From assembly GCA_029785825.1 (NCBI GenBank), contig JAFLYY010000001.1, forward strand, positions 649,374 through 713,373: 64,000 nucleotides of DNA. The letters run 5' to 3'. This document shows, piece after piece, positions 1 through 64,000 of this stretch. A model generated the notes under the pieces. The model was given only the letters and a program-made list of their open reading frames with translations, made no database searches and had not been told where the DNA came from. The position numbers were made by a program, and so were the translations under genes. Within the stretch, counting starts at the first letter, position 1, and each line of letters begins with the position of its first letter. This DNA is from Nitrososphaerota archaeon. Its GTDB lineage: Archaea; Thermoproteota; Nitrososphaeria; Nitrososphaerales; Gagatemarchaeaceae.

Positions 1-2810
1 ACCTCAGGTCGGCGGAGCAAGAGCTGAACGGGAAGCTCGGGGACCTGGGTGCGAGGCTCGTGGAGCTCGAGAACCGCATCGGGCAGGTGGAGAATGACAA
101 GACGAAGTTCATAGTGGAGGTCATCCAAGGCGGCGGGGCGAGCCATGTGGAGCTCCAGTTCCAGCTCGCCGAGATGAGGAACGAGCTGGAGTCCCTGGAG
201 GGGGACTACAAGGCAGCACAGGCGAACGTCTCAGAGCTGGAAGGGGAGACAGTCCCCCAGCTCAAGCAGGTGGTGACGGAGAAACAGAGGGAGGCGAACG
301 CGGCCGCCTCCACCGTGAAGCAGCTGACGGGAGAGATAGATAAACTGGACGGCAGGCACGCAGAGCTGGCGCAGAGGCTCAAGGAGTTCTTCCAGGCCGG
401 GGAGGAACTGAGGCGGACCATCGAGAAGAAGGCCAAGCTCACATCAAAGGTGCAGGTGAAGCTCGCCGACCTCGGGCAGAAGCTCACCCAGGTGGACCTG
501 GCGATAAACGCGGCCAGCGCGAGCCTGGGGGTGGAGAAGAAGCGCCTGGACGAGCTCAAGCTCAGGGTAGACGGCTACTCGGAGGTGCTGGAGAAGCTCG
601 AAGGGAACACGAAGCAGCTCTTCGACCTGTACGACTCTTCCACCAAGGAGCTCAACACCCTGGACGAGAACCTCTCCGAGATGGAGAAGACCAGGGAGAG
701 GCTCGTAGGTTCGATCGCCGGGGCTTCCAAGATACTGGAAAAGGCGTCGGCTGAAATGTCCAAGGAGGAGGCGTTCAGACACATGTCCGAAAGCCTCGCG
801 GGGGAGCGGAGCGGGCAGCTGAAGCTCCAGGGCCTCTGCGAGCAGGGAGGGGTCCCTGGATACGTCGGCCGGCTGGGGCAGCTTGTGAAGTACCCCCAGC
901 AGTACTCGAAGGCTGTCAACGCGGTGATGGGGAGGTGGATGGGGGCGTTCGTGGTGCAGGACCTGAAGGGGATGACCCAGCTGATCAAGGCGGCGAAGTC
1001 GTTGAAGGCGAAGAGCTTCGCCGTGATACCGCTCAGCGAGGTCGAGTCGGTGAAGGCGGCCGAAGTGGAGAGGTCGGCCGGAGTGATCGGGACGCTCTCC
1101 GACGTCATAAAGTGCGAGGACGAGTTCCAGGGGCTGGTCAACTTCCTCGCCGGGGACTCGGTCCTGGTCGAGTCCGAGGCAGTCGGGTACATACTGGCTT
1201 CCGAAGGGGTCAGGGCCGTCACCGAAGCGGGCGAGGCCTTCGAGCCGGGAGGGAGGGCGTTCAGCTACGGGTACCAGGAGCTCATGGTCAACCTGATGGA
1301 AGGGCTGGAGAACATCGAGGGGATGAGCGAGGTCGAGGACGCCGTGGGTGCGCTGAAGGGGGCGATAGACAGGAGGAGGTCAGAGCTCAGCTCCCTCGAG
1401 TCGGAGTCCCGCTCGGTCACGAAGGAGCGGGTCAAGAAGATTGTCTCCACCACTAGCCTGAAGGCCGAGGCCACGACCATCACACGCATGGCGAAGCGGT
1501 ACAGGAGCGTCTTCAAGGCCATGAACGCCGAGTACCAGAAGCAGGCTGCCACGGTGGCCCGACTGGAAGAGAAGCTGAAGGTCAGCCAGGAAAAGAAGGG
1601 AGGGATGACGAAGGGGATCTCTTCGCTCCAGCAGGTGGTGGCCGACGTCCAGGCGCTGGGGCTAGACGCGCACCTCCTGGAGTTGGACGGGACCAAGCAG
1701 TCGGTGTCTGCCGAGATCGACACCATCAGGAACAGGATCCAGGACCTCAACCTCACCCTGACCAGGGAGAAGGCCAACCTGGAGAACGTCCTACTGAGGG
1801 CGCTAGAGGAGAACCAGCTCGACCTGGCCAACGCGACCGAAGACCTGCGGTCTAACAAGGAGTTCACGAAGGACGCCCCGAAGAGGATCAGGGAGCTGTC
1901 GGACGAGAAGAAGTCCCTCGAGGACCAGATTTCGAAGCTGATGGAGTCTTCCCGGAGGAGCCAGCCGGTGCTGGACGAGTTCGACGCCAGGTCGAGGCGC
2001 CTGAAGGAGGAGAGGGACGCGCTCTCGAGGTCCATAGCGGGGAACCAGAAGGAGCTTTTCGCACTGGCGGGGCAGTCTTCCGCGACCCAGGAAAGGGTGG
2101 AGGAGGCGCTGGGGAGCCTCAGGATGCTCGGGTACGCCGAGGAGCTCGAGTTCTTCGAGTCGAGCGAGTCGCTCCTCTCCGAGCTTCAGGAGGAGTACCA
2201 GCAGACCGTCGCCTCGGTCAACAGGGCCGCGGACAGGCAGTACACCGACATGTACCTGAGCTACAAGAACCTCTCCGTCAGGCACAACGAGCTCGAGAAC
2301 GAGAGGAACTCGATAATCGGGTTCATCGAAAGCGTCGAAGCGGAGAAGAGGAAGGTCTTCATGTCAGCCTTCGACAGGGTCGGGTCGGAGTTCAGCGGCA
2401 TCTTCGCGAAGCTTGCGGGAGGGAGCGCCCAGTTGGACCTCGAGAACCCCGAAGAGATCTTCACCGGTGGAGTGATAATGCGGGCGGACTTCGGGAACGG
2501 GCTCCGCGAGTCGTCCCAGCACAGCGGAGGCCAGAGGGCGGTGACAGGAGTATCGATGATCTTGGCCATGCAGGCGGTCCAGCAGCACCCCTTCTACCTC
2601 TTCGACGAGATCGACGCCCCGCTGGACGCGGTGAACTCCAACAGCCTCGCCCGCTTCCTGAGAGAGAAGTCGGCCGAGGCCCAGATCATCGCCATCACCC
2701 TCAGGGACGTCTTCGTCGCCGAGAGCGACATGACCTACGGGGTGTACTCCGCGGGTGGGACGTCCAGGGTGGTGCACTACAAGCCCGCCGAGGTGCCGAA
2801 GAGTGCCTAG
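1..2810 (+). CDS. smc: Chromosome segregation ATPase SMC, C-terminal ~930 aa (5' end outside window)
   Basis: The frame is open from the window edge (LRSAEQELNGK precedes the first Met at 60). It has long coiled-coil stretches and a hinge-like GYVGRLGQLV..MGRWMGAFVVQD. The ABC signature SGGQRAVTGVSMILA and Walker B FYLFDEIDAPLD lie near the C terminus. It is followed by scpA/scpB. Confidence 0.9.
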   Translation, partial: LRSAEQELNGKLGDLGARLVELENRIGQVENDKTKFIVEVIQGGGASHVELQFQLAEMRNELESLEGDYKAAQANVSELEGETVPQLKQVVTEKQREANAAASTVKQLTGEIDKLDGRHAELAQRLKEFFQAGEELRRTIEKKAKLTSKVQVKLADLGQKLTQVDLAINAASASLGVEKKRLDELKLRVDGYSEVLEKLEGNTKQLFDLYDSSTKELNTLDENLSEMEKTRERLVGSIAGASKILEKASAEMSKEEAFRHMSESLAGERSGQLKLQGLCEQGGVPGYVGRLGQLVKYPQQYSKAVNAVMGRWMGAFVVQDLKGMTQLIKAAKSLKAKSFAVIPLSEVESVKAAEVERSAGVIGTLSDVIKCEDEFQGLVNFLAGDSVLVESEAVGYILASEGVRAVTEAGEAFEPGGRAFSYGYQELMVNLMEGLENIEGMSEVEDAVGALKGAIDRRRSELSSLESESRSVTKERVKKIVSTTSLKAEATTITRMAKRYRSVFKAMNAEYQKQAATVARLEEKLKVSQEKKGGMTKGISSLQQVVADVQALGLDAHLLELDGTKQSVSAEIDTIRNRIQDLNLTLTREKANLENVLLRALEENQLDLANATEDLRSNKEFTKDAPKRIRELSDEKKSLEDQISKLMESSRRSQPVLDEFDARSRRLKEERDALSRSIAGNQKELFALAGQSSATQERVEEALGSLRMLGYAEELEFFESSESLLSELQEEYQQTVASVNRAADRQYTDMYLSYKNLSVRHNELENERNSIIGFIESVEAEKRKVFMSAFDRVGSEFSGIFAKLAGGSAQLDLENPEEIFTGGVIMRADFGNGLRESSQHSGGQRAVTGVSMILAMQAVQQHPFYLFDEIDAPLDAVNSNSLARFLREKSAEAQIIAITLRDVFVAESDMTYGVYSAGGTSRVVHYKPAEVPKSA

Positions 2811-3465
2811 CTCCCCCCTGCTTGGGAAGCCCCCGCTGAACGTCCTGATCGATCCATCCCTGGCCAAGCGCAAGAGCCCCTGGGAGATCAACCTGACCGA
2901 GCTTCTGGGGATGTTCCTGAAGGCGATTTCAGAGACGGAACTCATCGACATGAGGGCCGCCGGCACCGCGGCGCTCTCTTCGGCCACGATCTACAGGCTG
3001 AAGGTCGAGACGCTCTTCCTCTTCGAGAGGCTCAGGCTGCAGCAGAGGCCCCTGGACCCGTCCGAGCCGCCGCAGATCATCGTGATGCCCTTCCGCTACG
3101 AGATATACTCGACCAACATAGACGAGCTGTTCAACGAGCTCGGGCGGATCCTCCAGGACATCGTCATAGACGAGGCCAGGGGGGGCGAGAACCCGCTGTC
3201 CATCGCCGACCTCCCTCCTCCCAACTTCGACGATTACGTTGTGTCCCTCCAGGCACTGCTCTCAGAGTTCAGGAAGATACTCGTCGAGAGGCTGAGCGGG
3301 ACGGGGAAAGTGCTCCTCTCCGAGCTGTTCCGGGGCCTCTCCCCACTCGACGCCGCACGCGTCTTCCTACTCCTCCTCTTCGCGGCCAACGACGGTGACG
3401 TCGTCATCGAGCAGGGGGAGACGGACTCGGACGCGCTGGTGGTGTCGGTGGGCCAGCTTGAGTAG
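2755..3465 (+). CDS. scpA: Segregation and condensation protein A (kleisin)
   Basis: A 236-aa ORF lies directly after smc. It shows the kleisin-like SPWEINLTELLGMFLKAISE..MRAAGTAALSSATIYRLKVETLFL. ATG 2755 overlaps smc by 56 nt, so the true start may lie downstream. Confidence 0.72.
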   Translation: MGRPGWCTTSPPRCRRVPSSPLLGKPPLNVLIDPSLAKRKSPWEINLTELLGMFLKAISETELIDMRAAGTAALSSATIYRLKVETLFLFERLRLQQRPLDPSEPPQIIVMPFRYEIYSTNIDELFNELGRILQDIVIDEARGGENPLSIADLPPPNFDDYVVSLQALLSEFRKILVERLSGTGKVLLSELFRGLSPLDAARVFLLLLFAANDGDVVIEQGETDSDALVVSVGQLE

Positions 3466-4000
3466 CGACCCCCAGTCCGGGTCGACCCCGAAGGACGTCC
3501 TGGCGAAGGTTGAGGCGGCCCTCTACGCTGCAGGGCGTCCGCTCTCGGTCGGGGAGATCGCCCATGTGGCCGGGACCGTCTCGGAAAGGAAGGCCGCGGC
3601 CATCGCGAGGGAGATAGCCAGCGCGGTCAACGGCAGCCTCCAGGCACTCGAGGTCGTCGAGTACTCGGGGCCGAGGTTCGCGCTTCAACTGAAGGCGAAG
3701 TACACCCAGACCGCGAGGAAGTTCGCCACCCGGCCCCTCCTTTCGCGGGCGGCTCTGCGGACCCTGTCCTTCATCGCGTTCTTCCAGCCCATAGCCTCCT
3801 CGGAGCTCGTCCTCCGCCGCGGGTCCACCGTCTATCAGCACCTGAAGGAACTGGAGGAGGTCGGGTTCATTTCAGGCGAGAGGCAAGGGCGGAGCAAGGC
3901 GTTCAAGACCACCAGCAGATTCGCCGAGTACTTCGGGCTGAGCACCGACATCGCCGCCATGAAGAAGCAGCTGGAGAGCAGGACCCTCACCCTGAGGTAG
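3458..4000 (+). CDS. scpB: Segregation and condensation protein B
   Basis: Two winged-helix segments are present (DVLAKVEAALYAAGRPLSVGEIAHV; LSRAALRTLSFIAFFQPIASSEL..YQHLKELEEVGFI). TTG 3458 overlaps the scpA stop (TTGAGTAG). The alternative ATG 3395 would overlap scpA by 71 nt. Confidence 0.68.
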   Translation: MSSDPQSGSTPKDVLAKVEAALYAAGRPLSVGEIAHVAGTVSERKAAAIAREIASAVNGSLQALEVVEYSGPRFALQLKAKYTQTARKFATRPLLSRAALRTLSFIAFFQPIASSELVLRRGSTVYQHLKELEEVGFISGERQGRSKAFKTTSRFAEYFGLSTDIAAMKKQLESRTLTLR

Positions 4001-4053
4001 GGGCTGTTCTTCGCGCTAGTCTTATACCGACCGCGGACCTGCGCCTGTTCCCG

Positions 4054-4455
4054 ATGAAGCTCGCGGAGGTCGGCGCCGTCCTGGCGGTCGCAGCCATCGT
4101 CGTGCTGGCTTACTCGACCTTCGCGTACGCCACCGACGTCCGGACGACGACGGCGACATCCACGCTGACCGTCTATCCTACTACGGGGTCCCCCTACTCG
4201 GTCGAGCTCGTGGTGATACAGCCCGTGTACGTCAACGAGATCTGCCTCGTCGAGGCCACGAACTCCACCTACACCACCTACCTGGTCGGCGGGGGGACGG
4301 GCGGGGCGGTCAGCCAAACCACGACGGAGACCGTCAGGGCGCTCAGCACGGTCACCATGTACTACAACGTGACAATCGCGGAGTCCGGGTCCACCTGCAC
4401 CCTCGTCAACCCGCACTACGGGGCCACGTCCTCGTCCTGCCCTCCGTGCGCGTGA
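4054..4455 (+). CDS. Hypothetical Thr-rich secreted or membrane-anchored protein
   Basis: A 133-aa ORF with an N-terminal hydrophobic helix (GAVLAVAAIVVLAYSTFAYA), a Thr/Val-rich body and a C-terminal SSSCPPCA. No family was recognised. Confidence 0.5.
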   Translation: MKLAEVGAVLAVAAIVVLAYSTFAYATDVRTTTATSTLTVYPTTGSPYSVELVVIQPVYVNEICLVEATNSTYTTYLVGGGTGGAVSQTTTETVRALSTVTMYYNVTIAESGSTCTLVNPHYGATSSSCPPCA

Positions 4456-4517
4456 TAGGCCCCGAGCCTCGAAACGCTTAACACCCCGAGCGGTGGGGCG
4501 GCTGAAAGACTCGCGAA

Positions 4518-4904
4518 ATGACCCGTCCAATCGAGAACCTGGTGAAGCGGAAACCCACCGGAGGCAGGTCCAGGCCCCACCGGGGACGGAGGGCGTTCGA
4601 GAAGGACGGCTACGCCATAGAGCCCCTAGTGGGGAACGCCTCGTCCCGGACGATCCGGAGGAGGGGAGGGGTGTTCACGAGCGGGGTGGTCTTCGCGACC
4701 TACGCGAACGTCTCCGACGGCTCCGGGAAGGCGACGAAGTCGAAGATACTCAGCGTGAAGAGCAGCCCGGCCAACAGGGACTACGAACGGAGAGGCGTGA
4801 TCACGCTGGGAGCAGTCCTCGAGACCGAGGCCGGGGAAGCTGTCGTCACGTCGAGGCCCACCGCGGACGGAGTGGTGAACGCCGTCCTCGCGTCGAAGAA
4901 ATGA
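4518..4904 (+). CDS. rps8e: 30S ribosomal protein S8e
   Basis: VKRKPTGGRSRPHRGRRAFE ... ANRDYERRGVITLGAVLETEAGEAVVTSRPTADGVVNAVL fits the eS8 pattern (RK.TGG, VTSRP..DG). Confidence 0.9.
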   Translation: MTRPIENLVKRKPTGGRSRPHRGRRAFEKDGYAIEPLVGNASSRTIRRRGGVFTSGVVFATYANVSDGSGKATKSKILSVKSSPANRDYERRGVITLGAVLETEAGEAVVTSRPTADGVVNAVLASKK

Positions 4905-5209
4905 AGGACTACGACCGCTACGTATTCTGGGTAGACTACTTCGACTCTGAGCTGAAGAGGAGCGACGGCAGAAGGGTGCCGCTCAACTCGGCCACCAAGT
5001 CTCCGACCCTCCCTGAACTGGGGGAGGCCTGCCGGAGGCTCAACCTGCAGCCTCAGCCCCAGGCGGCGCGATACCCTTCGCGGCCGGCCCACGAGTCGGG
5101 GTATGTCTCGATTGCGAAGTCAGGGAAGAAGAAGGAGCTCCTCATCAAGGTCGCCAAAGAGCTCTCGACAGTCAGAGGGATCGCCCAGCGGAGCCAGCGC
5201 AAGAAGTGA
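4901..5209 (+). CDS. srp19: Signal recognition particle protein SRP19
   Basis: MKDYDRYVFWVDYFDSELKRSDGRRVP... fits SRP19. ATG 4901 overlaps the rps8e stop (ATGA). Confidence 0.85.
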   Translation: MKDYDRYVFWVDYFDSELKRSDGRRVPLNSATKSPTLPELGEACRRLNLQPQPQAARYPSRPAHESGYVSIAKSGKKKELLIKVAKELSTVRGIAQRSQRKK

Positions 5210-5930
5210 ACGCCGAGGGTGGCTGCGGGGCGGAGGCTCCGCCCTCCTCCAGTGAGTCGTAAGGGCAAAGGGCCGTGGGTCCTGTCGGATGGCCCCACAC
5301 TGTGGACTGCGTCCTGTGGAACGTAGGCAATGCGCGGAGCCCCGGGCTTTCTGGCGCACCTAGGGTCCTTTAGGCTGGATTCCAGATTTCGGGAAAACCC
5401 CCTCCTAAATAGTAAATTCCCCTTCGGCGGCCAGAGGCGTTGCCAGTGAACGGGCATCTCAGCGGGGGACAGATCTGTGATGCTCTGTAAGAACGCATCA
5501 GGACAACTCCCTCTCCGCGCGCTAGCGCTCATCCTGTCCCTTCTCATAGTTTCGAGCAGCGCATCATCGTTAGTTTCTGCCAGTACGCTCTTTTCAGGGT
5601 CGGCGTCCGCGGCTTTTACCGGATGATAAAGCGGCTTCGGCCCTAGAGGACCTCTGATAGCCCGTCCATCCAGCGACAAATCTGGCCCTGCATATTCGAG
5701 TTTCGAGCTCGTAGAGTTACGACAGCATCCGCCCTGGCGCGTTACGAGAAAATGTTCCGCAAGTTGCTCCCCCCGGGGGAACAGCCAGGGGGTTTTCGGA
5801 GGTGCAAAGTCAGGTGGCGCATAGGGCGCATCATCAGGGCTATGGAGGTGAGGGAAGCGCCAGCTTGGGTGCGAAACCATCACTCGGGAAAACAATCGAC
5901 CGGTGAACCACGAAGGTTTAAAGGTGAGAT
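5210..5930. other. ORF-poor, lower-G+C 0.7-kb stretch; candidate structured non-coding RNA locus, identity unresolved
   Basis: The plus strand is rich in stop codons in all three frames. The only long open frame is the minus-strand 5053..5895, which has Arg/Pro/Ser/Trp-rich non-protein-like composition and overlaps srp19. Hairpins are numerous (for example GGGGCGGA-GGC-UCCGCCCU at 5227-5245). Hand counts of two 60-nt lines gave 34/60 and 31/60 G+C. Confidence 0.3.
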
Positions 5931-6167
5931 TTGGGCCGGAAAATTCTCTTGTTTCAAGTGGGCACTATCCTCCTTCAGGCGAAGAGCGGCCGTCTGATTG
6001 TCCGCCTGACGAAAGAGGTGAAGCCCGGGGCGTTCGTCTACGATGACGGCAGGAGGAAGCTTGGAAAGGTGGTGGAGCTCATCGGCCCGGTCAGGGCCCC
6101 ATACGCGTCCGTCGCGGTTGTGAGCAGCAGAATCGGGAAGCCGGGGGATCCGGCGTTCGTGGAATGA
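5931..6167 (+). CDS. gar1: H/ACA ribonucleoprotein component Gar1
   Basis: The TTG start is preceded by AAGGTGAG. KSGRLIVRL..PGAFVYDDGRRKLGKVVELIGPVRAPYASV is the Gar1 barrel signature. Confidence 0.85.
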   Translation: MGRKILLFQVGTILLQAKSGRLIVRLTKEVKPGAFVYDDGRRKLGKVVELIGPVRAPYASVAVVSSRIGKPGDPAFVE

Positions 6168-6174
6168 TAAACCA

Positions 6175-7122
6175 GTGAGTCTCTGGAGCCAGGGGAGAGA
6201 CGACGGGTTCAGGACGTCCTGCCCGGTCTGCGGCAACAGGCTGATCGGGGACGCTGAGAAGGGGGAGCAGGTCTGCCCCACCTGCGGGTATGTGACCGTG
6301 GCTCCGGCTGACTCGGGCCCCGAGTGGAAGGCCATGGATCTGGAGGAGAAGAACCGCAGGGTGAGAGTAGGGTCCCCCACGACCCTGGCGCTTCACGACC
6401 TGGGGCTGTCCACGGAGATCAGCAGGACCATGCGGGACTCCCACGGCAAGTACCTCGACCCGGCCATGAGAGCGACCGTGGAGAAGATGCGGAAGTGGCA
6501 GAGCAGGACGAGGACGGTCAACAGCGAGGAGAGGGGGCTCTCCAACGTCCTTTCGAAGATAAGCGAGCTCTGCGAGGCGCTCAACCTCCCCGACAACGTC
6601 GCCGAGACCGCGGCCCAGATCTACAGGACGTCGGCCAAGATGAAGGTGGCGAAGAGCAAGTCGATACTGGGGATGACGGCCGCGACGGTCTACCTCGCCT
6701 GCAGGAAGTGCGGGGTCTCCAGGACCCTCAAGGAGGTGGCCAGGGCCGCAGGGATGGAGAAGGGGAACGTCGCCAGGTACTTCAGGCTGGTCCTCAAGGA
6801 GGTGGAGAAGGAGTACGTCCCTCCCCCGTCCGTCGAGAAGTACATCTCGAAGCTAGTCAACATGGCGAAGATAGACCCCAAGGTGGAGATCCTCGCCCTC
6901 AACCTCTCCCGCAAGACAAGCGACTCCAAGATCTCCAGCGGCAAGGCGCCCGCCGGACTCGCGGCGGCATACGTCTACCTCTCTTCGGTGATGGTAGGCG
7001 AGCACCTCCCGCAGAGGGAGGTCGCCGAGTTCGCCGAAGTCACAGAGGTCACCGTCAGGAACAGGTGCAGGGAGATCTTGGACAACTATGTCATAAGACA
7101 GGAGTTCATGCCGGCGAAATGA
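6175..7122 (+). CDS. tfb: Transcription initiation factor B (TFB/TFIIB)
   Basis: An N-terminal Zn ribbon (CPVCGN..CPTCGY) is followed by a linker and two cyclin-fold repeats (AAQIYRTSAK.., LAAAYVYLSS..). Confidence 0.93.
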   Translation: MSLWSQGRDDGFRTSCPVCGNRLIGDAEKGEQVCPTCGYVTVAPADSGPEWKAMDLEEKNRRVRVGSPTTLALHDLGLSTEISRTMRDSHGKYLDPAMRATVEKMRKWQSRTRTVNSEERGLSNVLSKISELCEALNLPDNVAETAAQIYRTSAKMKVAKSKSILGMTAATVYLACRKCGVSRTLKEVARAAGMEKGNVARYFRLVLKEVEKEYVPPPSVEKYISKLVNMAKIDPKVEILALNLSRKTSDSKISSGKAPAGLAAAYVYLSSVMVGEHLPQREVAEFAEVTEVTVRNRCREILDNYVIRQEFMPAK

Positions 7123-7613
7123 CGAAGACGAAGGCGAAGGCGAAGCCCCAGAAGGCGGCGAAGAGGCAGCCGAGGCAGAAGAAGGAATCTGAGCCCTCTC
7201 AGCCCGTCGAGCGGACGGAGGAAGAGCTGGTCGACCTGACCTCCCGGGTCTACAAGCTCGTCGTAGAGAGGGGGAGGGACGGGGTGTTGCAGAGCGAGAT
7301 CTGGAAGGAGCTCGGGCTGACCAGCAGGGACGGTTCGAGGCTCGCGATCAGGCTCGAGAGGAGGGGGCTGATAGGGAGGGTGAAGGTACTCGAAGACGGG
7401 AGGTGGACCTACAAGCTCACCCCACTCCGGTTCCCGACCGACATGACGTCCATAGAGAAGGCTCCGTGCATAGTCTGCCAGTACGAGCCGAAGTGCTCCA
7501 TCGAAGGAGAGGTGAGCCCCTACGTCTGCCCCTGGATAGGGCCCTGGGTGGTCCAGGAGGCTATGGTCGCCCGGAGCGGGCCTGGCGAGGCCGAAGCGGT
7601 CCCGGCAAGGTAA
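7119..7613 (+). CDS. Winged-helix protein with C-terminal 4-Cys cluster (TFE-beta/RPC34-like, putative)
   Basis: ATG 7119 overlaps the tfb stop (ATGA). It has a Lys-rich N-terminal tail and a wHTH (LQSEIWKELGLTSRDGSRLAIRLERRGLIGRV). The C terminus carries CIVCQYEPKC...YVCPW. Confidence 0.5.
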   Translation: MTKTKAKAKPQKAAKRQPRQKKESEPSQPVERTEEELVDLTSRVYKLVVERGRDGVLQSEIWKELGLTSRDGSRLAIRLERRGLIGRVKVLEDGRWTYKLTPLRFPTDMTSIEKAPCIVCQYEPKCSIEGEVSPYVCPWIGPWVVQEAMVARSGPGEAEAVPAR

Positions 7614-7623
7614 GGCGCGCGCG

Positions 7624-8034
7624 ATGCCAACGAACGACTCCCTCGAGCGATTGGTCCGCGCCGCCCGGAAGGCGAGGGAAAGCGCATACTCCCCCTACTC
7701 CGGGGTGAAGATAGGCGCCGCCGTGCTCTCCTCCGGCGGTTCAATCCACACCGGGGCGAACGTCGAGAACGTCTCTTACGGCCTGTCGTGCTGCGCCGAG
7801 AGGACCGCCCTGTTCAACGCCGTCTCCGGGGGGGACAGGAAGATAGTGGCCATCGCCGTCGTGGGCGGGTCAGAGGAGTTCACCCGACCGTGCGGGGCAT
7901 GCAGGCAGGTGATGGTCGAGTTCAACCCTGGGATGAAAGTGCTGATGCGCGGCATCGACGGCTTTTCCGAAGACGGGACGGCCGAGTCTCTCCTCCCGCA
8001 CCGCTTCCGCCCGGCTGGTCTCGCGAAGCGTTGA
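7624..8034 (+). CDS. cdd: Cytidine deaminase
   Basis: The zinc motifs CAERTALFNAV and PCGACRQVM are present in a 136-aa protein. Confidence 0.9.
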   Translation: MPTNDSLERLVRAARKARESAYSPYSGVKIGAAVLSSGGSIHTGANVENVSYGLSCCAERTALFNAVSGGDRKIVAIAVVGGSEEFTRPCGACRQVMVEFNPGMKVLMRGIDGFSEDGTAESLLPHRFRPAGLAKR

Positions 8035-8636
8035 GGCTCAACGAAGCCCGGCGGGACCTCTACAGGCGCCTGGCCAGGGAGCAGGGGTACAAGAGCAGGG
8101 CGGCTTTCAAGCTCATCGAGGCTAACGAGCGCTACGGCTTCGTCAGTGCGGGGTCGAAGGTGATCGACTTCGGTGCGGCCCCCGGCGGGTGGATGCAGGT
8201 CGCTTCGGAGCTGGTCGGGCCGGAAGGGTTTGTCGTCGGGGTGGACAGGGCGCCAATCCGGGTCAAGCTCCCCAACGTGGCCGCCTTGAAGATGGACGTG
8301 GAGGACCCGGGGGTCCCGGCCAAGGTCATCGACCTCCTCAAGGGGAAGGCGGACGTCGTCCTCTCCGACCTGGCTCCAACGGTGACGGGGGTCTGGGAGC
8401 TAGACCAGACGAGGCAGGTGGACCTCACCCTGAAGGTCCTCGACCTCTGCAGCGAAGTCCTCAAGGAGGGCGGTTCCGCCTTCTTCAAACTCTTCGAGGG
8501 CGAGAGGTCCCAGGAGGTCAGAGACAGGTTCAGGCTCGCCTTCTCTTCGGTCCGGGTCATCAAGCCCGCCGCCAGCAGGAACGCGAGCTCGGAGCTGTAC
8601 TACCACTGCCAGGGGCTGAAGCGAAAAGTCCCCTGA
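8031..8636 (+). CDS. rlmE: 23S rRNA 2'-O-ribose methyltransferase RlmE/FtsJ
   Basis: RSRAAFKLIEANERYGF and the SAM motif VIDFGAAPGGWMQVA are present. TTG 8031 overlaps the cdd stop (TTGA). Confidence 0.85.
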   Translation: MRLNEARRDLYRRLAREQGYKSRAAFKLIEANERYGFVSAGSKVIDFGAAPGGWMQVASELVGPEGFVVGVDRAPIRVKLPNVAALKMDVEDPGVPAKVIDLLKGKADVVLSDLAPTVTGVWELDQTRQVDLTLKVLDLCSEVLKEGGSAFFKLFEGERSQEVRDRFRLAFSSVRVIKPAASRNASSELYYHCQGLKRKVP

Positions 8637-8666
8637 CCCGGGGCCTGCTCAGCGCCGCCCTGGACC

Positions 8667-9818
8667 TCACGCTTTCCGGGGGCGGGCGCTCGCGCTCTTC
8701 ACCGCCTCCACGACGTCGCCGTACGATGCGTCTGTCTTGATCCCCTCCTGCTCGAAGGGGGTCCTCATCACCCGGTGGCCCCCTCCGGTCAGCCGTCTGA
8801 TGACCTCCAATTCGGGGACGGTCGGGACCTTCAGCCGCGAGCAGACCTCGGCGATGTCGAAGCTCCAGGGAGGAAACCGGTCGACCCCGACGAGCGACCC
8901 CAGCACCTCCGACCCCCGGTAGAGCCCCCTCGCTGTCGCTTCCTTGCGGGCGTCCTCGACCAGCCGCTCGTCGACCACCTTCCCTGACCACAGAGGGCCC
9001 GCGACCTTGAGCTTCCCTCCGCAGACTCTGCAGGCAGGGTCTCCGTTATGCGGCGCAAGCGCGTCCCCGCAGGCAGGGCACCAGGAGATCGTTCCGACCC
9101 CCTTCAGCGAAGCTTCGGCCTCGGACGCTCCGGCGCGGACCCGGACATAGACCCGGATGTAGTGGCGGGTGGAGTGAGCGGCCACCGGCTCTATGCCTGC
9201 GTCGATGGCAGCGCCCTGCCTGGCCATTGACGCGAGCAGGATCCTGACCCCTGTCTCGTGGTGGAAGCGGTTGTTGAGCGGAACCGAGCCGTAGCGCCTG
9301 ACGCAGGTCGCCCGATGGACGCCGCAGAGCACGGCTGTGTCGGTGGCGGTCACGGAAAGGATTCCGCCGTCGGCGGTGGCGGAGATCCCTCCCTGAAGAT
9401 ATCGGACAGGTGAGCCGAAGGGGTCGACGTCCACGAAGTCGAACTTCTGGCCTCTCCCGAACCTGGAGAAGAGGAACGAGCCGGTCTCAGAAACTGCAAA
9501 CCTGAGTTTGCTGCTCACGCCGTTGGCCGCCGCAGCCTTTTTCGCGGCAGCCAGGGCCCTCTCGTTGAAGTCGACCAGAGTCACTTCTGTCCCACCCTTG
9601 ACCTCGTTCGCAACCCGGACCCCTCTGGCCCCTACCCCGGACATGGAGTCGCAGAACGTCCCCCCGCCAGCTGCCGAGGTCAGGGCGACGGAGACGTCTC
9701 TGTTGAGGGAGGCGGCGGGGTTGAAGAAGACCGGCGAAGTAGGAGGCGGGTCCTGGGAGAGACTCGCGTCGGGGACCAGGAGGACCGTCCCGCCCTCCCT
9801 GTGCCTGACCAGCTTCAA
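8667..9818 (-). CDS. trm1: tRNA (guanine26-N2)-dimethyltransferase
   Basis: VFFNPAASLNRDVSV and FCDSMSGVGARGVR are present, with the Zn finger CPACG..CRVCGG as in Trm1. Confidence 0.85.
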   Translation of the reverse strand: MKLVRHREGGTVLLVPDASLSQDPPPTSPVFFNPAASLNRDVSVALTSAAGGGTFCDSMSGVGARGVRVANEVKGGTEVTLVDFNERALAAAKKAAAANGVSSKLRFAVSETGSFLFSRFGRGQKFDFVDVDPFGSPVRYLQGGISATADGGILSVTATDTAVLCGVHRATCVRRYGSVPLNNRFHHETGVRILLASMARQGAAIDAGIEPVAAHSTRHYIRVYVRVRAGASEAEASLKGVGTISWCPACGDALAPHNGDPACRVCGGKLKVAGPLWSGKVVDERLVEDARKEATARGLYRGSEVLGSLVGVDRFPPWSFDIAEVCSRLKVPTVPELEVIRRLTGGGHRVMRTPFEQEGIKTDASYGDVVEAVKSASARPRKA

Positions 9819-9904
9819 CGCCCCCGTCGCGCCGAAGACAGGTGTTAAACGATTCCGGCGGCGCCTGGTACCTTATTGTACCCGCCCGGGCGGAGGGAGA
9901 GCCC

Positions 9905-10456
9905 TTGTCCAAGCTGTGGCTGGTCTCCGGCCCCCCAGGTGTAGGCAAGTCGACGCTGGTGTCCAGGGTCGTCTTGAAGCTGAAGAGTGCTGGGGTGATA
10001 GTGGGTGGGTGCACGACGTCAGAGAAGAGGGAGGGCGGGGCGCGGGTAGGGTTCGAGGTGAAGGACCTCACCACCGGAAGGAAGGGGGAGCTGGCTTCGG
10101 TCTCCTCGAGGTTCGGCCCCAGGGTTGGGAGGTACAGGGTGAACCTGGTGGACCTGGCGGAGATAGGGGCCGCGGGGCTCGAAGCGGCGGCCGAAAGGTC
10201 GGAGCTGATAGTCGTCGACGAGGTAGGGCCCATGGAGCTCGTCAGCCCTGAGTTCAGGCGCGCGGTCGAGAAGTGCGAAGCTACCGGGAAGCCGATGCTG
10301 GCAGTGGTACATGAAAGGATGGAGGACGACATCCTCGGCGAACTCAAGGCCCATGCGGAGGAGGTGGTCGTCCTGAGCCCTGAAAACAGGGACGCCGCCG
10401 CGGACGACCTCGGGGCGAAGCTCCTGGCCGCGGTGGGTGGGCCGAAGACAGGTTGA
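9905..10456 (+). CDS. THEP1-family nucleoside triphosphatase
   Basis: It has the P-loop LVSGPPGVGKSTL and Walker B VVDEVGPMEL. TTG 9905 has GGAGGG 7 nt upstream. The longer ORF from GTG 9842 would begin inside a TATA-like GTTAAAC. Confidence 0.75.
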   Translation: MSKLWLVSGPPGVGKSTLVSRVVLKLKSAGVIVGGCTTSEKREGGARVGFEVKDLTTGRKGELASVSSRFGPRVGRYRVNLVDLAEIGAAGLEAAAERSELIVVDEVGPMELVSPEFRRAVEKCEATGKPMLAVVHERMEDDILGELKAHAEEVVVLSPENRDAAADDLGAKLLAAVGGPKTG

Positions 10457-10484
10457 GAGAGTCTCGCGCTGTCGGGGGCGTGGT

Positions 10485-10513
10485 AGTAAAATGCTCTACA
10501 GGCGTGATATCAC
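10485..10513 (+). promoter_or_regulatory. TATA-like box (AGTAAAAT) followed by a perfect 10-nt palindrome GTGATATCAC
   Basis: AGTAAAAT lies at 10485-10492 and GTGATATCAC at 10504-10513. They are 35-60 nt upstream of the GTG start at 10547. Confidence 0.3.
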
Positions 10514-10546
10514 ACGCTAGAGCGAAAAGTCAGGCTTGCGCAGGCA

Positions 10547-11533
10547 GTGGGACTATGGCTAGCCGAAGGGGACAAGTTAACCAAGCGAGAAATCACATTT
10601 ACTAACAATCAACCTTACCTTATCGCCCTCTTCCATAGGCCAGTTCATGAGAATCTCCATCCGAAGCACACGCCTCGCATTGCAGTATATCTTCCCAATC
10701 TGGACATCCCTTACGAAAAACCTGTTGGGTGGGCAAGATGTCGAGTGTATGTGGATAAAAGGGCAAACGTGCCGTACTACATCTACCGGGTGAGCGGAGT
10801 AAAGACTGTCAAGAGTTGGAGAGCGCTTGTATCTTCTGTCTCCAGCGACACGAGTGACTACGGACCAGTTCTGCAGGGTTTCTTCGCTGGAGAGGGAAAT
10901 GTTAGAGAGAGTGCCCATCACTCGCGACTAGTCAGAATTGCACAGGGAGAGCCTTATCCCCTGCTGGAAACAATTCTGCGCCACTTTGGAATCTCGTTCA
11001 AGTACGGAGGCCATAGGGAGTATTCGATTTCTGGCCGCGACAACTTCGAGAAAATCCTCGCATTAGGAGCAGCTCATCTTCATCGTTCGAAGCATAAGAA
11101 ACTTCTCAGAATGATGGAGAGATACCGGCAGCACCACTATCCGTATCATGCCCTACACGCGTTGGTACTGGCCAGACTCTCGACTCCCCGAACTGCTGAG
11201 GACCTTGCTATCGACCTGAAGCGCTCGACGTCGCGGCTTCGTCAGGTTCTGTGCGATTTGAGGTCCAAGGGAGATATCAAGATGTACCATGTCAACTCGA
11301 CATACTTCTGCGTAAGGGCAACCTCCGGGGTAGTGGCAATCTCGAAGCAGAAGGCTCGGATTCTTGCTTTGATGGAGGCTCTCCATCGTCCTTTCGAACT
11401 GTCCGCAGAGTTGAAGAGGAATCGAAAGGCGGTCACCCGCCGGTTGCGCGAACTTGAACACATCGGCTTGGTCTATCTGGAAAAGGCTAATTGGCACAAA
11501 AGTCCGACAACCAGCCGGGTGATTGTAAGATGA
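10547..11533 (+). CDS. LAGLIDADG-type homing endonuclease-like protein fused to two C-terminal winged-helix domains
   Basis: Two LAGLIDADG motifs are present (GLWLAEGD at the N terminus, LQGFFAGEGNV about 105 aa later). Two HTH-like segments follow (TAEDLAIDLKRSTSRLRQVLCDLRSKGDIKMYHV; ELSAELKRNRKAVTRRLRELEHIGLVYLE). Confidence 0.7.
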   Translation: MGLWLAEGDKLTKREITFTNNQPYLIALFHRPVHENLHPKHTPRIAVYLPNLDIPYEKPVGWARCRVYVDKRANVPYYIYRVSGVKTVKSWRALVSSVSSDTSDYGPVLQGFFAGEGNVRESAHHSRLVRIAQGEPYPLLETILRHFGISFKYGGHREYSISGRDNFEKILALGAAHLHRSKHKKLLRMMERYRQHHYPYHALHALVLARLSTPRTAEDLAIDLKRSTSRLRQVLCDLRSKGDIKMYHVNSTYFCVRATSGVVAISKQKARILALMEALHRPFELSAELKRNRKAVTRRLRELEHIGLVYLEKANWHKSPTTSRVIVR

Positions 11534-12235
11534 CGATAGTCGGTGGGCTCGACGAAGCTGGGAGAGAGCAATGGCCCTCCATGCTCCCCAACAGGTTGCC
11601 TACTGGGACCCCTCGTTGTTGCGGGAATCTCTATTGAAAGAAGCAAGGTCAGGAAACTGAAGGAGATTGGCGTAAAGGACTCCAAGCTACTCTCGGCGGC
11701 TAGGAGGGATGAACTCTACCCCCAGATAAGGGAACTCGCCGAACACGTCCACTGGGTTGGAATTCCGCCGAGGGAGATAGACGAAGTCGTGACGACCGGC
11801 CGGAGGCTTCGGAAGCTCAACTATCTGGAGGCGATTTACTTCGCCAGGGTCATCGCCCATCTGGGGGCGGAGAAGGTAACTGTGGACGCCTCTGACGCCG
11901 TCGCCGACCGCTTCGGAAGGGACATCTCCGCCAACTTGGCTGCGAAGGTGAAGATTGCCTCCCTGCACAAGGCCGATATGAACTTCCCAATCGTGTCGGC
12001 AGCCTCCATAGTGGCCAAGGTCGAGAGGGACAGACAGGTGGAGCTCCTAAAGCAGGTGCACGGGGACTTCGGGTCGGGGTACCCTTCAGACCCAGTTACC
12101 ACAGACTTCTTCACCAGGTGGCTGGCTCGCGGGGCCCCCCTTCCCCTCTACGTGAGGAAGAGCTGGAAGACCTGGGACCGCTATGCCAGACTCGCGGGCT
12201 TACCCGGCCGCACAGGCTCCCCTACAAGGTTTTAG
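11530..12235 (+). CDS. rnhB: Ribonuclease HII, interrupted by a 28-nt intervening sequence (11565-11592)
   Basis: ATG 11530 encodes MTIVGGLDEAGR. The rest (GPLVVAGISIE..VKDSKLL..HKADMNFPIVSAASIVAKV..GSGYPSDP) is in the +1 frame. The span is 706 nt (3n+1). Removing 11565-11592 gives MTIVGGLDEAGRGCLLGPLVVAG, 225 aa. Confidence 0.85.
11565..11592 (+). other. Candidate BHB (HBh'-type) intron in the rnhB mRNA
   Basis: UGGG (11559-62) pairs with CCCA (11587-90). The 3-nt bulges are AGA (11563-65) and ACA (11591-93). The inner helix is GAGCA (11566-70) with UGCUC (11582-86). Cleavage after the second bulge nucleotide gives exactly the junction needed for DEAGRGCLLGPLVV. Confidence 0.7.
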
Positions 12236-12262
12236 CCTGGGTGGGGCTTCACGCCTCTACTC

Positions 12263-12382
12263 TTGAAGGTCAGCATCGAAATCGTCGCCGTGACCCCCGA
12301 GTCGCTCTTCGACCCTCGCGTCCTGGACTTCCAGAACCTGAAGTCCCGTGGACTGGTGTTCATCCCGGGACCCGGAGGATAG
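12263..12382 (+). CDS. Possible small ORF (39 codons) ending in Gly-Gly
   Basis: TTG start, MKVSIEIVAVTPESLFDPRVLDFQNLKSRGLVFIPGPGG then TAG. 32 of 38 codons end in G/C, like genuine genes here. No SD was seen and the ORF is too short for a full beta-grasp fold. Confidence 0.25.
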   Translation: MKVSIEIVAVTPESLFDPRVLDFQNLKSRGLVFIPGPGG

Positions 12383-12522
12383 GTCGACGAGGAGAGCGTG
12401 AGGATAGGGGATGTCGTCCGCCAGACGCCTCCCAGGGGGTTCGAGTCCCGATGGCGCCCCGCTTCGGCGTGGCGGTCGGAGGCCGCGCGACGCCTGACCG
12501 TCGCCCCACCCGGATTCCGATG

Positions 12523-13182
12523 CTAGCCAGCCTGGATCGCGTATACCAGCGCGTGGTCCTTCTCGAATGGGCTGAGCTCTGTCACGCTCCTGACCTTGAA
12601 CCCGGCGCCTTCGAGCTTGGCCGTCTCGTCCGCGTACACCCGCTCCGGCTCCTTCAGGACGTCGATGCTCCTCGCCTTGACCACCAGGAGGAGAGTCCCG
12701 CTCCCCGCGAGGAGGGCCCTGCAGTTCGCGATGGCTATCTCTGTCTGGTCCGGCTGGGCTATGTCGCAGTACACCACGTCAACCTTCGAGATCGAGTACT
12801 TCGATGGGTCCCTGGCGTCGGCGACGAAGGGGACCACGTTCCTCCTTTCCCTGGCTACGCGTTCCACGAACTCCCTGGCTACCCTGGGAGAGAACTCCAC
12901 CCCTATCACCAGCCCGCTGGGGCCGACGAGGTCGGAGACGTGCGAAGGGGTCGTCCCCGTCGACGCCCCTAGGTAGAGTACCCTGGACCCTTCGCGGACG
13001 ATGTCGTCTGGGAGCCCCTTCAGCATGGCTGCGGCCAGCTTGCTCCTGAAAGGGTCCCAGGTCCGGAACTCGACCCCTCCTCTGACGACGAGGTCCTCGT
13101 TGTACACCCTCTTCCCCGGCGCCAGGTTCATCGTCAGAAGGGCGCTCCTTCCGTTCCTCTCCTCCCTGAGGAGGCGCGTCAT
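12523..13182 (-). CDS. flpA: Fibrillarin (C/D box rRNA/tRNA 2'-O-methyltransferase)
   Basis: VLYLGASTGTTPSHVSDLV, RNVVPFVADARDP and DVVYCDIAQPDQ are present. ATG 13182 overlaps the nop5 stop (ATGA on the minus strand). Confidence 0.92.
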   Translation of the reverse strand: MTRLLREERNGRSALLTMNLAPGKRVYNEDLVVRGGVEFRTWDPFRSKLAAAMLKGLPDDIVREGSRVLYLGASTGTTPSHVSDLVGPSGLVIGVEFSPRVAREFVERVARERRNVVPFVADARDPSKYSISKVDVVYCDIAQPDQTEIAIANCRALLAGSGTLLLVVKARSIDVLKEPERVYADETAKLEGAGFKVRSVTELSPFEKDHALVYAIQAG

Positions 13183-14093
13183 CTCCTTCTGAACTTCTCT
13201 CGCCTTTGAGGCCTTCCTTCCTTCCTCGGCCTCCCGCTGGGCTCCGGCTTCCGCCGGGGAGGCTCCTTGTACTTCTCCTTGATGCTCTCGAGCCTCTTGT
13301 CCAGCCCTGCCTTGATGGAAGCGTCCTCGGCCCCGCGGTAGTAGTCGACCCGCGCGGCGATGGCTATCTTGTTGGCCAGGGTCCTCGCTATCTTCCCCCG
13401 CTGCCACTTGGGGGCGGTGTGGACCGCCTGGTGCTGGAAGAGGATGCCGTGCTTCGGAGGCCTCGCCCCCGTCCTGAGGGACCTGAACAGGGCCTTCTCG
13501 GCCCCCAGGATCTGGATCGTGCTCGCCGGGAGGACCGCCAGCCTGTCCAACCCTCCGGCCTTGGCCATGAGCCTGGCGCCTATGGTGGCTCCCGCCACTT
13601 CCGCGACGTTCGGGGCGACCTTCTTCATCTGTGACCCGACGTACTCGTCGAGCCCGCCCCTGAGGTTGCTCAGCTGCACCGCCAGCGCGGCGAGCGCTTT
13701 CACCCTGCCGATGTCCCCGTCCGAGATGGTCCCGCCCTTGGACCTGTCCCTGGCCTCCAAAATCGCGTCGACCTTCTTGTCGGTGAACCCCCTGCCGGCT
13801 AGGGCCTCCTTCGAGAACCCCTCCCGTCCCCCTATCTCTGAAATCATCTTGCAGAGGGCGATGTTGTCCTGGACCATCTGGATCAGCTCGGGAAAGTGGA
13901 GCCCGTACCACTCGGAGGCACGGGTCGCCGTCACGTTGAGGTGCTTGTCAGTGTCGTCCAGGGCCTGTATCGCCTGGACCAGGTGCAGGTCGGGGCGGGA
14001 TGATGCTTCGCGTATCGCCGCTTCCGCTTCGGCTATGCTCTTCTGGCGGAGCGCCTCGAACTCAGGGGATCCGGGCGTCGGTTCGATGGACAA
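13179..14093 (-). CDS. nop5: C/D box sRNP protein Nop5 (Nop56/58), apparently without the N-terminal domain
   Basis: The Nop domain is present (AGATIGARLMAKAGGLDRLAVLPASTIQILGAEKALFR..PKHGILFQH) with a Lys/Arg-rich tail. It forms an operon with fibrillarin. Confidence 0.88.
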   Translation of the reverse strand: MSIEPTPGSPEFEALRQKSIAEAEAAIREASSRPDLHLVQAIQALDDTDKHLNVTATRASEWYGLHFPELIQMVQDNIALCKMISEIGGREGFSKEALAGRGFTDKKVDAILEARDRSKGGTISDGDIGRVKALAALAVQLSNLRGGLDEYVGSQMKKVAPNVAEVAGATIGARLMAKAGGLDRLAVLPASTIQILGAEKALFRSLRTGARPPKHGILFQHQAVHTAPKWQRGKIARTLANKIAIAARVDYYRGAEDASIKAGLDKRLESIKEKYKEPPRRKPEPSGRPRKEGRPQRREKFRRR

Positions 14094-14129
14094 CTTGAGG
14101 GCGCTCGACCCTCACGTGATTAAAGGGTT

Positions 14130-14474
14130 TCACAGAAACGACTCGATGGCTTCCTTGAGGACGGACCTGTGGCACTCCGACGGGTCCTTCTCGGTGCAGA
14201 GGAGGGTGATGGTCCCTTTCTTTGACTCCCGGGCAAGCCCTTCGACGATGGCCTCTTTCCCCTTCAGGGACCTCATGTACTCACGCCTGAACTCAGGCCA
14301 GTCGACCTTTCCGGCCTTCCTGCGTCTGACGAGGTCCATCGGGGTCCCGAGCTCCTTGATCCAGACATCGACCTTGTCCTTGGAGATTCCCCTGGGCCAC
14401 AACGACATGACCAGCACCCTGCGTCCGTCGGAGGCCTCGGGCGGCGAGTAGACCGACTTCCCTATCTTGATCAA
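14130..14474 (-). CDS. DUF488 (YeaO-like) family protein
   Basis: RVLVMSLWPRGISKDKVDVWIKELGTP..FRREYMRSL..ITLLCTEKDPSECHRSVL resembles DUF488. Confidence 0.65.
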   Translation of the reverse strand: MIKIGKSVYSPPEASDGRRVLVMSLWPRGISKDKVDVWIKELGTPMDLVRRRKAGKVDWPEFRREYMRSLKGKEAIVEGLARESKKGTITLLCTEKDPSECHRSVLKEAIESFL

Positions 14475-14667
14475 TAAGACGACCGCCCTCCTGGCGAAGA
14501 CAGCTGCGGAACCTCCTCCCTCGACTGTCCCCGGACCGGCCGGGGCGTTTTATCGGTTGTCCCAGTGGTCTCAGGGCGCCCCTGACCCGGAGCGCGTCTG
14601 ACTGAAAGCCGGGAGGAGCACGTCCCCGGCGAGAAGGCGGGGGCCGCCGGGGCCCGGACCGTCCTCA

Positions 14668-14680
14668 GAAAGATTAAATG
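14668..14680 (+). promoter_or_regulatory. BRE/TATA-like element GAAAGATTAAATG upstream of the eS30 gene
   Basis: The AT-rich box lies about 40-50 nt upstream of ATG 14720. A strong SD, AGGAGGT, sits at 14703-14709. Confidence 0.4.
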
Positions 14681-14719
14681 CGGAAGACGGTCGCCTGTAC
14701 TCAGGAGGTTAGAGCAAGA

Positions 14720-14918
14720 ATGCCGACCCACGGAAGTCAGCAGACCAGCCTCAAACTGGCTGCCTTCAGTCACGAAGGCTGGCAAGGTTAGATCCCAGAC
14801 TCCGAAACTCGAGGGGAAACCAAAGGAAAGCAAGATCCCCAAAGTCAGGAACAAGCGGACCTACGAGAAGCGCTTCACCCTGAAGCGCAAGCCCGGCCAG
14901 AACTGGATCAGACAGTGA
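14720..14918 (+). CDS. rps30e: 30S ribosomal protein S30e, interrupted by a 31-nt intervening sequence (14739-14769)
   Basis: SD plus ATG encode MPTHGS, and this frame then hits TAG at 14789-14791. The conserved core [35 protein letters not shown] is in the +1 frame, ending at TGA 14916-14918. The span is 199 nt (3n+1). Removing 14739-14769 gives [19 protein letters not shown]..., 55 aa. Confidence 0.85.
14739..14769 (+). other. Candidate BHB (HBh'-type) intron in the rps30e mRNA
   Basis: GAAG (14733-36) pairs with CUUC (14764-67). The 3-nt bulges are UCA (14737-39) and AGU (14768-70). The inner helix is GCAG (14740-43) with CUGC (14760-63), plus CCA (14745-47) with UGG (14757-59). Cleavage after the second bulge nucleotide recreates a CUC Leu codon. 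Confidence 0.7.
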
Positions 14919-16510
14919 CAGCGCAGGCTCTGGACAGGCTCCAGGAAGCCGCCTCGTACATAGCGGAGCTAGTCGCCAGGGGGACGGTCCGCACGAGGAG
15001 CGACCTGGAGAAGCTGAAGAAGAGGGCCGCGGCGGACTTCCAACTCGACAGGTACCCTTCGAATGCGGAGATCCTTGCCCACCTTCCGCCGGGGGACAGG
15101 GACCGGAGCGCGGGGCTCCTGCGCGTCCACCCGAGGCGCAGCGCCTCAGGCATCGTCGTCGTCACCGCCTTCTCGGCTCCCTTCTCCTGCCCCCACGGGA
15201 CCTGCGTCTTCTGCCCCGGAGGGCCGCGGCAGGGGACCCCCCAGTCGTACCTGCCGCAGAGCCCGGGGATGCAGTCGGCGCTCGAGGTCCGGTTCGACCC
15301 GCGCCTGCAGGTCGAGAAGTCACTCGCCAAGTACGTCGCCAACGGCCATGCCGTGGGGAAAGTGGAGGCCATCATAGAGGGGGGGACGTTCATCGCGCTC
15401 GATCCGGGATACCAGACCGCGTTCGTGAAGGGGATCTACGACGGCCTCAACGGCGCGGTGTCCGGGACGCTCTCAGAGTCCCAGACCGCCAACGAGACGG
15501 CGGCCAGCAGGTGCGTGGGGCTGACCCTCGAGTCGAAGCCAGACTGGTGCAGACCGAGGGACGTGGACCTGATGCTCGGGCACGGGATCACGAGGGTCGA
15601 GATAGGGGTCCAGAGCCTGAGGCCTGAGGTGTTACTGCGCAGCAACCGCGGGCACACGGTCGAGGATGCGGCGAAGGCGTTCCAGGTCGCCCGGGACGCA
15701 GGGCTGAAGATCACGGCCCACATGATGCCCGGCCTCCCCGGAGCCACCCCTGACGGAGACCTCGAGGACCTCCGCAGGCTCTTCGATGACGAGGCCTTCC
15801 GCCCCGACATGTCAAAGCTCTACCCGACGCTTGTGGTCCCTGGGACGGCGCTGGCGAAGCAGTTCAGCGCGGGACTCTACAAACCGTATCCCTTTGAGAC
15901 GGTGGTCGAACTCCTCAGCGACATGAAGGGCTTCGTCCCCCCCTGGCACAGGATCATGCGGATACAGAGAGAGATACCAGCCGCCGAAATAGAGGGCGGG
16001 GTGAAGGACGGGAACCTCAGGCAGCTCGTCCTGCAGAGGGCCAGGGAGAAGGGGATAACATGCCGGTGCATCAGGTGCAGAGAAGTCCTTCTGAGGGACC
16101 CGGAGGCGCTCGGCAGGGACGACTCCCTGACCTACAGGGAGGCTCGCTACACCGCCTCGGGCGGGGAGGAGGTCTTCGGGTCGTTCGAGTTCGAAAGGTC
16201 CGGGACCATCGCAGGCTTCGTCCGGATGAGGGCCCCTTCTCCCCTGGCCCATAGAACGGAGATGAGGGGGGGCGCGGTGGTTAGGGAGCTCAGGGTATAC
16301 GGGGTGGTGGTGGGAATAGGGAAGAAGGAGGACGCCGCGTGGCAGCACAGGGGGATCGGCGCGTCCCTTTTGGAGCGCATGGAGGAAGCGGCGTCGTCAG
16401 AGTTCGGCGCCAGGAAGGTCCTCGTGATAAGCGCCGTGGGGACCAGAGGGTACTACCGGAGGCTCGGGTACGAAAGGGACGGCCCGTACATGGCGAAGGG
16501 CCTTCGCTAA
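14915..16510 (+). CDS. elp3: Elp3-type radical SAM / acetyltransferase (tRNA wobble uridine modification)
   Basis: The radical-SAM cluster motif [12 protein letters not shown] is present with a C-terminal GNAT region ([14 protein letters not shown]). GTG 14915 overlaps the rps30e stop (GTGA). Confidence 0.88.
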
Positions 16511-16545
16511 ACGATTTAAGACCGGAGAAGCGCGGGACTGTTCGC

Positions 16546-17856
16546 ATGGGGGACCTTTCGGGCTACAAGGGGGGCGCCCTCCGCTTCCTGCAATCCGCCA
16601 AGGCCTCGATCGGTGACGTGCTCGAAGTCCAGACGAAATGGGGGGCGGTGACAGGCACCCTCGTCCCCAGGTATCTCTACGGCGACGGAGACCACGTCGT
16701 CCTCAAGCTGAAGTCAGGGTACAACGTCGGCCTCAGCCTCGACGGCCTCGGGAGGGCCGCCGTGAAGTCGAAGGGAGAGAAGCCCTCCTTCTCCCCGCCC
16801 CCGCCCCCGAAGTCTCCGGAGGGGCTCCCAAGGGTGGCGCTCCTCGGCACCGGAGGGACGATCGCCAGCAGGATCGACTACCGGACAGGGGCGGTGAAGC
16901 CTGCCGTGTCAGAGTCGGAGCTGCGCGCCCTCGTCCCGGAGCTCTCAGGCGCGGCGAGGGTCGAGGCCGAGGTGATGTTCGATATACTCAGCGAGAACGT
17001 GGCCCCGAGCCACTGGGCCAAGATGGCGAAGAGGGTGGCCAGGGCCGTGGATGAAGGGGTCGACGGGGTCGTAATCACCCACGGCACGGACACCCTGGGC
17101 TACACGGCGGCGGCGCTCAGCTTCGCCCTGGTGGGGATCCCTGTACCTGTAGTGCTCGTCGGCGCCCAGCGCTCGCCTGACAGGCCGTCGTCCGACGCCC
17201 CTCTGAACCTGGTCGCGGCGGTCTCGGTGGCAGGCACAGCGAAGTTCTCCGGCGTGTACGTCGCCATGCACCTCGGGGAGAGTGACGACAAGATCGCGTT
17301 CCACAGGGGGACCCGGGTCCGGAAGAACCACACCAGCAGGAGAGACGCCTTCGTCTCCGTGGGGGTCCCGCTTGCGGCCGTCTGGGGAAAGGGTGGGCTC
17401 GAGTACGTATCCGAAGGCCTGCCTCCGCGGGGAGGCTCCTTTAGGCCGAGGCCGGCTTTCGCCCCCGGCGCCGCGCTGCTGAAGTTCTACCCCTCGATGC
17501 CGCCGGAGGCCGTTAGGTCGGCCCGGCGGCTGGGCGCCCGGATCATAGTGGTGGAAGGGACGGGGCTGGGGCACGTGAGCGGGGAGGTCACGAAAGAGCT
17601 GGCACTCTTCGTGAAGTCCGGAGGGGTCGCCTGCATGACCTCGCAGTGCATCGGAGGCAGGGTCGACCTCAACGTCTACGAGACGGGGAGAGACCTCCTG
17701 CAGGCGGGGGTAGTCCCACTCCGCGACATGCTCCCCGAGACCGCCCTCGCCAAGGCGACGTGGGTCCTCGGGACCGGGGCAAAGGGGGAAAGGGCGAAGG
17801 AGATGATGCTGCACGACGTCGCCGGGGAGACCACGGCGCGGACCTTCCCTGGATAG
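16546..17856 (+). CDS. gatD: Glutamyl-tRNA(Gln) amidotransferase subunit D
   Basis: An asparaginase-like core is present (LLGTGGTIAS, ITHGTDTLGYTAAALSF). It lies upstream of gatE. Confidence 0.9.
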   Translation: MGDLSGYKGGALRFLQSAKASIGDVLEVQTKWGAVTGTLVPRYLYGDGDHVVLKLKSGYNVGLSLDGLGRAAVKSKGEKPSFSPPPPPKSPEGLPRVALLGTGGTIASRIDYRTGAVKPAVSESELRALVPELSGAARVEAEVMFDILSENVAPSHWAKMAKRVARAVDEGVDGVVITHGTDTLGYTAAALSFALVGIPVPVVLVGAQRSPDRPSSDAPLNLVAAVSVAGTAKFSGVYVAMHLGESDDKIAFHRGTRVRKNHTSRRDAFVSVGVPLAAVWGKGGLEYVSEGLPPRGGSFRPRPAFAPGAALLKFYPSMPPEAVRSARRLGARIIVVEGTGLGHVSGEVTKELALFVKSGGVACMTSQCIGGRVDLNVYETGRDLLQAGVVPLRDMLPETALAKATWVLGTGAKGERAKEMMLHDVAGETTARTFPG

Positions 17857-17865
17857 GGGCTCAGG

Positions 17866-19755
17866 TTGACTGAAGAGCTTCTCGTAGGCCTGGAGATACA
17901 CCAGCAGCTGGCCATCCCCACGAAGCTCTTCTGCGCCTGCCCTCCGGTGAAGTCCGAGGAGTTCCCGGGGAAGTTCGAGCGGAGGCTCCGTCCGGCACAG
18001 AGCGAGACGGGCCGCCTCGACCCCGCCGCCCTCTTCGAGTATTCCAAGGGGAAGTCCGACCTTTACTTCTGGAACCCCGAGTCGTCATGCCTCGTGGAGG
18101 CCGACGAGGAGCCCCCGCACCCCCTCAGCGCGGAGGGGCTGGATGCCGCCCTCCTGGTGGCCGCCACCCTGAATTCCAACTTCATAGACGAGGTGCACGT
18201 CATGCGGAAGATAGTGATTGACGGCTCGAACACCGGGGGGTTCCAGAGGACGGCGGTGGTGGGTCTGGGAGGCTCGTTCGACGTGGACGGGGAGAGGGTG
18301 GGGGTGCAGTCCGTCACCCTCGAGGAAGACGCCGCGAGGAACCTCGGAGAGGACGGCGGCTCCAGGCGCTTCGCCCTGGACAGGCTCGGCGTGGCCCTGG
18401 TCGAGATAGCGCTGGAGCCGGTCAGAGGGGACCCTGGGCGCGTCGGCGCCGTCGCGCTCCACCTGGGCCGCATGCTGAGGTCGACAGGGAAGGCGGCGAG
18501 AGGACTCGGGACCATCCGTCAGGACATGAACGTCTCCCTGGGAGGAGGGAGGGTCGTGGAGGTGAAGGGGGTCCAGAAGCTCAACCTGATCCCGAAGGTG
18601 GTGGGGTACGAGCGGAGGAGGCAGTCGATGCTGAGAGCGGTCGCGGCGGAGCTGAGGGCGAAGGGGGTGCGGAGGGTGCAGTGCAGGTCGATGGACGTGA
18701 CGGCGGCGATGGCGAGGACGGCGTCTCCGGTCATCAGGGAGCTGGTCGCCCAGGGAGGGGTCGTGCATTGCATCTCAGCCCGAGGGCTCGCGGGGCTCCT
18801 GGGGTGGGAGCCGGAGCCGGGGGTGAGGCTCGGGAAAGAGCTCGCCGAAGTGGCCAGGGCGGGTTCGCTGGGAGGTGTCATACACTCCGACGAGTTCGAG
18901 AAGCAGGGGGTGACGGGCCCTGAGGCAGACGAGCTCAGGAACGTCATGGGGTGCGGCGCCGAGGACGGCCTCGTGCTCGTCGCCGGCCGTTCCGACAGCG
19001 TGGAGAGGGTCGTCCCCGTCCTGGTTTCCAGGCTGAAGGCGGCGACAGAGGGGGTCCCGGAAGAGACGAGGGCGCCGACCGACGCCGGCGAGACGAGGTA
19101 CATGCGCCCGCGCCCAGGCTCACAGAGGATGTACCCTGAGACGGACATCCCGGACATCCCCATCCCGGGGCGCCTGAGGGCGCAGATGGCGAAGGCGGTC
19201 CCGGAAGATTGGAGATCGACGGTGAAGGCGCTCCAGAGCAGATACTCCCTGAGCTCGGACATGGCCCTGAAGGTCTACGACTCGGGCCTCGTGGCCGAGT
19301 TCGTGCGGGCGTGCGGAAAGCTCCGGCTCGAGCCATCGTTCGTAGCTTCGACCCTGGTCGACCTCCCGGCGAGACTGACGAGGGAAGGGGTCCCCGAATC
19401 GTCGTTCTCGCTTCCTGCGCTCATGGCTGCCCTCGAGGCGGTCGACGGCGGAAAGGCCGCGAAGGAGGCGGTCCCGGAGATCCTGCAGGGCGCCGGGGAA
19501 AAAGGGGTGTCAGTGGGTGAGCTGCTGGCGTCAACGGGGCGCGAAGTGCTCGACGAGGCCCGCGTGACGGGGGTGGTCGAGGCGGTCGTGTCACGGGAAT
19601 CTGCGCTGATAGCGGAACGCGGGGATGCCGCGTTCTCCCCGCTCATGGGGGAGGTGATGAAAGAGCTCCGAGGGAAGGCTGACGGCTCGCTGGTCGCCAA
19701 GGTCCTGCGTCAGAAGGTTTCAGAGGCGGCCAAGAAGGCGGACAGGTCCCGATAG
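17866..19755 (+). CDS. gatE: Glutamyl-tRNA(Gln) amidotransferase subunit E
   Basis: GLEIHQQL at the N terminus and a GatB/E-type core in a 629-aa protein. It follows gatD. Confidence 0.9.
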   Translation: MTEELLVGLEIHQQLAIPTKLFCACPPVKSEEFPGKFERRLRPAQSETGRLDPAALFEYSKGKSDLYFWNPESSCLVEADEEPPHPLSAEGLDAALLVAATLNSNFIDEVHVMRKIVIDGSNTGGFQRTAVVGLGGSFDVDGERVGVQSVTLEEDAARNLGEDGGSRRFALDRLGVALVEIALEPVRGDPGRVGAVALHLGRMLRSTGKAARGLGTIRQDMNVSLGGGRVVEVKGVQKLNLIPKVVGYERRRQSMLRAVAAELRAKGVRRVQCRSMDVTAAMARTASPVIRELVAQGGVVHCISARGLAGLLGWEPEPGVRLGKELAEVARAGSLGGVIHSDEFEKQGVTGPEADELRNVMGCGAEDGLVLVAGRSDSVERVVPVLVSRLKAATEGVPEETRAPTDAGETRYMRPRPGSQRMYPETDIPDIPIPGRLRAQMAKAVPEDWRSTVKALQSRYSLSSDMALKVYDSGLVAEFVRACGKLRLEPSFVASTLVDLPARLTREGVPESSFSLPALMAALEAVDGGKAAKEAVPEILQGAGEKGVSVGELLASTGREVLDEARVTGVVEAVVSRESALIAERGDAAFSPLMGEVMKELRGKADGSLVAKVLRQKVSEAAKKADRSR

Positions 19756-19865
19756 GACGCCGCGTCCCCCTTCTGCTAGGGGCCCCGGCCCGGTCTGCCT
19801 CCCCTCGCCAGACGAGTGCGTCAGTTCCCGCCCGAAACGTGCTTCCCCGACCTCGCAGCCTGAAC

Positions 19866-20243
19866 CTACGCCGCTGGCTTCCGCCCTTTCTCTTCGAGCG
19901 CCCTTATCCTGGAGTCAACGAACTCGGCCTGCCCGGACAGGACCTTCCTGTACGCCTTCAGCAGCCTGGCCTGGTCTCCGGCGGTCGCGCCGTCGATGGT
20001 CTTCATGGACTTCATGAACGCCTTGTTGGCGGCGTCAACGGAGGCCCCGAGGGACTTCTGCACTACCGGCGCCGCCCTGTGGAGGGCCCTTTCCGTGGAC
20101 TCCTGGGCCTTCTCTATGATCTCCCTCACCGACTTCAAGGTCTGCTTCGTCCTCGGTGACCCTCGGTCCTCGCTCACCGACACACCTTCCCTGCTGTACC
20201 GCGACTCATGCACGCATCTGTTTTCCAGCGATATATGATTCAA
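19866..20243 (-). CDS. Hypothetical alpha-helical protein
   Basis: A 125-aa ORF that looks predominantly helical (REIIEKAQESTERALHRAAPVVQKSL..ARLLKAYRKVLSGQAEFVDSRIRALEE). The start is uncertain and no family was recognised. Confidence 0.4.
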   Translation of the reverse strand: MNHISLENRCVHESRYSREGVSVSEDRGSPRTKQTLKSVREIIEKAQESTERALHRAAPVVQKSLGASVDAANKAFMKSMKTIDGATAGDQARLLKAYRKVLSGQAEFVDSRIRALEEKGRKPAA

Positions 20244-20362
20244 CGCGTTAGAAACGTCTCGGCGCCCTCCGACGGCTCAGGGCGAGGCGCAGGCGGACGG
20301 CCCGTTGATAGCAGTCTTTATAGAAGCGCAGGAGCGCCTCTTACAACCTGGGGGCGTCCTGA

Positions 20363-20776
20363 ATGTTAGCCATCCATACGCATCTGCTGTTCGGGACCAC
20401 GGTCGGGTTCTTCGCCGTCATCGCCGTGGCGTCTGCGCTGGACCGCTTCGGCACCGCCATGTTCCGGAGGGGGGTCGCGATGCCGTTCTTCCTGGGGCGG
20501 CACCGCCTGCACCACAGGAGGGTCCTGTTCGTGGGGCTCCCTCTGGCTTATGTCGCTGTCGCTTCTCTGGTGCTCCTCGGCTTCGTGCAGATCGTATGGA
20601 GCCTGCTCTGGACCGGGCTCGCCGGAACGGTCCTCGTGTCCGTCGACTGCCTCATGGTCGACCTGACCATAGACTACGCCTGGAAGGGGAGGGGGTGGCG
20701 GTTCCTCAGGCACGAGTTCCTCTACTTCGCCGTCCCGGCGTACGCCTTCGCCGCGTTCCTCCGCTTCGCCATCTGA
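20363..20776 (+). CDS. Hypothetical membrane protein (about 4 TM)
   Basis: A 137-aa ORF with several hydrophobic helices. A TATA-like CTTTATAGA lies about 40 nt upstream. Confidence 0.5.
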   Translation: MLAIHTHLLFGTTVGFFAVIAVASALDRFGTAMFRRGVAMPFFLGRHRLHHRRVLFVGLPLAYVAVASLVLLGFVQIVWSLLWTGLAGTVLVSVDCLMVDLTIDYAWKGRGWRFLRHEFLYFAVPAYAFAAFLRFAI

Positions 20777-20816
20777 CTGTGAAAGGTGCTCCCCTGGAAT
20801 CGTAGAGGGGGCAGCC

Positions 20817-21336
20817 TTACACCCTCGGCAAGGACAGGTCCTGAGCGGTGGGACCGAGAACCAGCCCGTAGAAACTCACGTCCCACCACCTCCCGAACTT
20901 GAACCCCGCCTCCTTGAAGTCCCCCGCGTGCTCGAACCCCAGCCCTGTGTGGAGCCGGACGCTCGCCGGGTTGGGGGGCACGATACCGGCGATCACTGCG
21001 TGATAGCCAAGGCGACCGGCCCTGGCCAGGACCTCCCGCATCGCTGCCGTCCCCGCCCTGGCCCCCCTGCGCTCCCTGCGGACGTAGAAGGAGCTCTCGG
21101 CGGTGAGGGAGTAGGCAGGCCTGTCCCTGAAGGGGGAGAGAGGCGTATCCTGCCACCGAGCCTCTCGCTTCGACCACCACGATGGGGTGCCTCGCGGTGT
21201 GTCCCTCGAACCAGGCAGTCCGCTGTTCGAGGGTCTGAGGATGGATGCCGAAGGTCGCATGAGGGTTGACGACCGCCTCGTCGTAGATCTCCAGCAGCGC
21301 AGGGATGTCAACAGCTCTGGCATCCCTCACCTTCAC
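20817..21336 (-). pseudogene. GNAT N-acetyltransferase (phosphinothricin acetyltransferase-like) with a frameshift at a homopolymer
   Basis: The N-terminal half (MKVRDARAVDIPALLEIYDEAVVNPHATF..GSVAGYASL) and the C-terminal half (SPFRDRPAYSLTAESSFYVRRERRGARAG..GFKFGRWWDVSFYGLVL) lie in different frames. They join at a C5 run (G5 on the plus strand, 21132-21136). The span is 520 nt (3n+1). Confidence 0.75.
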
Positions 21337-21594
21337 CGCGGCTTCCGCGCTCGTTCTACCTGTAAAGCATCGGCACAGAGCTCAGTACGGCCGGACGTTG
21401 GCTCCCATAGGTCGAAGTAGAGGGAGCTCTCCGGATTCCCCAGGAGGCACGGGAGAGCCAGGGAAGCCCCCCGGGGGGAAGGTCCGGCGACGACGAGCAC
21501 AGAGAAGGCAAAGGCATGGACGGGGAGGTGCAGAAGCCCGGAGCGGCGCTCGCTGGCCATCGGCTCAGGCTGAAGAAGGGGTGCGCCGCCGGAA

Positions 21595-23118
21595 TCATCG
21601 CCTTCGGCCCCCGAAGAACCGGGAGAGCTCCATCGACTTCAGGGTGACCGCCCCGAATCCAAGCAGGGACAGGGAGAGGAAGTACTGCCCCACGAGGGAC
21701 ATCGGGACGGCGAGGAGGAGCGAGGCGACGGAGAGGGCCCCCTCCGCGAAGAGAACCCCGCTCCCCTCACCGGGCTGGGAGTCGGCCCTGGCCGCCTCCT
21801 TCCCTCCGGTCTTGGGGGTCCGGAAGAACGTCCCCTTGTCGCTGACCAGCCCCTTCAGGAACGCGATGGCCGAGATGGTGAACATCCCCGAAACGGTGTA
21901 AGAGAGGACCGGGAGGAGCCACAGGTTCCGGGGGGTGAGCATCTTCCGGATCCTCAGCGCGTTGGCCCCTGCGGCGTAGAAGACCACCGCGGGGACGGTC
22001 ACAGCCACGACGTAGGCTGGGTTCGAGAAGAGGGAGCTCTGCGGGGAGACGAGCCTGAGGAAGACGGCCGAGGCCGTGAGGAGCGAGACCACTATCCAGC
22101 TGAGGCTTGCGAATGGGGAGAGGAGGGTGAGCAGGAGCCCCAGCTTCCTGAGCGGGTCCAGCTTCTTCGAGAAGAGGACCGTCCCCAGGTCGAGGCGCAG
22201 GCACTGGGACCACCCCTGGGCCACCCTGGCCGCCTGCCTCTTCCAGACCCTGAGGGACGAAGGGTCCTCGCTCAGGAGCTGGTCCCCGCTGAGGTACCCT
22301 CCTTTCAGCCCCGAGGCGAAGAGCCTGCAGGAGAGCTCCGCGTCTTCTGTGAGCATCCCCTCCTTCCAGAGCCCCACCTGACGGAGGGCGTCGGTCCTCG
22401 CGAGGACGAAACCTCCCTGCAGAGAATAGGGGAGCCCGAGCGGGGTGGACCCCATCTTCTGCAGCCCGTCGACCGTGTCCTGGAAGAGGGCGTAGGACCT
22501 CGTCACCAGGTTCGTCTCCCTGTTGTAGTGCCCCACCCTGAAGGACACGAAAGACAGGTCCCCCTTCGCCAGGGTCCTGACCCCGTCGGCGACGCTGCCC
22601 GAGGAGACCCTAGAGTCTGCGTCGAGGAGGAGCGTGTACTCCCCGGACACGCTCGCCATCGCGGCGTTCATCGCGCCTGCCTTGAACCCCTCCCTCCCCT
22701 TCCTCCTCGAGACCACGAAGCCGACCCCCTTGGCGCGCATCTCTGCTGCCGCCCCGTCGACCACCCCCGAAGTCTCGTCGTCAGAGTCGTCGGCGACCAC
22801 TATCTGCAGCCTGTCCCGGGGGTAGTCGAGGGCGTCGAGGGCGGCCAGCGTCTCCCCCACGACGTCCCGCTCGTCGTAGACGGCGAGGAGGACGCTGAGC
22901 CGGGGGAGAGGAGTCAGGGGCACGGCCGTCGGCGGCGCCTTGTACGCGGCGCTCCCGGCGAAGAGGACGACGGTGTAAGCCGAGTAAGCGAACACAGGGA
23001 CGCTGAACACGAGCACCGCGACCTCGACGACGAGGTCGAGCAAAGGCAAGTCGCGCCCGGCTGAGCCCGAGGCTATTTCTGGCTTGGCGGCCCTCCCGGC
23101 GTGGCAAGAGCCCTTCAA
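21595..23118 (-). CDS. Membrane-integrated family 2 glycosyltransferase (processive, cellulose-synthase-like)
   Basis: N- and C-terminal TM blocks flank the motifs DDSDDET, LLLDADS and QGGFVLAR and the QxxRW-type QAARVAQGW. Confidence 0.8.
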   Translation of the reverse strand: MKGSCHAGRAAKPEIASGSAGRDLPLLDLVVEVAVLVFSVPVFAYSAYTVVLFAGSAAYKAPPTAVPLTPLPRLSVLLAVYDERDVVGETLAALDALDYPRDRLQIVVADDSDDETSGVVDGAAAEMRAKGVGFVVSRRKGREGFKAGAMNAAMASVSGEYTLLLDADSRVSSGSVADGVRTLAKGDLSFVSFRVGHYNRETNLVTRSYALFQDTVDGLQKMGSTPLGLPYSLQGGFVLARTDALRQVGLWKEGMLTEDAELSCRLFASGLKGGYLSGDQLLSEDPSSLRVWKRQAARVAQGWSQCLRLDLGTVLFSKKLDPLRKLGLLLTLLSPFASLSWIVVSLLTASAVFLRLVSPQSSLFSNPAYVVAVTVPAVVFYAAGANALRIRKMLTPRNLWLLPVLSYTVSGMFTISAIAFLKGLVSDKGTFFRTPKTGGKEAARADSQPGEGSGVLFAEGALSVASLLLAVPMSLVGQYFLSLSLLGFGAVTLKSMELSRFFGGRRR

Positions 23119-23152
23119 CGCTTAAAGAGCCAAGGCCAGAGTCGGGGAAATC

Positions 23153-23677
23153 ATGGATGAGAGCGCCAGGCGGATGTACCTCGTCGTCGCACTGGTGTCT
23201 CTGGCGATCATGGCGATCGTTGCCGTCTACGGCATAGTCGAGTCCCTGTACTTCACCGGGCAGCCGGTGGGGGAGACCTGGGTCAACGTCTACTTCCCGT
23301 TCACCCCCTACTTCGCCCAGCCCGTCACCTACTTCGCCGTCGCCTGCGTGGCCCTCTTCTACAGCGGGCTCAGGATAGGCGAAGAGAGGATCTCCAAGTG
23401 GCCCCACTGGCTGCTGATGACGATACAGCTCTTCGGGTTCATCGTGGCGTTCTCCGCGGCCTACGAGGTGATGTACAACTTCATGCTCTGGGGGTCGGCG
23501 TACACCTCCGCGTGTTCCACCAACCTCGCCAACCACATCCCCTGCAACCCCAACAACCTCTTCTCCACCTATCCGACTCCGTGGAACCTGGTCTTCGCCA
23601 CCAGGTCGTTCTTCGCGCTCTTCGTGATAAGCGGGTACACGGTGTACTATCTGCGGAAGTTCTCCGACACCATCTAG
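23153..23677 (+). CDS. Hypothetical membrane protein
   Basis: A 174-aa ORF with 4-5 hydrophobic helices. No family was recognised. Confidence 0.5.
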   Translation: MDESARRMYLVVALVSLAIMAIVAVYGIVESLYFTGQPVGETWVNVYFPFTPYFAQPVTYFAVACVALFYSGLRIGEERISKWPHWLLMTIQLFGFIVAFSAAYEVMYNFMLWGSAYTSACSTNLANHIPCNPNNLFSTYPTPWNLVFATRSFFALFVISGYTVYYLRKFSDTI

Positions 23678-24036
23678 CCGACGGTAGGGCGCGCCACGCC
23701 GGCGTAGAACAGGAAGACGTGCGCCACCGCGAAGACCGCGAACCCGGCCACCGGGACGGCGGCCACGGACGAGAAGGCCCCCCCGAGGAGGGGATACCAA
23801 GCGTAGACTTCGTACGCAGAGAAGACGAGCCCCATGGCAGCGGTCGAGACGGCCCAGGCGAACGTCAGCCTGGCGTCAGGCCGGAGCTTCAGCAGGGCGC
23901 CGCCGGCGAAGCAAGCGACCACCGGCCAGGCGGCGAGTACCGAGGCGCCGATGACGGCGACCACCAGCCACACCACGCCCATGGCGATGAAGAAGTAAGG
24001 CGCGTACCCCCTGATCAGGGCGCCGAGGTCGGGCAT
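23674..24036 (-). CDS. Hypothetical membrane protein
   Basis: A 120-aa ORF with about 4 hydrophobic helices, convergent with the previous gene. Confidence 0.45.
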   Translation of the reverse strand: MPDLGALIRGYAPYFFIAMGVVWLVVAVIGASVLAAWPVVACFAGGALLKLRPDARLTFAWAVSTAAMGLVFSAYEVYAWYPLLGGAFSSVAAVPVAGFAVFAVAHVFLFYAGVARPTVG

Positions 24037-24077
24037 CTGAAAAGGCGGGCGTAAGTCTCGATATAAACCATGGCTTC

Positions 24078-27000
24078 ATGTCGGGCGAGGTAGCCTTATC
24101 TGCCGAAAAGCCCGCGGTCGGACAGTTCTCCATGACCGCCCAGTCCCTGGCCACCTCCGCAAGCCTGGCAGCCAAGCTAGCGGGGCTGATGAGGCCGGCC
24201 GGCGAGATCGGGGAGTCTCTGCTCGCCTCCGCCACCTATGACGGCGACACCAGGAAGGCAGTCCTCAAGTTCTATGACCCGAAGGCGGGGAGGTTCTGGC
24301 TCTGGGAGGACAATACGGGACACAGGCCGTACTGCTTCACAAGGCTCCCGATGGAGGAGCTCGGGGCGATCAGGGCACGGAAGGACGTGGTGGCGATAAC
24401 CGAGGAGGACAGGCTCGACCTGGTCAACGACACCACGGCCAGGCTGAGGAAGATTGTCACCACCGACCCCCTGGCGATAGGAGGGGGGAACGACAGCATA
24501 CGGGACCAGATCAGGGCCTGGGAGGCGGACATCAAGTACTACGAAAACTACGCCTACGACCTGGGCCTCAGGATGGGGACCTACTACAGGGCCTCCCAGG
24601 GGAAGGTGGTCGCCGTGAGGCACGAGGTCACCGAGAGGGTCGCCCGGTCGCTCGAAGAGATCCTGAAGAAGAACCCTCCTGAGTTCACCCCCTACCTGAA
24701 GGAGTGGGCGGAGCTCCTCGGGGAGCCGCTTGTCGAGTTCAAGAGGGTGGCCCTCGACATAGAAGTGGACAACGAGCCCGGGAGGCTCCCGGACGTCGAG
24801 AACCCGAACAGGGAGGTCATCGCCGTTTCGTTCTACAGCGAGAGCGAGAAGCAGGTCTACCTGTTGAAGGGAGAGAGGAGCGCGGAGGGGCTGGACGGGG
24901 GACCCTTCGGGTTCCAGCTCTTCGAAAGGGAAGAGGACCTGCTCAGAGCGGTGCTCTCGAAGATCATGGACTACCCCGTCGTGGTCACGTTCAACGGCGA
25001 CGACTTCGACCTCAGGTATCTGCGGCACAGGGCGGAGAAGCTCGGCGTCGGTGAGGACGAGGACCCCATCCAGCTCGAGCGGGTCGCCGCCTCGCTCAAG
25101 CACGGGATTCACGTGGACCTCTATCAGTTCTTCCGCAACAGGTCGATCCAGGTCTACGCTTTCGGCAACAGGTACACCGACCACACCCTCGGGGGGATCT
25201 CGGAGTCGTTAATCGGGAAGTCGAAGCTGGAGTTCGAGGGAGAGGTGGGCGCGCTCCCCCTGCTCAAGCTGGGGGAGTACTGCCTGAACGACTCGCAGCT
25301 CACGTTCGAGCTGACGTCCACGAGCGACTCCCTGGTGATGAAGCTCCTCCTCATGATCTCCAGGATCGGGAAGATGCCGATGAACGACGTCTCGAGGCTG
25401 GGCATCTCGAACTGGATACGGAGCATGCTCTTCTTCGAGCACCGAAGGATAGGCGCGCTGATCCCGAGGCAGGACGAGCTGTCCGAGAAGGGGGGAGCGT
25501 CCTCAAAGTCGGTCATAAAGGGGAAGAAGTACAAGGGGGGGCTGGTCATCGACCCGAAGCCCGGGGTCTACTTCGACGTGTCCGTCCTCGACTTCGCCAG
25601 CCTCTACCCCTCGTTGATGAAGGTGCACAACCTCTCCTACGAGACGGTCAACTGCCCCCACCCCGAGTGCAGGGCCAACAAGATACCGGACACTGATTCT
25701 TGGGAGTGCATCAGGAAGAAGGGGATCACCAGCCTCGTCATAGGGTCTCTCCGGGACCTGAGGGTCGGGCACTACAAGCAGCTCGCGAAGGACTCGACCC
25801 TTTCTAAGCAGGACAGGGAGCTCTACGGGGTGGTCTCGCAGAGCCTCAAGGTGTACCTTAACGGAGCCTACGGGAGCTTCGGGTTCGAGTCATTCGCGTT
25901 CTACTGCCTCCCGGTCGCGGAAGCGACCGCCGCCCTCGGCCGCGACGCCATCACCCGGACCATATCGAAGTGCAAGGAGCTGGGGGTCGACGTCCTTTAC
26001 TCGGACACCGACTCGCTCTTCCTGCACAGCCCTTCGAAAGAGCAGGTGCTGACGATATCCCACTGGGCCGACAAGGACCTCGGGGTCGAGCTGGACCTGG
26101 ACAAGGTCTACAGGTATGTGGCCTTCAGCAGTAGGAAGAAGAACTACTTCGGCGTCCTTCCCGACGGGACGGTGGACATAAAGGGACTGACGGGGAAAAA
26201 ATCCGTCGATGGGGCGACGCCGATGCTGGCCAGGTTCGATGAGCGTGTGCAGCTTGTCACCGTCAGAGACGTCTTCAAGGCATTCAGGGGAGGCAGTGCT
26301 GTCGAAGTCCTGACCGTCGCAGACGGGCTCAACACTGCATGGGCAGGAATCTCCGACGCGACGCGGCACGACGTAGCCGACGTCTACAGGATGGAGACGA
26401 GCAAAGGAAGGGACCTGGTGCTTTCGGGAGACCATAGCGTGTACATAATGGACGCTTTCGGCCACCTCCATTGCAGGGCTACCAGGTCCCTCAAGAGGGG
26501 GGATGTCGTCGTCGGGGTTCAATATGTGCCTCCCCGGAACCCTTCAACGACGCTTCCCGTCCTGCGCTATCTTGTTACGCCCGTCAGAGTGAAGGAAGGG
26601 AGGGCATATTCCGGGAAAGCGCACGCTACATCGTCCACCCCAATCCCCATCGTGCTTCCCATGTGCGAGGAGCTAGCCACATTGCTCGGAATCTATGTGG
26701 CCGAAGGAAACACGAGCAGCGCCCCCGGGTCACGAAACAACTCCATCACCCAGAGCCGGCGCGCCAATCCGGAAGTCTGTTCTGCCATTGAAGCCTCTTG
26801 GAGGGCGCTTTTCCAGGTGCCCGCCAAGGTCTACCGGAGGGATGGAGGCGCCAACTCCTACTACCTGCCGAAGCTGCACGCGGAGCTCCTTGACCGGCTC
26901 TGCGGCGGCTCGAGCTCAACGAAGCACGTCCCGAGCGTTGTCCATGACGCCGACGGGGAATTTGTAGCCGCCTTTCTAAGGGGAGTCTTCTCCGGAGACG

Positions 27001-28055
27001 GCTATGGAGATGGGAAGAGGGTCAATATTGCATCTAAGAGCAGGACTCTTCTCGTTGGGCTGGGCTACCTCCTGGCCAGGTTTGACATTGATACCCGAAT
27101 CAGGGTCATGCGTGTGAAGGGATCGGCTTACCACCAACTCAGTATACTCGGGCCTTCCAGCAGGGGAAGATTCTATGCTCATATCGGTTTCATGCAACCT
27201 CGCTTCAACCGCGGAGTGAAGTTCGGGCCCAGAAACAAAGAGCTGCTTCCTCTGAAGACGGACGGCTTGCTCTCCTTGAAAGGCGAGATCATGCGGCGAA
27301 AGGGACTCGCCAAGATGAGGGGGATCAGTATGCACGACTCTAGGTATTACAACCTGTCCATCCTAGACCGCTACAATTCGGTTCTGCGATCGTTGATGCA
27401 GGTAGCGGACACAGGTGAGAAGGCTCGGCTCGCCAAAATAGCGACGATGCTGAACGTGAAGGACGTCAGTTTCGACGAGATCGTCTCTGTCAAGAAGATT
27501 CCCGGTCGCAAGGCGATGTTCGACTTCTCGATCCCCACGTTCGAGCGGTTCGTAGCTGGCAACCTCCCTACGCTGTTGCACAACAGCCAGACCCCGGAGT
27601 ACCTGAAGCGCGTCTTCTACAAAACCCTGGACATCCTGAGCGGGGTCAAGACCCCCGAGGACTTCGAGCGGGCCCGGACGGACACGAAGGGGCTCCTCAC
27701 GACGATGCTGAACGAGCTCAAGGGGAAGAAGGTCCCCGTCATCGACCTCGCGTTCACTGTCATGATGGGGAAGCCCGCCGACAAGTACAGCGGGACCACC
27801 CCGCAGCACGTCAGGGCCGCGCTGCAGCTCCAGGAGAGGGGGAAGGAGGTCAAGGCGGGGGAGATGATCGCATACGTCAAGACGAAGACCCCCCCTTACG
27901 TCAAGCCCGCCGAGCTCGCTCGGTCCGACGAGATAGACCCCGACAAGTACATCGAGTACGCGCACTCCATGTTCGACCAGCTCCTCGACGCCCTGGACTT
28001 CTCCTTCGACGAGATCATGGGCGCCACGACGCTGGACCTGTTCTGGGGGAGTTAG
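24078..28055 (+). CDS. polB: Family B DNA polymerase containing one intein
   Basis: Exo I DIEVDNE, Exo II VVTFNGDDFDLRYL, motif A VLDFASLYPSL, motif B KVYLNGAYGSFG and motif C LYSDTDSLF are present. The precursor is 1325 aa, or 864 aa without the intein. The start could be a downstream Met. Confidence 0.93.
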   Translation: MSGEVALSAEKPAVGQFSMTAQSLATSASLAAKLAGLMRPAGEIGESLLASATYDGDTRKAVLKFYDPKAGRFWLWEDNTGHRPYCFTRLPMEELGAIRARKDVVAITEEDRLDLVNDTTARLRKIVTTDPLAIGGGNDSIRDQIRAWEADIKYYENYAYDLGLRMGTYYRASQGKVVAVRHEVTERVARSLEEILKKNPPEFTPYLKEWAELLGEPLVEFKRVALDIEVDNEPGRLPDVENPNREVIAVSFYSESEKQVYLLKGERSAEGLDGGPFGFQLFEREEDLLRAVLSKIMDYPVVVTFNGDDFDLRYLRHRAEKLGVGEDEDPIQLERVAASLKHGIHVDLYQFFRNRSIQVYAFGNRYTDHTLGGISESLIGKSKLEFEGEVGALPLLKLGEYCLNDSQLTFELTSTSDSLVMKLLLMISRIGKMPMNDVSRLGISNWIRSMLFFEHRRIGALIPRQDELSEKGGASSKSVIKGKKYKGGLVIDPKPGVYFDVSVLDFASLYPSLMKVHNLSYETVNCPHPECRANKIPDTDSWECIRKKGITSLVIGSLRDLRVGHYKQLAKDSTLSKQDRELYGVVSQSLKVYLNGAYGSFGFESFAFYCLPVAEATAALGRDAITRTISKCKELGVDVLYSDTDSLFLHSPSKEQVLTISHWADKDLGVELDLDKVYRYVAFSSRKKNYFGVLPDGTVDIKGLTGKKSVDGATPMLARFDERVQLVTVRDVFKAFRGGSAVEVLTVADGLNTAWAGISDATRHDVADVYRMETSKGRDLVLSGDHSVYIMDAFGHLHCRATRSLKRGDVVVGVQYVPPRNPSTTLPVLRYLVTPVRVKEGRAYSGKAHATSSTPIPIVLPMCEELATLLGIYVAEGNTSSAPGSRNNSITQSRRANPEVCSAIEASWRALFQVPAKVYRRDGGANSYYLPKLHAELLDRLCGGSSSTKHVPSVVHDADGEFVAAFLRGVFSGDGYGDGKRVNIASKSRTLLVGLGYLLARFDIDTRIRVMRVKGSAYHQLSILGPSSRGRFYAHIGFMQPRFNRGVKFGPRNKELLPLKTDGLLSLKGEIMRRKGLAKMRGISMHDSRYYNLSILDRYNSVLRSLMQVADTGEKARLAKIATMLNVKDVSFDEIVSVKKIPGRKAMFDFSIPTFERFVAGNLPTLLHNSQTPEYLKRVFYKTLDILSGVKTPEDFERARTDTKGLLTTMLNELKGKKVPVIDLAFTVMMGKPADKYSGTTPQHVRAALQLQERGKEVKAGEMIAYVKTKTPPYVKPAELARSDEIDPDKYIEYAHSMFDQLLDALDFSFDEIMGATTLDLFWGS
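26202..27584 (+). mobile_element. Intein (461 aa) with LAGLIDADG homing endonuclease domain inside PolB
   Basis: It starts SVDGATPML (Ser1). Block B is LSGDHSVY. The LAGLIDADG motifs are LLGIYVAEGN and AFLRGVFSGDGY. Blocks F/G are MFDFSIPTFERFVAGN..TLLHN, followed by the +1 Ser. The exteins join as KGLTGKK-SQTPEYLKRV. Confidence 0.85.
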
Positions 28056-28161
28056 CGCCGCGGGGGACGACGGAAGGGAGCCTCGGTCGCGAGCACGCCG
28101 TCCGGTGGCCGCCTTGGCGGGCTCGCACGTTTGAATAGCACCGGCGAAAGGGGCCGGAGAG

Positions 28162-29004
28162 ATGCCCAGAAGGAAGCTGACGATAGGGCTCGTGCAGATG
28201 TCCATGGCGGAAGACAGGGGCTCCAACGTGCAGAAGGCGCTCGCCTACGTCGCCGAGGCGGCGAAGAAGGGGGCCGACGTGGTCTGCCTCCCCGAACTCT
28301 TCTCCATGCGCTACTTCCCTTCTTCCAGGCGGTCGGGGGCAGAACCCGAGCCCATCCCCGGGAAGACGAGCAGGGCGCTGGGGGAGTGCGCCAGGAAGAA
28401 CCAGGTGGTCCTGGTCGGCGGTTCCATCTTCGAGGCCGCAGGCAACTCGAGCTTCAACACCTGCCTCGTCTTCGACCCGACGGGGAAGGTCTCGTCGAAG
28501 TACAGGAAGGTGCACATCCCGCAGGACGAGCACTACTACGAGCAAGACTACTTCGAGCCCGGAAAGAAGTACGCCGTCGCCAAGACCGCGGCCGGGAACC
28601 TCGGGACCCTCATCTGCTTCGACCAGTGGTACCCGGAGCCTGCGAGGGTCGAGAGGCTTATGGGGGCGGAGGTGATCTTCTACCCCACCGCCATAGGGTG
28701 GGTGAAGGGGATAGAGCCGGTCGAGGGGGACTGGAAGGATGCGTGGGAGTCGGTCCAGGTGGGGCACGCCGTGGCAAACAGCGTGGTCGTCTGCGCGGTC
28801 AACAGGGTGGGAAGGGAGGGGGACTCGAACTTCTGGGGCGGCTCCTTCGTCGCCGACCAGTTCGGGAAGGTCCTGCTTAGGGCCGACGACGACGAGGGGG
28901 TGCACACGGTCGACTGCGACTTGGGGCTCGGGAGGGTCGTCGAGGAAGGATGGGGGTTCATGAGAAACAGGAAGCCGTCTTCCTACAGGGCGATAGCGAA
29001 GTAG
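28162..29004 (+). CDS. aguB: Carbon-nitrogen hydrolase, probable N-carbamoylputrescine amidase
   Basis: Nitrilase-superfamily Glu/Lys/Cys contexts are present (CLPELF, YRKVHIP, LICFDQWYPE). It is adjacent to agmatine deiminase. Confidence 0.7.
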   Translation: MPRRKLTIGLVQMSMAEDRGSNVQKALAYVAEAAKKGADVVCLPELFSMRYFPSSRRSGAEPEPIPGKTSRALGECARKNQVVLVGGSIFEAAGNSSFNTCLVFDPTGKVSSKYRKVHIPQDEHYYEQDYFEPGKKYAVAKTAAGNLGTLICFDQWYPEPARVERLMGAEVIFYPTAIGWVKGIEPVEGDWKDAWESVQVGHAVANSVVVCAVNRVGREGDSNFWGGSFVADQFGKVLLRADDDEGVHTVDCDLGLGRVVEEGWGFMRNRKPSSYRAIAK

Positions 29005-29007
29005 GGC

Positions 29008-30063
29008 ATGGAACCGACCCCCGCATCGCTCGGCTTCAGGATGCCCGCCGAGTGGGAGAGGCACGACGCGACCTGGGTCTCTTGGCCCAAGGACCCGAAC
29101 ACCTTCCCGGCGCCTCTTCTCCCGAAGGTCGAGGAGGCCTACGTCAGGATGGTGGAGGCCCTCGGCGCGGCGGAAGAGGTCAGGGTCCTGGTCGACGACA
29201 GGAAGACGGAAGCCCGGGTGGCGGCGATGCTGAAGCACGGAGAGGACGTATCGTTCCACAGGATCAGGACGGTCGACGTCTGGACCAGGGACTACCTGCC
29301 GACATACGTCAGAAGCGAGGGGGTGGCGCTCGTGAAGTGGGACTTCAACGCATGGGGGAGGAAGTACGACGACCTCCTCCCTGACGACGGAGCCGGGACG
29401 AGGGTCGCAGAGTCCACCGGGCTGAAGGTCTTCAGGCCGAGGGTGGTCTTGGAAGGAGGGTCCATAGACTCGGACGGGGAAGGGACGGTGCTCACCACCG
29501 AGCAGTGCCTCCTCAACCCCAACAGGAACCCCACCCTGACGCGACGAGACGTCGAGGAGGTCCTCCGGGGCTACCTCGGGGCGAAGAGGGTGGTCTGGCT
29601 GAGGAGGGGGATAGAAGGGGACGACACGGACGGCCACGTAGACGACATCGCGAGGTTCGTGGGACCGAGGACGGTGGCAGCGGCCGTCGAAGCGAAGGAG
29701 TCCGACCCGAACCACGCCGCCCTTTCGGAGAACCTCTCGGCGCTGAGGGAGGCCAGGGGCGCAGGCGGAAGGGGGTTCGAGGTCGTCGAGATCCCCATGC
29801 CCCCGATGGTGGAGTCGGGGGACGGGAGGCTCCCCGCGAGCCACCTCAACTTCTACGTCGGGAACCGCTCCGTGGTCGTCCCCACCTTCGGAGGGAGGAG
29901 CGACAGGGCCGCCCTGAAGGCGCTGGAGGGCGCGTTCCCTACGAGGGAGGTGGTCGGGATTGACTGCAGGGCGCTAGTCTACGGGCTGGGGACCCTTCAC
30001 TGCGTCACGCAGCAGGCGCCGTCCGCCAAGCTCAGCCCCTCACCTGTGCGACGCGGCCTCTGA
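29008..30063 (+). CDS. aguA: Agmatine deiminase
   Basis: PAEWERHDATWVSWP, DTDGHVDDIARF and the C-terminal GTLHCVTQQ (catalytic Cys context) are present. Confidence 0.82.
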   Translation: MEPTPASLGFRMPAEWERHDATWVSWPKDPNTFPAPLLPKVEEAYVRMVEALGAAEEVRVLVDDRKTEARVAAMLKHGEDVSFHRIRTVDVWTRDYLPTYVRSEGVALVKWDFNAWGRKYDDLLPDDGAGTRVAESTGLKVFRPRVVLEGGSIDSDGEGTVLTTEQCLLNPNRNPTLTRRDVEEVLRGYLGAKRVVWLRRGIEGDDTDGHVDDIARFVGPRTVAAAVEAKESDPNHAALSENLSALREARGAGGRGFEVVEIPMPPMVESGDGRLPASHLNFYVGNRSVVVPTFGGRSDRAALKALEGAFPTREVVGIDCRALVYGLGTLHCVTQQAPSAKLSPSPVRRGL

Positions 30064-31734
30064 CTTCACGGTGGAGACGAAGTCTTCGACCTTCACCCCG
30101 AAGGTCTGCGCCCCGGCCCGGGTCCGTACCGCGACCGTCTTCGAGTCCTCCTCTTTCTTGCCGACCACCAGCATGTACGGGATCTTCTGGAGCTGGGCGT
30201 CCCTGATCTTGGCTCCCATGGTCCCGCTCGAGAAGTCCCCCTCGACCCTGACCCCTCCGGCGGCGAGCGCGCCGAGCACGCCCCGGGCGTACTCCAGGTG
30301 CTCGTCCGAGAGAGGGATGACCCTCGCCTGGACGGGGGAGAGCCAGACGGGGAGCGCGCCCTTGTAGTGCTCAAGCATTATCCCCATGAAGCGCTCGAGG
30401 GACCCCAGGATCGCCCTGTGGATGACCACCGGCGTGTGCTCCTTGCCGTCGGACGCCGTGTAGGCGAGCTTGAACCGCTTCGGCATCTGCAGATCGAACT
30501 GGAATGTCCCGCACTGCCACTCCCTTCCGAGGGAGTCTTTGACGTCCACGTCTATCTTGGGTGAGTAGAAGTTCCCCTCCTTCTCCTTGACTTCGTACTT
30601 CCATCCGCGAGACTCCACGGCACGGGTCAAGGCGCTCGTCGCCCGCTCCCACTCCTCGTCGCTCCCCATGGAGTCGTCGGGCCTCGTCGATATCTTCACC
30701 TTGTACGCGAGCCCGAAGACGCCGTAGACCCTCTCCATGAGGTCGAGGAGCTTTGCCACCTCCCCTTCGGCCTGCTCCTCCGTGCAGATGATGTGTGCGT
30801 CGTCCTGCGATAGGGACTTCACCCTGAAGAGCCCGCTCGCTACGCCGCTCAGCTCGTTCCTGTAGAGGGGGTCGAAGGCCGCGTACCTGACCGGGAGCTC
30901 GCGAAAACTCCATTTCCTCGTCTTGTAAATCAGGAAGTGGGAGGGGCAGTTCATCGGCTTCATCCCCATCTCCTCGTTCCCCAGCGAGGTGAGGAACATG
31001 TTGTCCTTGTAGTGGGCGCTGTGCCCGCTGACCTGCCAGAGCGCGGTGTTCGCGAGCGCCGGGGTGCTCACCTCCTGGTACCCGTCCTTCGCATACTCCT
31101 GCCTGAGGAACCCGACCAGGGCGTCCCTGAGCGCCAGCCCCTTCTGATGGAGGTACACCATCCCGGGGGAGACCTCCTGGAAGCTGAAAAGGTCGAGGCG
31201 TTCTCCGATGACCCTGTGGTCCGACTCCGGGAGGTTCGCGTACTCGCTCCTCTTCAGCCTGGCCATCGCCTCCGCGTCGGTCAGCTCCCTCCTCGCCTTC
31301 AGCTTCGGGGCCTGCGCTGGCCCGCCGTGGCTGTAGCTCCTGGACATCTCAGCCAGCGGGTGGCCTTTGACCTTGACCTGCAGCGCCTTCGTCCAACCGA
31401 AGGGCGCCCTGCTGACCTCCAGTCCCGACTCCTTCGCCGCCTTCTCCATCCCCAGGAGGAGGGAAAGCGCCTCGTCAGGCGGGGCGAGGTCCTGGCTGAG
31501 GTGCGCGAACGGGTACAGCATCAGTCGCTTCGTCCCCAGCTTCGACAGGAACTCCTTCGCTTCGGCCACCGCCTTCCCGGTGAGCGCGGCGTCGTCCCCC
31601 GACTCGAACGCCGTGAACAGCACCACGAGGTCCTCCTCTCTTACGGTCCGGGGGTCGACGTCCTCGGCTCCCTTGATCTCCCTCTTTACCGGGGTGTATT
31701 CTATGAAGTCGACGTGCATCTGCAGGATCTTCAA
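30040..31734 (-). CDS. thrS: Threonyl-tRNA synthetase with N-terminal archaeal editing domain
   Basis: The editing-domain start MKILQMHVDFIEY.. is followed by a class II catalytic core (HRVIGERLDLFSF.., FRVKSLSQDDAHIIC) and a C-terminal anticodon-binding domain. Confidence 0.9.
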   Translation of the reverse strand: MKILQMHVDFIEYTPVKREIKGAEDVDPRTVREEDLVVLFTAFESGDDAALTGKAVAEAKEFLSKLGTKRLMLYPFAHLSQDLAPPDEALSLLLGMEKAAKESGLEVSRAPFGWTKALQVKVKGHPLAEMSRSYSHGGPAQAPKLKARRELTDAEAMARLKRSEYANLPESDHRVIGERLDLFSFQEVSPGMVYLHQKGLALRDALVGFLRQEYAKDGYQEVSTPALANTALWQVSGHSAHYKDNMFLTSLGNEEMGMKPMNCPSHFLIYKTRKWSFRELPVRYAAFDPLYRNELSGVASGLFRVKSLSQDDAHIICTEEQAEGEVAKLLDLMERVYGVFGLAYKVKISTRPDDSMGSDEEWERATSALTRAVESRGWKYEVKEKEGNFYSPKIDVDVKDSLGREWQCGTFQFDLQMPKRFKLAYTASDGKEHTPVVIHRAILGSLERFMGIMLEHYKGALPVWLSPVQARVIPLSDEHLEYARGVLGALAAGGVRVEGDFSSGTMGAKIRDAQLQKIPYMLVVGKKEEDSKTVAVRTRAGAQTFGVKVEDFVSTVKSEAASHR

Positions 31735-31741
31735 GGCGCCG

Positions 31742-31945
31742 CTACCATCTCGAACGCTCGAGGGACCTGGACTTCCTGGTCGCCTTCTTCCAGGCCTTGT
31801 AATGTTCCCTGCAGAGATAGACCCGGTGGCCTTCCCCTCCGGCGGTCAGACCGCTCCCGGCCATGTCTTCCTTGCTCAAGGACCTCTCGGCCTGGTTCTT
31901 GCACCCGGAGACCCTGCAGGCGACTCCCTTGTCGACCCTTCCCAA
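31742..31945 (-). CDS. Small Cys/His-containing basic protein (hypothetical, possible zinc binding)
   Basis: A 67-aa ORF with a TTG start, CRVSGC...YLCREH and an Arg/Lys-rich tail. It lies immediately upstream of thrS. Confidence 0.45.
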   Translation of the reverse strand: MGRVDKGVACRVSGCKNQAERSLSKEDMAGSGLTAGGEGHRVYLCREHYKAWKKATRKSRSLERSRW

Positions 31946-31965
31946 CGGATATCAACCCCGGCTCC

Positions 31966-31983
31966 TTTTAGTTAATATAAAAA
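31966..31983. promoter_or_regulatory. AT-rich divergent promoter region TTTTAGTTAATATAAAAA
   Basis: This is the only AT-rich block between the divergent starts 31945 (-) and 32003 (+). It lies about 20-35 nt from each start, consistent with TATA boxes for short-leader or leaderless mRNAs. Confidence 0.45.
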
Positions 31984-32002
31984 CCGGGCCCACCCCTGCG
32001 AC

Positions 32003-32623
32003 ATGCTTGACAGGATGAGGGGGCGCCTGGGGTCATTGCTCTCCTCCGTGGGGGGGTGGTTCTCGCGGCTCGAGGGGTCCCCCACCGCCTGGACCGGGGT
32101 CGGGCTCGTCCTGTCGCTGCTGGCCGCCTACTCCTATGGCAGCGGCGGGTACAGGGGGGAGGCGCTGGCCGGGGTCCTGGTGCTCGTGTCCGGATGGTTC
32201 GACATCGTCGACGGCGCCGTCGCCCGGGTCACCGGGAGGACGTCCACGCGCGGGGCGTTCCTCGACTCGACCCTCGACAGGGTGGCTGAAGTTGCGCTCT
32301 TCGCAGGGATACTGGTCGGCGGCTACGCGGACCCGGTCTGGGTCCTCCTGGCTCTTTCGTTCAGCCTGCTGGTGAGCTACACCCGGGCGAAGGGGGACGC
32401 CCTGGGGGTGAAGCTGGCGGGGGTCGGGATAGGAGAGAGGAGCGAGAGGCTCCTGATACTCTCGGTCACGTCCCTCCTGGGGGTGGTGCAGTGGGGGGTC
32501 CTGATTGTGCTGGCCGTCGCGCTCTTCACCTTCCTGGAGAGGAGCTTCACAGCCGCCAGGGCCCTCGGCGGGGAGCAGGAACCGAAGGATATTTCTACGC
32601 AACATGCGGCCGCCCCCCCTTAG
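32003..32623 (+). CDS. CDP-alcohol phosphatidyltransferase (archaetidylinositol-phosphate/serine synthase-like)
   Basis: The signature DIVDGAVARVTGRTSTRGAFLDSTLDRVAE (DG..AR...G...D...D) is present with multiple TM helices. Confidence 0.8.
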   Translation: MLDRMRGRLGSLLSSVGGWFSRLEGSPTAWTGVGLVLSLLAAYSYGSGGYRGEALAGVLVLVSGWFDIVDGAVARVTGRTSTRGAFLDSTLDRVAEVALFAGILVGGYADPVWVLLALSFSLLVSYTRAKGDALGVKLAGVGIGERSERLLILSVTSLLGVVQWGVLIVLAVALFTFLERSFTAARALGGEQEPKDISTQHAAAPP

Positions 32624-32626
32624 GAT

Positions 32627-33364
32627 TTGGTCGACAAGCCGGGGAGGCGGAAGAGGCGGGAGGTCCCGTGGGCGAAGATAGTCGCGGTGGCTCTTGTCGT
32701 CCTCATCGCGGGGGCGGTCGCGTGGGAGGTCTACTGGAACTACATCTACGAGGTCCCGCCCGCATACGCCGAGATAGGGACGAGCCAGGGGGACATCTAC
32801 GTCCAGCTCTTCACCAACTGCGCCCCGAAGACCGTGGCGAACTTCGAGAACCTCTCGAGCACAGGGTTCTACGACAACCTCGTGTTCCACAGGATCGTAC
32901 CGGGGTTCGTGATACAGACAGGCGACCCCAACACCAGGGGCGCTGTCAACAGCACCCGCTCGACCTGGGGGCAGGGCGGGTCGCCCCAGACCGTCCCTCT
33001 GGAGGTGTCCAGGTGCCCCACCCTCACCAACGCGGCGGGGTACGTCGCCATGGCCAGGGAAGGGAACACGACCTATGGGTTCAACACCGGGTCCTCGCAG
33101 TTCTACATCGTCCTGGACAACCAGACCCAGCCCACGCTCTCCCAGCTGGACGGGTACTACACCATCTTCGGGAAGGTCGTCTCCGGGATGAACGCGGTCT
33201 GCGCGTTGGCCAACAAGAACACCGACCCCACCTACGGGTCCACGGTCCCCTCGACTTCCTACCTCGTGTCTCAGCCCATCTACCCGCAGCGCGCGATGAT
33301 GTACAACGTGACCATCATACCTGCGTCAGAGGCGCCGGCCTCTGTGCCGATACAGCAGTGCTGA
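32627..33364 (+). CDS. Cyclophilin-type peptidyl-prolyl isomerase with N-terminal membrane anchor
   Basis: GDIYVQLFTNCAPKTVANFENL..FYDNLVFHRIVPGFVIQTGDP is present. The start is TTG and a TM helix (IVAVALVVLIAGAVAW) follows. Confidence 0.85.
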   Translation: MVDKPGRRKRREVPWAKIVAVALVVLIAGAVAWEVYWNYIYEVPPAYAEIGTSQGDIYVQLFTNCAPKTVANFENLSSTGFYDNLVFHRIVPGFVIQTGDPNTRGAVNSTRSTWGQGGSPQTVPLEVSRCPTLTNAAGYVAMAREGNTTYGFNTGSSQFYIVLDNQTQPTLSQLDGYYTIFGKVVSGMNAVCALANKNTDPTYGSTVPSTSYLVSQPIYPQRAMMYNVTIIPASEAPASVPIQQC

Positions 33365-33446
33365 ATGCGGACGGCGCCGCAGCGGGAGAAGCCGTGCGCA
33401 TTGGGCGGGAGCAGCCTTCGCGCCTGACGGACGACCTGGAACGGCC

Positions 33447-33722
33447 CTACCAGGAGCGCCGTTCGCTCTTGGCCCTGACCTTCACGATGCCGTAGTGCAC
33501 AGCGCAGGAGACGCAGTAGTAAGCGACCTGCGTGGGGCTCGCGATGTATGCGCCGGCGGCCCTGAGCTCTCGGGCGAGTGTCGGCTCGACCAGGCTCGTC
33601 CTCTTAGTGACCTTCTTCGCCTTGTCTCGAGGGACGGCGGCTCCGCAGTTGCTGCAGTAGATGAGGTCGCTGTGCCCCTTTCCTCCCTTGGCACGTCCGC
33701 GGCTCTTTCTCTTCTTCGACAA
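33447..33722 (-). CDS. rps26e: 30S ribosomal protein S26e
   Basis: KKRKSRGRAKGGKGHSDLIYCSNCGAAVPRDKAKK...YYCVSCAVH matches the eS26 pattern. The start is TTG. Confidence 0.88.
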   Translation of the reverse strand: MSKKRKSRGRAKGGKGHSDLIYCSNCGAAVPRDKAKKVTKRTSLVEPTLARELRAAGAYIASPTQVAYYCVSCAVHYGIVKVRAKSERRSW

Positions 33723-33843
33723 AGGGAACTTTGCGTCCTCGCCCCGAGTCTCCCTTTAAACATATACCGCGACGCGCAGGCGAGACGGACGGCTGACTGG
33801 GGCGTCGGGGCCGAGAAAACAATCCGTCGCCATCAGGCGAGCC

Positions 33844-33850
33844 TTTAAAT
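33844..33850 (+). promoter_or_regulatory. TATA-like TTTAAAT upstream of the permease gene
   Basis: It lies about 20 nt upstream of ATG 33868, which suggests a leaderless transcript. Confidence 0.35.
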
Positions 33851-33867
33851 CAGGTCGAAAGCGGAGC

Positions 33868-35559
33868 ATGACGCACTTCTTGTCCAAACCCTCGGTCTGG
33901 ATTCGGGAAGCAACGGGCGTTGTGAAGAACGTTAACCCACTTACCATGTTTTGGGCCAACATGGGGGAGATCGGCTTCGGCGGAGGGTTCCTGTTCCTCA
34001 ACATCATATTTGCGTCGTTCATCAGCTCGATCCCCGGAGGGTCGAACCCAGAGGACGTCATCCCCGCGGTGGGGGTGTTCACCATCGCCGTCCTCTTCGA
34101 GGCATACATCTTCTATCACATCACCCACAGCGTGGGGAGGACCGGCGGGGACTACGTCTGGCTGAGCAGGATAGTGAACCCCTCGTTCGCCGGGTTCCTG
34201 ATGCTCGGGTTCGTCTTCACCGGGATTCCTTTCATCGGCGTGGACCTGTTCTTCCTCTTCTCTACGATGGCTCCCTCCTTCGCCACCCTCGGACAGGTGA
34301 CGAACAACGCGGGGCTCTCGACGGCCGCGACGGCGCTGAACTTCTACGGCGGGGCCTTCAACGCCCCTGAGGCCATCGCGATAGGGCTGGCCATAATCGC
34401 GATCATCACGGTCATCGACATCTTCAGGCCCTCCCTCGGGTTCAAGGTCCTGGCAGGCTTCGTCGCCCTGGGGACCCTGGCGGCGCTGGCGATGGCCGCC
34501 CTCTTCCTGATGGCGGGCCCGTCGGGGGTCCAGTCGTCGCTGAACTCCTACCTCGGGACCTACGGGCTCTACTACTTCAACGGGACGGGTTATAGCGCCG
34601 CTACGAGCGTCAACCAGCTTGCGACGCTCCCGGCTCTCGGGGGAGGGGTGCCTTCGTTCTCCTGGATGGGGGCCTTCCTGCTGCTCCCGTTCGTCGCGAT
34701 TTACATGCCTTGGATCAACAACGTGGCTGCCTTCGGCGGGGAGCTGAAGAGCATCAAGAAGAGCGCGATGTACGCGACCTTCGCCGTAGTCCTCGCCAGC
34801 GGTGTCCTCCTGCTCCTCTTCAACCAGCTCTACATCTCGTACGTCGGCGGCCCCGCGGTGACCTTCGGGCTGGCGCAGACGTCGTCGACCATGCTGAGCG
34901 TCGCGACTATGATATCCGGGAACAACGCCGCCCTCGGCTGGTTCATGAACCTCGGGTTCTCCCTCTGGTTCCTTGCGGCCATCGCCCAGACCATCCTCGT
35001 GATATCCAGGTACCTCCTCAGTATGGGGTTCGACAGGTTCATCCCCACGTGGTTCGCGAACGTCAGCAACAGGTTCCACTCTCCGGTCAACGGGCTCGTC
35101 TTCCCCGCCGTGATCGCCGGCGTCGTGACCATCTTCGTGATGTACTATTCGTTCATCTCCGCCTTCACCACGACGGGGCTGGGGACTATGTACTTCGCCT
35201 GCATCGGCCTCACCGCGATCTACTACGCCTACAACAGAAGGGCGCAGCTGAAAGGGACGGCCACCGCGCTCATCATCTCAGGGGTCGTAGTCCTGGCGTT
35301 CTTCGCCGTCCTTACGGCGGAGTTCTTCGTCTACCCGTACTTCGGGGTAAGCATAGGCAACCTCGGGGCGGCGATATCGGCAGGGATGAATTACTACAAC
35401 CCGGCCGGAGTCCAGCAGATATACGGAGGCCTCCCGTGGCTCATCATAATCTTCGGGTTCTGGATCGTAGGGGCGTTCTGGTACACGATAAGGAAGCGGT
35501 ACCTGAAGAGCAAAGGGATAGACCTCTCGGTCACCTACAAGGAGATCCCGCCGGAATAA
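33868..35559 (+). CDS. APC-superfamily-like amino acid/polyamine permease
   Basis: A 563-aa ORF with 12 or more hydrophobic helices. The family assignment is tentative. Confidence 0.6.
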   Translation: MTHFLSKPSVWIREATGVVKNVNPLTMFWANMGEIGFGGGFLFLNIIFASFISSIPGGSNPEDVIPAVGVFTIAVLFEAYIFYHITHSVGRTGGDYVWLSRIVNPSFAGFLMLGFVFTGIPFIGVDLFFLFSTMAPSFATLGQVTNNAGLSTAATALNFYGGAFNAPEAIAIGLAIIAIITVIDIFRPSLGFKVLAGFVALGTLAALAMAALFLMAGPSGVQSSLNSYLGTYGLYYFNGTGYSAATSVNQLATLPALGGGVPSFSWMGAFLLLPFVAIYMPWINNVAAFGGELKSIKKSAMYATFAVVLASGVLLLLFNQLYISYVGGPAVTFGLAQTSSTMLSVATMISGNNAALGWFMNLGFSLWFLAAIAQTILVISRYLLSMGFDRFIPTWFANVSNRFHSPVNGLVFPAVIAGVVTIFVMYYSFISAFTTTGLGTMYFACIGLTAIYYAYNRRAQLKGTATALIISGVVVLAFFAVLTAEFFVYPYFGVSIGNLGAAISAGMNYYNPAGVQQIYGGLPWLIIIFGFWIVGAFWYTIRKRYLKSKGIDLSVTYKEIPPE

Positions 35560-35754
35560 GCCGGGCGGGGAACAGCGAAGACGTAGTCAGCAAGAAAGCG
35601 CGGGCGCAAGCTTGCAGGCTCCTTCCGCCGGTCTCCTCGACTTCGGCTCGGTGCGGGGCGTCCCGCCTCGCGGCTCAGGGACTTCACGTCAAGGCCGGGT
35701 CCTTCTGGCTCTGTGGTTCATCTCGCATTTAAGCCGGCCCGGCGGAGGCGGGGC

Positions 35755-36810
35755 ATGGCCGTCGTAGCGCGCACCCCCACGGACGGGGGCCGCCGGGGGA
35801 GGGCGCTGCCATACGCCGCCGCCCTCTTCACCACGGTCCTGTGGTCTTCCTCCTACGTCCTGATAAAAGAGGGGGTATCAGAGATACCGCCGCTTTACTT
35901 CGCGACGCTGAGATACGGCCTCGCGTTCATCATACTCCTCACCGCCGACCTGGCGCTCTCCCGTCGAGGCAGACGCCACCCTCCGGTCGGGAGGCGGAAA
36001 GGCATCCTGCTGGTGGTAGCGGGGGTCGGGGGATACACCGTCGCCCAGGGCCTCCAGTACGTGGGGCTCTACTACCTCCCCGCGGTCACGACTAGCTTCC
36101 TCCTGAACTTCAACCCCTTCTTCGTCCTCCTCCTCGGGGTGGGCCTCCTGGGGGAGAGAGTCACGCCGGCACAGCTGATGGGGTTCGGCCTCGCGGTCCT
36201 GGGGGCATTCGCGTTCTTCAGCGAGAAGGTCGCCTGGGGGGGCCAGGTCTTCGGCGTCGCGGTGGTGGTCGCTTCGGGGGTCGGATGGGCCGTCTACATG
36301 GTCGCGGTCAGGTCGTTCTACGGCCCGCACGGGCTGAGCCCCCTCAGGCTGACCACCGTGACGATGGGGGTAGGGGTGGCCGGGATGGTCGTCCTGACGG
36401 CGGCGTCCGGCCAGTACGCGCCTTTGACCCTCGATGGAGCGCTCACGGTGGTCTGGCTCGCTTCGGTCAACACCGCCCTCGCATTCGTCCTCTGGAACTG
36501 GTCTCTGAAGGCGATACCGCCCTACGAGCTGACCATCCTTCAGGACCTGATGCTGATCGAGATCGCGCTGTTCGCCCTCTTATTCCTGGGGGAGCCCATC
36601 ACTCCGGTCATGGCGGGGGGGATGGGGATGGTCCTCGCCGGGGTGTTGGTGGTACAGCTGAAGGGGAGGCCCGCCAAGGCGGTCCCTGCCATCGCAGACC
36701 AGGGGACGGACGCGCCCAAGTCACAGGTATCCGTCGAGGGCCTTCAGCGAGTCTTCGGCAGACGACACGGGGAGCAGCCCTCCGGCTGCGAGCCTGTGCC
36801 CTCCCCCTGA
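35755..36810 (+). CDS. EamA/DMT-family transporter
   Basis: About 10 TM helices in two EamA-like repeats (LFTTVLWSSSYVLIKEG..). ATG 35755 lies about 25 nt downstream of the TATA-like ATTTAAG. The 3' tail overlaps the convergent DHH gene by 90 nt. Confidence 0.7.
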   Translation: MAVVARTPTDGGRRGRALPYAAALFTTVLWSSSYVLIKEGVSEIPPLYFATLRYGLAFIILLTADLALSRRGRRHPPVGRRKGILLVVAGVGGYTVAQGLQYVGLYYLPAVTTSFLLNFNPFFVLLLGVGLLGERVTPAQLMGFGLAVLGAFAFFSEKVAWGGQVFGVAVVVASGVGWAVYMVAVRSFYGPHGLSPLRLTTVTMGVGVAGMVVLTAASGQYAPLTLDGALTVVWLASVNTALAFVLWNWSLKAIPPYELTILQDLMLIEIALFALLFLGEPITPVMAGGMGMVLAGVLVVQLKGRPAKAVPAIADQGTDAPKSQVSVEGLQRVFGRRHGEQPSGCEPVPSP

Positions 36811-37722
36811 CCCGCCGTACCTGGCGGCCACCTCCGATATCGCCTTCCCCAGATGCGCCTTGCAGCTGGAGGTCCCCCTCAGCTCGACGAGGTAACGCCC
36901 GCCTGCCGGCGCGAGCGAGACGCCCACGGGGGCGCCCATGGCCCCAGGGATGAGCTCGGCCACGTTCCCGCTGGTCCCTTCGGGGACGACGACGTATGCC
37001 AGCCCCCTCAGCTTCCGCCCCCGTTCACCGATGAGCCTGACGAGCTCCCTTGACGTCCTCAGCTGGCGAAGGGCGGACGCCTCCACTCCTTTGATCTCGT
37101 GGGGCTCGGCCATCCTCGAGAGCCCTCTGACGACCGTCCGGAGGAAAGGGCGCGCTCCCCTGTTCGCGAGGACCGCGTTGGAGAGGAGGGAAGCCTCCGC
37201 GAGGACGTGCAGCCTGTCCGTCCCCTCTATCAGCCGCCGGGCCATGGGCGAGTCGTCCATCCCGTCTGTAACGGCGCCCAGCAGGGGCACCTGCCAGGCT
37301 ACGGCAGGGAGGTCGCCCTTGAACCTCGCGTAGGCGAGCATGCTCGCGCACTCGCTTTCGTCGTGCACCAGCTCCACCCCCAGCCCCTCGATGCGGCGCT
37401 TCGCCCTCCGCCCGAGGAAATGATGGTCCACGTAGGTGACGGCCGCCCTTGAGGCGATCCTCCCGAGCGCTTCGACGAACGGCCCTTCATCGGAGCCGTC
37501 CACCCCCATGTCACAGAGCACGAGCCTGTCGATCCCCTTCGGGACCCTCCCCAGGTCAGGCACCAGTGTGTCGTAGTCCGTGAGAAGGAAGTCACCCCCC
37601 GTGGCCGCCACCGCCAGGGCTGCCGAGCTCAGCCCGTCCACGTCCCGGGAGTGCGACATGCAGAAGGTCTTGGCGGACCTGCGCCCCCGGCCCCGGAGCC
37701 GTGACCCGGTGGGGCGGCTCAC
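36721..37722 (-). CDS. DHH/DHHA1 family phosphoesterase
   Basis: SHSRDVDGLSSAAL, LCDMGVD and the DHHA1 motif GGGHRLAAGG are present. The GTG start overlaps the permease stop (GTGA). Confidence 0.75.
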   Translation of the reverse strand: MSRPTGSRLRGRGRRSAKTFCMSHSRDVDGLSSAALAVAATGGDFLLTDYDTLVPDLGRVPKGIDRLVLCDMGVDGSDEGPFVEALGRIASRAAVTYVDHHFLGRRAKRRIEGLGVELVHDESECASMLAYARFKGDLPAVAWQVPLLGAVTDGMDDSPMARRLIEGTDRLHVLAEASLLSNAVLANRGARPFLRTVVRGLSRMAEPHEIKGVEASALRQLRTSRELVRLIGERGRKLRGLAYVVVPEGTSGNVAELIPGAMGAPVGVSLAPAGGRYLVELRGTSSCKAHLGKAISEVAARYGGSGGGHRLAAGGLLPVSSAEDSLKALDGYL

Positions 37723-39482
37723 CCTTTCACGCCTCCGGAGTAGAGCCCCTTCAGGAGGTAACCCTGGGCGACGATGGACAGGATGATCACAGGTATCGCG
37801 AGGATGATACCCGAGGAGGCCAGTTGGGTCCAGACGTTGTTGCTGATGGTGCCGCCCGTGCTGTCAGGGTCGAACAGTATCGCGAACGTCGTGACGGTGT
37901 TCGACCCCACAGGGGGGAAGGTGAAGGAGAACGGGGTCTGCGAGAGGACGAGCGGGAACAGGAGCAGGTGCCATGAGAAGATGAACGCCACCATCCCCGC
38001 GGCTATGAGCCCGGGCCTGGCCAGCGGCATCACGATGGAGAGGAAGGAGCGTATCCGCGAGTATCCGTCGACCAGGGCGGCCTCCTCGTACTGCTTCGGG
38101 AGCGAGCTGTAGAAGTTCGTCATGGTCCAGACGACGAACGGGACGGTGAACAGTGGCTCGGTGAGTATCAGCGCCGTCCACGTGTTGAGCAGGCGGAGCC
38201 CCACCATCATGGAGAAGATCCCGTATACGAAGACTATGGACGGGAGGGAGAAGGTGTAGATCATGATGCCCAGAAGCGCACGCTTGCCCTCCCTCGCTAT
38301 GATGTAGGCGGCGGGCGCGGCCAGGAGTATGGTCACCGCCGTGACGGCGCAGGACACGAAGAACGTCGTGATTATCTCGGGAGACGCCTGGGCCACCGTC
38401 TGCAGGAACACGTCAGTGATTATCTTGGTGGGATAGATGATCGGGGGGAGGAGGTAGTCGAGCGACTGGGGCCTGAACGCGATCAGCCCCATCCAGTAGA
38501 TGGGGAAGAGAATGAACACGGATACGAGGCCGCAGACGAGGTACAGGATGTACCTGAAGGGGGCGTTGAAGACCCGTCGGGATCCTGGGAGGCGTACCTT
38601 CGGCGCCCGGATCTTGGGGAGCCAGGTCCTCCCTCTCCCGTTCTTGGAGGCTCCGATCGTGGTCCTGACCAGCAGGAGCCCCGGGATGCTGGCCAGGAGC
38701 GCGACGAATATGGCCGCGGCCAGCCCCTGAGGCGCGAGGTTGGCATAGAACATCTCGGCGTAGGCATACACCACCATGGTCGCCATGGTGATGGGGGGGA
38801 CCCCGCCCGCGCCGCTGAGGATGTAGGGGAGGTCGAAGTTCCCGAAGCCGAGTATCATGATCATGAGGAAGGCGGTGACGATCGCCCCTTTCGCCAGGGG
38901 GAGGGCCACGGAGGAGTAGTAGTCCCACATCTCCATGCCGTCAACCGACGCCGCCTCCTTCACCTGCTTGGGGACGGAGGACAGGCCCGCGAGGATGATG
39001 AGGAAGGCGAGGGGGATGGAGGCCCATACCCCCACCGTGGTCAGCGAATAGAGCTGCAGGGCGGGGCCGAGCCAGTTGATGGCGGGGAGGCCGAGCGACG
39101 TCAGGATCGGGTCAAGGGGGCCGTACCCGGGGTTGAACAGGGTCGCCCAGATCAGGGCGCTCGCTGTGAAGGGTATCATGTAGGGGAGGTACGCTATCAG
39201 GGAGATGGCGCGCTTCGCCCTCCGCCTGCTGTCTACGAGGATCGCAAAGGCGGTGCCGACAAGGACAGAGGCAACGGCGGTTCCGACCGCGAAGAAGACG
39301 GTGTTGTAGACGATCCGCCCGAAGTCGGTCTGGGCGAAGAGCGACACGTACGACGACAGGTCGGACGAAGGGGCGGAGAGGACGACCGATATAATCAGGG
39401 GGACTAGCGCGAAGAAGAACAGATAGGCGACGGCGGGGATGTAGAAGATCCTCTTCGACAGAGCCTCGCCGACGCCGGACAG
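37719..39482 (-). CDS. Fused two-domain ABC transporter permease (MalF-like + MalG-like); start codon unresolved
   Basis: Two EAA loops are present (EAASVDGMEMWDYYSSVALPLAKG; EAALVDGYSRIRSFLSIVMPLARPG). The first canonical start is GTG 39347. The in-frame codons 39348-39482 encode a typical first TM (RIFYIPAVAYLFFFALVPLIISVVLS). Confidence 0.8.
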   Translation of the reverse strand: MSGVGEALSKRIFYIPAVAYLFFFALVPLIISVVLSAPSSDLSSYVSLFAQTDFGRIVYNTVFFAVGTAVASVLVGTAFAILVDSRRRAKRAISLIAYLPYMIPFTASALIWATLFNPGYGPLDPILTSLGLPAINWLGPALQLYSLTTVGVWASIPLAFLIILAGLSSVPKQVKEAASVDGMEMWDYYSSVALPLAKGAIVTAFLMIMILGFGNFDLPYILSGAGGVPPITMATMVVYAYAEMFYANLAPQGLAAAIFVALLASIPGLLLVRTTIGASKNGRGRTWLPKIRAPKVRLPGSRRVFNAPFRYILYLVCGLVSVFILFPIYWMGLIAFRPQSLDYLLPPIIYPTKIITDVFLQTVAQASPEIITTFFVSCAVTAVTILLAAPAAYIIAREGKRALLGIMIYTFSLPSIVFVYGIFSMMVGLRLLNTWTALILTEPLFTVPFVVWTMTNFYSSLPKQYEEAALVDGYSRIRSFLSIVMPLARPGLIAAGMVAFIFSWHLLLFPLVLSQTPFSFTFPPVGSNTVTTFAILFDPDSTGGTISNNVWTQLASSGIILAIPVIILSIVAQGYLLKGLYSGGVKG

Positions 39483-39483
39483 G

Positions 39484-40542
39484 TCAGGCCCCTTCCTTGC
39501 TCAGGACGTGGACTCCCCCCGGGTTAACCGAGAACTTCACCCTCTGCCCCGTGCCCATCCCCCCGACGTCGTGGGCGATCGCCCTGATCTCCACCCCCCC
39601 TATGCTCAGATACACGATTGTCTCGCGCCCTGCGTACTCGAAGGCGGTGGCCTCTGCCTCGTTGGGCCCCGAGCCGAGGACCAGGCTCTCCGGCCTGACC
39701 CCGACCTTGAAGGTCCCGTCTGCGAGGTTCCCGAGGGGGAGGGAGACAGGGGTCGAAGACCCGCCCGAGACCTTGACGTACATGACGTTCAGCGGCGGGC
39801 TCCCGATGAAGGTGGCCGTGAACTCGTCGGCGGGGGAGGCATAGATCTCCCTCGGGGTACCTACCTGGCGGATCTTCCCGTTCCCCATTATGGCGACCCT
39901 GTCAGAGATGGAGAGGGCCTCGGACTGGTCGTGCGTCACGTAGATGGTGGTCATGCCGAACTCCCTCTGCACATCTTTCAGGAACTTCCGGGCCGAGAAC
40001 CTCAGCTGGGCGTCGAGGTTGGAGAAGGGCTCGTCGAGGAGGAACACGTCCGGGTGCTTGATGAGGGCTCTGGCGAGCGCGACCCGCTGCTGCTGCCCCC
40101 CTGAGATCTGGCCGGGCCTCCTGTCCAGGGTCTCGCCTATGCCGAGGCGCCCGGCTATCTCCCTGGCGTCTTTGAGCGCGTCCTCCTTCTTCATCCCCCT
40201 CACCGTCAGAGGAGAGGTGATGTTCTCCATCACGGTCTTGTTAGGATAGAGGGCGTAGTCCTGGAACACCATGCCTATGTTCCTCTTCGCCGGACCCAGG
40301 GCGTCTACGGGTCTCGACCCGATGAAGAGGTGCCCCGAGTCCTGGACCTCGAGCCCCGCGATTATCCTCAGCAGAGTCGTCTTCCCCGACCCCGACGGCC
40401 CCACGAGGGAGAAGAGCTCCCCCGGGGAGATCTCGAGGTCCACATCTTCGAATACTGTGAGCTTTCCGAACCTCTTCGTTATGCCTTGTAACCTTACCCC
40501 GGCCGCCCGGGCTTCAGGTCCCGAAAAAGTGTGGGCAGGCAC
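39484..40542 (-). CDS. ABC transporter ATP-binding protein (MalK/UgpC-like)
   Basis: Walker A GPSGSGKTT, signature LSGGQQQRVALARAL and Walker B VFLLDEPFSNLD are present with a MalK-type C-terminal domain. Confidence 0.9.
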   Translation of the reverse strand: MPAHTFSGPEARAAGVRLQGITKRFGKLTVFEDVDLEISPGELFSLVGPSGSGKTTLLRIIAGLEVQDSGHLFIGSRPVDALGPAKRNIGMVFQDYALYPNKTVMENITSPLTVRGMKKEDALKDAREIAGRLGIGETLDRRPGQISGGQQQRVALARALIKHPDVFLLDEPFSNLDAQLRFSARKFLKDVQREFGMTTIYVTHDQSEALSISDRVAIMGNGKIRQVGTPREIYASPADEFTATFIGSPPLNVMYVKVSGGSSTPVSLPLGNLADGTFKVGVRPESLVLGSGPNEAEATAFEYAGRETIVYLSIGGVEIRAIAHDVGGMGTGQRVKFSVNPGGVHVLSKEGA

Positions 40543-40548
40543 CGGCCT

Positions 40549-41988
40549 TCAGCTTACGGCTTTGAGCCAAGCGGCTGCTGCCGTATCCAGTGCCTGTTGC
40601 GCAGATGAGGTGCTGTTGGATGTCCCTGTAAGGAAACCGTAGACAGGCTGGTTGAACGCGGGTATCAGCGTGGAAGAGGTGATGACGAGGTTCGGCGGAT
40701 TCGCCCAGCCGACCGCGCCGGTGTCGAACACCTGTTGTATCACGTTCCTTGCCTGCTGCGGGATCGAAGTGTTGGAGGTGAGGATAGCAGTCGCGGCCCT
40801 GGAGATCGGGAACTCTCCTGCCACTGTGTAGATCTTGGCGTTGACCGTGGGGGAGACGAGATACTGGATGAACGCTGCCGCCAGCGCCTGGTTGTTCGAG
40901 TACTTGTTGATGGCATAGAAGTCTGTACCAGTCTCGGCGTAGCCGCCCGGAAGCGAGCTGACCGCGATGGAAGACGAGATGTTCTTCGAGCTCAGCAGAG
41001 TGGATGCGTCAGCTGTGAACATCAGTGAGCCCCACGACTCGCCCGCCTGCAGCGGAGCGAATACCGTGCCGTAGCCCACCGTGGTCCCAGCCGGCTGGGG
41101 GTCGTACTGCATCAGATTGTACATCGTCTGCAGTGCCTGTACCCCGGCGGTCCCGTTGAAAGATGGGGATGGTACGCCGCTGGACCCTGCGAAGCCGTTG
41201 AACATGATGTTGTAGTTCAGCAGACCGCCCTGTGGGTTGGATCCGCTGATCGAGGAGTCGTGCGCGTAGTAGTAGCCGAAGATTGCCGGATAGGTGTCTA
41301 TGATGTCATGGCCTTCCGAGCCGTCGGTTATGAGCCCGTACTTCACAGTGTGTGTCTGAGTCACGAGGAAGTGGTTCACGTCGAGGATCGCCTGCCAGCT
41401 CGACCACGGTGGACTCATGGGGAACCCATACTGGCTCTCGAACTGTGCGTTCAGAGCGGCGTTGCTCAGCAGGGTCTGGTTGTAGAAGATGGTGAAGGTC
41501 GAAGTGTCGTACGGCACTCCGATGAGCTCCTTCGTCCCGTTGACCAGATAGTAGCCTCCGAAGTTGAGCTGCGGAGCTGGGATGTCCGAGGTGTTCAGGT
41601 TCACCAGCCCGTTCAGGTTCGACACGTAGCTGGCGAAGCCCAGCGCGCTGGTCGAAGTGAAGGTGATGATGTCGTAGGTGGACGACTGTGCCTTCAGCGA
41701 GGTGAGCTCGGTGGTGGTGTAGCTGCTGAATCCCTGCGCCGTCACGTGGATGGTGACCCCGGGGTGGGCCGCCATGAACGTGTTGGCTGCGTCCTGCAGC
41801 CAGGCGTTCGACGGGTCCGTGAACGTGATGACGTTGAGGGTCCCGGACAGCTGCGCAGAGGTCGTTGTCTTGGCCGGAGGAGAGTAGTACGCGATGTAAT
41901 AGTAGGCTCCCCCTGCGATTACCAGGAGGACCACAACTATTGCCACGCCTGCACCTGTGCTTATTGCATTTCGGGATTGAACGTCCAT
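40549..41988 (-). CDS. ABC transporter extracellular solute-binding protein (sugar-type), membrane-anchored
   Basis: A 479-aa protein with an N-terminal TM anchor, a Ser/Thr-rich linker and cluster-like solute-binding composition. It is the first gene of the operon. Confidence 0.7.
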   Translation of the reverse strand: MDVQSRNAISTGAGVAIVVVLLVIAGGAYYYIAYYSPPAKTTTSAQLSGTLNVITFTDPSNAWLQDAANTFMAAHPGVTIHVTAQGFSSYTTTELTSLKAQSSTYDIITFTSTSALGFASYVSNLNGLVNLNTSDIPAPQLNFGGYYLVNGTKELIGVPYDTSTFTIFYNQTLLSNAALNAQFESQYGFPMSPPWSSWQAILDVNHFLVTQTHTVKYGLITDGSEGHDIIDTYPAIFGYYYAHDSSISGSNPQGGLLNYNIMFNGFAGSSGVPSPSFNGTAGVQALQTMYNLMQYDPQPAGTTVGYGTVFAPLQAGESWGSLMFTADASTLLSSKNISSSIAVSSLPGGYAETGTDFYAINKYSNNQALAAAFIQYLVSPTVNAKIYTVAGEFPISRAATAILTSNTSIPQQARNVIQQVFDTGAVGWANPPNLVITSSTLIPAFNQPVYGFLTGTSNSTSSAQQALDTAAAAWLKAVS

Positions 41989-42102
41989 AATATTCTCGGC
42001 AGCCGGTCCGGTCGTTAGTTATTTAAACGGGACAAAGCAGTTCCCCGCATCGGACGCGACGAGGCAAAGTGTTCTTAACGACCGTACCTCCGGCGACGGC
42101 GA

Positions 42103-43008
42103 TTGAAGGTCCTGGTCGCGGGGTTCCTCACCATCGACTCGATACAGCTCCCCACCCGGACCGTCGCCTCGGTAGGGGGCCCCCCCGCCTACGCCGGGCT
42201 CATCGCCTCCCGTCTCGGGCACGAAGTCACGCCGCTGACCAAGGTGGGGTCCGACTTCCCCGACGAACAGGCCGTCTGGCTGGCCAGGAACGGGGTGTCG
42301 CTCAGGGCGTCGGACCGGAGCGGCACGAAGCCCACCACCAGGTTCAGGATAACTGACACCGGCGGGGACAGGGCTCTCTACCTGGCGAGCAGGTGCGAAG
42401 ACCTCGCCCCTTCGCAGATACCGCCCGAGACGAGGTTCCGCGCCTCCCTCGTGTCCCCTCTCGCCGGGGAGGTCTCCCCGTCCCTCCTCTCGGAGATATC
42501 GGCCCGATCCGACTTCACCTTCCTCGACCCCCAGGGGTTCATCCGGAGGTTCGGGGCAGGGGGGAAGGTCTCCTTCGCCCCCCCGAGCGACGGCGCCGCC
42601 CTGACGAAGGTGGACGCGGTCAAGATGGACAGGACCGAGGCCGAGATGCTGACCGGGAGGTCGGAGCCGACGGCGGCGCTCGAGAAGGTCTTCTCCATGG
42701 GGATACGGAAGGGGATCGTCACCCAGGGAGGGGGCTCCTGCTACGTCCTTGACGGCGGGAGGATATACAAGGTCTCGGTCCCGCAGACGCCGGTCCTCGA
42801 CAGCACCGGCGCGGGGGACATACTGAGCGGCGCGACCGTCTCCTGGTACCTGAAGACCAGGGACTTCCTCAGGAGCGCCTGCTTCGGCGTCGCGGCGTCG
42901 TCGCTTTCTCTCCAGATGATCGCGCTGGCGAAGGTAGACCTCCCCATGAGCGTGGACGACACAGCCCAGCGGCTCTTCTCCAACGCCGACCCGGTGGCGG
43001 CGGTCTGA
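42103..43008 (+). CDS. PfkB-family carbohydrate/nucleoside kinase
   Basis: The layout is ribokinase-like. VGGPPAYAG is present with the C-terminal DSTGAGDILSGA motif. The start is TTG. Confidence 0.75.
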   Translation: MKVLVAGFLTIDSIQLPTRTVASVGGPPAYAGLIASRLGHEVTPLTKVGSDFPDEQAVWLARNGVSLRASDRSGTKPTTRFRITDTGGDRALYLASRCEDLAPSQIPPETRFRASLVSPLAGEVSPSLLSEISARSDFTFLDPQGFIRRFGAGGKVSFAPPSDGAALTKVDAVKMDRTEAEMLTGRSEPTAALEKVFSMGIRKGIVTQGGGSCYVLDGGRIYKVSVPQTPVLDSTGAGDILSGATVSWYLKTRDFLRSACFGVAASSLSLQMIALAKVDLPMSVDDTAQRLFSNADPVAAV

Positions 43009-43014
43009 GAGCGC

Positions 43015-43965
43015 TCACCCCTGCGTGAGCGTGTGCGACACCACCCTGTCCTTCTCTATCTCGCAGAGGAACCCGTTCAGGTTCCCGAACCCGTAGTCGC
43101 TCCCCGGGTTGGCGCAGAGGGTCCGGCCGAGCTTGACCATCCCCCTCGACTCGTGGATATGGCCGTGCACCCCGAGGAGCGGCTGGTGCTCCTCTATCTT
43201 CTTGCGGACCGCCGAGCTCCCGGCGGAGATCATGACGGACTGCCCTCCGGCGGTGACGGGCTTGAGCTCCGCGTCCAGCTTCGGGGCCCTGTCGAGGAGG
43301 GTGTCGATGGGAGGGACGTGGACGTTGTATATGGCCGCCGAGGGGTCCTTGACCTCCTTCGCCATCTGCTCGATCATCCCCTCCAGGTCCGGCTCGTCGA
43401 CCTCCCGGGGGCTGTCCCAGGGGGTGTGGTTCGTGTACCCAAGGGTGATCATCTCGTGCCCTCCGCCGATGTCGACCACCTTCCGCTCCGGGTTGACGAC
43501 GTAGGAGGAGGAGTCGAGGATCTCGTCGATCTCGAAGTAGTCGTCGTTCCCCGGGGATATGTAGCACGTTATCCCGGTCCCCTTCAGCCGCTCCTCGGCC
43601 AGGCGCATCCACCCCTGTATGCTCTCCCTCATGAGCGACTTGAAGAGGGGGACCTGCAGGTCAGGGTCGGCCGAGATCTCCTCGGCTTCCTTGACGTTCG
43701 TCAGGAACGGATAGCACCCGGCGTCCCTTATCGCCTTCATGGTCGCGTCGAGCTCCTCCTTGGAGCGGATGACCTGCTCCTTCCCGAAGGTGCAGGCTCT
43801 GGTGCCGTCCGCCTGGGCGACGATAGGGACGATCATCTTCCCGGTGATGTCTCCGCCCAGTATGAGGACGTTGGCGCCATAGAACTTCCCGGCGTTGACG
43901 AACTTGCGGAAGCACCTGTCCGACCCGTGAACGTCTGTCACGAAGAAGAGCTTGGTCTTCGGCAT
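43015..43965 (-). CDS. Calcineurin-like metallophosphoesterase
   Basis: The motifs DVHGS, GGDITGK, GNDD and GVHGHIHE are present. Confidence 0.75.
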   Translation of the reverse strand: MPKTKLFFVTDVHGSDRCFRKFVNAGKFYGANVLILGGDITGKMIVPIVAQADGTRACTFGKEQVIRSKEELDATMKAIRDAGCYPFLTNVKEAEEISADPDLQVPLFKSLMRESIQGWMRLAEERLKGTGITCYISPGNDDYFEIDEILDSSSYVVNPERKVVDIGGGHEMITLGYTNHTPWDSPREVDEPDLEGMIEQMAKEVKDPSAAIYNVHVPPIDTLLDRAPKLDAELKPVTAGGQSVMISAGSSAVRKKIEEHQPLLGVHGHIHESRGMVKLGRTLCANPGSDYGFGNLNGFLCEIEKDRVVSHTLTQG

Positions 43966-44784
43966 CTATCTTTCACCACGGGGGGGCTGTCCAGAGGGCT
44001 CCTGCCCGCTGTCCTTGGATATCCTCGAGTCGACCACCTGGACGTCTGCTTCGGGGACTTCGTACCACCTCACCTTGTCTCCCACACCCGCCCTCAGCTT
44101 CCACTTCATGCTCTTGGGGGCGCCCTCTATCAGGGCCATGAGCTTTTCCGTCCTTTCTTTCAGGAGGCCGATGCGGGCGCCGTCGAGCCCAGACTTCTCC
44201 GCGCTCCCCGCCACCGCGGCCAGGTTGGCCGTGAACGTCTTGTAGATCCCCCAGTCTTCGGCGCAGAGTCCGGCCAGGTACTTCCCGTTCACCGCCCCCG
44301 AGTCTGTCTCCCCCACGTCGTAGTCGGCGAGCATGCAGACCATGTCTTTGAGGTCCTTCTCGTTTATCTCGTGTATCTGCAGCTTCGTGGCGAGCATGTC
44401 GGCGAGCGGGAGGGTCATCTTGTCGACCTCGAGCCTGTTTCTTAGGTCCAGCTTGTGCGACATTTCAAAGACGTCCAGGAAGACGTCGGCGCGCCTATGG
44501 TTGACGAGGTCGTTGAATATCAGCCTCCTCCGCCCCTGCCACGCGTTGAACATCTCCCGGGGGACGTACCCCATCTCCTTGAACAGGGCGCCGATCTCCT
44601 TCGACTGCTTCGAGCGGGCCATGAAGTCGAGGTCGCGGTAGTCCCTCTTCAGCCTGGCGTCGGCGGCCGACGGGCAGCGGAGTAGGAAGGAGACTCCACC
44701 AAGGAGCCTGAGCACTACCCTCCGCTCCTCGGCGGCTCCGAGAATTCGCCTGGCTTCCCCCGAGGGGTCCGCGATGGCGGCCAC
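43966..44784 (-). CDS. Pol-beta-superfamily nucleotidyltransferase-like protein (hypothetical)
   Basis: LLGGVSFLL...RDYRDLDFMA fits the hG[GS]..[DE]h[DE]h minimal NTase signature. Its TAG stop abuts the ATG of the phosphoesterase gene. Confidence 0.5.
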   Translation of the reverse strand: MAAIADPSGEARRILGAAEERRVVLRLLGGVSFLLRCPSAADARLKRDYRDLDFMARSKQSKEIGALFKEMGYVPREMFNAWQGRRRLIFNDLVNHRRADVFLDVFEMSHKLDLRNRLEVDKMTLPLADMLATKLQIHEINEKDLKDMVCMLADYDVGETDSGAVNGKYLAGLCAEDWGIYKTFTANLAAVAGSAEKSGLDGARIGLLKERTEKLMALIEGAPKSMKWKLRAGVGDKVRWYEVPEADVQVVDSRISKDSGQEPSGQPPRGER

Positions 44785-44829
44785 TAGGCCGTCGGGGACA
44801 GGGCGGGTTGATAATCCTTCCGAGGGGAG

Positions 44830-46272
44830 TCAGTAAGACTTCCCGTAGAGGGCTACCGAGGGGGCGTCCCTTCCGCAGGCGACGCACGCCCCGCTCCCCC
44901 GCTTCTGGTCGAGGGGAACGTTCAGGACCTTCCCCCCTGCCGACTCCTTCATCTTGGCTTCGCACGCCCCGTCTCCGCACCAGCGGACCCTGACGATCCC
45001 CCCCTCGGCGGCCAGGACCTCCTTGAGCTGCGCCAGGGAGGAAGCGTCGTGGGTCCCCGCCTCCAGCGCCTCCCTGGCCCTCTTCAGGAGGTTCGCCTGT
45101 ATGTCGTCCAGCTCCCTCCCCACCTCGGCCGCCAGGGACCCGAGCTTGACCGTCCTCTTCCCCCTGGTGTCCCTCCTGACTAGGACGGCCTGCCCCTCCT
45201 TCATGTCCCTCGGGCCGAACTCGACCCTGAGGGGGACCCCCTTCAGCTCCCACTCGTTGAACTTCCGCCCAGGGGTAAGGTTGTCCCTGGCGTCGAGCTT
45301 CGCCCTGAACCCGGCCAGGGACTCCAGGAGCTTCCTGGCCCCGTCCAGGACCGCCCCTTTGCTTTCGTCGTTCACTATGGGGACGACGACCACCTGGACG
45401 GCCGAGAGCCTCGGCGGGACGACGGCCCCCCTGTCGTCGCTGTGGACCGCGAGCATCACCCCTATCTCGCGGGTCGAGATCGCCCAGGTGTTCTGGTAGA
45501 CCCACTGCTTGTTCCCCTCCTTGTCGATGAAGACTATGCCGAACGCCTTCGAGAAGTTCTGGCCGTCAGAGTGCCAGTCTGGCCCCTGTATCGCTTTCCC
45601 GTCGGGGAGCAGGTGCTCGATGCTGTAGGTGGCTTCGGCACCGGCGAACGTCTCCCCCCGCGTCTTCCTCCCCAGGTACCCTGGGAGGGCGAGCCACTCT
45701 TCGGTGACATTCTTGTAGATCCCGAGTATCTGGTCCCTTTCGGCGTCGGCTTCCTCCTTGGTGGCGAAGAGGGAGTGCCCCTCGTTCCAGAGGAACTCCC
45801 TAGAGCGCAGGATGAAGGCGGGGTTCTTGAACTCCCAGCGGATGACGTTGTTCCACTGGTTGAGCCTCAAGGGGAGGTCCCTCCATGACCGTATCCAGCG
45901 CGACACCACCTCGTACATGAGCGACTCCGACGTCGGCCGGATCGCGAGCTTCTCTTCGATCTTGGAGCTCCCGGTCTCAGTCACCCAGGCCACCTCAGGC
46001 GCGAACCCCTCCACATGCTCCGACTCCTTCTTCAGGAGCCGCTCGGGGATGAGCAGGGGGAAGTAGGTGTTGAGGACCCCCGACTCCTTGAACAGCCTGT
46101 CGGTCTCCCTCTGGATGTTCTCCCAGATGGCGTAGCCTGGAGGGCGGTACACGACGCACCCGGAGACGGGGCTGTAGTCGGCTATCTCCGATTTCAGGAT
46201 TATCTGGGTGTACCACTCGTCGAAGTCTTCCGCCTTCTTGGCCGTGAGCCCTTCCTGGTTCCCTCCCGACAT
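44830..46272 (-). CDS. proS: Prolyl-tRNA synthetase (archaeal/eukaryotic type)
   Basis: FDEWYTQIILKSEIADYSPVSGCVVYRPPGYAIWE.., AIRPTSE and FLWNEGH are present. The C-terminal Zn-type region CVACG ends in GKSY. ATG 46272 gives 480 aa. Confidence 0.9.
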   Translation of the reverse strand: MSGGNQEGLTAKKAEDFDEWYTQIILKSEIADYSPVSGCVVYRPPGYAIWENIQRETDRLFKESGVLNTYFPLLIPERLLKKESEHVEGFAPEVAWVTETGSSKIEEKLAIRPTSESLMYEVVSRWIRSWRDLPLRLNQWNNVIRWEFKNPAFILRSREFLWNEGHSLFATKEEADAERDQILGIYKNVTEEWLALPGYLGRKTRGETFAGAEATYSIEHLLPDGKAIQGPDWHSDGQNFSKAFGIVFIDKEGNKQWVYQNTWAISTREIGVMLAVHSDDRGAVVPPRLSAVQVVVVPIVNDESKGAVLDGARKLLESLAGFRAKLDARDNLTPGRKFNEWELKGVPLRVEFGPRDMKEGQAVLVRRDTRGKRTVKLGSLAAEVGRELDDIQANLLKRAREALEAGTHDASSLAQLKEVLAAEGGIVRVRWCGDGACEAKMKESAGGKVLNVPLDQKRGSGACVACGRDAPSVALYGKSY

Positions 46273-46327
46273 CAGGAGCGCCCTTCTCCCGGCTGCTCTT
46301 AATGAAGGTGTTTGCCCGCCGGGGCGC

Positions 46328-46927
46328 TTACGCGGCGGAGGCGAGGATCGCCACCCCGAGGGCGAGCAGGACCGCTGCGGACACGACGCGGAGCCTCCTG
46401 GGGGTGAGGACGCGGCCCATCCTGTTCCCCAGCGCCGTCTCGAAGGCGGTCGCCGCGATGAGCCCGGTGCAGACGGAGGCGAAGACGAAGAGCGGGTCGG
46501 AGTACTTGGACACCAGGACGACCGTGAGGACCTCTGTGGCATCCCCCGCGATGTCGAGGAACGCCAGGGACGCCACCAGGGTGAGGTAGGCCCTGAGGGC
46601 GGTCCCGGATCTTTCGACGCGCGACTCCTCCTCCTCGACCGTCCGGTAACCGACGAGCCCCCGGACCTGCCACCCGCCGTACCCGAGCATGACCACCCCT
46701 CCGGCCAACCTCACCCAGGCCACCGGGACCACGGTCAGGAGGAGGGACCCCGCACCCACGAAGAGGGCCGTGGTGAGGACGAAAGCGGTCGCCCCGGCCA
46801 GGAAGGCGACCCTGGCCTTGATCTTCGCAGACACGGCGAGGAGGAGGAACGCGTCCTTGTCGGTGAGCTCGGCGACGAAGAGGGCCGCGGCTATCCCGAA
46901 GAACGCATAGAGCGTGATGCTGTCCAT
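46328..46927 (-). CDS. UPF0016/GDT1-family cation transporter
   Basis: Two halves each carry an acidic motif (ELTDKD; IAGDATE). About 6 TM helices. Confidence 0.65.
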   Translation of the reverse strand: MDSITLYAFFGIAAALFVAELTDKDAFLLLAVSAKIKARVAFLAGATAFVLTTALFVGAGSLLLTVVPVAWVRLAGGVVMLGYGGWQVRGLVGYRTVEEEESRVERSGTALRAYLTLVASLAFLDIAGDATEVLTVVLVSKYSDPLFVFASVCTGLIAATAFETALGNRMGRVLTPRRLRVVSAAVLLALGVAILASAA

Positions 46928-46955
46928 GGGGCGCCCGTGAACCCGTACAGGGCCG

Positions 46956-47588
46956 CTATTCTTCCTCTTCGGCGACTTGCTCTTTCGCGGCGGCCTGGTC
47001 GCGGGTCGGCATGAGTATGGCGGCCAGCCCCGCCACCATGAGGATGAAGGCCAGCCCGAGGCCGAGCGCCGTCTGCCGCTTGCCCACCTCGTAGAGCGAA
47101 GCGGGGACCAGGAACAGGGCGATTATCGCGAGGACGTTGCGGTCCGACAGGGCAGACCACCTGAACTGGGACGTCAGGAGGAGGCTGAGCACGACCATGA
47201 CGACCGGGAAGACCAGGTCGTACCTCCCCACGATGAGGTCCGAGGCCGTCCCGCCCAGACCAAGGCCGTTGGCGTAGAGCCCCGCGGCTAGGGCGAAGAA
47301 AAGGGAGGTGCCGGCTATGGCGAGGAGCGTGCTGGCCAGCGACGCGAGCTTCTCCCGCCGCGCCGGCAGAGGGGTCCCTCTCATCTCGACAGCCAGACCG
47401 ACCATGACGCACAGGGTGCCGACCACGAAGACGTAGGGGCTCCTCGTGATCTGCAGGAAAACAGCGTTCGGGAGGAGCGCGGACAGCCCTCCCCTGGCCC
47501 AGAGGAACAGGCCGTAGAGCCCGCTCACGAGGAACGGGGCCATGTAGAGGAGGGTGGAAATGTCCTCGAAGCGTCCCTTGGTGCTCAT
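46956..47588 (-). CDS. Hypothetical membrane protein
   Basis: A 210-aa ORF with about 6 hydrophobic helices and an acidic C-terminal tail. Confidence 0.5.
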   Translation of the reverse strand: MSTKGRFEDISTLLYMAPFLVSGLYGLFLWARGGLSALLPNAVFLQITRSPYVFVVGTLCVMVGLAVEMRGTPLPARREKLASLASTLLAIAGTSLFFALAAGLYANGLGLGGTASDLIVGRYDLVFPVVMVVLSLLLTSQFRWSALSDRNVLAIIALFLVPASLYEVGKRQTALGLGLAFILMVAGLAAILMPTRDQAAAKEQVAEEEE

Positions 47589-47625
47589 CGGATTTCACGT
47601 GCGAGCCGGGCCGGGGTTAAAACCG

Positions 47626-48396
47626 TTACGACTTCGTCGTCCTGCCGAACGTCAGGTACGCCGTGTGCCCCACCATGATGTTGGAGGGGCGCGTCATCCC
47701 CACCCTCGCCTCCAGGTGCCGGAGGAGGATCTCGACGGTCTCGATGGCCACGAACCCCTCTTCCTTCATCTTCGCCACCAGCCTCTCGGCCTGGTTGGTG
47801 GTCGGGGTCACCGCGGCCATGGGAGCCGACGGCTTCAGCCCCGCCTTCATGCTGGGGATGACATCCCAGGGGTCCCCTACGTCCAGGATCCCGGCGTCGA
47901 ACCCGCTCTCGTCGAACCCGAGGCGCGAGTCGGCGGACCTGAAGGCGACGCTGTCAGAGAGGCCGAGCCTCTCTATGTTCTTCTTCGCGACGGCCTGGAA
48001 CTCGGGGTTGATGTCGTAGGTCCAGACCATCCCCCCCGGGCGGACGAGGTAGGCCATCAGGGCGGTCGTCGCCCCGCTCCCCGTCCCGGTCTCGACCACC
48101 TTCGACCCTGCGTGGACCCCGAGCTTCACGGCCATCAGCCCGAGGTCTTTCGGATAGATCACCTGCGTCTTCCTGGCGAACTTCATCGTCATGTCCTCTA
48201 TGGTCGGCCGAAGTATGCAGAGCTCGTCCCCCATGGTGGTGGAAGCGACGACGCCGAACTCCTTCCCGACCAGGGCGGAGACGTCCAGGATCCCCAGGTG
48301 GGTGTGCAGCTTCGGGGTGTCCTTCGGCCTTACCAGCCACCTCCGCCTCCTGTCCCTGTAGACGAGGACGTAGGAGTCTTCCTGGATGACGCTCAC
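47626..48396 (-). CDS. trmI: tRNA (adenine-N1)-methyltransferase TrmI/Gcd14
   Basis: The N-terminal beta domain (VLVYRDRRRRWLVR) is followed by the SAM motif VVETGTGSGATTALMA. Confidence 0.82.
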   Translation of the reverse strand: MSVIQEDSYVLVYRDRRRRWLVRPKDTPKLHTHLGILDVSALVGKEFGVVASTTMGDELCILRPTIEDMTMKFARKTQVIYPKDLGLMAVKLGVHAGSKVVETGTGSGATTALMAYLVRPGGMVWTYDINPEFQAVAKKNIERLGLSDSVAFRSADSRLGFDESGFDAGILDVGDPWDVIPSMKAGLKPSAPMAAVTPTTNQAERLVAKMKEEGFVAIETVEILLRHLEARVGMTRPSNIMVGHTAYLTFGRTTKS

Positions 48397-48418
48397 AGGC
48401 CGGCCCCGGAGGAGAGTT

Positions 48419-49294
48419 CTATATCCTTGCGGTCGTGCCGTCGAGGGTTCTCCAGGACGCGCGGCCCCCCTTGACGGAGACCTTCCCCGGGCGCATGTGC
48501 CCTGGCATCACGACGGCGTCCTCGGCGGAGGCCAGCCTGTAGAAGCGCGCCCTGCTCGACTCCATCTCCCTCGGCTCGTTCCAGGAGGCGACCAGCTCGG
48601 GATGCTCAACCTCCTCCTCTAGATGGATGAGGTCTCCGACGCAGTAGCAGCTCATCCCCTTCGACTTCACCGCGACCACCTGGTGCCCCGGGCTCTCCCC
48701 CGGGAACGGCTCGACGCTCACCCCCCCGCCGAGGTCTTTGGCGCCGTCGAGGAGCGAGAGCCTCCCCGCTTGCTGGACCGCCACGAGGGTGTCGACGACG
48801 TCAGGGTCCCGGACCTCTCTGGCTTCGGCGATGGAGCTCATCCGCCAGTCCTTCTCCGGGATTATGCAGTCAGCCTTCGGGAAGGTAGGAACGGCGTTCC
48901 CCCCCGCGCCCCGGGTCGCTCCAGCGAAGTGGTCGAAGTGGAGGTGGGTGACTACGACGTGGGTGACTTCCGTCGGGGCGACCCCGACCGACTCCATCTG
49001 GGCGGTCAGCGCGGGCGGGGGCGCGTACCCCGCCGGAGGCGTGAAGTGCCCAGGGGCAACGAGCCGGGAGTAGTCGCTGGGGTCCACCACGACCTTGACC
49101 CCTCCTGATTCTATCAAGAACGACTGGGCGGGGAACCCCGCCTTCTTCCCTATCTTCTCTTCCGGGAAGTAGCGCGAGAGGTCCACGCTTTTGTCGTAGA
49201 CTTCGTCCAGCCCGAGCAGTATGTCTCCCACGTTGAAGACCGTGACCCTGGCCTCCCCCACCTTCAGCGCTAGAGGGCCCATCGACCTAGGCAC
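48419..49294 (-). CDS. MBL-fold metallo-hydrolase
   Basis: The HxHxDH motif VVVTHLHFDHFAG is present. Confidence 0.75.
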   Translation of the reverse strand: MPRSMGPLALKVGEARVTVFNVGDILLGLDEVYDKSVDLSRYFPEEKIGKKAGFPAQSFLIESGGVKVVVDPSDYSRLVAPGHFTPPAGYAPPPALTAQMESVGVAPTEVTHVVVTHLHFDHFAGATRGAGGNAVPTFPKADCIIPEKDWRMSSIAEAREVRDPDVVDTLVAVQQAGRLSLLDGAKDLGGGVSVEPFPGESPGHQVVAVKSKGMSCYCVGDLIHLEEEVEHPELVASWNEPREMESSRARFYRLASAEDAVVMPGHMRPGKVSVKGGRASWRTLDGTTARI

Positions 49295-49844
49295 GCCACC
49301 AGTCGTACCTCAGGAAGTCGATCGTCTTCCTGTCCTTGTCTGAGATGGCGATGATGAACTGCTTCCTCACCGTGGTGGCCAGCCTCCCCGACCTCACCAT
49401 CGAGGTCGCAGTCATCTTCGAGTCGGGGGAGACCACCTGGACGATGTAAGGGGCGTGGTCTATCCCCGGCCCGTGTTCGTAGACCGCGAAGTCCGACCCG
49501 AACTTTATCCCCGGGGTCACCACGAAACCGGCTTCCCTGAGCTTCCTGTAGACCTGGAACTTCTCGGCGAAGTCGTTGTAGGATGCCTCGCACAGCTGGT
49601 GGAGCTTCTTGGGGGCGATCTCCTTCCCCGAGGCGTCTTCCACCCCTATCACCTTCTTGGTGGTCAGGTAGTACCCTTCCATCAGGTCTAGGATGAGGGG
49701 GGCGTCGAACAGGAAGTCCTTCGGCTTCGGGATGCCAAGGGGCTTGCCGTAGTACCCTTCTTTGAACAGCCTGCGGGACTCCTCGATGTCCCAGACCACT
49801 ATCCTGTTCTCGAAGAGCCTGCCCCTGGCCCGCGCCCCGGGCAC
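49287..49844 (-). CDS. endA: tRNA-splicing (BHB) endonuclease
   Basis: A 185-aa protein with GYYGKPLG. The catalytic Tyr/His/Lys contexts are FAVYEHGPGIDHAPYIVQV and RKQFIIA. Confidence 0.88.
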   Translation of the reverse strand: MPGARARGRLFENRIVVWDIEESRRLFKEGYYGKPLGIPKPKDFLFDAPLILDLMEGYYLTTKKVIGVEDASGKEIAPKKLHQLCEASYNDFAEKFQVYRKLREAGFVVTPGIKFGSDFAVYEHGPGIDHAPYIVQVVSPDSKMTATSMVRSGRLATTVRKQFIIAISDKDRKTIDFLRYDWWRA

Positions 49845-49847
49845 CGG

Positions 49848-50501
49848 CTACATCCCCATCGCGAGTATGGTGCTGGCGTTGGCCGCGACCAGCATCACGT
49901 CAGCGCAGTTCTCTATGGACTCGAGGACGTCCTTGACCGTTATCAGCTCCTTGACGTTGGTGGCGGTCCGCATCACCATGGCGACCGCTTCACGATAGTC
50001 GGTGTCCATCGAGCTTTCTATCTGCTGGACCTGGGCCGCCATCTGTATCGCCTGGTCCGGGTTGATCGACAGCGCCCGGATGCCGTCGTTCAGCTTCGAT
50101 ATGCCGTCGATGAGGAGCCCGAGGAGCTGGAGCACCGAGTCCCTGTACTTCTTGTTCTTGGCCGACCCCTTCTGCAGCTGCGACATCTTGAAGGCGACGC
50201 CGTTTATGTGCCCGAAGATGTCCTCCACTGCGAAAGCCCCCCTCATGATGTCCTCGCGGTTGACCAGGAGGGTCCCGACCTGGGAGAGCTCCCGGATCAG
50301 CGCCGTCCTGAGGGTCATGACGTCCTCCTCGGCCCTCTTGACCTTCTCCAGGGCCGCAGACACCTCGTTCTTCTCCCCCTTCGCCAGGCCGTTGAACTCT
50401 TCGAGGAGGACTCGTGTAGCGTCCAAGACCCGCCTCATCTCATCCTGGAGGACTACGACGACGCGCCTCCTTGCCTGGATCTCCCCTTCTTGTCCTGACA
50501 C
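49848..50501 (-). CDS. DUF47 (PhoU-like) family protein
   Basis: It has a helical-bundle composition, with two repeats ending in ...LESIENCADVMLVAANASTILAMG. Confidence 0.6.
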   Translation of the reverse strand: MSGQEGEIQARRRVVVVLQDEMRRVLDATRVLLEEFNGLAKGEKNEVSAALEKVKRAEEDVMTLRTALIRELSQVGTLLVNREDIMRGAFAVEDIFGHINGVAFKMSQLQKGSAKNKKYRDSVLQLLGLLIDGISKLNDGIRALSINPDQAIQMAAQVQQIESSMDTDYREAVAMVMRTATNVKELITVKDVLESIENCADVMLVAANASTILAMGM

Positions 50502-50666
50502 TTGATGCGCTCGCTCCGACCCTCCAAGAGCATTGAATTTAAGACTGAAGCGCCGCCGTCGGCGGGCTCGCCTGGCAGGGTGCCGGTGGGCCCTGGCGCC
50601 GACCGCTCTCCTTGCCTGACACTGGCGGACCTGTGGAAGCCGCCTTGCCCGGCAGGCGTGCGGTCC

Positions 50667-51575
50667 TTACTTCTTGTCGCTTTCCTTGGCGTAGTCCCTC
50701 AGCGGGGCAATCAGGTTGGTGAACTCCATGGGGAAGATGTACTTCGTCGACGGCGAGGCGCCGAGGGCCTTCAGCGTGTCGAGGTACTGGAGGACCATGG
50801 TCTTGGAGTCTATCCCCTTCGCCGCCCCGAAGATCTGGTTCAAAGCGCCTGCGTACCCCTCCGCCCTCAGTACCTGGGCCTGCTTGTCCCCTTCCGCCCT
50901 GAGGATGTTAGACTTCTTGTCCCCTTCGGCCACAAGGATGGACGCCTCCCTCTTCCCGTCCGCCTCGGTGACGGTCGCCCGCCTGGTCCTTTCAGCGGAC
51001 ATCTGGCGGACCATCGCCTGCTGCACGTCGGCCGGGGGTGTGATCTCCCTGATCTCGACGTTGGTCACCTTGATCCCCCACCTCTCCGTGACCTCGTCCA
51101 GCTTGGTCCTGAGGATCTGGTTGATCTCTTCCCTCTTCGCGAGCAGCTCGTCCAGCGGTATGTCCCCCACCACAGCCCTCAGCGTGGTGGTGGCTATCCC
51201 TATCGAGGCGCCCTCGAAGTTCTGCACCTGGACAATGCTCTGGGTGGCTTCGGTCACCTTGTTGTAGATCAGGAAGTCGATGTCTACCGGCGCGTTGTCC
51301 TTCGTGATGCACGTCTGGTGCGGGACCTCCAGGAACCTCTCCCTGAGGTCCACCCTGCTGGTCCTGTTGATGAACGGAAGGACGAAGACGACCCCGGGGC
51401 CCCTGGCCCCGACGAGCCTCCCCAGTCTGAACACCACAAGCCGCTCGTACTCCCGCAGTATCTTGATCGTGGACGCGATGATGGCGATGGCGGCTATGAC
51501 CACGACCAAGTAAACGACGTAGTCGATGATGTCAGCGGTCGCGATGGCGAGAGGGACGGCCCCTGTTAGAATCAA
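50667..51575 (-). CDS. SPFH/Band 7 stomatin-like protein
   Basis: An N-terminal TM is followed by REYERLVVFRLGRLVGARGPGVVFVLPFI and an SPFH core. It is paired with nfeD. Confidence 0.88.
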   Translation of the reverse strand: MILTGAVPLAIATADIIDYVVYLVVVIAAIAIIASTIKILREYERLVVFRLGRLVGARGPGVVFVLPFINRTSRVDLRERFLEVPHQTCITKDNAPVDIDFLIYNKVTEATQSIVQVQNFEGASIGIATTTLRAVVGDIPLDELLAKREEINQILRTKLDEVTERWGIKVTNVEIREITPPADVQQAMVRQMSAERTRRATVTEADGKREASILVAEGDKKSNILRAEGDKQAQVLRAEGYAGALNQIFGAAKGIDSKTMVLQYLDTLKALGASPSTKYIFPMEFTNLIAPLRDYAKESDKK

Positions 51576-52939
51576 GTTGACAACTTCTCTACGGTCAACG
51601 TGTTCCCGCTGACCCCTTTAACCGTTACCAGGTCCCCCTTCTTGAGCTCCTGGGAGGAGGTGACGCTCCACTCCTCGGACGCGACGGAGGCGACCCCTCT
51701 CCCGCCTCCCCTGAGGTCCGACTCCATGGTCCCCTGGCGCCCCACCAGGGCGGAGGGGTCGTTCACCTTCGGCCTCCGGCGGAGGGCGTCCCTTATCGAC
51801 CTGAGGTAGAGGCCGGCGACCACGACGGCAGCGCTGAGGCCGACTATCAGCCCCCAGGCGATGTCGGGGATCCCCGAGAAGGTGGCGGCCGGAAGCGGCC
51901 CCGAGGCGGGGGAGCTGGCTGCGGCCGGGGGGAACTGGTAGATCAGGAAGAACCCGAGGATGAACACGACGACCCCGATCAGGGCGCTGATCCCGTGCTG
52001 GGTCTTGACCTCCAGGAAGATGAACGCGGACCCCACCACCATCAGGAGTATCGCCAGAGGGGACGCGCCGAAGACCCCCAGCCCGAAGAGGGCGAGCGCG
52101 ACCATCACGACCCCCACCGCGGAGAGTATGACGGTGGGGTGATAGATGTCGGCGAAGACCGCGAAGACCCCCAGCAGGAAGAGTAGGCTGGAGACGTTCG
52201 GGTTGCTGAGCACCGAGATGAGCGTGGACCTGATCCCCGGGGTGTTGACCGGGGTCGAAGCAGGGACCCCGAGGTAGGCGAGCGCGCCCTGGACCGTCGT
52301 CGAGTCTATCACTCCGTTGACGACGTGCTCCTTCAGCGCCAGCTGGTCAGGGTACGACACCCCCTTGGTCACCATCAGAGAGGTCGCCGTCTGGTTCCGC
52401 CCGTGGTCGGCGGTGAGGGTGGACATGTAGGAGGAGAAGGCATTGATGTCCTTGGTCATGGTGGAGTTCTCCTCCCCGGTCGGGATCCCCGAGACTATGG
52501 GGGTGGCCGAGCCTATCGTCGTCCCGGGCTCCATGAATATCTGGTTGGACGACTCGGCGATATAAGACCCCGCAGAGAAGGCGTAGGCCCCCTGCGGGGC
52601 GACCACCGTCGTGAAGTTCCCGCCCCACTGCTGGTACCCCTGGATGGCCGTGATCATCGTCTGCATGCTCGCCCCGTCCCCCCCGTCTGTGACGAGGACC
52701 AGGACGAAGTTGCAGGCGCCCACGGACTCCGCGTTGGATATGCTCGAGGTGAGGAAGTCGGCGGCGCCCGGGTCGATCCCGGCGTTGAGGGACGCCACGT
52801 AGTAGGTCCCCGCCTGGCACGTCCCAGTGGGGGCCTGGCCGTGGGCCGGGACCGCCTGCAGCGCGAGCGCCAAGACCAGGGCCGCGGCCAGCGCGAACGT
52901 CAGAAGCCTCAAAGCGCCCCCGCGGCCCTCTCCTCTCAC
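51572..52939 (-). CDS. nfeD: NfeD-family membrane-bound serine protease
   Basis: A ClpP-like N-terminal domain, a multi-TM block and a C-terminal OB domain (DLVTVKGVSGNTLTVEK) are present. It overlaps the stomatin start by 4 nt. Confidence 0.8.
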   Translation of the reverse strand: MRGEGRGGALRLLTFALAAALVLALALQAVPAHGQAPTGTCQAGTYYVASLNAGIDPGAADFLTSSISNAESVGACNFVLVLVTDGGDGASMQTMITAIQGYQQWGGNFTTVVAPQGAYAFSAGSYIAESSNQIFMEPGTTIGSATPIVSGIPTGEENSTMTKDINAFSSYMSTLTADHGRNQTATSLMVTKGVSYPDQLALKEHVVNGVIDSTTVQGALAYLGVPASTPVNTPGIRSTLISVLSNPNVSSLLFLLGVFAVFADIYHPTVILSAVGVVMVALALFGLGVFGASPLAILLMVVGSAFIFLEVKTQHGISALIGVVVFILGFFLIYQFPPAAASSPASGPLPAATFSGIPDIAWGLIVGLSAAVVVAGLYLRSIRDALRRRPKVNDPSALVGRQGTMESDLRGGGRGVASVASEEWSVTSSQELKKGDLVTVKGVSGNTLTVEKLST

Positions 52940-52982
52940 ATAAACGTAGTCCGTCGCGGCTCCGGCGTGGCGGACCGCAACA

Positions 52983-53705
52983 GTGGCCCCCTGGGACGGG
53001 GGCCGGGAGGATTATCGGATAATAAGCCGCGCTGGAGAGCCCACGTCCGTGGGTGCGACTCGGGCGCGAAGGGTCACAGTCGTGGACCACCCGATGATCA
53101 AGGAGCAGGTCACGCTCGCGAGAGACAGGCGCACCAGCCAGGTCGCATTCAGGAAGGCGATCTACCGGCTCGGGCGTCTGATGGCTTACGAGTTCCTCAG
53201 GACGATGGAGACCCAGGACGAAGAGGTCGAGACCCCCCTCGGCGTGTCGAGGGGAGGGAGGGTCAAGGGGAACGACAAGATAGTCATCATACTTGTGCTG
53301 AGGGCGGCGATCCCTTTCGTAGAAGGGATGTACAAGAACTTCCCCATGGCCAGGACCGGGGTGATAAGCGCCTGGAGGGGGGACCCGCCTGACTTCCCCA
53401 TCGAAGTGAGCTACGCCAAGATACCCCAGATCAGGAAGGACGACGTGGTGGTGATCGCGGACCCGATGCTCGCGACCGGACATACGCTCCTCGAAGTGGC
53501 GAGGAGGGTGGCGAAGCAGGGGAGCCCGAGGAGGCTGGCGTTCTTCTCTATCATCTCCACCATGCAGGGGATCCGCTATGTCGCCAAGGGGTTCCCCCGG
53601 GCCGAGTTCTACACCTGTGCCATAGATCCGGGGCTGGACGAGCGCGGGTACATCGTCCCGGGGCTGGGGGACGCCGGGGACAGGGCGTTCGGTCCCCCCC
53701 GCTGA
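52983..53705 (+). CDS. upp: Uracil phosphoribosyltransferase
   Basis: The PRPP loop VVVIADPMLATGHT and the C-terminal YIVPGLGDAGDRAFG are present. The true start is probably downstream (for example GTG 53082, giving MDHPMIKEQ). Confidence 0.85.
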   Translation: MAPWDGGREDYRIISRAGEPTSVGATRARRVTVVDHPMIKEQVTLARDRRTSQVAFRKAIYRLGRLMAYEFLRTMETQDEEVETPLGVSRGGRVKGNDKIVIILVLRAAIPFVEGMYKNFPMARTGVISAWRGDPPDFPIEVSYAKIPQIRKDDVVVIADPMLATGHTLLEVARRVAKQGSPRRLAFFSIISTMQGIRYVAKGFPRAEFYTCAIDPGLDERGYIVPGLGDAGDRAFGPPR

Positions 53706-53706
53706 G

Positions 53707-54057
53707 ATGACCCCCCTCGACGTCCTGAGGCTTGCGGACGTCCTGCTTCTGGCGCTCCCGATGGTCGCCGTCTCCGTCCTCCTCGTGCTGAAGACCCGCC
53801 AGATCAGGGAGCTGCAGAAGCGGTACAACATCCAGATGGCGATATTCAGGAACCTGATGGTGGTGGGATACCTGTTCCTTGCCGCCGGGTTCTTCTTCCT
53901 CGCGGAGGACGCGGCGGAGTGGTTGGGGCTGGACTACTACCAAGGGGTGGCCAGGATGGGGTTCCACGCGCTCTCCCTGGTCATAGTCGTCGCGGTGACC
54001 TTGAGCCTCTACCAGTACCACAGGCTCATGGCGGCGCCCCCTACCCCTGGCAGCTAA
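53707..54057 (+). CDS. Hypothetical membrane protein (3 TM)
   Basis: A 116-aa ORF with three hydrophobic helices. It starts 2 nt after upp. Confidence 0.5.
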   Translation: MTPLDVLRLADVLLLALPMVAVSVLLVLKTRQIRELQKRYNIQMAIFRNLMVVGYLFLAAGFFFLAEDAAEWLGLDYYQGVARMGFHALSLVIVVAVTLSLYQYHRLMAAPPTPGS

Positions 54058-54635
54058 GGAAGCTGCTTCCTCCGGAAGTACCCGACCCCCCGGAACAGGG
54101 TGGTCGGCCTCCCGATCTTCCCTCGCAGCTGCTCGGTGTCGACCATCCCTCCGGCCTTCAAGACGGTCAGGTGGTGCCTTACCGTGATGGGCTTCATCCC
54201 GATCTCCTTGGCTATCTGGTCGACGCTCATCGACTTCGTAGAGACAAGCTCTGCTATCCTGACCCTGGCGATGGCGGAGAGGGCCTTGTGGGCGTCGACG
54301 TTCCCCCAGGAGGAGGACATCAGGTCGAAGAGCTCGTCCAACTCGACCGTCCCCACTATGTTTCTGCCGTCGCTGACGTAGACCGTCCTGACCTTGGAAG
54401 TCCGGGCCACGTCTGCGACCTCCTTGAGTGATGCGCCCTCCATGACGACCGGGGCAGGACTGGACATCACTTCCGAGATCTTGGCGACGCCTGGCTGCTT
54501 TCCGGCCGCCAGGGCTCTCGCGAGGTCTATCATCCGCACCACCCCTATCGGACTCCCTCTGTCCCACACGAGGGCGTCAGTCCCATGCTCGGCTATCACA
54601 CGGACCGCGGCCTCCATCGGCTCGTCAGGGGCCAC
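54054..54635 (-). CDS. CBS-domain protein fused to an ArsR-type winged HTH
   Basis: CBS-like repeats are present (GVVRMIDLARAL; VGTVELDELFDLM). The C-terminal HTH is MSVDQIAKEIGMKPITVRHHLTVLKAGGMV. Confidence 0.65.
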   Translation of the reverse strand: MAPDEPMEAAVRVIAEHGTDALVWDRGSPIGVVRMIDLARALAAGKQPGVAKISEVMSSPAPVVMEGASLKEVADVARTSKVRTVYVSDGRNIVGTVELDELFDLMSSSWGNVDAHKALSAIARVRIAELVSTKSMSVDQIAKEIGMKPITVRHHLTVLKAGGMVDTEQLRGKIGRPTTLFRGVGYFRRKQLP

Positions 54636-54773
54636 TGTCTCGACGCTTGGGAGCGTTGCTGCTCAGCCCGGGGCTGCCAGATGCGCCGATGATATAAGCC
54701 AGACCGCCCCCCGTGGGGCTGGGCTGAGGCGACCAAGCGAGAGTCGCGGCCGTCTCGGCGGAGGGGCCGGCGG

Positions 54774-56531
54774 TCACCCGCTGACCCGCTTGACCTGCCC
54801 CTGATACATCTCCACTATCTCTTCTACGGTGGTCGCGTCCTCGGGGGCCTTGTCGTCCCTGTTCTTCCCTGTGTACTTGGGGAACCTGAGCGAGATCCCG
54901 GCCCCCTGCCTGACCCTTCCCATGGCCGCGGTGTGGACTGGAGAGAGCGTGAGCTCCGCCGCGATCACTTCGATCACAAGGTGGGGCCTGAACCAGACGT
55001 CCGGGACCATGTTCGACTCCACCCCGGGGGGCTTGACGCGGCTTTCGTAAGGTTCCAGGAGCCGAGGGAGCTTCTCCAGGTCCTGGTCGGAGAACCCGGT
55101 CCCCACCTTGGCGACGCTCGTGAAGACCCCCCGCTTCGAGTCGTAGGCGCCGAGCAGATACGTGCCGAAGGTCCCGGCCCTCCTCCCCCTCCCGTGGAAC
55201 CCGCCTATCACCACCAGGTCTATGGTGTCAGTGAGCTCGCTCCTGTATTCGCGCTTGAGCTTGATCCAGGCGAACTCCCTGGCGCCGGCCCTATAGGGGG
55301 AGTCCGGGTCCTTCACCACCAGGCCTTCGCACCCGTCAGTTATCGCGTCCTCCATGAACTTCTCCATCTCCCTTGGGCTGGAGGTGGATATCCGCGGGAC
55401 GGGCCGGGTCCGCGCGGTCTGCTCCACCACCTGCTCGAGCTTCTTCCTCCTGGCTGCGTAGGGCTTCCCTGTCAGGTCTGACGCCCCGGCCAGGAGGATG
55501 TCGAAGAAGTTCAGCGCCACAGGGTAGTCGGAAATCGCCTGCTCTACGCCGTACTTCCTCCTCCTGTGCATCAGCTCCTGGAAGGGGAGGTACTCGCCGG
55601 TGTCCTGGTTTATGGCGACCACCTCGGCTTCGAGGATGGCCCTCCGTGCTTTCACGTGCTCCCTGACGAGGTCGGCCGCGTCAGGATAGTGGGATGTGAC
55701 GACCTCGAGCCGCCTGGAAAAGAGCGCGACCTTGTTCCCATCCCGGTGGATCTGGAGCCGCTCCCCGTCGAGCTTGTACTCCGCTGCCACGGTCTTCCCC
55801 CCCATCTTCTCGACTATGGCCTCGGCTGACGAGAGCCTCTCGGCCAGCATCGGCCTTATGGGGACGCCGACCTCCGCTGACACCCCCTCGAGCCCCTTGA
55901 GCCCCTTCGCTGCGGCGCTGGCCACGATGAAACCCAGGTCAGGGTGGACGTTGTACGCGTGCTCGATGGGGCCCCGTGCCTCCTTCCCTCCCAGGAACGC
56001 CAGTGCGGACGCGTCGAGGACCGTGTAGTCGGCGACGCCGAGCCTGAGCTCCCCCGTGACCGTCCGCATGATGAACTTCGCCTCGAGGGGCGAAGCGTCG
56101 TTGAGCAGGGAGGCCAGCTCCCTCAGCTTCGCGTCCATAGACCCGGAGCCGCTCTGGCGGGCTATCCGCAGGAGCGTGTCGTAGACCCTCCGCAGGGTCA
56201 GCCCCTCGCTGAACAGCGTCCCCTGGTTCTTGCTCGTCAGGAGCTCCTCGGCCGCGGTCCCGATGTCGCCGTGCTTGACGTAGACGGCATAGACCCTGTC
56301 CTGGGAGAGGCCGGCGGCGTTGGCGAGCGCCCGGAGAGCGAGCTTCTCGGCCACCCCTAGCTCGACCCCCTCGTAGTCAGGGCGGAGCTTCCCTTGTGTC
56401 ATGTAAGCCAGGGAGGCGAGCTCGTCTTTCGGTGTAGACTTCAGCAGGTCGGCGAGGACCCTCGTGATCTCGTTCCTCCCGGATATGGCCTCCAGCTCGT
56501 CGTACTTCGAGGCGACCTCGGAGTAGTCCAA
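54774..56531 (-). CDS. lig: ATP-dependent DNA ligase
   Basis: The adenylation motif I EYKLDGERLQIH is present with an N-terminal DNA-binding domain and an OB domain in a 585-aa protein. Confidence 0.92.
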   Translation of the reverse strand: MDYSEVASKYDELEAISGRNEITRVLADLLKSTPKDELASLAYMTQGKLRPDYEGVELGVAEKLALRALANAAGLSQDRVYAVYVKHGDIGTAAEELLTSKNQGTLFSEGLTLRRVYDTLLRIARQSGSGSMDAKLRELASLLNDASPLEAKFIMRTVTGELRLGVADYTVLDASALAFLGGKEARGPIEHAYNVHPDLGFIVASAAAKGLKGLEGVSAEVGVPIRPMLAERLSSAEAIVEKMGGKTVAAEYKLDGERLQIHRDGNKVALFSRRLEVVTSHYPDAADLVREHVKARRAILEAEVVAINQDTGEYLPFQELMHRRRKYGVEQAISDYPVALNFFDILLAGASDLTGKPYAARRKKLEQVVEQTARTRPVPRISTSSPREMEKFMEDAITDGCEGLVVKDPDSPYRAGAREFAWIKLKREYRSELTDTIDLVVIGGFHGRGRRAGTFGTYLLGAYDSKRGVFTSVAKVGTGFSDQDLEKLPRLLEPYESRVKPPGVESNMVPDVWFRPHLVIEVIAAELTLSPVHTAAMGRVRQGAGISLRFPKYTGKNRDDKAPEDATTVEEIVEMYQGQVKRVSG

Positions 56532-56661
56532 TCGCGCTGGATGCGCCCCCCGTGCCTATCTCCCTATCGGTGCGGCCCCGGCGGACGCACGGAGGGTCCT
56601 GCATTTCCCCGCCGCCCGGAAAGCCTTAATTGCGATTGAAAGGGGTCTTCCTCAGATAAAC

Positions 56662-57000
56662 ATGGGCGGAGTGAAGAATAAGTCCCTGGCATCGATGGAG
56701 AAGTCGCAGGACTCCAGCGAGACGGCGCAGGGAGACGCCACTCAGACGAAGGGGAAGAAGACGAAGGAGAAGTCGGGGCCCCAGCAGAGGAAGCAGCTTT
56801 CGTTCCTCCCCGCGAAGCTGAGCGACGCGGACCTCCTGAAGACGTTGACCCCTCTGAAAGCGATCACGATATACTCCGCGTCGAGGGCCCTGGGAGTGAA
56901 CGCCTCCGTGGCTTCCGGGGTGATAAAGGGGCTCGAGGCCAAGGGTTCCCTGAAGCGGAGAGGCGGTTTCAGCGGACACGGCGTCTGGTCTACGAAGTAG
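56662..57000 (+). CDS. rps25e: 30S ribosomal protein S25e
   Basis: A Lys-rich N terminus is followed by the wHTH-like ITIYSASRALGVNASVASGVIKGLEAKGSL, as in eS25. Confidence 0.7.
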   Translation: MGGVKNKSLASMEKSQDSSETAQGDATQTKGKKTKEKSGPQQRKQLSFLPAKLSDADLLKTLTPLKAITIYSASRALGVNASVASGVIKGLEAKGSLKRRGGFSGHGVWSTK

Positions 57001-57409
57001 TTTCTTCTTTATTTGCGGCGAGGGACACTTTCACCACGTCTCCCGACCTGACCGCGTCGAGCCTTTCCAGCCCTGATTCCATCTTCCCAAGCGGGTTCAG
57101 GGGCCGGTCGCTCCTGGCGTCCCCTAGGAAGACGCAGACGAGCCCTCCGGACGGGAGGAAGGCGACGTCCCCCCTGGTGAACTGGCTCCGGGGCTTTTCT
57201 ACCCCGACCTGGATCTGGGAAAACAGGCAGACCATCGGCGGCTGGACGGATGCCCTGCTAGCGAGAGGGAGGGTGCGGAGGAAGGCGTTCACGGTGAGAG
57301 GGGCGAGGTGGCGGTAGAGGGACATGGTCCCTTCGTCCTTCGCTCCGACGGAGACGATGCACTCGACCTTCGACACCGAGCCCGCGGCCGCGGGGGTTTC
57401 CGTAGTCAT
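56990..57409 (-). CDS. Cyclophilin-like-fold protein (uncharacterised family)
   Basis: A 139-aa ORF from ATG 57409. LAPLTVNAFLRTLPL...RGDVAFLPSGGLVCVFLGD resembles the cyclophilin-like DUF fold. This call is tentative. Confidence 0.4.
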   Translation of the reverse strand: MTTETPAAAGSVSKVECIVSVGAKDEGTMSLYRHLAPLTVNAFLRTLPLASRASVQPPMVCLFSQIQVGVEKPRSQFTRGDVAFLPSGGLVCVFLGDARSDRPLNPLGKMESGLERLDAVRSGDVVKVSLAANKEETTS

Positions 57410-57539
57410 CTGGGGAGCCCCGGCCGGCGGTCTTAATCTGCTTTGAGCTGGTGCGGAGGACCGACCGCAGACTACCCAGAACCGCCACAGGAAAGACTTA
57501 TGTTCCGACCCAGTCGGGCGAGACCAACTCCTGGTCCCC

Positions 57540-57827
57540 TTGTCCCCAACTAAGACCGTCAGGAAGTCGAGACAGCCGTCGCTTACAGGTTTTGAGGTCA
57601 AGATAGGCCCCCCGAAGCTCACCCGTTTCGAAAGGGCGCGGATAGTCGGCGCGAGGTCGCTTCAGCTCGCCATGGGCGCCCCGGCTTTCGTACCACTGGA
57701 AGGGGCGTACAAGGGGCCGATAGCGACCGCGATGCTCGAGCTGGAAGCTGACGCGCTCCCCATCTCCATCCGAAGGTCGCTCCCCAACGGCCTTACCCAG
57801 GACATCCCCATCAAGGCGCTCGCCTAG
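57540..57827 (+). CDS. rpoK: DNA-directed RNA polymerase subunit K (Rpo6)
   Basis: The LTRFERARIVGARSLQLAMGAP signature is present. The start is TTG. Confidence 0.85.
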   Translation: MSPTKTVRKSRQPSLTGFEVKIGPPKLTRFERARIVGARSLQLAMGAPAFVPLEGAYKGPIATAMLELEADALPISIRRSLPNGLTQDIPIKALA

Positions 57828-57838
57828 CCGGGGACGAC

Positions 57839-58756
57839 GTGGTGCCCCGCAGAGCCGTCTTCGCGACAGAGCAGCTCCCTCCCGTTGCCAGAGAGATTCT
57901 CAAGGAATACGACCTTTTCGAGGTCGAAGCCGACGGCGCGTCGCTCGCGAAGTGCGAGGCGCTGATCTGCTGGCCCCACAGGGTGAAGCCGGAGCTCATC
58001 AGGAAGATGACCGCCCTGAAGATGATCCAGGCGATGTCGGCAGGGGTCGACAGCTTCGACTTCGCGTCCCTCCCGCCCGGGGTGACCGTCTACTCCAACG
58101 CCGGCGCGTTCGCGGAGTCTGTGGGCGAGCACGCCTGGGGGGTCCTCCTGGGGGTCGCGAAGGGGGTGCACCTCCGCAACCAGAGGTCCGCGCCCCGGAA
58201 GCTGCGGGGGAAGACCCTCCTGGTGGTGGGCGCCGGAGCCATCGGGTCCGAGGTAGCCAGGCTGTCAAAGTCCCTGGGGATGAAGACGGTCGGGATCTCC
58301 AGGTCTTTCCGGGACCCTGGCGCTTTCGACGAGAGGGCGCCGCTCTCCTCGCTGGCGGATAAGCTGGGGGAGGCGGACGCGGTGGTGATGGCCCTACCGC
58401 TCACCAGAGAGACGCGGGGGCTCGTGACCTACGACCTCCTTTCGAGGACGAAGGACGGCGTCATCCTCGTCAACGTCGGGCGGGGGGAGAGCATCCAGGA
58501 GGAAGGGACGCTCCGCTGGCTGAAAGAGAGGCCGGAAAGCAGGTTCGCGACCGATGTCTTCTGGGACAGAGAAGGGAGGGAGTCGTTCGACACGCCCGCT
58601 TGGGACCTTCCCAACTTCGCAGGGACCCTGCACGTCTCGGGGGTCCCCCTCGGAGACGACCTGACGGGGGTGAGGGTGGCGGCCGCCAAGAACGTGAAGA
58701 GCTTCTTCGAGACAGGAAACGCAGCCAACCGGACAGACCCGGCGGAATACCTCTGA
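57839..58756 (+). CDS. D-isomer-specific 2-hydroxyacid dehydrogenase family protein
   Basis: The NAD-binding motif GKTLLVVGAGAIGSEVARL and the catalytic-domain NVGRGESI are present. Confidence 0.8.
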   Translation: MVPRRAVFATEQLPPVAREILKEYDLFEVEADGASLAKCEALICWPHRVKPELIRKMTALKMIQAMSAGVDSFDFASLPPGVTVYSNAGAFAESVGEHAWGVLLGVAKGVHLRNQRSAPRKLRGKTLLVVGAGAIGSEVARLSKSLGMKTVGISRSFRDPGAFDERAPLSSLADKLGEADAVVMALPLTRETRGLVTYDLLSRTKDGVILVNVGRGESIQEEGTLRWLKERPESRFATDVFWDREGRESFDTPAWDLPNFAGTLHVSGVPLGDDLTGVRVAAAKNVKSFFETGNAANRTDPAEYL

Positions 58757-58880
58757 CCGCGGCCGCACCCCCTTCCGAAGGCCCGCACGGGGCCCTGGGC
58801 CGTTCGGGGCGGGTCCCATGAGACGCCTAGGCAGTGGTTAAATACGCGGTGCCGGGCCCGTGCCGAACAAGGTCAGCCAT

Positions 58881-59246
58881 ATGCCAAAAAAGAAATCCGA
58901 CACGAACGCGTCAGAGGGACACAAGGCCACTGAACAGGCCGCAACACCAGCACATCAGAGCACGCCAACCCAGAGGACCGCACCGTTGAACCACATCTTC
59001 GTGGGTCAGAAGCCTGTGATGAACTACGCCATGAGCGCACTCATCCAGCTCGCCCAGGCAGGAGAGGTGACGGTGAAGGCCAGAGGGATGGCGATCAGCA
59101 GAGCAGTCGATGTGGCAGAAATCGTCACCAAGAGGCTGGGGAACGGCCAGTTCAAAGTCAAGGACATCGGCATAAGCACCGAGGTCGTTGGCGAAGGCGC
59201 CGAAACACGGAACATCTCCTCGATCGAGATAGTCGTCGGCAAGTAA
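58881..59246 (+). CDS. albA: Chromatin/RNA-binding protein Alba with N-terminal low-complexity extension
   Basis: The Alba core is NHIFVGQKPVMNYAMSALIQL..VTVKARGMAISRAVDVAEIV..ISSIEIVV. ATG 58881 lies about 40 nt downstream of TTAAATA (58838-58844). Confidence 0.85.
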   Translation: MPKKKSDTNASEGHKATEQAATPAHQSTPTQRTAPLNHIFVGQKPVMNYAMSALIQLAQAGEVTVKARGMAISRAVDVAEIVTKRLGNGQFKVKDIGISTEVVGEGAETRNISSIEIVVGK

Positions 59247-59285
59247 CAAGAGCAACCCATCCAATCCTGGTTTGGTAAGGAGAGG

Positions 59286-59558
59286 TCAGCGGAAGCTCTG
59301 GCCGGCTGCTGGAGCGCTCGCAAGCAGGGCGAGCTTGTCTGACCTCCCCAGTTTCTTTATCTCCGCCTCCCGCTCCAGCGCCCTTCCCCGGCTCTCTGCG
59401 GGCTCGGAAAAGGCGAGCCTGACCGGTCTCCGACCGCGGGTGTACTTCGCCCCTCGCCCCGAATTGTGCTCTTCGACCCTCCTCGCCAGGTCGGTGGTGA
59501 CCCCAGTGTACAGAGTCCCGTCGGCGCACCTGACGATGTACACGTAGTATGGAGCCAC
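59286..59558 (-). CDS. GIY-YIG domain protein (UPF0213/YhbQ-like)
   Basis: YYVYIVRCADGTLYTGVTTDLARRVEEHNSG is present. GTG 59558 gives 90 aa. Confidence 0.75.
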   Translation of the reverse strand: MAPYYVYIVRCADGTLYTGVTTDLARRVEEHNSGRGAKYTRGRRPVRLAFSEPAESRGRALEREAEIKKLGRSDKLALLASAPAAGQSFR

Positions 59559-59718
59559 GCACCCCCTGCGAAGACTCCGACTAAAGGACAGTCTCGACGC
59601 CGGCTCCCGGTCGCGCCGGTGCGCTAGCCGATTATTTTTTGCGCACGGGTCGCAATATTTTCCGAGCGCCGGGGATAAAGTTATAAGAGAAAATTCTCGG
59701 CGGTCGAGCAACAAAAAG

Positions 59719-61038
59719 TTGGTCGACACTCGCACGCAGCCCGTCTCGCGGTCGGGCGTTGCGGCGCCGAGGTTTGCTGACGGGGATCTCTACAGCCTAG
59801 CAGAGAAGCACGGCACCCCGTACTTCCTGATAGACGAGGCGACCCTGAGGAGGAAGGTCTCCGAGATGGAACAAGGCTTCAGCGAATACAAGGGGGTGTT
59901 CAGGGTCGCGTACTCGGTGAAGGCGAACTTCAACCCCTCGGTGATAAGGACGTTCGCGAGCGAGGGGATACTCTTCGACCTCACCGCCCCCAGCGAAGTC
60001 GTCTTCGTGCAGAAGGCAGGAGGCTCGGCCGAGAACGTGATGTACACCAGCATCACCGAGACAGAGGAGGAGTACGAGCAGGTGCTGAAGATGGGGGTGC
60101 GGAAGATCGTGGTGGCGAGCCACACCGGGTACCTCAACCTGGCGGAGGCGGCCGCCAAGCTGAACGTGACGGTCAGCGCGATGATCAGAGTGAACCCCGA
60201 GGTCCACGTGCACGCCGAGCTCCGCGGGTCCATGGGCCACGGGAAGTTCGGGCTCCAGTTCAACGGAGGGAGCCAGGACAGCGCCCTGGTCGTCCTGAAG
60301 AAGATCCTCGCGACGCCACTGCTGAACTTCGAAGGGTTCCACTTCCACCTAGGGAGCCAGATCGAGGACCCGTCCTGCTACGCGGAGGCGATAGAGAAGC
60401 TCGAGGCGTTCATACTGGGCGCCAGGAGGCAGCTCGGAGAGTTCAGGGTCAACACCCTCGACATCGGAGGGGGTCTCCCGGTCCCCTACGGGAAGAAGGT
60501 GCCGTCCCCCAAGGACCTCGGAGGCAAGATAACCGGACAGCTCAACAGCCTTGTGGAAAGCATCGGGGACAGGTTCACGCTTGTCGCGGAGAGCGGGAGG
60601 TTCCTCACGGCAGAGTCGACGGTGCTTGTGACGCGGGTGGTCAACATGAAGAGCTTCGGAGAGACGAAGTACATCTATGTCGACGCAGGTTACAACGTCC
60701 TCCTCGACTCTGCGCTGCTCAGGCACGAGTACCCGGTGGACGTCGTCCCCGGAGGGAAGCCGTCCCCGCAGAAGGTCGCCCTGGTCGGGAGGCTCTGCGA
60801 CCCGCTCGACGTCTTCCCGATCTCCAGCCGGTCGAAGCTCGGAGGGGCGGAGCTCGGGAAGCTGGTCGTCTTCCGCGAAGTCGGAGCGTACTCTCTGGTC
60901 ATGAACATGCCGTTCCACAGCCAGCCGAGGCCCCCGGTCCTGATGCGAGGGAGCCAGGGGAGCTACTCGGTGGCCCGGAAGGGGCAGGACGTAGAGCGGC
61001 TCTTCGCCGACGAAGGCGGAGACTGCCTCCCGAACTGA
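59719..61038 (+). CDS. Fold-III PLP-dependent decarboxylase (Orn/DAP/Arg decarboxylase family)
   Basis: TPYFLIDE is present, the PLP Lys context is VAYSVKAN, and GGGLPVPY is followed by a C-terminal beta-barrel. The substrate was not determined. Confidence 0.8.
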   Translation: MVDTRTQPVSRSGVAAPRFADGDLYSLAEKHGTPYFLIDEATLRRKVSEMEQGFSEYKGVFRVAYSVKANFNPSVIRTFASEGILFDLTAPSEVVFVQKAGGSAENVMYTSITETEEEYEQVLKMGVRKIVVASHTGYLNLAEAAAKLNVTVSAMIRVNPEVHVHAELRGSMGHGKFGLQFNGGSQDSALVVLKKILATPLLNFEGFHFHLGSQIEDPSCYAEAIEKLEAFILGARRQLGEFRVNTLDIGGGLPVPYGKKVPSPKDLGGKITGQLNSLVESIGDRFTLVAESGRFLTAESTVLVTRVVNMKSFGETKYIYVDAGYNVLLDSALLRHEYPVDVVPGGKPSPQKVALVGRLCDPLDVFPISSRSKLGGAELGKLVVFREVGAYSLVMNMPFHSQPRPPVLMRGSQGSYSVARKGQDVERLFADEGGDCLPN

Positions 61039-61130
61039 GTCTTCAGCCACCGGACCGGGGCGGCCCGGGAGAGGCTCTCTTTCGGCCTTGGGCGAACTGA
61101 AATATCCGCCGCCCGGGGGCTGCGGTAGAA

Positions 61131-61697
61131 GTGACACTGGAAGTCATAGTCGGGCCGATGTTTTCAGGCAAGACGTCCGAGTTGATCAGGCTGGTAGAGC
61201 GCGAGGTCTACGCCAAGAAGAAGGGGGCGATATTCAAGGTCGACTTCGACAGGCGGTACAGCGAGAAGGAGGTCGTCACCCACAACGGGCTCAGGTACGA
61301 CGCCTATTCGATATCTTCTTCGGACGAAGGGGTGAAGAAGATCGAAGAGGCAGCAGAGTCCAACGGCCTCGACGCCATAGGGGTCGACGAAGTGAACTTC
61401 TTCCCGGAAGCGATCGTGAAGGTCCTCGACGGCCTCGCCGACCGGAGGAGGGTGATCGCGTGCGGACTGAACCTGGATTTCCGGGCCGAGCCGTTCCGGA
61501 CCACGATGGAGCTGGCAGCCAGGGCCGACCGGGTGAGGTACCTCAGCGCAGTCTGCGTGGTCTGCGGGCAGGAGGCCACCAGGACGCAGAGGCTCGTGGG
61601 CGGCAAGCCTGCCCCCAAGGGCTCCCCGGTGATCGCCGTCGGCGGGAAGGAGATGTACGAGCCCAGATGCAGGAAGTGCTACGCCCCCCCGACGTGA
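61131..61697 (+). CDS. tdk: Thymidine kinase
   Basis: The P-loop GPMFSGKTSE and the zinc ligands CVVCG..CRKC are present. The start is GTG. Confidence 0.9.
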   Translation: MTLEVIVGPMFSGKTSELIRLVEREVYAKKKGAIFKVDFDRRYSEKEVVTHNGLRYDAYSISSSDEGVKKIEEAAESNGLDAIGVDEVNFFPEAIVKVLDGLADRRRVIACGLNLDFRAEPFRTTMELAARADRVRYLSAVCVVCGQEATRTQRLVGGKPAPKGSPVIAVGGKEMYEPRCRKCYAPPT

Positions 61698-61751
61698 CCG
61701 CCGTTAGAACTCTTGATAACACCCGCAGGCGGGTCCATGAGGGCGTAGCTT

Positions 61752-62522
61752 TTGGCGCACCAGCCCAAGGACGAAGAGGGGAGGCCGTATCACGTCAGGT
61801 TGTCGAAGGCAGATGTCGGAAGGGTGGCCCTCCTCCCGGGGGACCCGGGGCGGGTCCCGCTCATCGCAGAGCGCCTCGACGGCGCCAGGGAGCTTAACTC
61901 CAACAGGGAGTACGTCGCCTACGGCGGGGCGACGGGAGGGGAGAAGGTGGTGGTCATGAGCACAGGCATCGGCGGGCCTTCGACCGCCATCGCCGTCGAA
62001 GAGCTGGCGCGACTGGGGGTCGAGGTGATGATACGGGTCGGCACCTGCGGTGCCATCCAGCCTGCCCTGAAGCTGGGGTCGCTGGTCGTCGCGGATTCGG
62101 CCGTCAGGATGGACGGCACCAGCCGCCAGTACATCATGGACGGGTACCCTGCGGCGGCAACTCCGGGGGTGGTCATGGCGCTGGCGGAAGCTGCCGCGTC
62201 CCTTCACAAGAAGGCGGCAGTGGGGGTCTCGGCCTCGACCGACTCGTTCTACGTGGGCCAGGGGAGAGAGGGGTTCGGCGGATACCTCCCCTCCGACAAA
62301 GCGCGCGTAGTGGAAGACCTCCGGGCGGCGAAGGTCCTCTGCTTCGAGATGGAAGCGGCCACGCTGTTCACCCTGGGGAGGCTGTTCGGACTCAAGACAG
62401 GGGCCGTCTTCGCGGTGATAGCCAACCGCGCGACGGACGAGCTCGGCCACGACGTCGGGGTGGACGACGCGATAGAAGTGGCGCTCGCCGGGGTAAGGGG
62501 CCTGAAGAAACACTCCGTCTAA
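61752..62522 (+). CDS. Uridine/purine nucleoside phosphorylase (PNP/UDP family 1)
   Basis: LLPGDPGRV, MSTGIGGPS, VRVGTCGA and EMEAATLF are present. Confidence 0.82.
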   Translation: MAHQPKDEEGRPYHVRLSKADVGRVALLPGDPGRVPLIAERLDGARELNSNREYVAYGGATGGEKVVVMSTGIGGPSTAIAVEELARLGVEVMIRVGTCGAIQPALKLGSLVVADSAVRMDGTSRQYIMDGYPAAATPGVVMALAEAAASLHKKAAVGVSASTDSFYVGQGREGFGGYLPSDKARVVEDLRAAKVLCFEMEAATLFTLGRLFGLKTGAVFAVIANRATDELGHDVGVDDAIEVALAGVRGLKKHSV

Positions 62523-63739
62523 GGGGCCAGGACAACCCCGAGCACGTCCCGGCCCATCATGTGTCCGAGGGAGCCGCGCTTGGCGTCGGCCTCCGTGAAC
62601 CTCCTCCCGTCCCCCTTCTCGGAGGTCACGAGCAGCGGGAAGGGGTCGTCGGAGTGCATCTTGATCGTGCAGGGAGTGCTGTGGTCGCAGGAGACCCCCA
62701 GGCGAAGGCCCTCCAGCTTCCCGGCCACGGAGAAGAAGTCCCTGTCGATCTCCTCGATGCTCCTCTTCTTCCCCCGGGCGTCGCCGTCGTGCCCGAACTC
62801 ATCGGGCCCCTTGATGTGAACGTAGACCAGCCCCCCCTCGCGCGCAGCCGACGCGAACAGCGACGCTTTCTCCCGCAGGTCGCGCCTGTCCTTTATCGGG
62901 ACCATGGTCATCCCGAGGAGCTTCGCGATCCCGACCTCTGCCGGCATCTCCACCAGCGCGGTCCCCTTGCGCCCGTACTTCTCCTCGAAGGACTGGAGCA
63001 CGGGGATGTGGTCGCCTGCGTCGCGGAGGAGGACGCAGTTGGCCGGGAGCTTGCCAGCCTCCGCCCTCTCGGCGTTGACCTCGCTCTTCTGAAGCGCCCT
63101 GGCAGCCTTGGCAGCGAACTCGTTGACCAACTCGGCGGCCCTCGCCGCGCCCGCGTCCCTGGTCTCAGGGACGCTCTTCGCCACCCGGTCCGTCCCCTTG
63201 GTCTCCTTGGCCGCCCCGAACCCGCCGACCCTCGAGTACGCCGGGTCCGTGTTCGAGATCATTGCCGAGAGAGGGCGGCCGGCCCTGATCACGAGCACGC
63301 CGCGGTAGGACACGGTCGCCCTGAAATCGAACTCGGCGCCGGCGAGCGACACCCGGCTGATGTCCTTGGCGAGGCGCTCCGCTTCGTCCTGGGTCAGGTC
63401 CCGCCCCGCCCTCCTGTCGACTATCACGTCCCCCCTCGCGGACGCCAGGTTCGCCCGCAGAGCCAGGTACCCGTCCTTCATCTCCATCCCCGAGCCCACC
63501 GCCTCCACCACTCCCCTCCCGGGGTAACCCGCGCCGAAGGAGTATCCGAGCATGCTGAAGACCGCTATGTCAGACTCCGGGGCTATCCCCTTCCCGACCG
63601 AAGTGACCGTCCCCAGCCTAGACCTCGAGGCTATCCTGTCGAGGTTTGGGGTGTACGCACCCTGCAGCGGGGTGACGAAGTTGAGCCCCGGGACGGGCCT
63701 GTCGCCGCACCCGTCGAGGAGGACATATCCGGCCTTCAA
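62519..63739 (-). CDS. apgM: Cofactor-independent phosphoglycerate mutase, archaeal type
   Basis: TTG 63739 gives MKAGYVLLDGCGDRP... HIKGPDEFGHDGD is present. The protein is 406 aa. Confidence 0.8.
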   Translation of the reverse strand: MKAGYVLLDGCGDRPVPGLNFVTPLQGAYTPNLDRIASRSRLGTVTSVGKGIAPESDIAVFSMLGYSFGAGYPGRGVVEAVGSGMEMKDGYLALRANLASARGDVIVDRRAGRDLTQDEAERLAKDISRVSLAGAEFDFRATVSYRGVLVIRAGRPLSAMISNTDPAYSRVGGFGAAKETKGTDRVAKSVPETRDAGAARAAELVNEFAAKAARALQKSEVNAERAEAGKLPANCVLLRDAGDHIPVLQSFEEKYGRKGTALVEMPAEVGIAKLLGMTMVPIKDRRDLREKASLFASAAREGGLVYVHIKGPDEFGHDGDARGKKRSIEEIDRDFFSVAGKLEGLRLGVSCDHSTPCTIKMHSDDPFPLLVTSEKGDGRRFTEADAKRGSLGHMMGRDVLGVVLAP

Positions 63740-63893
63740 GCTCCCGGGACAGGGGCGCCGCGGGTCCCCATTTGTCCCTTTCCCAGATCCCGGCAGAGCG
63801 TCTCGGCGCCTGGCCGCGGCGCGGAGAGATCCGGTTTCCGGCCCGTCCGCCTCCAAAGGCTAATATCGTGTCAGGGGCGCCGCAGGCGCGCCT

Positions 63894-64000
63894 ATGGTAG
63901 AGATCAGGAAGGACTACTTCACGGAAAAGCTCTCGATAATCCTCCCCGACAGGGGGCTGAAGCCGGGCCAGGTCATCCCGCAGCGGGCAGAGAAGTGCAA
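63894..64000 (+). CDS. Partial ORF, possibly GalT/HIT-family nucleotidyltransferase (3' end outside window)
   Basis: MVEIRKDYFTEKLSIILPDRGLKPGQ resembles the N terminus of GalT-like enzymes. Only 35 codons are visible. Confidence 0.35.
   Translation, partial: MVEIRKDYFTEKLSIILPDRGLKPGQVIPQRAEKC

Follow-up and report, generated by a model that had tools for sequence, protein, structure and literature searches.

Archaeal bulge-helix-bulge (BHB) introns carry no ribozyme, reverse transcriptase or open reading frame (ORF), and how very short ones are gained and moved is an unsolved question. In the literature that we searched, the only BHB intron documented in a protein-coding gene is that of the cbf5 pre-mRNA of Crenarchaeota, a short intron that has been gained and lost among relatives (PMC2738675). 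The rnhB intron described here is likewise a short BHB intron inside archaeal coding sequence, gained and lost among relatives. Unlike the cbf5 intron, which has no associated endonuclease gene, it comes with a plausible vehicle that is concrete and testable, with direct evidence of horizontal movement, and with a much wider phyletic spread.

A precedent for such a vehicle is F-CphI, a free-standing endonuclease encoded beside the intron-containing psbA gene of cyanophage S-PM2, a case of collaborative homing (Zeng, Bonocora and Shub 2009, via PMC6083498); T4 mobE, paired with the defunct I-TevIII intron, is comparable (PMC2790892). In both F-CphI/psbA and the rnhB cassette, the endonuclease gene lies outside the intron, and the adjoining gene is interrupted at a conserved site by an intron without an ORF; nuclease gene and intron either both occur or are both missing, the flanking exon is co-converted, and the intron shields its carrier while the nuclease mobilises the intron, which for rnhB is our proposal. 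The rnhB cassette differs from F-CphI/psbA in residing in cellular archaea and not in phages, in encoding a LAGLIDADG nuclease with tandem winged helices and not an Endo VII-like or HNH enzyme, in having a protein-spliced BHB intron of 20-43 nt and not a self-splicing group I intron, and in lying inside its target gene, where a truncated piece of the 5' end is left behind and a substitute exon 1 is provided, cleavage being only inferred.

Two further systems bear on the encoded protein. The gene for I-DmoI lies within a large BHB intron of rRNA, and the enzyme carries no additional domain. The rnhB-linked protein resembles it (PDB 1b24, 2vs7, 2vs8) in its predicted monomeric two-motif fold, its AEGDK-type motif, its archaeal host and its association with a BHB intron. 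It differs in being encoded outside the mini-intron of a protein-coding gene and in carrying two winged helices. WhiA, vertically conserved in Gram-positive bacteria, no longer has the catalytic acidic residues. Our family shares with it a LAGLIDADG scaffold followed by a C-terminal helix-turn-helix module (a weak structural match to PDB 8dy9 chain I); unlike WhiA, it keeps both glutamates and is sporadic.

A composite cassette within rnhB

The window, i.e.: the whole 64,000-nt stretch of DNA analysed, contains a 328-aa ORF that is one component of a composite cassette of about 1.2 kb, made of a remnant of the host gene, a leader, the ORF, a replacement exon 1 and a BHB intron. The features are as follows:

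9842..10456, + strand: THEP1-type NTPase gene, host flank (Pfam NTPase_1, E 5.2e-48)
10453..10483, + strand: 31-nt remnant of the 5' end of the host's original rnhB, reading TTG..MRESRAVGGV plus one G of an Asp codon
10484..10546, + strand: cassette leader, 63 nt, with a TATA-like TAGTAAAATG (10484-10493) and the palindrome GTGATATCAC (10504-10513)
10547..11533, + strand: gene for the 328-aa protein with a predicted LAGLIDADG core and two winged helices, GTG start
10547-11131, + strand: LAGLIDADG core, residues 1-~195
10550..10573, + strand: LAGLIDADG motif 1, GLWLAEGD, residues 2-9, putative catalytic E7, nearly invariant (alignment A1)
10871..10900, + strand: LAGLIDADG motif 2, LQGFFAGEGN, residues 109-118, putative catalytic E116
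11144-11320, + strand: first winged helix, wH1, residues ~200-258
11330-11530, + strand: second winged helix, wH2, residues ~262-328
11530..11564, + strand: replacement rnhB exon 1, 35 nt, MTIVGGLDEAGR, ending with the first two bases of an Arg codon
11565..11592, + strand: BHB mini-intron, 28 nt (custom scanner)
11593..12235, + strand: rnhB exon 2 (Pfam RNase_HII, E 8.5e-35), the first ~70 nt of which (to ~11660) belong to the transferred block
49326..49571, - strand: EndA catalytic-domain gene, one of two in the host (PF01974, 104.7 bits; G000:C1:698699-698944, window coordinates computed from the window offset)

The first-pass annotation had described a lower-G+C island between the THEP1 stop codon (10454-10456) and rnhB, and this was borne out: G+C content is 0.50-0.53 over 10450-11350 against 0.64-0.69 in the flanks (0.51 vs 0.65 for the trough overall). 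GC3 is 0.56 in the ORF and 0.81 in THEP1, and along rnhB exon 2 it climbs from 0.62 through 0.70 to 0.80, remaining depressed to ~11750. The ORF had been called the only content of the island; this does not hold, as the rnhB-start remnant and the leader come first. Its placement between THEP1 and rnhB stands as far as coordinates go, but it is not simply between them: the ORF sits within what was originally rnhB, and exon 1 and the mini-intron arrived with it. The overlap of the ORF's TGA with the rnhB ATG (ATGA, 11530-11533) and the start of the mini-intron 35 nt downstream were both read correctly from the start. The foreign block extends beyond the ORF, through exon 1 (which falls within a block 92-97% identical to the sister metagenome contig L098) and the intron, into the first part of exon 2.

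The gene order Trm1-THEP1-(cassette)-rnhB-fibrillarin is also found in G018 and L098. In relatives the THEP1 stop overlaps the native rnhB start, and the sequence reads ..RAIGGVDEAGRG straight after THEP1. The remnant in the window follows this pattern until it is broken within the D codon of the DEAGRG motif. We observed equivalent truncated remnants at other loci (G018, L035, L036, L037, L052, L058, L068, L069, L080, G332, and L098); in at least 10 loci the break falls 3-13 nt upstream of the intron site. Since remnants are short and diverged, their detection at the DNA level had low power, with only 3 of 41 loci exceeding shuffled controls; the remaining ones were identified from their translated peptides.

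The leader is 84% identical to that of L098, compared to 55-57% for adjoining host DNA. We considered the palindrome GTGATATCAC as a conserved operator and dropped the idea: it is imperfect in L098, and nothing like it was seen by eye in more distant leaders. Rfam gave no match within 10300-11800.

A predicted LAGLIDADG fold with two winged helices

Two LAGLIDADG motifs followed by two winged-helix-like segments had been proposed for the ORF from its letters, and the proposal was confirmed at the level of family and structure. Taken alone, the window protein is a weak case: PF14528 scores 17.1 bits (cut-off 22.5) and the TrmB profile 24.7 bits (cut-off 25.6). The same PF14528 profile matches 22 of 26 homologues (E<=0.01; best 4.3e-6). 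The AlphaFold2 model (pLDDT 91.6) places helices at residues 2-7 and 102-116, each followed by beta-sheets. In a Foldseek search the N-terminal ~190 residues matched I-DmoI (TM 0.55-0.61, target-normalised), E-DreI and the bI3 maturase, all with a probability of 1.0, and the C-terminal half matched tandem winged helices. Weak for the lone sequence, both domain assignments are firm for the family and for its predicted structure.

Sequence identity to I-DmoI-type archaeal LAGLIDADG endonucleases is only 13-16%. Searches with phmmer and with the family profile against PDB sequences gave weak winged-helix matches only and no LAGLIDADG match, and an NCBIfam search returned only sub-threshold helix-turn-helix matches (Lrs14, Sta1, Csa3).

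According to the model, the protein has the monomeric two-motif architecture of I-DmoI, with an acidic residue ending each motif. hhalign pairs motif 1 with the I-DmoI motif ..GLYVAEGDK, of the AEGDK type, and the invariant positions of motif 2 in alignment A1 are G111, F113, A114, G115, E116, and G117. Among intact copies AEG of motif 1 is kept in 52 of 53, and so is GEGN of motif 2. Whether the catalytic acidic residues were intact had been left to be checked: the window copy retains both glutamates, E7 and E116, as well as N118 and a basic residue at position 120. The ORF evolves under purifying selection (dN/dS 0.13-0.24). A compact monomeric LAGLIDADG nuclease with a tandem winged-helix module would be a new architecture of potential practical interest, DNA cleavage being inferred.

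We also considered an intein and rejected it. No Pfam match to a Hint-family domain was obtained in the window protein or its homologues, the ORF is closed by a stop codon of its own, and a duplicated exon and an RNA intron restore the host frame; the earlier placement of the ORF outside any intein was right.

Collaborative homing as the probable explanation

Three origins had been left open for the ORF: a mobile endonuclease gene, the displaced ORF of a formerly larger rnhB intron, and a domesticated regulator. The first is favoured by the presence of the ORF in 2 of 25 genomes of the genus, its foreign composition, the truncated start of the host rnhB and the discordant divergence from L098. 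The second, as an account of origin, is neither supported nor excluded. The third is disfavoured, for reasons given below with the distribution of the gene.

We read the cassette as a free-standing homing endonuclease gene working together with an ORF-less intron ('collaborative homing'), and we give this reading a probability of roughly 0.7. That the nuclease cuts the intron-less site, that the intron protects against it and that the RNA is spliced are inferences. The tandem winged helices would here be the DNA-binding module of the endonuclease, and the cassette would specifically target the GG[VIL]-DEAGRG codons of the catalytic site, which lie at the 5' end of rnhB.

The proposed cycle would start with the enzyme cutting uninterrupted rnhB alleles in or beside the D-E-A-G codons, after which a cassette-bearing allele would template repair of the break. 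The left end, consisting of the recipient's first ~10 codons, would pair with the donor remnant and stay behind as the new remnant, and the right end would pair within exon 2. The whole intervening stretch would thereby be copied in, from the leader through the endonuclease gene and the replacement exon 1, which has its own start codon, to the 28-nt BHB intron, and the full RNase HII frame would be regained via the replacement exon. The host tRNA-splicing endonuclease and ligase would take the intron out of the mRNA, so that RNase HII would still be made. In the DNA, the intron would part the two halves of the recognition site and shield the carrier from its own nuclease. We lean, with some reserve, towards the broader claim that a three-part element (LAGLIDADG-winged-helix gene, replacement exon 1, and ORF-less BHB mini-intron) homes into rnhB across Nitrososphaeria, DPANN, and Thermoplasmata.

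Horizontal movement and decay of the cassette

Between the window and L098, the cassette (10490-11660) is 82-97% identical and the dS of the ORF is 0.37, while THEP1 and the remaining rnhB are about 72-73% identical, with dS of 1.13 and 1.16. The cassette is thus far less diverged than the genes that flank it, and has therefore moved horizontally. Past ~11660 identity drops from 0.92-0.97 to 0.53-0.67, giving a co-conversion tract of about 70 nt. Residues 1-50 of rnhB are closest to ORF-bearing loci and residues 101-200 to ORF-less congeners. Most relatives have empty rnhB sites, and an empty-site congener (G023) occurs in the same metagenome, from a mine-drainage community, at about 7x depth against about 83x for the carrier.

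Stages of decay are observed among the carriers. The ORF is intact in the window, G018, and L033; it has decayed in L098 (start lost, 150-nt deletion, frameshift) and also in L052 and L084; in G332 it is deleted altogether, with remnant, new exon 1 and intron kept. The GTG start of the window copy lies one residue ahead of GLWLAEGD, homologues being 4-30 residues longer, and this codon is GTA in L098, where the gene is dead. With a single residue before motif 1, provided by the only start codon, the window copy may be weakened or partly disabled.

It is possible, though doubtful to us, that the family consists of homing endonucleases and that the window copy is an inactive relic that arrived by homing and is now fixed and decaying, so that only the intron and the replacement exon still matter to the cell. 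Within the open frame no ATG, GTG or TTG precedes the 10547 GTG, which leaves the first LAGLIDADG helix at least 4 residues shorter than in every homologue; the public gene call begins at residue 75 (P0001, 254 aa); and the sister copy in L098 is dead, other loci have truncated or frameshifted ORFs, and G332 has lost the ORF. Yet the 328 codons are unbroken and align end to end with intact homologues, both glutamates, N118 and the basic residue at position 120 are retained, dN/dS is still 0.24 when measured against the already dead L098 copy, and the predicted fold is confident, helix 2-7 included.

Two points here count against collaborative homing itself: cleavage, splicing and expression are inferred only, and the window copy is possibly disabled.

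Distribution of the ORF and its intron

The ORF was found at 64 loci in at least five archaeal phyla, spread over Nitrososphaeria, DPANN, and Thermoplasmata, and it lies immediately 5' of rnhB in almost all loci with readable downstream sequence. Its distribution is sporadic: beyond the two carriers in the genus, none of 16 other families of the order has it. The first-pass annotation held that conservation of the ORF at this position across distant relatives would argue against recent mobility. This situation is met in form only: the ORF does stand 5' of rnhB in distant phyla, but because the element is site-specific, and not through vertical inheritance.

ORF and intron tend to occur together. 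Both ORF-bearing congeners carry the intron, while 28 of 28 ORF-less relatives have a contiguous DEAGRG or DDAGRG and no intron. In a 300-genome sample of the class, the only genomes among the best 150 matches listed with an rnhB alignment starting after the intron site were the host (G000) and G332. Nine loci bear the ORF without the intron; in eight of them the site codons are altered (DD[SA]G, a CGN Arg or an AAG Lys), and L059 differs only in DDAG. These exceptions, together with the intron-only G332, fit decay or resistance.

An improbable reading of these data is that the protein is a domesticated, WhiA-like, non-cleaving DNA-binding protein that regulates its own promoter, rnhB or both, having spread by ordinary transfer of the 5' module of rnhB. 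Its two winged helices are of the MarR/TrmB/Lrs14 type, WhiA appears at rank 41 of the structural matches, the gene is translationally coupled to rnhB and under purifying selection, and the leader palindrome lies just past the TATA-like box. However, 52 of 53 copies retain the acidic residues that are gone from WhiA-type proteins, and 23 of 25 congeners, like about 99% of the class, lack the gene and have a normal rnhB. The presence of the gene is moreover tied to interruption of the adjoining site, the host remnants are broken at one defined place, and the palindrome is imperfect in L098 and was not seen by eye in the more distant leaders.

Among about 5.8 billion clustered proteins, the closest relative of the ORF is 79% identical over two thirds of its length and the next 61%; no very recent transfer is visible. 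The ORF tree mostly tracks host phyla, so jumps across phyla are rare. IMG/VR contained no relatives, leaving viral carriers unsupported. The nine intron-less carriers, the lack of very recent transfer and a tree that follows host phyla weigh against collaborative homing.

A covarying BHB mini-intron

The 28-nt intron splits the Arg codon of the catalytic DEAGRG motif. Its central helix is TGGG:CCCA, flanked by bulges of 3 nt each (AGA and ACA), and its inner stem is GAGCA-A-TGG / CCA-TGCTC. Excision would yield GGG AGA GGT TGC (G R G C), with DEAGRG in frame. A canonical BHB is found at the identical Arg codon in at least 44 loci. In the 37 loci used to assess covariation, pairing is 100% in the central helix, whose variable positions show 5-6 pair types, and 92% in the inner stem, with 6 of 6 pairs covarying; the covariation score is 0.451 against 0.128 for shuffles, none of 500 being higher. 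Since these loci had been preselected for having all 4 central pairs and 3 or more inner-stem pairs, the percentages paired are in part a product of that choice; this does not apply to the diversity of pair types or to the in-frame position, which is fixed.

EndA is the enzyme expected to excise the intron, splicing being inferred; the second EndA catalytic-domain gene of the host lies at C1:1415312-1415566. No RNA run was found to contain this organism, none of the contigs from three metatranscriptomes of the same study fell on the locus, and a search for RNA runs with the Thermoplasmata locus L043 came back empty.

It is very hard to credit that the protein is an RNA-binding, maturase-like factor that recognises the rnhB hairpin and promotes or gates its splicing, making RNase HII synthesis dependent on it: Foldseek ranks the bI3 LAGLIDADG maturase first (E 6e-5) and relates the C-terminal half to the winged helices of SelB, which bind an RNA hairpin, and ORF and intron co-occur, but EndA cuts BHB introns unaided and the host has two EndA genes, the intron is intact without a functional ORF in G332 and L098, the ORF stands without the intron at nine loci, the catalytic residues are conserved, and Foldseek matches show a fold class, not a ligand.

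A second, large BHB intron, reaching from the upstream remnant to exon 2, was also considered and rejected. The remnant has no EAGR codons, so that splicing it to exon 2 would delete catalytic residues, and the two candidate splice-site contexts are direct repeats and not complementary.

Given the break points, the intron would lie at the edge of a LAGLIDADG site of ~22 bp, a point that counts against collaborative homing. Protection would require that the winged helices read DNA past the intron, which is conjecture.

Significance

A full-text literature search gave no description of an rnhB intron or of a LAGLIDADG-winged-helix family, nor did it find collaborative homing described for archaea or for BHB introns. 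If our reading is true, collaborative homing would be seen for the first time in cellular archaea, tRNA-type (BHB) introns would have their first demonstrated DNA-level vehicle, and the nuclease would be the first of the LAGLIDADG class to extend its target by tandem winged helices; the truncated remnant would both mark the cleavage site and provide the left homology arm when the cassette next homes. The cassette suggests how tiny archaeal introns spread between genomes.

The window is unusually informative in this respect, as it combines a 31-nt remnant, a sharp G+C contrast, a discordant sister locus and an empty-site congener in the same metagenome, which together show direction, boundaries and co-conversion. 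The locus also explains the 'broken' rnhB genes and the 'predicted transcriptional regulators' that gene callers report in carrier genomes.

Two rnhB starts flank the endonuclease gene

The first-pass annotation had described an endonuclease ORF in an island of lower G+C between THEP1 and rnhB, and both are there: G+C is 0.50-0.53 over 10450-11350 against 0.64-0.69 in both flanks, and GC3 is 0.56 in the ORF against 0.81 in the upstream THEP1 gene. The THEP1 stop, the ATGA overlap and the 35-nt gap to an insert in rnhB also lie where it had put them. The ORF is real, but the interval is not simply intergenic, as an old rnhB start precedes the ORF.

Features of the rnhB locus and splicing-endonuclease genes of the same genome
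10454-10456, plus strand, THEP1 gene stop (sequence read)
10484-10513, cassette leader, TATA-like TAGTAAAATG followed by the perfect palindrome GTGATATCAC
10547..11533, plus strand, endonuclease ORF, 328 codons, GTG start
11530-11533, plus strand, ATGA overlap of endonuclease stop and rnhB start (sequence read)
11530-11564, plus strand, complete second start of rnhB, MTIVGGLDEAGR; a 63-nt leader and the ORF precede it
11565-11592, plus strand, 28-nt rnhB insert, followed by GCLLGPLVVAG...
49326-49571, minus strand, EndA catalytic-domain gene 1
G000:C1:1415312-1415566 (elsewhere in the window genome), EndA catalytic-domain gene 2

Right after the THEP1 stop the sequence encodes MRESRAVGGV and is broken inside an Asp codon at 10483. 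This remnant overlaps the THEP1 stop TTGA-fashion, as native rnhB does in relatives, and because ORF-less relatives read ..RAIGGVDEAGRGCLLGPLVVAG at the same position, we identify the 31-nt piece as the host's original rnhB start. The 28-nt insert is a textbook bulge-helix-bulge (BHB): its central helix is TGGG:CCCA, the 3-nt bulges are AGA and ACA, and the inner stem has 5+3 bp. Cleavage on either side behind the second nucleotide of the bulge is predicted to give GGG AGA GGT TGC, i.e. G-R-G-C in frame. The two EndA catalytic-domain genes lie apart, have open frames of 186 and 240 aa and would fit a broad-specificity splicing endonuclease made of two subunits. An intein was excluded, and so was a further large intron that would splice the remnant to exon 2.

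Fold and family of the endonuclease

Taken alone, the window protein stays below both profile cut-offs (LAGLIDADG_3, 17.1 bits against 22.5; TrmB, 24.7 against 25.6), and profile searches support the annotated LAGLIDADG identity only through its relatives: from a family of 76 homologues (30-79% identity), 22 of 26 sampled members match LAGLIDADG_3 and 20 of 26 match TrmB. An AlphaFold2 model built from the family alignment has a mean pLDDT of 91.6. With Foldseek, its first ~190 residues match monomeric two-motif enzymes, namely I-DmoI (TM 0.55-0.61 by target length), E-DreI and the bI3 maturase, and its C-terminal third matches tandem winged helices, e.g. SelB and ESCRT-II, with WhiA lower in the list. 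These matches uphold the two LAGLIDADG motifs and winged helices proposed from sequence; on the strength of this predicted structure and of the family, not of single-sequence profiles, the fold is settled. Both motifs end in glutamate (E7 in AEGD, E116 in GEGN), (nearly) invariant in the family alignment and retained in 52 of 53 intact genomic copies, so that the putative catalytic acidic residues are intact. Motif 1 aligns with the AEGDK motif of I-DmoI. Between unsaturated pairs of ORFs dN/dS is 0.13-0.24, and the gene therefore encodes a protein under selection.

The arrangement recurs across archaea

With each prokaryotic species represented by one genome, a scan gave 64 loci that encode this family, in Nitrososphaeria, Woese-, Pace-, Micr-, Aenigmat-, Nano-, Iain- and Altiarchaeota and Thermoplasmata. 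The ORF lies immediately 5' of rnhB in nearly all loci with readable downstream sequence, usually with a -1 stop/start overlap, and in most ORF-rnhB loci rnhB is interrupted right after DEAG. A purpose-written scanner, run over 65 loci (window included), detected in 43 of them a canonical BHB whose excision would restore D[ED][AS]G[RK]G in frame; an intron-only genome of the same class, G332, provides the 44th. The introns measure 20-43 nt. Almost all of them interrupt the Arg codon; in some lineages the position is 1-2 nt off.

At the 37 loci whose intron sits in the main position, every central helix is fully paired. Two of its positions vary, showing 6 and 5 different pair types; they correspond to wobble bases of the Ala and Gly codons and the intron bases opposite them. 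Pairing in the inner stem reaches 92%, and double changes occur in each of its six pairs. Covariation scored 0.451 against 0.128 in shuffles, a value that none of 500 shuffles exceeded. Because pairing was a criterion in choosing the loci, the paired percentages follow in part from the selection, which does not apply to the variety of pairs at a position set by the reading frame. Only 43% of the outer exon-exon helix is paired, and this weakness makes the BHB one of the relaxed type, which two-subunit and epsilon-type endonucleases accept (PMC5829648).

Offset introns (+2 nt in L041, L072, L089, L093 and L096; -1 nt in L065 and L068) occur in Micrarchaeota-type loci and in some others. Every variant has a covarying central helix of its own (e.g. 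GCAG:CTGC), suggesting independent insertions or BHB sliding. In some DPANN loci (L068 at ~1925-3030, P0068 and P0073) the old rnhB start MTTILGIDE is fused in frame to the endonuclease N-terminus, and the endonuclease frame continues into the new exon 1 (..MTTILGLDEAG); spliced mRNA could there encode the nuclease fused to RNase HII, and the unspliced form only the nuclease.

Probable collaborative homing at rnhB

The best-supported reading, to which we give a probability of about 0.7, is collaborative homing, here in archaea, with a LAGLIDADG-winged-helix nuclease and a protein-spliced mini-intron; cleavage, protection by the intron and RNA splicing are inferred. The definition of the term comes from F-CphI and the group I intron in psbA of cyanophage S-PM2 (PMC6083498), a phage system, whereas the present element resides in an archaeon and its mini-intron is predicted to be protein-spliced.

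Truncated host rnhB starts lie 5' of the ORF in the window, in its ORF-bearing congener G018 and at L035, L036, L037, L052, L058, L068, L069, L080 and L098; G332 likewise holds one, at an ORF-less locus. Remnant homology to exon 1 stops short of the intron site by 3-13 nt, inside the D-E-A-G codons, as double-strand-break repair predicts if the nuclease cuts there. In composition and divergence the window remnant resembles the host, and the cassette begins right after it. We propose that the nuclease would cut within these codons, that the recipient's left end would survive to the break and pair with the donor's remnant while its right end pairs in exon 2, and that everything between both pairing ends would be copied in. 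The replacement exon 1 would recreate the left half of the target, leaving the intron alone to part the halves; from this we infer a protective role for the intron.

The cassette is younger than the split of its two hosts

A sister metagenome contig (L098; ENA ERZ27233565 k141_315906) carries the same cassette at 1350-2500; its synteny and its remnant/leader junction match those of the window. Sliding-window identity between the two is 82-97% from ~10490 to ~11660, a span covering leader, ORF, exon 1, intron and ~70 nt of exon 2, against 55-85% (mean ~72%) outside it, in Trm1, THEP1 and the rest of rnhB. Since dS is 0.37 for the ORF against 1.13 for THEP1 and 1.16 for rnhB exon 2, this block of identity places the cassette after the split of both hosts. 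Judging by these comparisons, the cassette was exchanged with a short co-conversion tract, of which there are two independent signs: GC3 climbs from 0.62 to 0.80 along exon 2 of the window, and exon 2 residues 1-50 are nearest ORF-bearing loci, residues 101-200 nearest ORF-less congeners. The metagenome that yielded the window genome (mine drainage, run X1) holds the carrier at ~83x and an empty-site congener, G023, at ~7x. G023 contigs in this run are identical to its locus L010 (493-1118) across the uninterrupted THEP1-rnhB junction; carrier and potential recipient thus coexist.

The sister ORF is dead, with GTA at the start position, a ~150-nt deletion (equivalent to window 11220-11365) and a frameshift, and its intron is intact at 27 of 28 positions. 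The main reservation peculiar to the window is its own start codon, and its copy may be weakened or inactive, though this is less likely than not: translated from the GTG at 10547, the protein has a single residue ahead of motif 1, there is no other in-frame start codon 5' of it, and the sister has lost even the GTG.

Sporadic distribution and exceptions

Within the window's genus the ORF occurs only in the window genome and G018 (with 56% identity between the two copies), and it was found in none of the 16 other families of the order. rnhB is uninterrupted in 28 of 28 loci of ORF-less relatives; G018 has the intron. This sporadic occurrence, with a cassette younger than the host split, favours a mobile endonuclease gene, one of the readings that the first-pass annotation had entertained. 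Another of its options, a domesticated, WhiA-like regulator, is improbable, being contradicted by the retained glutamates and by a distribution that is sporadic and tied to the site.

In a 300-genome sample of the class, and among the best 150 matches listed, only the window genome and G332 had rnhB alignments beginning past the intron site. G332 belongs to another genus of the same family; its locus (L097, G332:C5, minus strand, ~60 nt upstream of rnhB) runs from the THEP1 stop through a remnant (..SSGGV/SF..), ~45 nt and a new exon 1 to a 30-nt BHB intron (AGGG:CCCT, inner stem AGACCGCGG/CCGCGGTCT). No endonuclease gene is present at this rnhB locus, which is an intron-only end stage, the ORF deleted and the intron left behind. 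A maturase-like, RNA-binding role for the protein is scarcely credible when introns persist without the ORF.

Collaborative homing also has to accommodate nine ORF-bearing loci without intron (L059, L060, L066, L070, L077, L095, L071, L073 and L084), six of them in one ORF clade of a tree that left out L084. Eight have altered site codons (DDSG for DEAG, CGN for AGR at Arg, or AAG Lys) and may be resistant targets; the ninth, L059, has DDAG-AGA, like intron-bearing members of its own clade. In about ten loci the ORF is truncated or frameshifted.

A full-text literature search turned up nothing on an rnhB intron, this endonuclease family or archaeal collaborative homing; within the literature searched, the cbf5 BHB intron (PMC2738675) is the only one documented in archaeal coding sequence. 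The components are all of known kinds and their combination is new. The window adds a host remnant as junction marker, boundaries in G+C and GC3, a discordant-divergence test, an ORF-deleted stage and a coexisting empty site.

Leader and remnant frame

The leader palindrome has one mismatch in the sister contig (GTAATATCAC), and none was noticed, by eye only, in more distant leaders, so that an operator role is unsupported. The old rnhB start opens a 50-codon frame (10453-10605, MRESRAVGGVVVKCSTG...) that is translationally coupled to THEP1 through the TTGA overlap. As this frame crosses the endonuclease start at 10547 in a different frame, ribosomes arriving from THEP1 may disturb or feed initiation of the endonuclease gene.

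Follow-up and report, generated by a model that had tools for sequence, protein, structure and literature searches.

We analysed a 64,000-nt stretch of DNA (the window) from an uncultured, high-GC member of the Nitrososphaerota (Thaumarchaeota) with a genome of 64% GC. On the forward strand, an NTPase_1 gene (9842..10456; Pfam PF03266, 163.5 bits) lies upstream of the RNase HII gene rnhB as a conserved neighbour. Between the two we find a relic of the original rnhB 5′ end (10453..10483) and an inserted cassette of 1068 nt (10484..11551), which carries a LAGLIDADG-like gene (10547..11533) and the start of the present rnhB. The rnhB gene is divided into exon 1 (11530..11564) and exon 2 (11593..12235) by a predicted 28-nt BHB intron (11565..11592; AGAGCAAUGGCCCUCCAUGCUCCCCAAC), and a similar intron is predicted 3 kb away in rps30e (14739-14769).

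The rnhB reading frame and its predicted spliced product

The frame opened by ATG 11530 reads MTIVGGLDEAGR / MTIVGGLDEAGREQWPSMLPNRLPTGTPRCCGNLY and is ended by TGA 11635..11637, so that the unspliced RNA specifies a 35-aa product. An earlier note on this DNA had described this frame, and its coordinates and sequence statements were all reproduced, including the 706-nt span (3n+1) of 11530-12235 and the mechanical ORF that starts at GTG 11543 and lacks the catalytic Asp-Glu. This ORF encodes 230 aa. Exon 1 (ATG..GGG AG) encodes MTIVGGLDEAG and the first two bases of an Arg codon; exon 2 supplies the third base, continues with GCLLGPLVVAG and ends in TAG. Deleting 11565-11592 gives a gap-free RNase HII of 225 aa with the catalytic Asp-Glu back in place. 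The same 678-nt CDS and 225-aa protein result from deleting 11566-93 or 11567-94, as the note had also pointed out. The predicted spliced junction is GAAGCUGGGAG|AGGUUGCC (also given as GACGAAGCUGGGAG|AGGUUGCCUACUGG).

The spliced protein matches the Pfam RNase_HII profile (PF01351) with 139 bits over profile positions 2-198 of 199, and aligns without a gap both to A. fulgidus RNase HII (GIDEAGKGCVIGPLVVAG) and to PDB homologues. A full-length RNase_HII domain with an N-terminal DEAGRG is reached only once 11565-92 has been removed. The active site of type 2 RNase H is DEDD, and the Asp-Glu of DEAGRG belongs to it. The unspliced RNA can only yield the 35-aa peptide or a protein minus two of the four catalytic carboxylates.

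The NCBI annotation presents rnhB as a 5′-truncated RNase HII that starts after the active site (MDG6988394.1), and one could accept it as drawn, with initiation at GTG 11543 or later giving a functional 225-230-aa enzyme. Gene callers picked this model on both contigs that carry the ORF (P0001, P0392), and the GTG-11543 ORF still scores 120.9 bits against RNase_HII (positions 8-198). We consider a truncated enzyme highly improbable, however, since its product would be without the Asp-Glu of the DEDD site, its leader residues are wholly different between lineages, and a DEAGR exon is conserved just upstream in the other frame in 9/9 insert-bearing sequences.

A relaxed BHB fold at the interruption

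The transcript can pair around the interruption as the earlier note had proposed, with Watson-Crick pairs throughout the central and inner helices. UGGG of exon 1 (11559..11562) and CCCA of the intron (11587..11590) form the central 4-bp helix, flanked by a 5′ bulge AGA (11563..11565), which is unpaired in the local minimum-free-energy structure, and a 3′ bulge ACA (11591..11593). The inner helix joins GAGCA (11566..11570) to UGCUC (11582..11586) and is extended by pairing of UGG 11572-74 with CCA 11579-81. The outer helix, between AAGC (11555..11558) and GGUU (11594..11597), consists of C11558-G11594, a G.G mismatch and two A-U pairs; its grading as weak in the note agrees with the fold. The site thus has the two opposite-strand 3-nt bulges around a 4-bp helix that define an EndA-type BHB. 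Because the outer helix is weak and unconserved, with one of its three pairs (the second A-U) open in 5/9 sequences or else a 3′ bulge of 4-7 nt needed, the motif is relaxed and not a canonical hBHBh′.

In a 43-nt context the BHB fold is the minimum-free-energy structure. In a 66-nt context (11545-11610) another structure is preferred, and stability there is not above that of shuffled sequences (z = 0.45). Across 128 kb x 66 lengths, we counted 74 occurrences of the same strict BHB geometry, or ~8.8e-6 per position and length; just three position/length combinations restore the gene, which puts the chance p at ~3e-5. An Rfam search and ARAGORN returned no match. A window-wide screen for BHB motifs combined with ORF fusion gave 228 candidates, was unspecific at 64% GC, and was dropped.

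Inserts at the same codon in related lineages

Drawing on NCBI, JGI, ENA and Logan assemblies, we found inserts of 26, 28 or 31 nt in 9 distinct rnhB sequences, which represent 7 lineages; all of them interrupt the same Arg codon. The loops and lengths of the introns vary among these relatives while the helices are kept. Overall, 93.5% of the cells are paired across the nine sequences, compared with 35-58% in slid controls, and five pairs have changed on both sides. The central helix is 100% paired and shows one compensatory change from U-A to C-G (L018). The inner helix, at 95.6% paired, has three pairs in which both partners have changed; L020 and L024, for instance, have AGGC/GCCU in place of GAGC/GCUC. 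RNAalifold finds the same core without structure input; the outer helix that it favours is a different one, with a 3′ bulge of 7 nt. These covariation statistics are thin because there are only seven lineages, and the invariance of the 5′ strand of the central helix and of the 5′ bulge is partly a protein constraint, as both code for A-G-R.

The bulges vary in a pattern that fits the predicted cleavage sites. The 5′ bulge is AGA in 9/9 sequences. In the 3′ bulge nucleotide 1 is always A, nucleotide 2 is variable and nucleotide 3 is a purine (9/9), so that the latter completes an AGR Arg codon, as is needed by the rule of cleavage after the second bulge nucleotide that the earlier note had invoked. 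DEAGRGC results from the predicted splice in 9/9 sequences. The comparison of rnhB with its relatives therefore upholds the reading of the insert as a BHB intron. Against this reading, the exon-1 frame of one relative (L021) is without a canonical start codon.

With respect to the remaining alternatives, the genome is metagenome-assembled, which leaves room for an assembly or sequencing error. We regard this as the least probable of all explanations and practically negligible, since the site is interrupted in 11 loci with diverged sequences from independent projects and assemblers, and an identical copy of the insert-bearing ORF lies on a second contig (P0392). The 28 nt could also be a disabling insertion, such as a mobile-cassette footprint, that left rnhB as a pseudogene. 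The broken frame, the adjoining mobile cassette and the truncated product, the only one in the NCBI annotation, would fit a dead gene, but its downstream ORF is intact in 9/9 sequences, dN/dS between intron-bearing genes is 0.12-0.15, a precise RNA fold is kept by compensatory changes while loop and length drift, and every version of the insert restores DEAGRG exactly. We judge inactivation very unlikely, though slightly less so than either the truncated enzyme or translational recoding. The latter, a ribosome bypass or frameshift across the insert in the manner of T4 gene 60 hopping or programmed +1/-1 shifts, could draw on the stable hairpin directly after the Arg codon and on the stop one codon past AGA in L011. 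However, take-off and landing codons are unmatched (AGA versus ACA, AUG, AUA and others directly before GGN), inserts of 26, 28 and 31 nt demand different shifts per lineage, and a frameshift would place ~9 extra residues, unconserved as protein, in DEAGRG-x3-GP; recoding thus seems as improbable as the truncated enzyme. Taken together, inserts in relatives with kept helices, a restored DEAGRG and purifying selection therefore argue against artefact, pseudogene and recoding, and for a BHB intron.

The distribution of this predicted intron is patchy, as intron-bearing genes fall at at least five scattered places on the rnhB NJ tree. P0254 probably carries the intron as well. The truncated N-termini of P0089 and P0262 were considered as introns and rejected as start-codon miscalls, and a profile of the intron read-through leader retrieved only short fragments and zero new carriers. 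We also rejected the GC3 gradient at the rnhB 5′ end as a co-conversion tract, because the closest relative (L016), which is intron-less, has the same low-GC3 codons and is the best match gene-wide.

The predicted rps30e intron is likewise present in the window and in relatives, and the likeness of the two introns claimed in the earlier note is correct; the predicted spliced junction of rps30e is GGAAGUC|UCACGAAGG.

A LAGLIDADG-like cassette and a relic first exon upstream of rnhB

In intron-less relatives, the NTPase_1 stop overlaps the rnhB start, and the synteny of NTPase_1 is preserved in L016, L015 and L025. In the window the NTPase_1 stop is instead overlapped by the TTG of the relic (TTG AGA GAG TCT CGC GCT GTC GGG GGC GTG G, or MRESRAVGGV), which aligns with the rnhB 5′ ends of the same three relatives up to ..GTGG|ACGA. 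Deleting both 10484-11551 and the intron yields (M)RESRAVGGVDEAGRGCLLGP, equal in length to P0002, and reconstructs an intron-less site ..GTCGGGGGCGTGGACGAAGCTGGGAGAGGTTGCCTACTGGGACCC... We considered one large BHB intron containing the homing endonuclease, with the relic as exon 1, and rejected it because the relic ends ahead of DEAGR. The cassette and the relic first exon had both been missed by the earlier note.

The cassette lies 14 nt upstream of the intron and comprises a conserved upstream motif, A(T/A)ATGCT, an ORF of the LAGLIDADG-wHTH type and, as MTIVGGL, a new copy of the rnhB start. It is present, whole or decayed to a 3′ remnant, in 7/7 intron-bearing lineages and absent at the intron-less loci L001, L006-L008, L015-L017 and L025. 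Its GC3 of 0.50-0.60 contrasts with 0.71-0.90 in the adjoining genes. A scan of viral contigs for the cassette found nothing.

The ORF of the cassette encodes a LAGLIDADG-like protein of 328 aa with two C-terminal winged-helix domains, a putative free-standing homing endonuclease, and its stop overlaps the rnhB ATG (ATGA). Removal of a candidate intron at 10501-10523 would predict a 338-aa form of this protein. Pfam LAGLIDADG_3 (PF14528) is matched by 32/35 members of the family (best E 3.4e-10), with the protein in the window at 17.1 bits, under the cut-off of 22.5. The motifs GLWLAEG (acidic E7) and GFFAGEG (acidic E116) are nearly invariant in 35 homologues. PDB profile searches returned winged-helix matches and a marginal match to I-CreI (E 0.029); an AlphaFold single-sequence model was unusable (pLDDT 36).

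A predicted BHB mRNA intron

We conclude that the 28 nt in rnhB are very probably a pre-mRNA intron that the splicing endonuclease would excise and whose exons RtcB would join, in the manner of cbf5 in Crenarchaeota. What the data show directly is the sequence, its fold geometry, its conservation and covariation among relatives, purifying selection on the gene and the exact recovery of the protein; splicing itself and the enzymes involved are inferred. In the proposed pathway, exon-1 UGGG would pair with intron CCCA in the transcript, leaving a 3-nt bulge on each side, and the archaeal splicing endonuclease would cut after nucleotide 2 of each bulge, at 11564|11565 and 11592|11593. The cutting enzyme would be the broad-specificity (alpha-beta)2 EndA, the form of the TACK archaea (Thaumarchaeota, Aigarchaeota, Crenarchaeota, Korarchaeota); this type, which tolerates relaxed BHBs, is conserved among the Thaumarchaeota (PMC5829648). 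Broad specificity is a property of the (alpha-beta)2 and epsilon2 forms of EndA. RtcB would then join the exons and the 28-nt intron would be released, probably circularised, with a predicted circle junction of ...CCCCAAC|AGAGCAA.... Splicing would thereby rebuild the Arg codon of DEAGRG and give a 225-aa enzyme with a complete active site. No endA or rtcB gene was found in the annotated part of the window.

At the DNA level, the intron appears to be part of a composite insertion, in which the 1068-nt cassette upstream would have brought the endonuclease-like gene and a replacement rnhB start, while the first ten codons of the original gene would survive as a relic. Since related lineages keep the intron with compensatory changes and always with the neighbouring homing-endonuclease-like gene, the rnhB intron, as far as sequence comparison can tell, adds a new case to the few known of spliced protein genes in archaea.

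Comparison with known systems

The precedent of an EndA-spliced mRNA is cbf5 (Watanabe 2002; Yoshinari 2006; Yokobori 2009, PMC2738675; PMC10485636). Like the rnhB intron, the cbf5 intron of Crenarchaeota has a relaxed motif and is patchy among relatives, with gains and losses; its hosts have the hetero-oligomeric (alpha-beta)2 EndA. The present case differs in gene and position (rnhB, codon 12 inside the catalytic DEAGRG) and in phylum (Nitrososphaerota), of which Cenarchaeum and Nitrosopumilus are listed with an intron-less cbf5. Unlike that of cbf5, the rnhB intron has a LAGLIDADG cassette and a duplicate of the first exon physically linked to it, and its splicing is here a prediction. For the HVO_1309 mRNA of Haloferax volcanii, the account of Schwarz 2020 (PMC7714728) given in PMC10485636 has EndA cutting at a BHB and the spliced form predominating. 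The host in that case is a euryarchaeon with an alpha2 enzyme, unlike ours, and restoration of a broken catalytic motif, the predicted outcome for rnhB, is not described in that account. In the spliceosome-independent splicing of HAC1 and XBP1 mRNAs by IRE1 and RtcB, an endonuclease and RtcB ligation take out a short intron and change the frame. The role of RtcB in IRE1-type splicing is noted in PMC8718801. The proposed rnhB splicing would share the endonuclease, RtcB, the short intron and the frame change with this system, which differs in being eukaryotic and stress-regulated and in using another nuclease and another RNA motif.

Some BHB introns of archaeal rRNA and tRNA genes encode LAGLIDADG homing endonucleases, such as I-DmoI. 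They share with rnhB the association of a BHB intron with a LAGLIDADG gene, and homing mobility at the DNA level is expected. In those genes, however, the endonuclease is encoded within the intron itself, and the product of the host gene is a stable RNA, whereas in rnhB the ORF is free-standing upstream, the intron is 26-31 nt long and the host gene codes for protein. Collaborative homing is exemplified by the free-standing F-CphI of cyanophage S-PM2, whose neighbour psbA contains an intron (Zeng 2009, via PMC6083498). As relayed there, an endonuclease gene lies beside a gene with an ORF-less intron in a conserved site, and the intron would shield the host copy while the endonuclease would mobilise the intron. 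The psbA intron is, by the same account, a self-splicing group I intron and its partner an Endo VII-type nuclease in a phage, whereas rnhB combines a BHB intron predicted to be enzyme-spliced with a LAGLIDADG-type nuclease-like protein on an archaeal chromosome.

At rnhB, a free-standing gene for a putative endonuclease lies by an ORF-less intron in a conserved site, and the two are co-distributed and patchy, the pattern expected of collaborative homing. This suggests that intron and LAGLIDADG cassette form a mobile endonuclease-plus-intron unit. A more specific version, in which the two are one selfish DNA unit with the intron as its immunity patch, is tentative, and we rate it as somewhat short of probable. 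The endonuclease would target intron-less rnhB alleles at their conserved DEAGRG-coding site, and the cassette's own copy of the first exon would recreate that target. The 26-31-nt BHB intron would break the site, and the host tRNA-splicing machinery would render this patch harmless.

Significance

To our knowledge, splicing of archaeal protein transcripts by the tRNA-splicing endonuclease comprises essentially two genes so far, HVO_1309 of Haloferax and the cbf5 gene of certain Crenarchaeota. A review from 2023 considered further spliced protein genes in archaea likely (PMC10485636). The rnhB case adds a well-supported example in another phylum, with the predicted intron positioned in the catalytic motif of a DNA-repair/replication enzyme, and rps30e is a second predicted spliced gene nearby; protein-gene BHB introns may therefore be common. 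Such introns yield truncated annotations. The conserved core offers a search pattern for other genomes and the junction sequence a signature detectable by RNA-seq.

How archaeal introns originate and move is a long-standing question, and the strict linkage to a LAGLIDADG cassette, together with the relic of the old exon, points to a concrete route by which BHB introns may enter and spread in protein genes. If the reading as a selfish unit is true, collaborative homing at rnhB would be without precedent in archaea, and no earlier case would have a free-standing endonuclease mobilising an enzyme-spliced BHB intron in a protein gene. With the one or two mini-introns of rps30e added, BHB introns in protein-coding genes would then be both recurrent and overlooked in Nitrososphaerota, and systematically mis-annotated by gene callers.

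A predicted intron in rnhB

We re-read the RNase HII gene (rnhB) of the window and found the broken frame described in the earlier note: translation from ATG 11530 gives MTIVGGLDEAGR, continues as EQWPSMLPN... and ends at TGA 11635-11637. Mechanical ORF calls begin at GTG 11543 (230 aa) and omit the Asp-Glu pair, which supplies two of the four catalytic carboxylates in type 2 RNases H. On recounting, 11530-12235 spans 706 nt, and removal of 28 nt at 11565-11592 yields a 678-nt CDS and a 225-aa protein, with one identical CDS when the removed interval is moved by 1 or 2 nt (three equivalent junctions). The spliced protein scores 139 bits against Pfam RNase_HII (profile positions 2-198 of 199), the unspliced ORF 120.9 bits (positions 8-198). 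Against the solved A. fulgidus RNase HII the spliced protein aligns gap-free, with GLDEAGRGCLLGPLVVAG against GIDEAGKGCVIGPLVVAG.

Among the 240 best-matching RNase HII relatives, most have an intact DEAGRGC and several begin with leaders such as KLGES....CSPxGC that represent insert read-through. Comparison with relatives' rnhB loci, a check the earlier note had suggested, revealed inserts at the same Arg codon of 26 nt (L021), 28 nt (L013, L014, L018 = L019, L022 = L023) or 31 nt (L011, L020, L024). With the window, the set from NCBI, JGI, ENA and Logan assemblies comprises nine distinct sequences from only seven lineages, and the predicted splice product of all nine reads DEAGRGC[LV][LVI]GP. 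Public annotations of intron-bearing rnhB genes start 3′ of the intron or read through it, so that the catalytic DE is absent; these are P0001 (the window gene, annotated by NCBI as 5′-truncated, MDG6988394.1), P0392, P0099, P0090, P0203, P0208, P0229, P0239 and P0248. A second contig holds the identical insert-bearing ORF. We rejected P0089 and P0262 as intron carriers, since they are intron-less genes with miscalled start codons.

Predicted bulge-helix-bulge structure and splicing

The pairings of the proposed bulge-helix-bulge (BHB) fold were reproduced: UGGG 11559-11562 pairs with CCCA 11587-11590 as the central helix, the opposite-strand 3-nt bulges are AGA 11563-11565 and ACA 11591-11593, and GAGCA 11566-11570 pairs with UGCUC 11582-11586 as the inner helix, beyond which a bulged A precedes UGG-CCA pairs closing a CCCU loop. 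The outer helix is weak, as first noted, and the motif therefore counts as a relaxed BHB. The fold is the minimum-free-energy structure in a 43-nt context; in a 66-nt context the minimum-free-energy fold differs from it, and stability is not above that of shuffles. Motifs of this strict geometry (4 + 5 Watson-Crick pairs, intron length 15-80) number 74 over the two strands of the window, ~8.8e-6 per position and length. Since just three position/length combinations restore rnhB, the probability of coincidence is ~3e-5 for this motif, which partly overlaps coding sequence.

Across the nine aligned inserts, loop and length vary. In the central helix 100% of cells are paired, L018 having C-G in place of U-A, and in the inner helix 95.6%, with both-side changes at three pairs (GAGC/GCUC to AGGC/GCCU, L020 and L024); for the whole motif 93.5% of cells are paired versus 35-58% with slid partners. 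RNAalifold, not given the structure, recovers this central helix together with the 5′ bulge and the inner helix. In 9/9 sequences the 3′ bulge has a purine as its third base, as cleavage after the second bulge nucleotide would require to complete AGR (Arg).

By analogy with cbf5 pre-mRNA, our model for splicing-endonuclease cutting and ligation (PMC2738675, PMC10485636), the splicing endonuclease would cut both bulges of the rnhB transcript and RtcB would join the exons. The broad-specificity (alpha-beta)2 EndA accepts relaxed non-tRNA motifs and is reported to be conserved in Thaumarchaeota (PMC5829648). Translational recoding across the insert instead of splicing is unlikely, because inserts of 26, 28 and 31 nt demand lineage-specific frameshifts, the take-off and landing codons do not match, and the insert shows no protein-level conservation. 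A pseudogene was rejected on dN/dS values of 0.12-0.15 among intron-bearing genes, which indicate purifying selection.

An upstream LAGLIDADG-like gene

The rnhB start of intron-less relatives sits on the stop codon of the upstream NTPase_1 gene; in the window, a 328-aa ORF (10547-11533) whose product carries two winged-helix domains separates the two. Its family (111 representatives) has close to invariant GLWLAEG and GFFAGEG motifs, and Pfam LAGLIDADG_3 matches 32/35 members, the window copy itself scoring under threshold. From these motifs and family-level matches, the protein is a putative LAGLIDADG endonuclease. Its GC3 is 0.50-0.60 versus 0.71-0.90 for neighbours at all loci examined. 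The gene, or a remnant of its last ~30 codons, lies upstream of rnhB in 7/7 intron-bearing lineages, and none occurs at the intron-less loci compared.

The L022/L023 and L020/L024 lineages keep the intron with the endonuclease gene cut down to those ~30 codons (L022 2384-2479, L023 357-452, L024 310-399, L020 1-97), and in L011 (520-1505) it occupies two frames with a break near 699-705; these look like different stages of homing-endonuclease decay. In the window (10491-10549), codons RKVRLAQAV are conserved upstream of GTG 10547 with no in-frame start. Excision of a candidate 23-nt intron at 10501-10523 (strict BHB, UCUA/UAGA + GCGUG/CACGC) would link ATG 10491, which is out of frame, to the ORF and yield MLYRKVRLAQAVGLWL, equal in N-terminal length to homologues; L014, L021, L018 and L011 have a GTG start there instead. 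The stretch may hold a third intron, or the gene may be in decay. In relatives, a conserved GGTG-N(3-6)-A(T/A)ATGCT motif ~25 nt 5′ of the GTG that starts the endonuclease gene (window 10478-10496, L014 ~62-76, L021 ~1538-1556) may be a TATA/BRE promoter of a leaderless cassette transcript.

A replacement first exon

Straight after the NTPase stop, 10453-10483 reads TTG AGA GAG TCT CGC GCT GTC GGG GGC GTG G. This relic is intact (10 codons, MRESRAVGGV), overlaps the NTPase stop, lies 5′ of the cassette and can be aligned, as far as the Asp codon, to the original 5′ end of rnhB in L016, L025 and L015. Taking out the 28-nt intron together with 10484-11551 (1068 nt) gives (M)RESRAVGGVDEAGRGCLLGP, an N-terminus as long as that of the closest intron-less relative. 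Relic and rebuilt N-terminus together indicate that the cassette supplied a replacement first exon; the intron lies 14 nt 3′ of the cassette junction. More decayed relics occur at the same place in L018 (..PVIGG) and L021 (..SVIGV). A TTG/GTG precisely 20 codons 5′ of the Asp codon, immediately after a TAA inside the endonuclease's conserved ..ANW.. codons, is retained in 7/9 loci (window 11491, L014, L011, L018, L020, L024, L022). This codon may offer rnhB an alternative start within the 3′ end of the endonuclease gene. The rnhB of L021 lacks a canonical start codon altogether.

An rnhB neighbor-joining tree without support values places intron-bearing genes in at least 5 places, the window gene being sister to intron-less L016 (74-77% identity). 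Cassette and intron fit a homing element: the intron would split the endonuclease target, which the replacement exon alone would restore. We liken this to the 'collaborative homing' described for cyanophage psbA and F-CphI (PMC6083498), and hold the reading tentatively, at a little under an even chance. Early gain of the intron followed by many losses is the alternative.

Other predicted BHB introns

The rnhB intron is not an isolated case. In rps30e (14720-14918, ATG 14720), where the earlier note saw the same architecture, a predicted 31-nt BHB intron (14739-14769; central helix GAAG/CUUC, bulges UCA and AGU) interrupts the frame after codon 6, and its removal gives MPTHGSLTKAGKVR. The intron (31-32 nt) is common to L007 (5484-5514), L016 (8396-8426), L018 (5530-5560) and L006 (6375-6406), with a compensatory GAAG/CUUC to GGAG/CUCC change, and is absent from rps30e of L025. 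L016 has an extra 20-nt intron nine codons on, placing two mini-introns inside 15 codons. Elsewhere, the SRP19-Gar1 gap (window 5210-5930) spans ~720 nt (~100 nt in L016) with no convincing ORF and no Rfam match. Within it, 5324-5367 forms a strict BHB-like motif (UAGG CAA UGCGC...GCGCA CCUA GGG); the gap may hold an unknown RNA or the remnant of an element.

In the full-text literature, with subscription sources thinly covered and an earlier description thus possible, we found BHB introns reported neither for rnhB or rps30e nor for protein genes of Nitrososphaerota; cbf5 of Cenarchaeum and Nitrosopumilus is listed without an intron. The LAGLIDADG-like gene and cassette context of the rnhB intron is a new observation.

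Follow-up and report, generated by a model that had tools for sequence, protein, structure and literature searches.

The pre-mRNA of cbf5 (pseudouridine synthase) reportedly carries a bulge-helix-bulge (BHB) intron in Crenarchaeota, as Watanabe and colleagues are said to have described in 2002 and Yoshinari and colleagues in 2006. The intron was further described for Crenarchaeota by Yokobori et al. (2009; PMC2738675), and the cbf5 genes of Cenarchaeum and Nitrosopumilus are without it (PMC2738675). For over twenty years no other coding-region intron has been known in archaea. In 2020 it was still stated that BHB introns in coding regions are known only from cbf5 (PMC7714728; also PMC2738675), and the remark to that effect in the initial annotation of the DNA studied here therefore holds. 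In Haloferax volcanii, the HVO_1309 mRNA has a BHB intron in its 5' UTR (Schwarz et al., 2020; PMC7714728). In the openly accessible literature, cbf5 and this one haloarchaeal 5'-UTR intron are the only known archaeal mRNA BHB introns, and we found there no earlier report of an intron in S30e or of a BHB in a ribosomal protein gene, the Gagatemarchaeaceae genome paper included. In eukaryotes, HAC1/XBP1 mRNA is spliced in the cytoplasm through cleavage by IRE1 and joining by tRNA ligase or RtcB, which serves as a regulated stress switch.

The window, i.e. the whole 64-kb stretch of DNA that was analysed, very probably holds a further case: the coding region of its rps30e gene, for ribosomal protein eS30, appears to be interrupted 19 nt past the start by a 31-nt archaeal BHB intron. 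This reading was put forward in the initial annotation and is supported by covariation, restoration of the open reading frame (ORF), intronless alleles, frozen codons and the type of the splicing endonuclease EndA.

Like the cbf5 intron, the rps30e element is short and protein-free and lies within the coding region, its junctions with the exons forming a BHB; both are patchy among relatives and are routinely mis-annotated as a frameshift or missed. The EndA of the cbf5 lineages is heterotetrameric, and that of the rps30e lineage is predicted to be so too. The host of the cbf5 intron is a gene for an RNA-modifying enzyme in thermophilic Desulfurococcales and Sulfolobales, whereas here it is a ribosomal protein gene in Nitrososphaeria of high GC content, recovered from metagenomes of peat, soil and groundwater. 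Moreover, rps30e has up to two introns 16 nt apart in a gene of 165 nt, the first of them very close to the start codon. Splicing of cbf5 has been demonstrated by experiment, whereas that of rps30e is predicted. HVO_1309 would share with rps30e that an mRNA is the substrate of the tRNA splicing endonuclease and that removal of the intron is apparently needed for efficient expression. It differs in that its intron lies in the untranslated leader and leaves the reading frame uninterrupted, in that the host is a euryarchaeon with another EndA type and in that splicing was verified in vivo and in vitro. Geometry, cleavage after the second bulge nucleotide and small size also agree with the non-canonical BHB/HBh' introns of crenarchaeal and thaumarchaeal pre-tRNAs, where a weak outer helix is tolerated by EndA with the crenarchaeal specificity loop (PMC3241643, PMC5829648); unlike these, the host RNA of rps30e is a translated mRNA without a tRNA body aiding recognition. 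The predicted likeness to HAC1/XBP1 (no spliceosome, a small coding-region intron, a structure-recognising endonuclease, a tRNA-splicing ligase and a change of frame) is an analogy and not a homology of elements; there the nuclease is IRE1, the motif consists of paired stem-loops and splicing is regulated.

The rps30e gene is split exactly as the initial annotation described, and members of a deep clade share this interruption. Direct reading of the window sequence shows that the ATG at 14720 starts MPTHGS and that this frame (frame 0) runs into a TAG at 14789-91, while the eS30 core resumes in the +1 frame and extends through NWIRQ to the TGA at 14916-18, the whole span from ATG to TGA being 199 nt. 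All coordinates and sequences are as claimed, and the strong Shine-Dalgarno sequence reported upstream is present as well (Table 1). The proposed deletion of 14739-14769 (31 nt) was likewise borne out: it leaves a 55-aa eS30 product that matches Pfam PF04758 (Ribosomal_S30) over residues 3-51 with 48.5 bits (cut-off 27; E = 1e-12), contains the conserved motif HGSL(A/T)KAGKVRxQTPK and shares 87-95% of its residues with uninterrupted S30e proteins from Nitrososphaerales MAGs. Its Leu7 codon consists of C14738 and U14770-C14771, i.e. C/UC across the predicted junction. Six 31-nt deletions yield an eS30-like 55-mer, one of which regains the conserved Leu7, and BHB geometry is present in that one alone. 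The predicted spliced junction of the window gene reads ...CACGGAAGUC/UCACGAAGG... and, in a longer form, 5'-ACCCACGGAAGTC/TCACGAAGGCTGG-3'.

Table 1. Positions of the split rps30e gene, its predicted RNA elements and associated genes in the window.
Feature	Position	Strand	Basis and remarks
Promoter-like element AGAAAGATTAAAT, archaeal BRE/TATA type	14667..14679	+	About 40 nt upstream of start codon; read from sequence
Shine-Dalgarno AGGAGGT	14704..14710	+	9 nt before ATG; GGAGG kept at same position in relatives
Exon 1 of rps30e (predicted)	14720..14738	+	ATG CCG ACC CAC GGA AGT C, i.e. MPTHGS and first base of Leu7 codon
Central BHB helix, 5' strand, GAAG, exonic, 4 bp	14733..14736	+	Pairs with 14764-14767; 100% of cells pair in 31 sequences
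5' bulge UCA	14737..14739	+	Geometry; predicted cleavage C14738 / A14739; invariant in 31/31 sequences
Intron 1 (predicted), 31 nt, AGCAGACCAGCCUCAAACUGGCUGCCUUCAG	14739..14769	+	Deletion test, alignment of relatives, covariation
Inner intron-intron stem-loop h'	14740..14763	+	95.7% of cells pair; double changes in 5/9 pairs
Central BHB helix, 3' strand, CUUC, intronic	14764..14767	+	Covariation, RNAalifold
3' bulge AGU	14768..14770	+	Predicted cleavage G14769 / U14770; A-R-U in all sequences
Exon 2 of rps30e (predicted)	14770..14918	+	UC completes Leu7; ends NWIRQ; TGA 14916-18
ELP3-family radical-SAM/acetyltransferase gene	14915..16510	+	Pfam ELP3_N, Radical_SAM, Radical_SAM_C
EndA catalytic (alpha) subunit, splicing endonuclease	49287..49844	-	Pfam tRNA_int_endo_N 5e-15 and tRNA_int_endo 9e-30

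The RNA geometry is also as initially described, with a 4-bp central GAAG/CUUC helix, two opposed 3-nt bulges (UCA and AGU) and an inner helix h'. In the latter, GCAG 14740-43 pairs with CUGC 14760-63 and, beyond a bulged A14744, CCAG 14745-48 with CUGG 14756-59, which leaves a loop at 14749-55. The outer exon-exon helix of intron 1 consists of the invariant G14732-C14771 only. Because of this single base pair, intron 1 falls outside the strict hBHBh' class (at least 2 bp in the outer helix) and belongs to the relaxed HBh' form, the class to which it had been assigned. A distal pairing of GCC 14722-24 with GGC 14777-79 is predicted, but it is invariant and so uninformative. The predicted cleavage positions follow from the canonical BHB rule, by which cleavage falls after the second bulge nucleotide, and from ORF restoration; the bonds 14738/14739 and 14769/14770, as originally claimed, are further backed by covariation and by intronless alleles with exactly the predicted junction.

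BHB-like motifs alone are common, as a loose definition gave 3,717 matches on both strands of the window, or about 2e-4 per fixed cleavage-site pair. The weight therefore rests on the coincidence with the cleavage bonds needed by the protein. A window-wide scan for BHB-interrupted ORFs was far too unspecific, with 335 of the 3,717 motif matches surviving the ORF filters. Folding of a single sequence does not yield the BHB either: in contexts of 76-141 nt the minimum-energy fold of the window sequence is a competing hairpin (CCAGCCU with AGGCUGG), 1.1-2.8 kcal/mol below the BHB-constrained fold, the pairing probability of the BHB central helix is below 3% and the z-score of the region (14715-14790) is only -1.2. 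This hairpin was rejected as a conserved alternative, since it needs GGCUGG in exon 2, which is missing in most relatives. The BHB central helix is part of the minimum-energy fold in 24/31 relatives. A covariance model of intron 1 (R1) gave 63.1 bits (E = 1e-16) at the eS30 site and never fell below E = 0.4 elsewhere in the window. It matched the eS30 site alone both in the window and in the loci of 17 relatives, and with a single site per locus intron 1 does not look like a locally repeated or mobile element. A tRNA scan and an Rfam scan of the whole window found nothing, no Rfam family reaching its gathering score. No second split gene came to light in the window when reading frames were mapped by GC position and ten pairs of neighbouring same-strand ORFs were translated, a method that in-frame introns and introns near the 5' end escape; the ten pairs were separate genes by inspection (Gar1, TFB, ABC permease, ProRS, RpoK and others).

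The initial annotation had proposed an alignment of related rps30e loci, which revealed the intron at the same site and phase in 34 loci (31 distinct sequences) of one clade of Nitrososphaeria (Thaumarchaeota). Close relatives with intronless alleles encode the HGSL...KAGK region of eS30 contiguously, joined precisely at the predicted junction. The interrupted loci come from independent assemblies, made with several assemblers as judged by contig names, and from many samples, and they include the complete chromosome OY970211.1. Intron 1 measures 31 or 32 nt, and its loop sequence is unconserved and varies freely; this length drift and the unconserved loop would hardly be tolerated in a translated insert. 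When the predicted introns are removed, an intact ORF of 54-55 aa results in 37/37 interrupted loci.

In the 31 sequences, 97.2% of the helix cells of the proposed BHB structure pair and six pairs show double (compensatory) changes. Pair 15/48 of the central helix (alignment A1) is A-U in 14 sequences and G-C in 17, so that GAAG/CUUC becomes GGAG/CUCC through a synonymous GGA/GGG exchange on the exonic strand, matched by U/C on the intronic one. Swaps in the inner stem lead, for example, from GCAG/CUGC to GCGG/CCGC or GCAC/GUGC. None of 500 shuffles, a control that ignores phylogeny, matched the observed percentage paired, the number of double-change pairs or the covariation score, and registers slid by 1-3 columns pair in just 24-48% of cells. 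RNAalifold arrives at the same BHB without constraint. Many of the BHB alignment columns are invariant and hence uninformative either way. The covariation shows that the predicted RNA is selected for the 4-bp helix, the two 3-nt bulges and the closing intronic stem-loop.

In 13 loci, though not in the window itself, a second predicted intron of 20 nt with a canonical BHB lies 16 nt downstream of intron 1, between the codons for Lys12 and Val13. Intron 2 has the textbook hBHBh' form: 96.8% of its cells pair, and it scores 0.506 for covariation where shuffles score 0.185. All cells of its central helix pair (100%), two of the four pairs having changed on both sides, and its outer helix has 3 bp (GGC with GUC/GUU). 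The bulge spacing is identical in all 31 intron-1 and 13 intron-2 sequences. Where introns 1 and 2 occur together they leave a micro-exon of 16 nt; other relatives have intron 1 alone, intron 2 alone or neither. Both introns are probably old in the clade and would have been lost precisely in several lineages.

Substitution patterns show that both predicted exons are under purifying selection at the protein level, each in its own frame. Codons 2-6, in exon 1, have 960 synonymous and 0 non-synonymous pairwise differences among 36 interrupted homologues, and for the whole spliced gene (codons 2-55) the pairwise codon differences between interrupted homologues are 12,268 synonymous versus 3,142 non-synonymous. 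Besides pairing, the exonic strand of the central helix has to encode Gly-Ser, which is visible as frozen synonymous codons. The exonic BHB codons are frozen in intron-bearing alleles only: Ser6 is AGT in 34/34 of these versus 18/128 others, and Leu7 is CTC in 34/34 versus 14/128. These observations bear on the possibility that EndA cuts the BHB but the exons are rejoined inefficiently, so that the element would mainly be an endonucleolytic off-switch for the eS30-ELP3 transcript. EndA does cut BHB motifs of rRNA precursors and of a 5' UTR without splicing (PMC7714728), and a ligated product has so far been unobserved here. Still, ligation at the placed sites recreates the conserved Leu7 codon and the frame in 37/37 genes and for two different introns, selection on exon 1 as protein presupposes its joining to exon 2, and among the 80 loci kept no other eS30 gene was seen on a contig with an interrupted one. 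We therefore regard the off-switch as quite improbable.

Translational recoding of an unspliced mRNA, by a programmed +1 frameshift or by bypassing as in phage T4 gene 60, is more improbable still. It could draw on the 3n+1 length of the insert in the window, on a frame 0 without a stop before 14789, so that a +1 shift anywhere in 14738-14788 reaches the eS30 frame, and on the stable hairpin inside the insert. However, no single event of fixed direction fits all homologues with their inserts of 31, 32, 20 and 31+20 nt: 31 nt needs +1 and 32 nt needs -1 or +2, and in the two-intron alleles, whose 51 nt preserve the frame overall, an in-frame stop occurs. A frameshift would also put about ten variable residues into the most conserved eS30 motif, the gap falls inside the Leu7 codon, and the covariation tracks BHB geometry, with a 3-nt bulge exactly at each of the two bonds where a cut is needed. 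Bypassing between the matching AGU codons (14735-37 and 14768-70) was rejected because the landing is out of frame.

Least probable, and close to refuted, is the explanation that the locus is a decaying pseudogene or an assembly or sequencing artefact that makes no eS30: the gene is uncalled in the annotation of the source assembly and gene callers give truncated +1-frame eS30 proteins in relatives (P0009, P0013, P0027), but the insert is found at one site in 31 distinct sequences, whose contig names point to several assemblers and many samples, its helices covary, purifying selection on both exons is strong, a genome scan with 80 loci kept found no second intact rps30e copy on contigs with the interrupted gene (OY970211.1 included), and eS30 is conserved among the ribosomal proteins of TACK archaea (PMC3082918, PMC3189178). 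A self-splicing group I or group II intron, whose catalytic core runs to hundreds of nucleotides, does not fit an insert of just 31 nt in a window without an Rfam match at gathering score. In an exact look-up, the spliced eS30 proteins of 19/20 interrupted genes were absent from a collection of 15 billion proteins; the remaining one, which equals the product of locus L110, was traced to genomic contigs without introns, L166 and L167 (89-93% nucleotide identity), and not to cDNA.

A BHB intron would be removed by EndA, and the gene named for it in the initial annotation was confirmed by its Pfam matches; only the strand, which is the minus strand, had gone unstated. Among solved structures, the encoded protein is closest to 3P1Z_B of A. 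pernix (1.6e-42) and 2ZYZ_B of P. aerophilum, each the alpha chain of a heterotetrameric enzyme, and its K40 and K42 align gap-free to the specificity-loop residues K44 and R46 of the A. pernix enzyme. Judged from these alignments, the window EndA is of the crenarchaeal alpha type with predicted broad specificity, its loop having both basic residues; the crenarchaeal loop confers cutting of relaxed BHB motifs (PMC3241643). Neither an EndA beta subunit nor Cbf5 (GTLDP motif) was found within the 64-kb window. For the BHB intron we propose that transcription of rps30e starts from the gene's own promoter-like element and gives a short leader with the Shine-Dalgarno sequence in it, and that the pre-mRNA folds by pairing of exonic GAAG (14733-36) with intronic CUUC (14764-67). 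A heterotetrameric (alpha-beta)2 endonuclease, with the alpha subunit from 49287-49844 (-), would then cut after C14738 and G14769, and an RtcB-type ligase would join the exons into the Leu7 codon C/UC and probably also circularise the excised intron. Translation of the spliced mRNA would give the 55-aa ribosomal protein eS30, whereas unspliced mRNA would give only a 23-aa peptide ending at the TAG at 14789.

A second host gene in another archaeal class would mean that EndA-dependent mRNA splicing extends beyond a one-gene curiosity of thermophilic Crenarchaeota. The unusually informative allele series (one-intron, two-intron, intronless, 16-nt micro-exon) lets intron gain and loss, as well as the rules of BHB recognition outside tRNA, be studied directly. 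An intron only 19 nt from the start codon further raises the mechanistic question of how splicing proceeds against coupled transcription and translation. For this abundant lineage of soil and peat, gene inventories and analyses based on ribosomal proteins are wrong at the eS30 locus, because eS30 is left uncalled or truncated there.

Downstream, the GTG start of the ELP3 gene overlaps the eS30 stop (GTGA), and both this 4-nt overlap and the synteny are kept in relatives. Because of the overlap, eS30 and ELP3 are probably co-transcribed and translationally coupled. The EndA/RtcB machinery also matures rRNA and tRNA. It is conceivable, though unlikely, that the introns are a control point tying the output of eS30 and the coupled ELP3 to EndA/RtcB capacity, which would give archaea an equivalent of regulated, unconventional splicing of mRNA. 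A further implication of this reading would be that other protein-coding genes of the clade may contain BHB mini-introns and micro-exons, lost at present in annotation. Upstream of eS30, AAAGATTAAAT or AAAGATTAAT is found at equal distance in the relatives L001-L006, L009, L013, L015, L016, L020, L027 and L033, and we infer that the AGAAAGATTAAAT element of the window may function as a promoter.

The eS30 gene (rps30e) of the window is split by a 31-nt insert (intron 1), and this split is a real feature that belongs to a known but very rare kind, the bulge-helix-bulge (BHB) introns. Frame 0 from the ATG, which has an AGGAGGT motif 9 nt upstream, ends at a TAG, and the remaining eS30 sequence is read in the +1 frame as far as a TGA. 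Exactly as described in the initial annotation, removal of the insert joins C14738 to U14770-C14771 in a CUC codon and gives a 55-aa product. This product matches Ribosomal_S30 in Pfam (E = 1e-12). Among frame-restoring deletions, six yield an eS30-like product of 55 aa; the conserved Leu7 returns in just one of these, the only one with BHB geometry. Intact S30e proteins of 55-56 aa from Nitrososphaerales/Thaumarchaeota MAGs, in which the conserved motif is uninterrupted, share 87-95% identity with the spliced protein. Three proteins found by protein search (P0009, P0013, P0027) are truncated gene calls starting in the +1 frame (RWLPSITKAGKV...), and their contigs bear the window's insert.

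Every BHB pairing proposed earlier was found in the sequence, and the proposed relaxed form (HBh') holds, with all defining features present except the outer helix. A loose definition of BHB-like motifs gave 3,717 matches on both window strands, or about 2e-4 per fixed pair of sites. Such a motif means little alone; its coincidence with what the protein requires is what counts. In contexts of 76-141 nt, the minimum free energy fold contains a competing hairpin instead, which pairs the intron to exon 2 and beats the BHB-constrained fold by 1.1-2.8 kcal/mol. This hairpin needs an exonic GGCUGG that is missing from most relatives. The thermodynamics of the window sequence alone are unconvincing, and the case therefore depends on comparison with relatives.

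Positions of features in the window and in loci of relatives (L-numbers)
Feature	Position	Detail
AGGAGGT motif	14704-10	
eS30 start	14720	ATG
Intron 1	14739-14769	31 nt
Stop in frame 0	14789-91	TAG
eS30 stop	14916-18	TGA, +1 frame
eS30/ELP3 overlap	14915-14918	GTGA
Central helix	14733-36 with 14764-67	GAAG with CUUC
Inner stem	14740-43 with 14760-63	GCAG with CUGC
Inner stem, continuation past bulged A14744	14745-48 with 14756-59	CCAG with CUGG
Bulges	14737-39 and 14768-70	UCA and AGU
Outer helix	14732 with 14771	single pair G-C
Competing hairpin	14745-14751 with 14776-14782	CCAGCCU with AGGCUGG
EndA	49287-49844	minus strand
RNA-processing/expression genes	5928-7122, 12523-14111, 49287-49844, 57447-57827	
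Intron 2, example	L020:3055-3074	20 nt
LAGLIDADG-like ORF	L167:95-724, L166:821-1348, L085:44-589, L103:45-665, L117:49-651	
LAGLIDADG-like ORF remnant	L023:2751-3029	

Genome and metagenome scans found at least 160 further eS30 loci, which were sorted into alleles by the distance from the His4 codon to the Gln16 codon. Among the matches listed, 125 loci are uninterrupted, 24 carry an insert of 31 or 32 nt where the window has its own, 10 have this insert together with a 20-nt insert (intron 2) and 3 have the 20-nt insert alone. In the genome scan, every contig with an interrupted gene, including the complete chromosome OY970211.1, occurs once among the best 80 loci, which counts against a second eS30 copy, short of proof.

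Alignment of 31 distinct intron 1 sequences, with one indel that lies within the intron, indicates that intron 1 is an RNA structure under selection. Standard pairs occupy 97.2% of cells in the proposed structure, and in six pairs both partners changed. In 500 shuffles, none of the three observed values (pairing, count of double-change pairs, covariation score) was ever reached, and pairing fell to 24-48% when the 3' partners were shifted by 1-3 columns. The most telling covariation is in the central helix, where the exonic wobble base of the Gly5 codon (GGA/GGG) covaries with an intronic U/C (14 A-U, 17 G-C). The inner stem alternates between GCAG/CUGC and GCGG/CCGC or GCAC/GUGC, and RNAalifold, given only the alignment, recovers the same central helix, 3-nt bulge and inner stem. 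Loop sequence and length (31 or 32 nt) vary freely, a drift that a translated insertion would not permit. Exonic bases within the motif are frozen only in intron-1-bearing alleles: Ser6 is AGT in 34/34 of these versus 18/128 alleles without intron 1, and Leu7 is CTC in 34/34 versus 14/128.

Intron 2 is absent from the window's own gene. In 13 loci it splits the Lys12 codon between AA and A, e.g. GGGAA|ACUCUCAAUGAGAGCCCUUA|AGUC, either together with intron 1 (L020, L027, L033, L092, L103, L104, L110, L117, L124, L130), leaving a 16-nt micro-exon in the middle, or without it (L023, L059, L076). It forms a complete, canonical hBHBh' motif: the outer helix has 3 bp (GGC with GUC or GUU), the central helix 4 bp and the inner stem 4-5 bp, and each of the two bulges is 3 nt long. 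Paired cells make up 96.8%, double changes occur in 6 of 12 pairs (compensatory switches include AGGG/CCCU to UGGG/CCCA and CACC/GGUG to GACC/GGUC), and the covariation score is 0.506 versus 0.185 for shuffles.

Removal of the predicted introns gives an intact ORF of 54-55 aa in all 37 interrupted loci. Pairwise codon differences among these loci are mostly synonymous (12,268 versus 3,142 non-synonymous; 960 versus 0 in exon 1). Since synonymous differences prevail, translation uses frame 0 in exon 1 and frame +1 in exon 2, and the exons must therefore be joined. If the BHB were cut but the exons not ligated, the placement of both introns, which restores frame and conserved residues, would be left unexplained. 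Frameshifting or bypassing cannot account for insert sizes of 31, 32, 20 and 31+20 nt, the in-frame stop of two-intron alleles or a codon split across the gap. The insert recurs in independently made assemblies, selection on the gene is purifying and the helices covary, which excludes an artefact or a pseudogene. Taken from sequence comparison, BHB splicing of the eS30 mRNA is very probable.

The earlier assignment of EndA, the splicing endonuclease, stands, with the strand now added: the 185-aa ORF has both EndA domains. Its closest matches are the catalytic alpha chains of the heterotetrameric A. pernix, P. aerophilum and S. tokodaii enzymes, and it aligns gap-free across the crenarchaeal specificity loop, where K40 and K42 correspond to K44 and R46 in A. 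pernix. This loop and its lysine confer cleavage of relaxed motifs (PMC3241643). No beta subunit was found within the 64-kb window. RNA-processing and expression genes are abundant in the window: Gar1, TFB, fibrillarin and RpoK were identified by inspecting translations, and Nop5 and EndA are Pfam-supported. GatD and GatE come after ELP3.

As the initial annotation had it, coding-region BHB introns are documented essentially only for cbf5: the searchable literature names no other than cbf5 of Desulfurococcales and Sulfolobales, adds one 5'-UTR case in Haloferax and gave nothing on an eS30 intron. The eS30 introns would work in the same way as that of cbf5, but differ in host gene, lineage and intron number, include a micro-exon and are predicted from sequence.

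The DUF488/eS30/ELP3 gene order is common to all interrupted genes, and the ELP3 proteins beside them share 57-92% identity with that of the window, which makes the intron-bearing clade a deep one. A rough neighbour-joining tree built on about 200 ELP3 residues shows this clade as monophyletic, with an intronless thaumarchaeal locus and Bathyarchaeia outside it. Alleles with intron 1 only, both introns, intron 2 only and neither are intermingled in the tree, and two-intron lineages branch early. Tentatively, this may reflect an ancestral intron pair followed by repeated precise loss. For one two-intron allele, the predicted protein is encoded without any change by intronless genomic contigs of 89-93% nucleotide identity. 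The window's G+C content (64%) and the peat, soil and groundwater sources resemble non-ammonia-oxidising Group I.1c/Gagatemarchaeaceae, whose genomes have 54-62% G+C (PMC10640624).

The ELP3-family gene starts with a GTG and overlaps eS30 by 4 nt at the eS30 stop, also in relatives, and because of this overlap translation termination at the TAG of unspliced mRNA could also reduce ELP3 translation. The annotation of GCA_027320055.1 (DAHVMB010000009.1, L165) has no gene between DUF488 and ELP3 (window 14475-14914), and eS30 is therefore absent from it. A JGI 'hypothetical protein' of 899 aa (P0124) falls into the same 90%-identity cluster as S30e proteins of 55 aa (cluster of P0002); it may have arisen at an eS30 locus through read-through fusion or as an artefact of gene calling. 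Where the eS30 start codon is expected, L007, L023, L059, L076 and L085 have ACG, L087 has ATA, and L150, L154, L156, L158 and L159 have TTA. Close reading of the first four ACG loci found a Shine-Dalgarno sequence about 8 nt before this codon and no in-frame ATG, GTG or TTG nearby. Initiation could be non-canonical in these relatives, or another feature could have escaped detection. A LAGLIDADG-like ORF, not present in the window, lies directly 5' of eS30 in some clade members, intronless and two-intron alike; that of L167 exceeds the Pfam cut-offs for LAGLIDADG_3 (26.5 bits) and LAGLIDADG_1 (24.5 bits).
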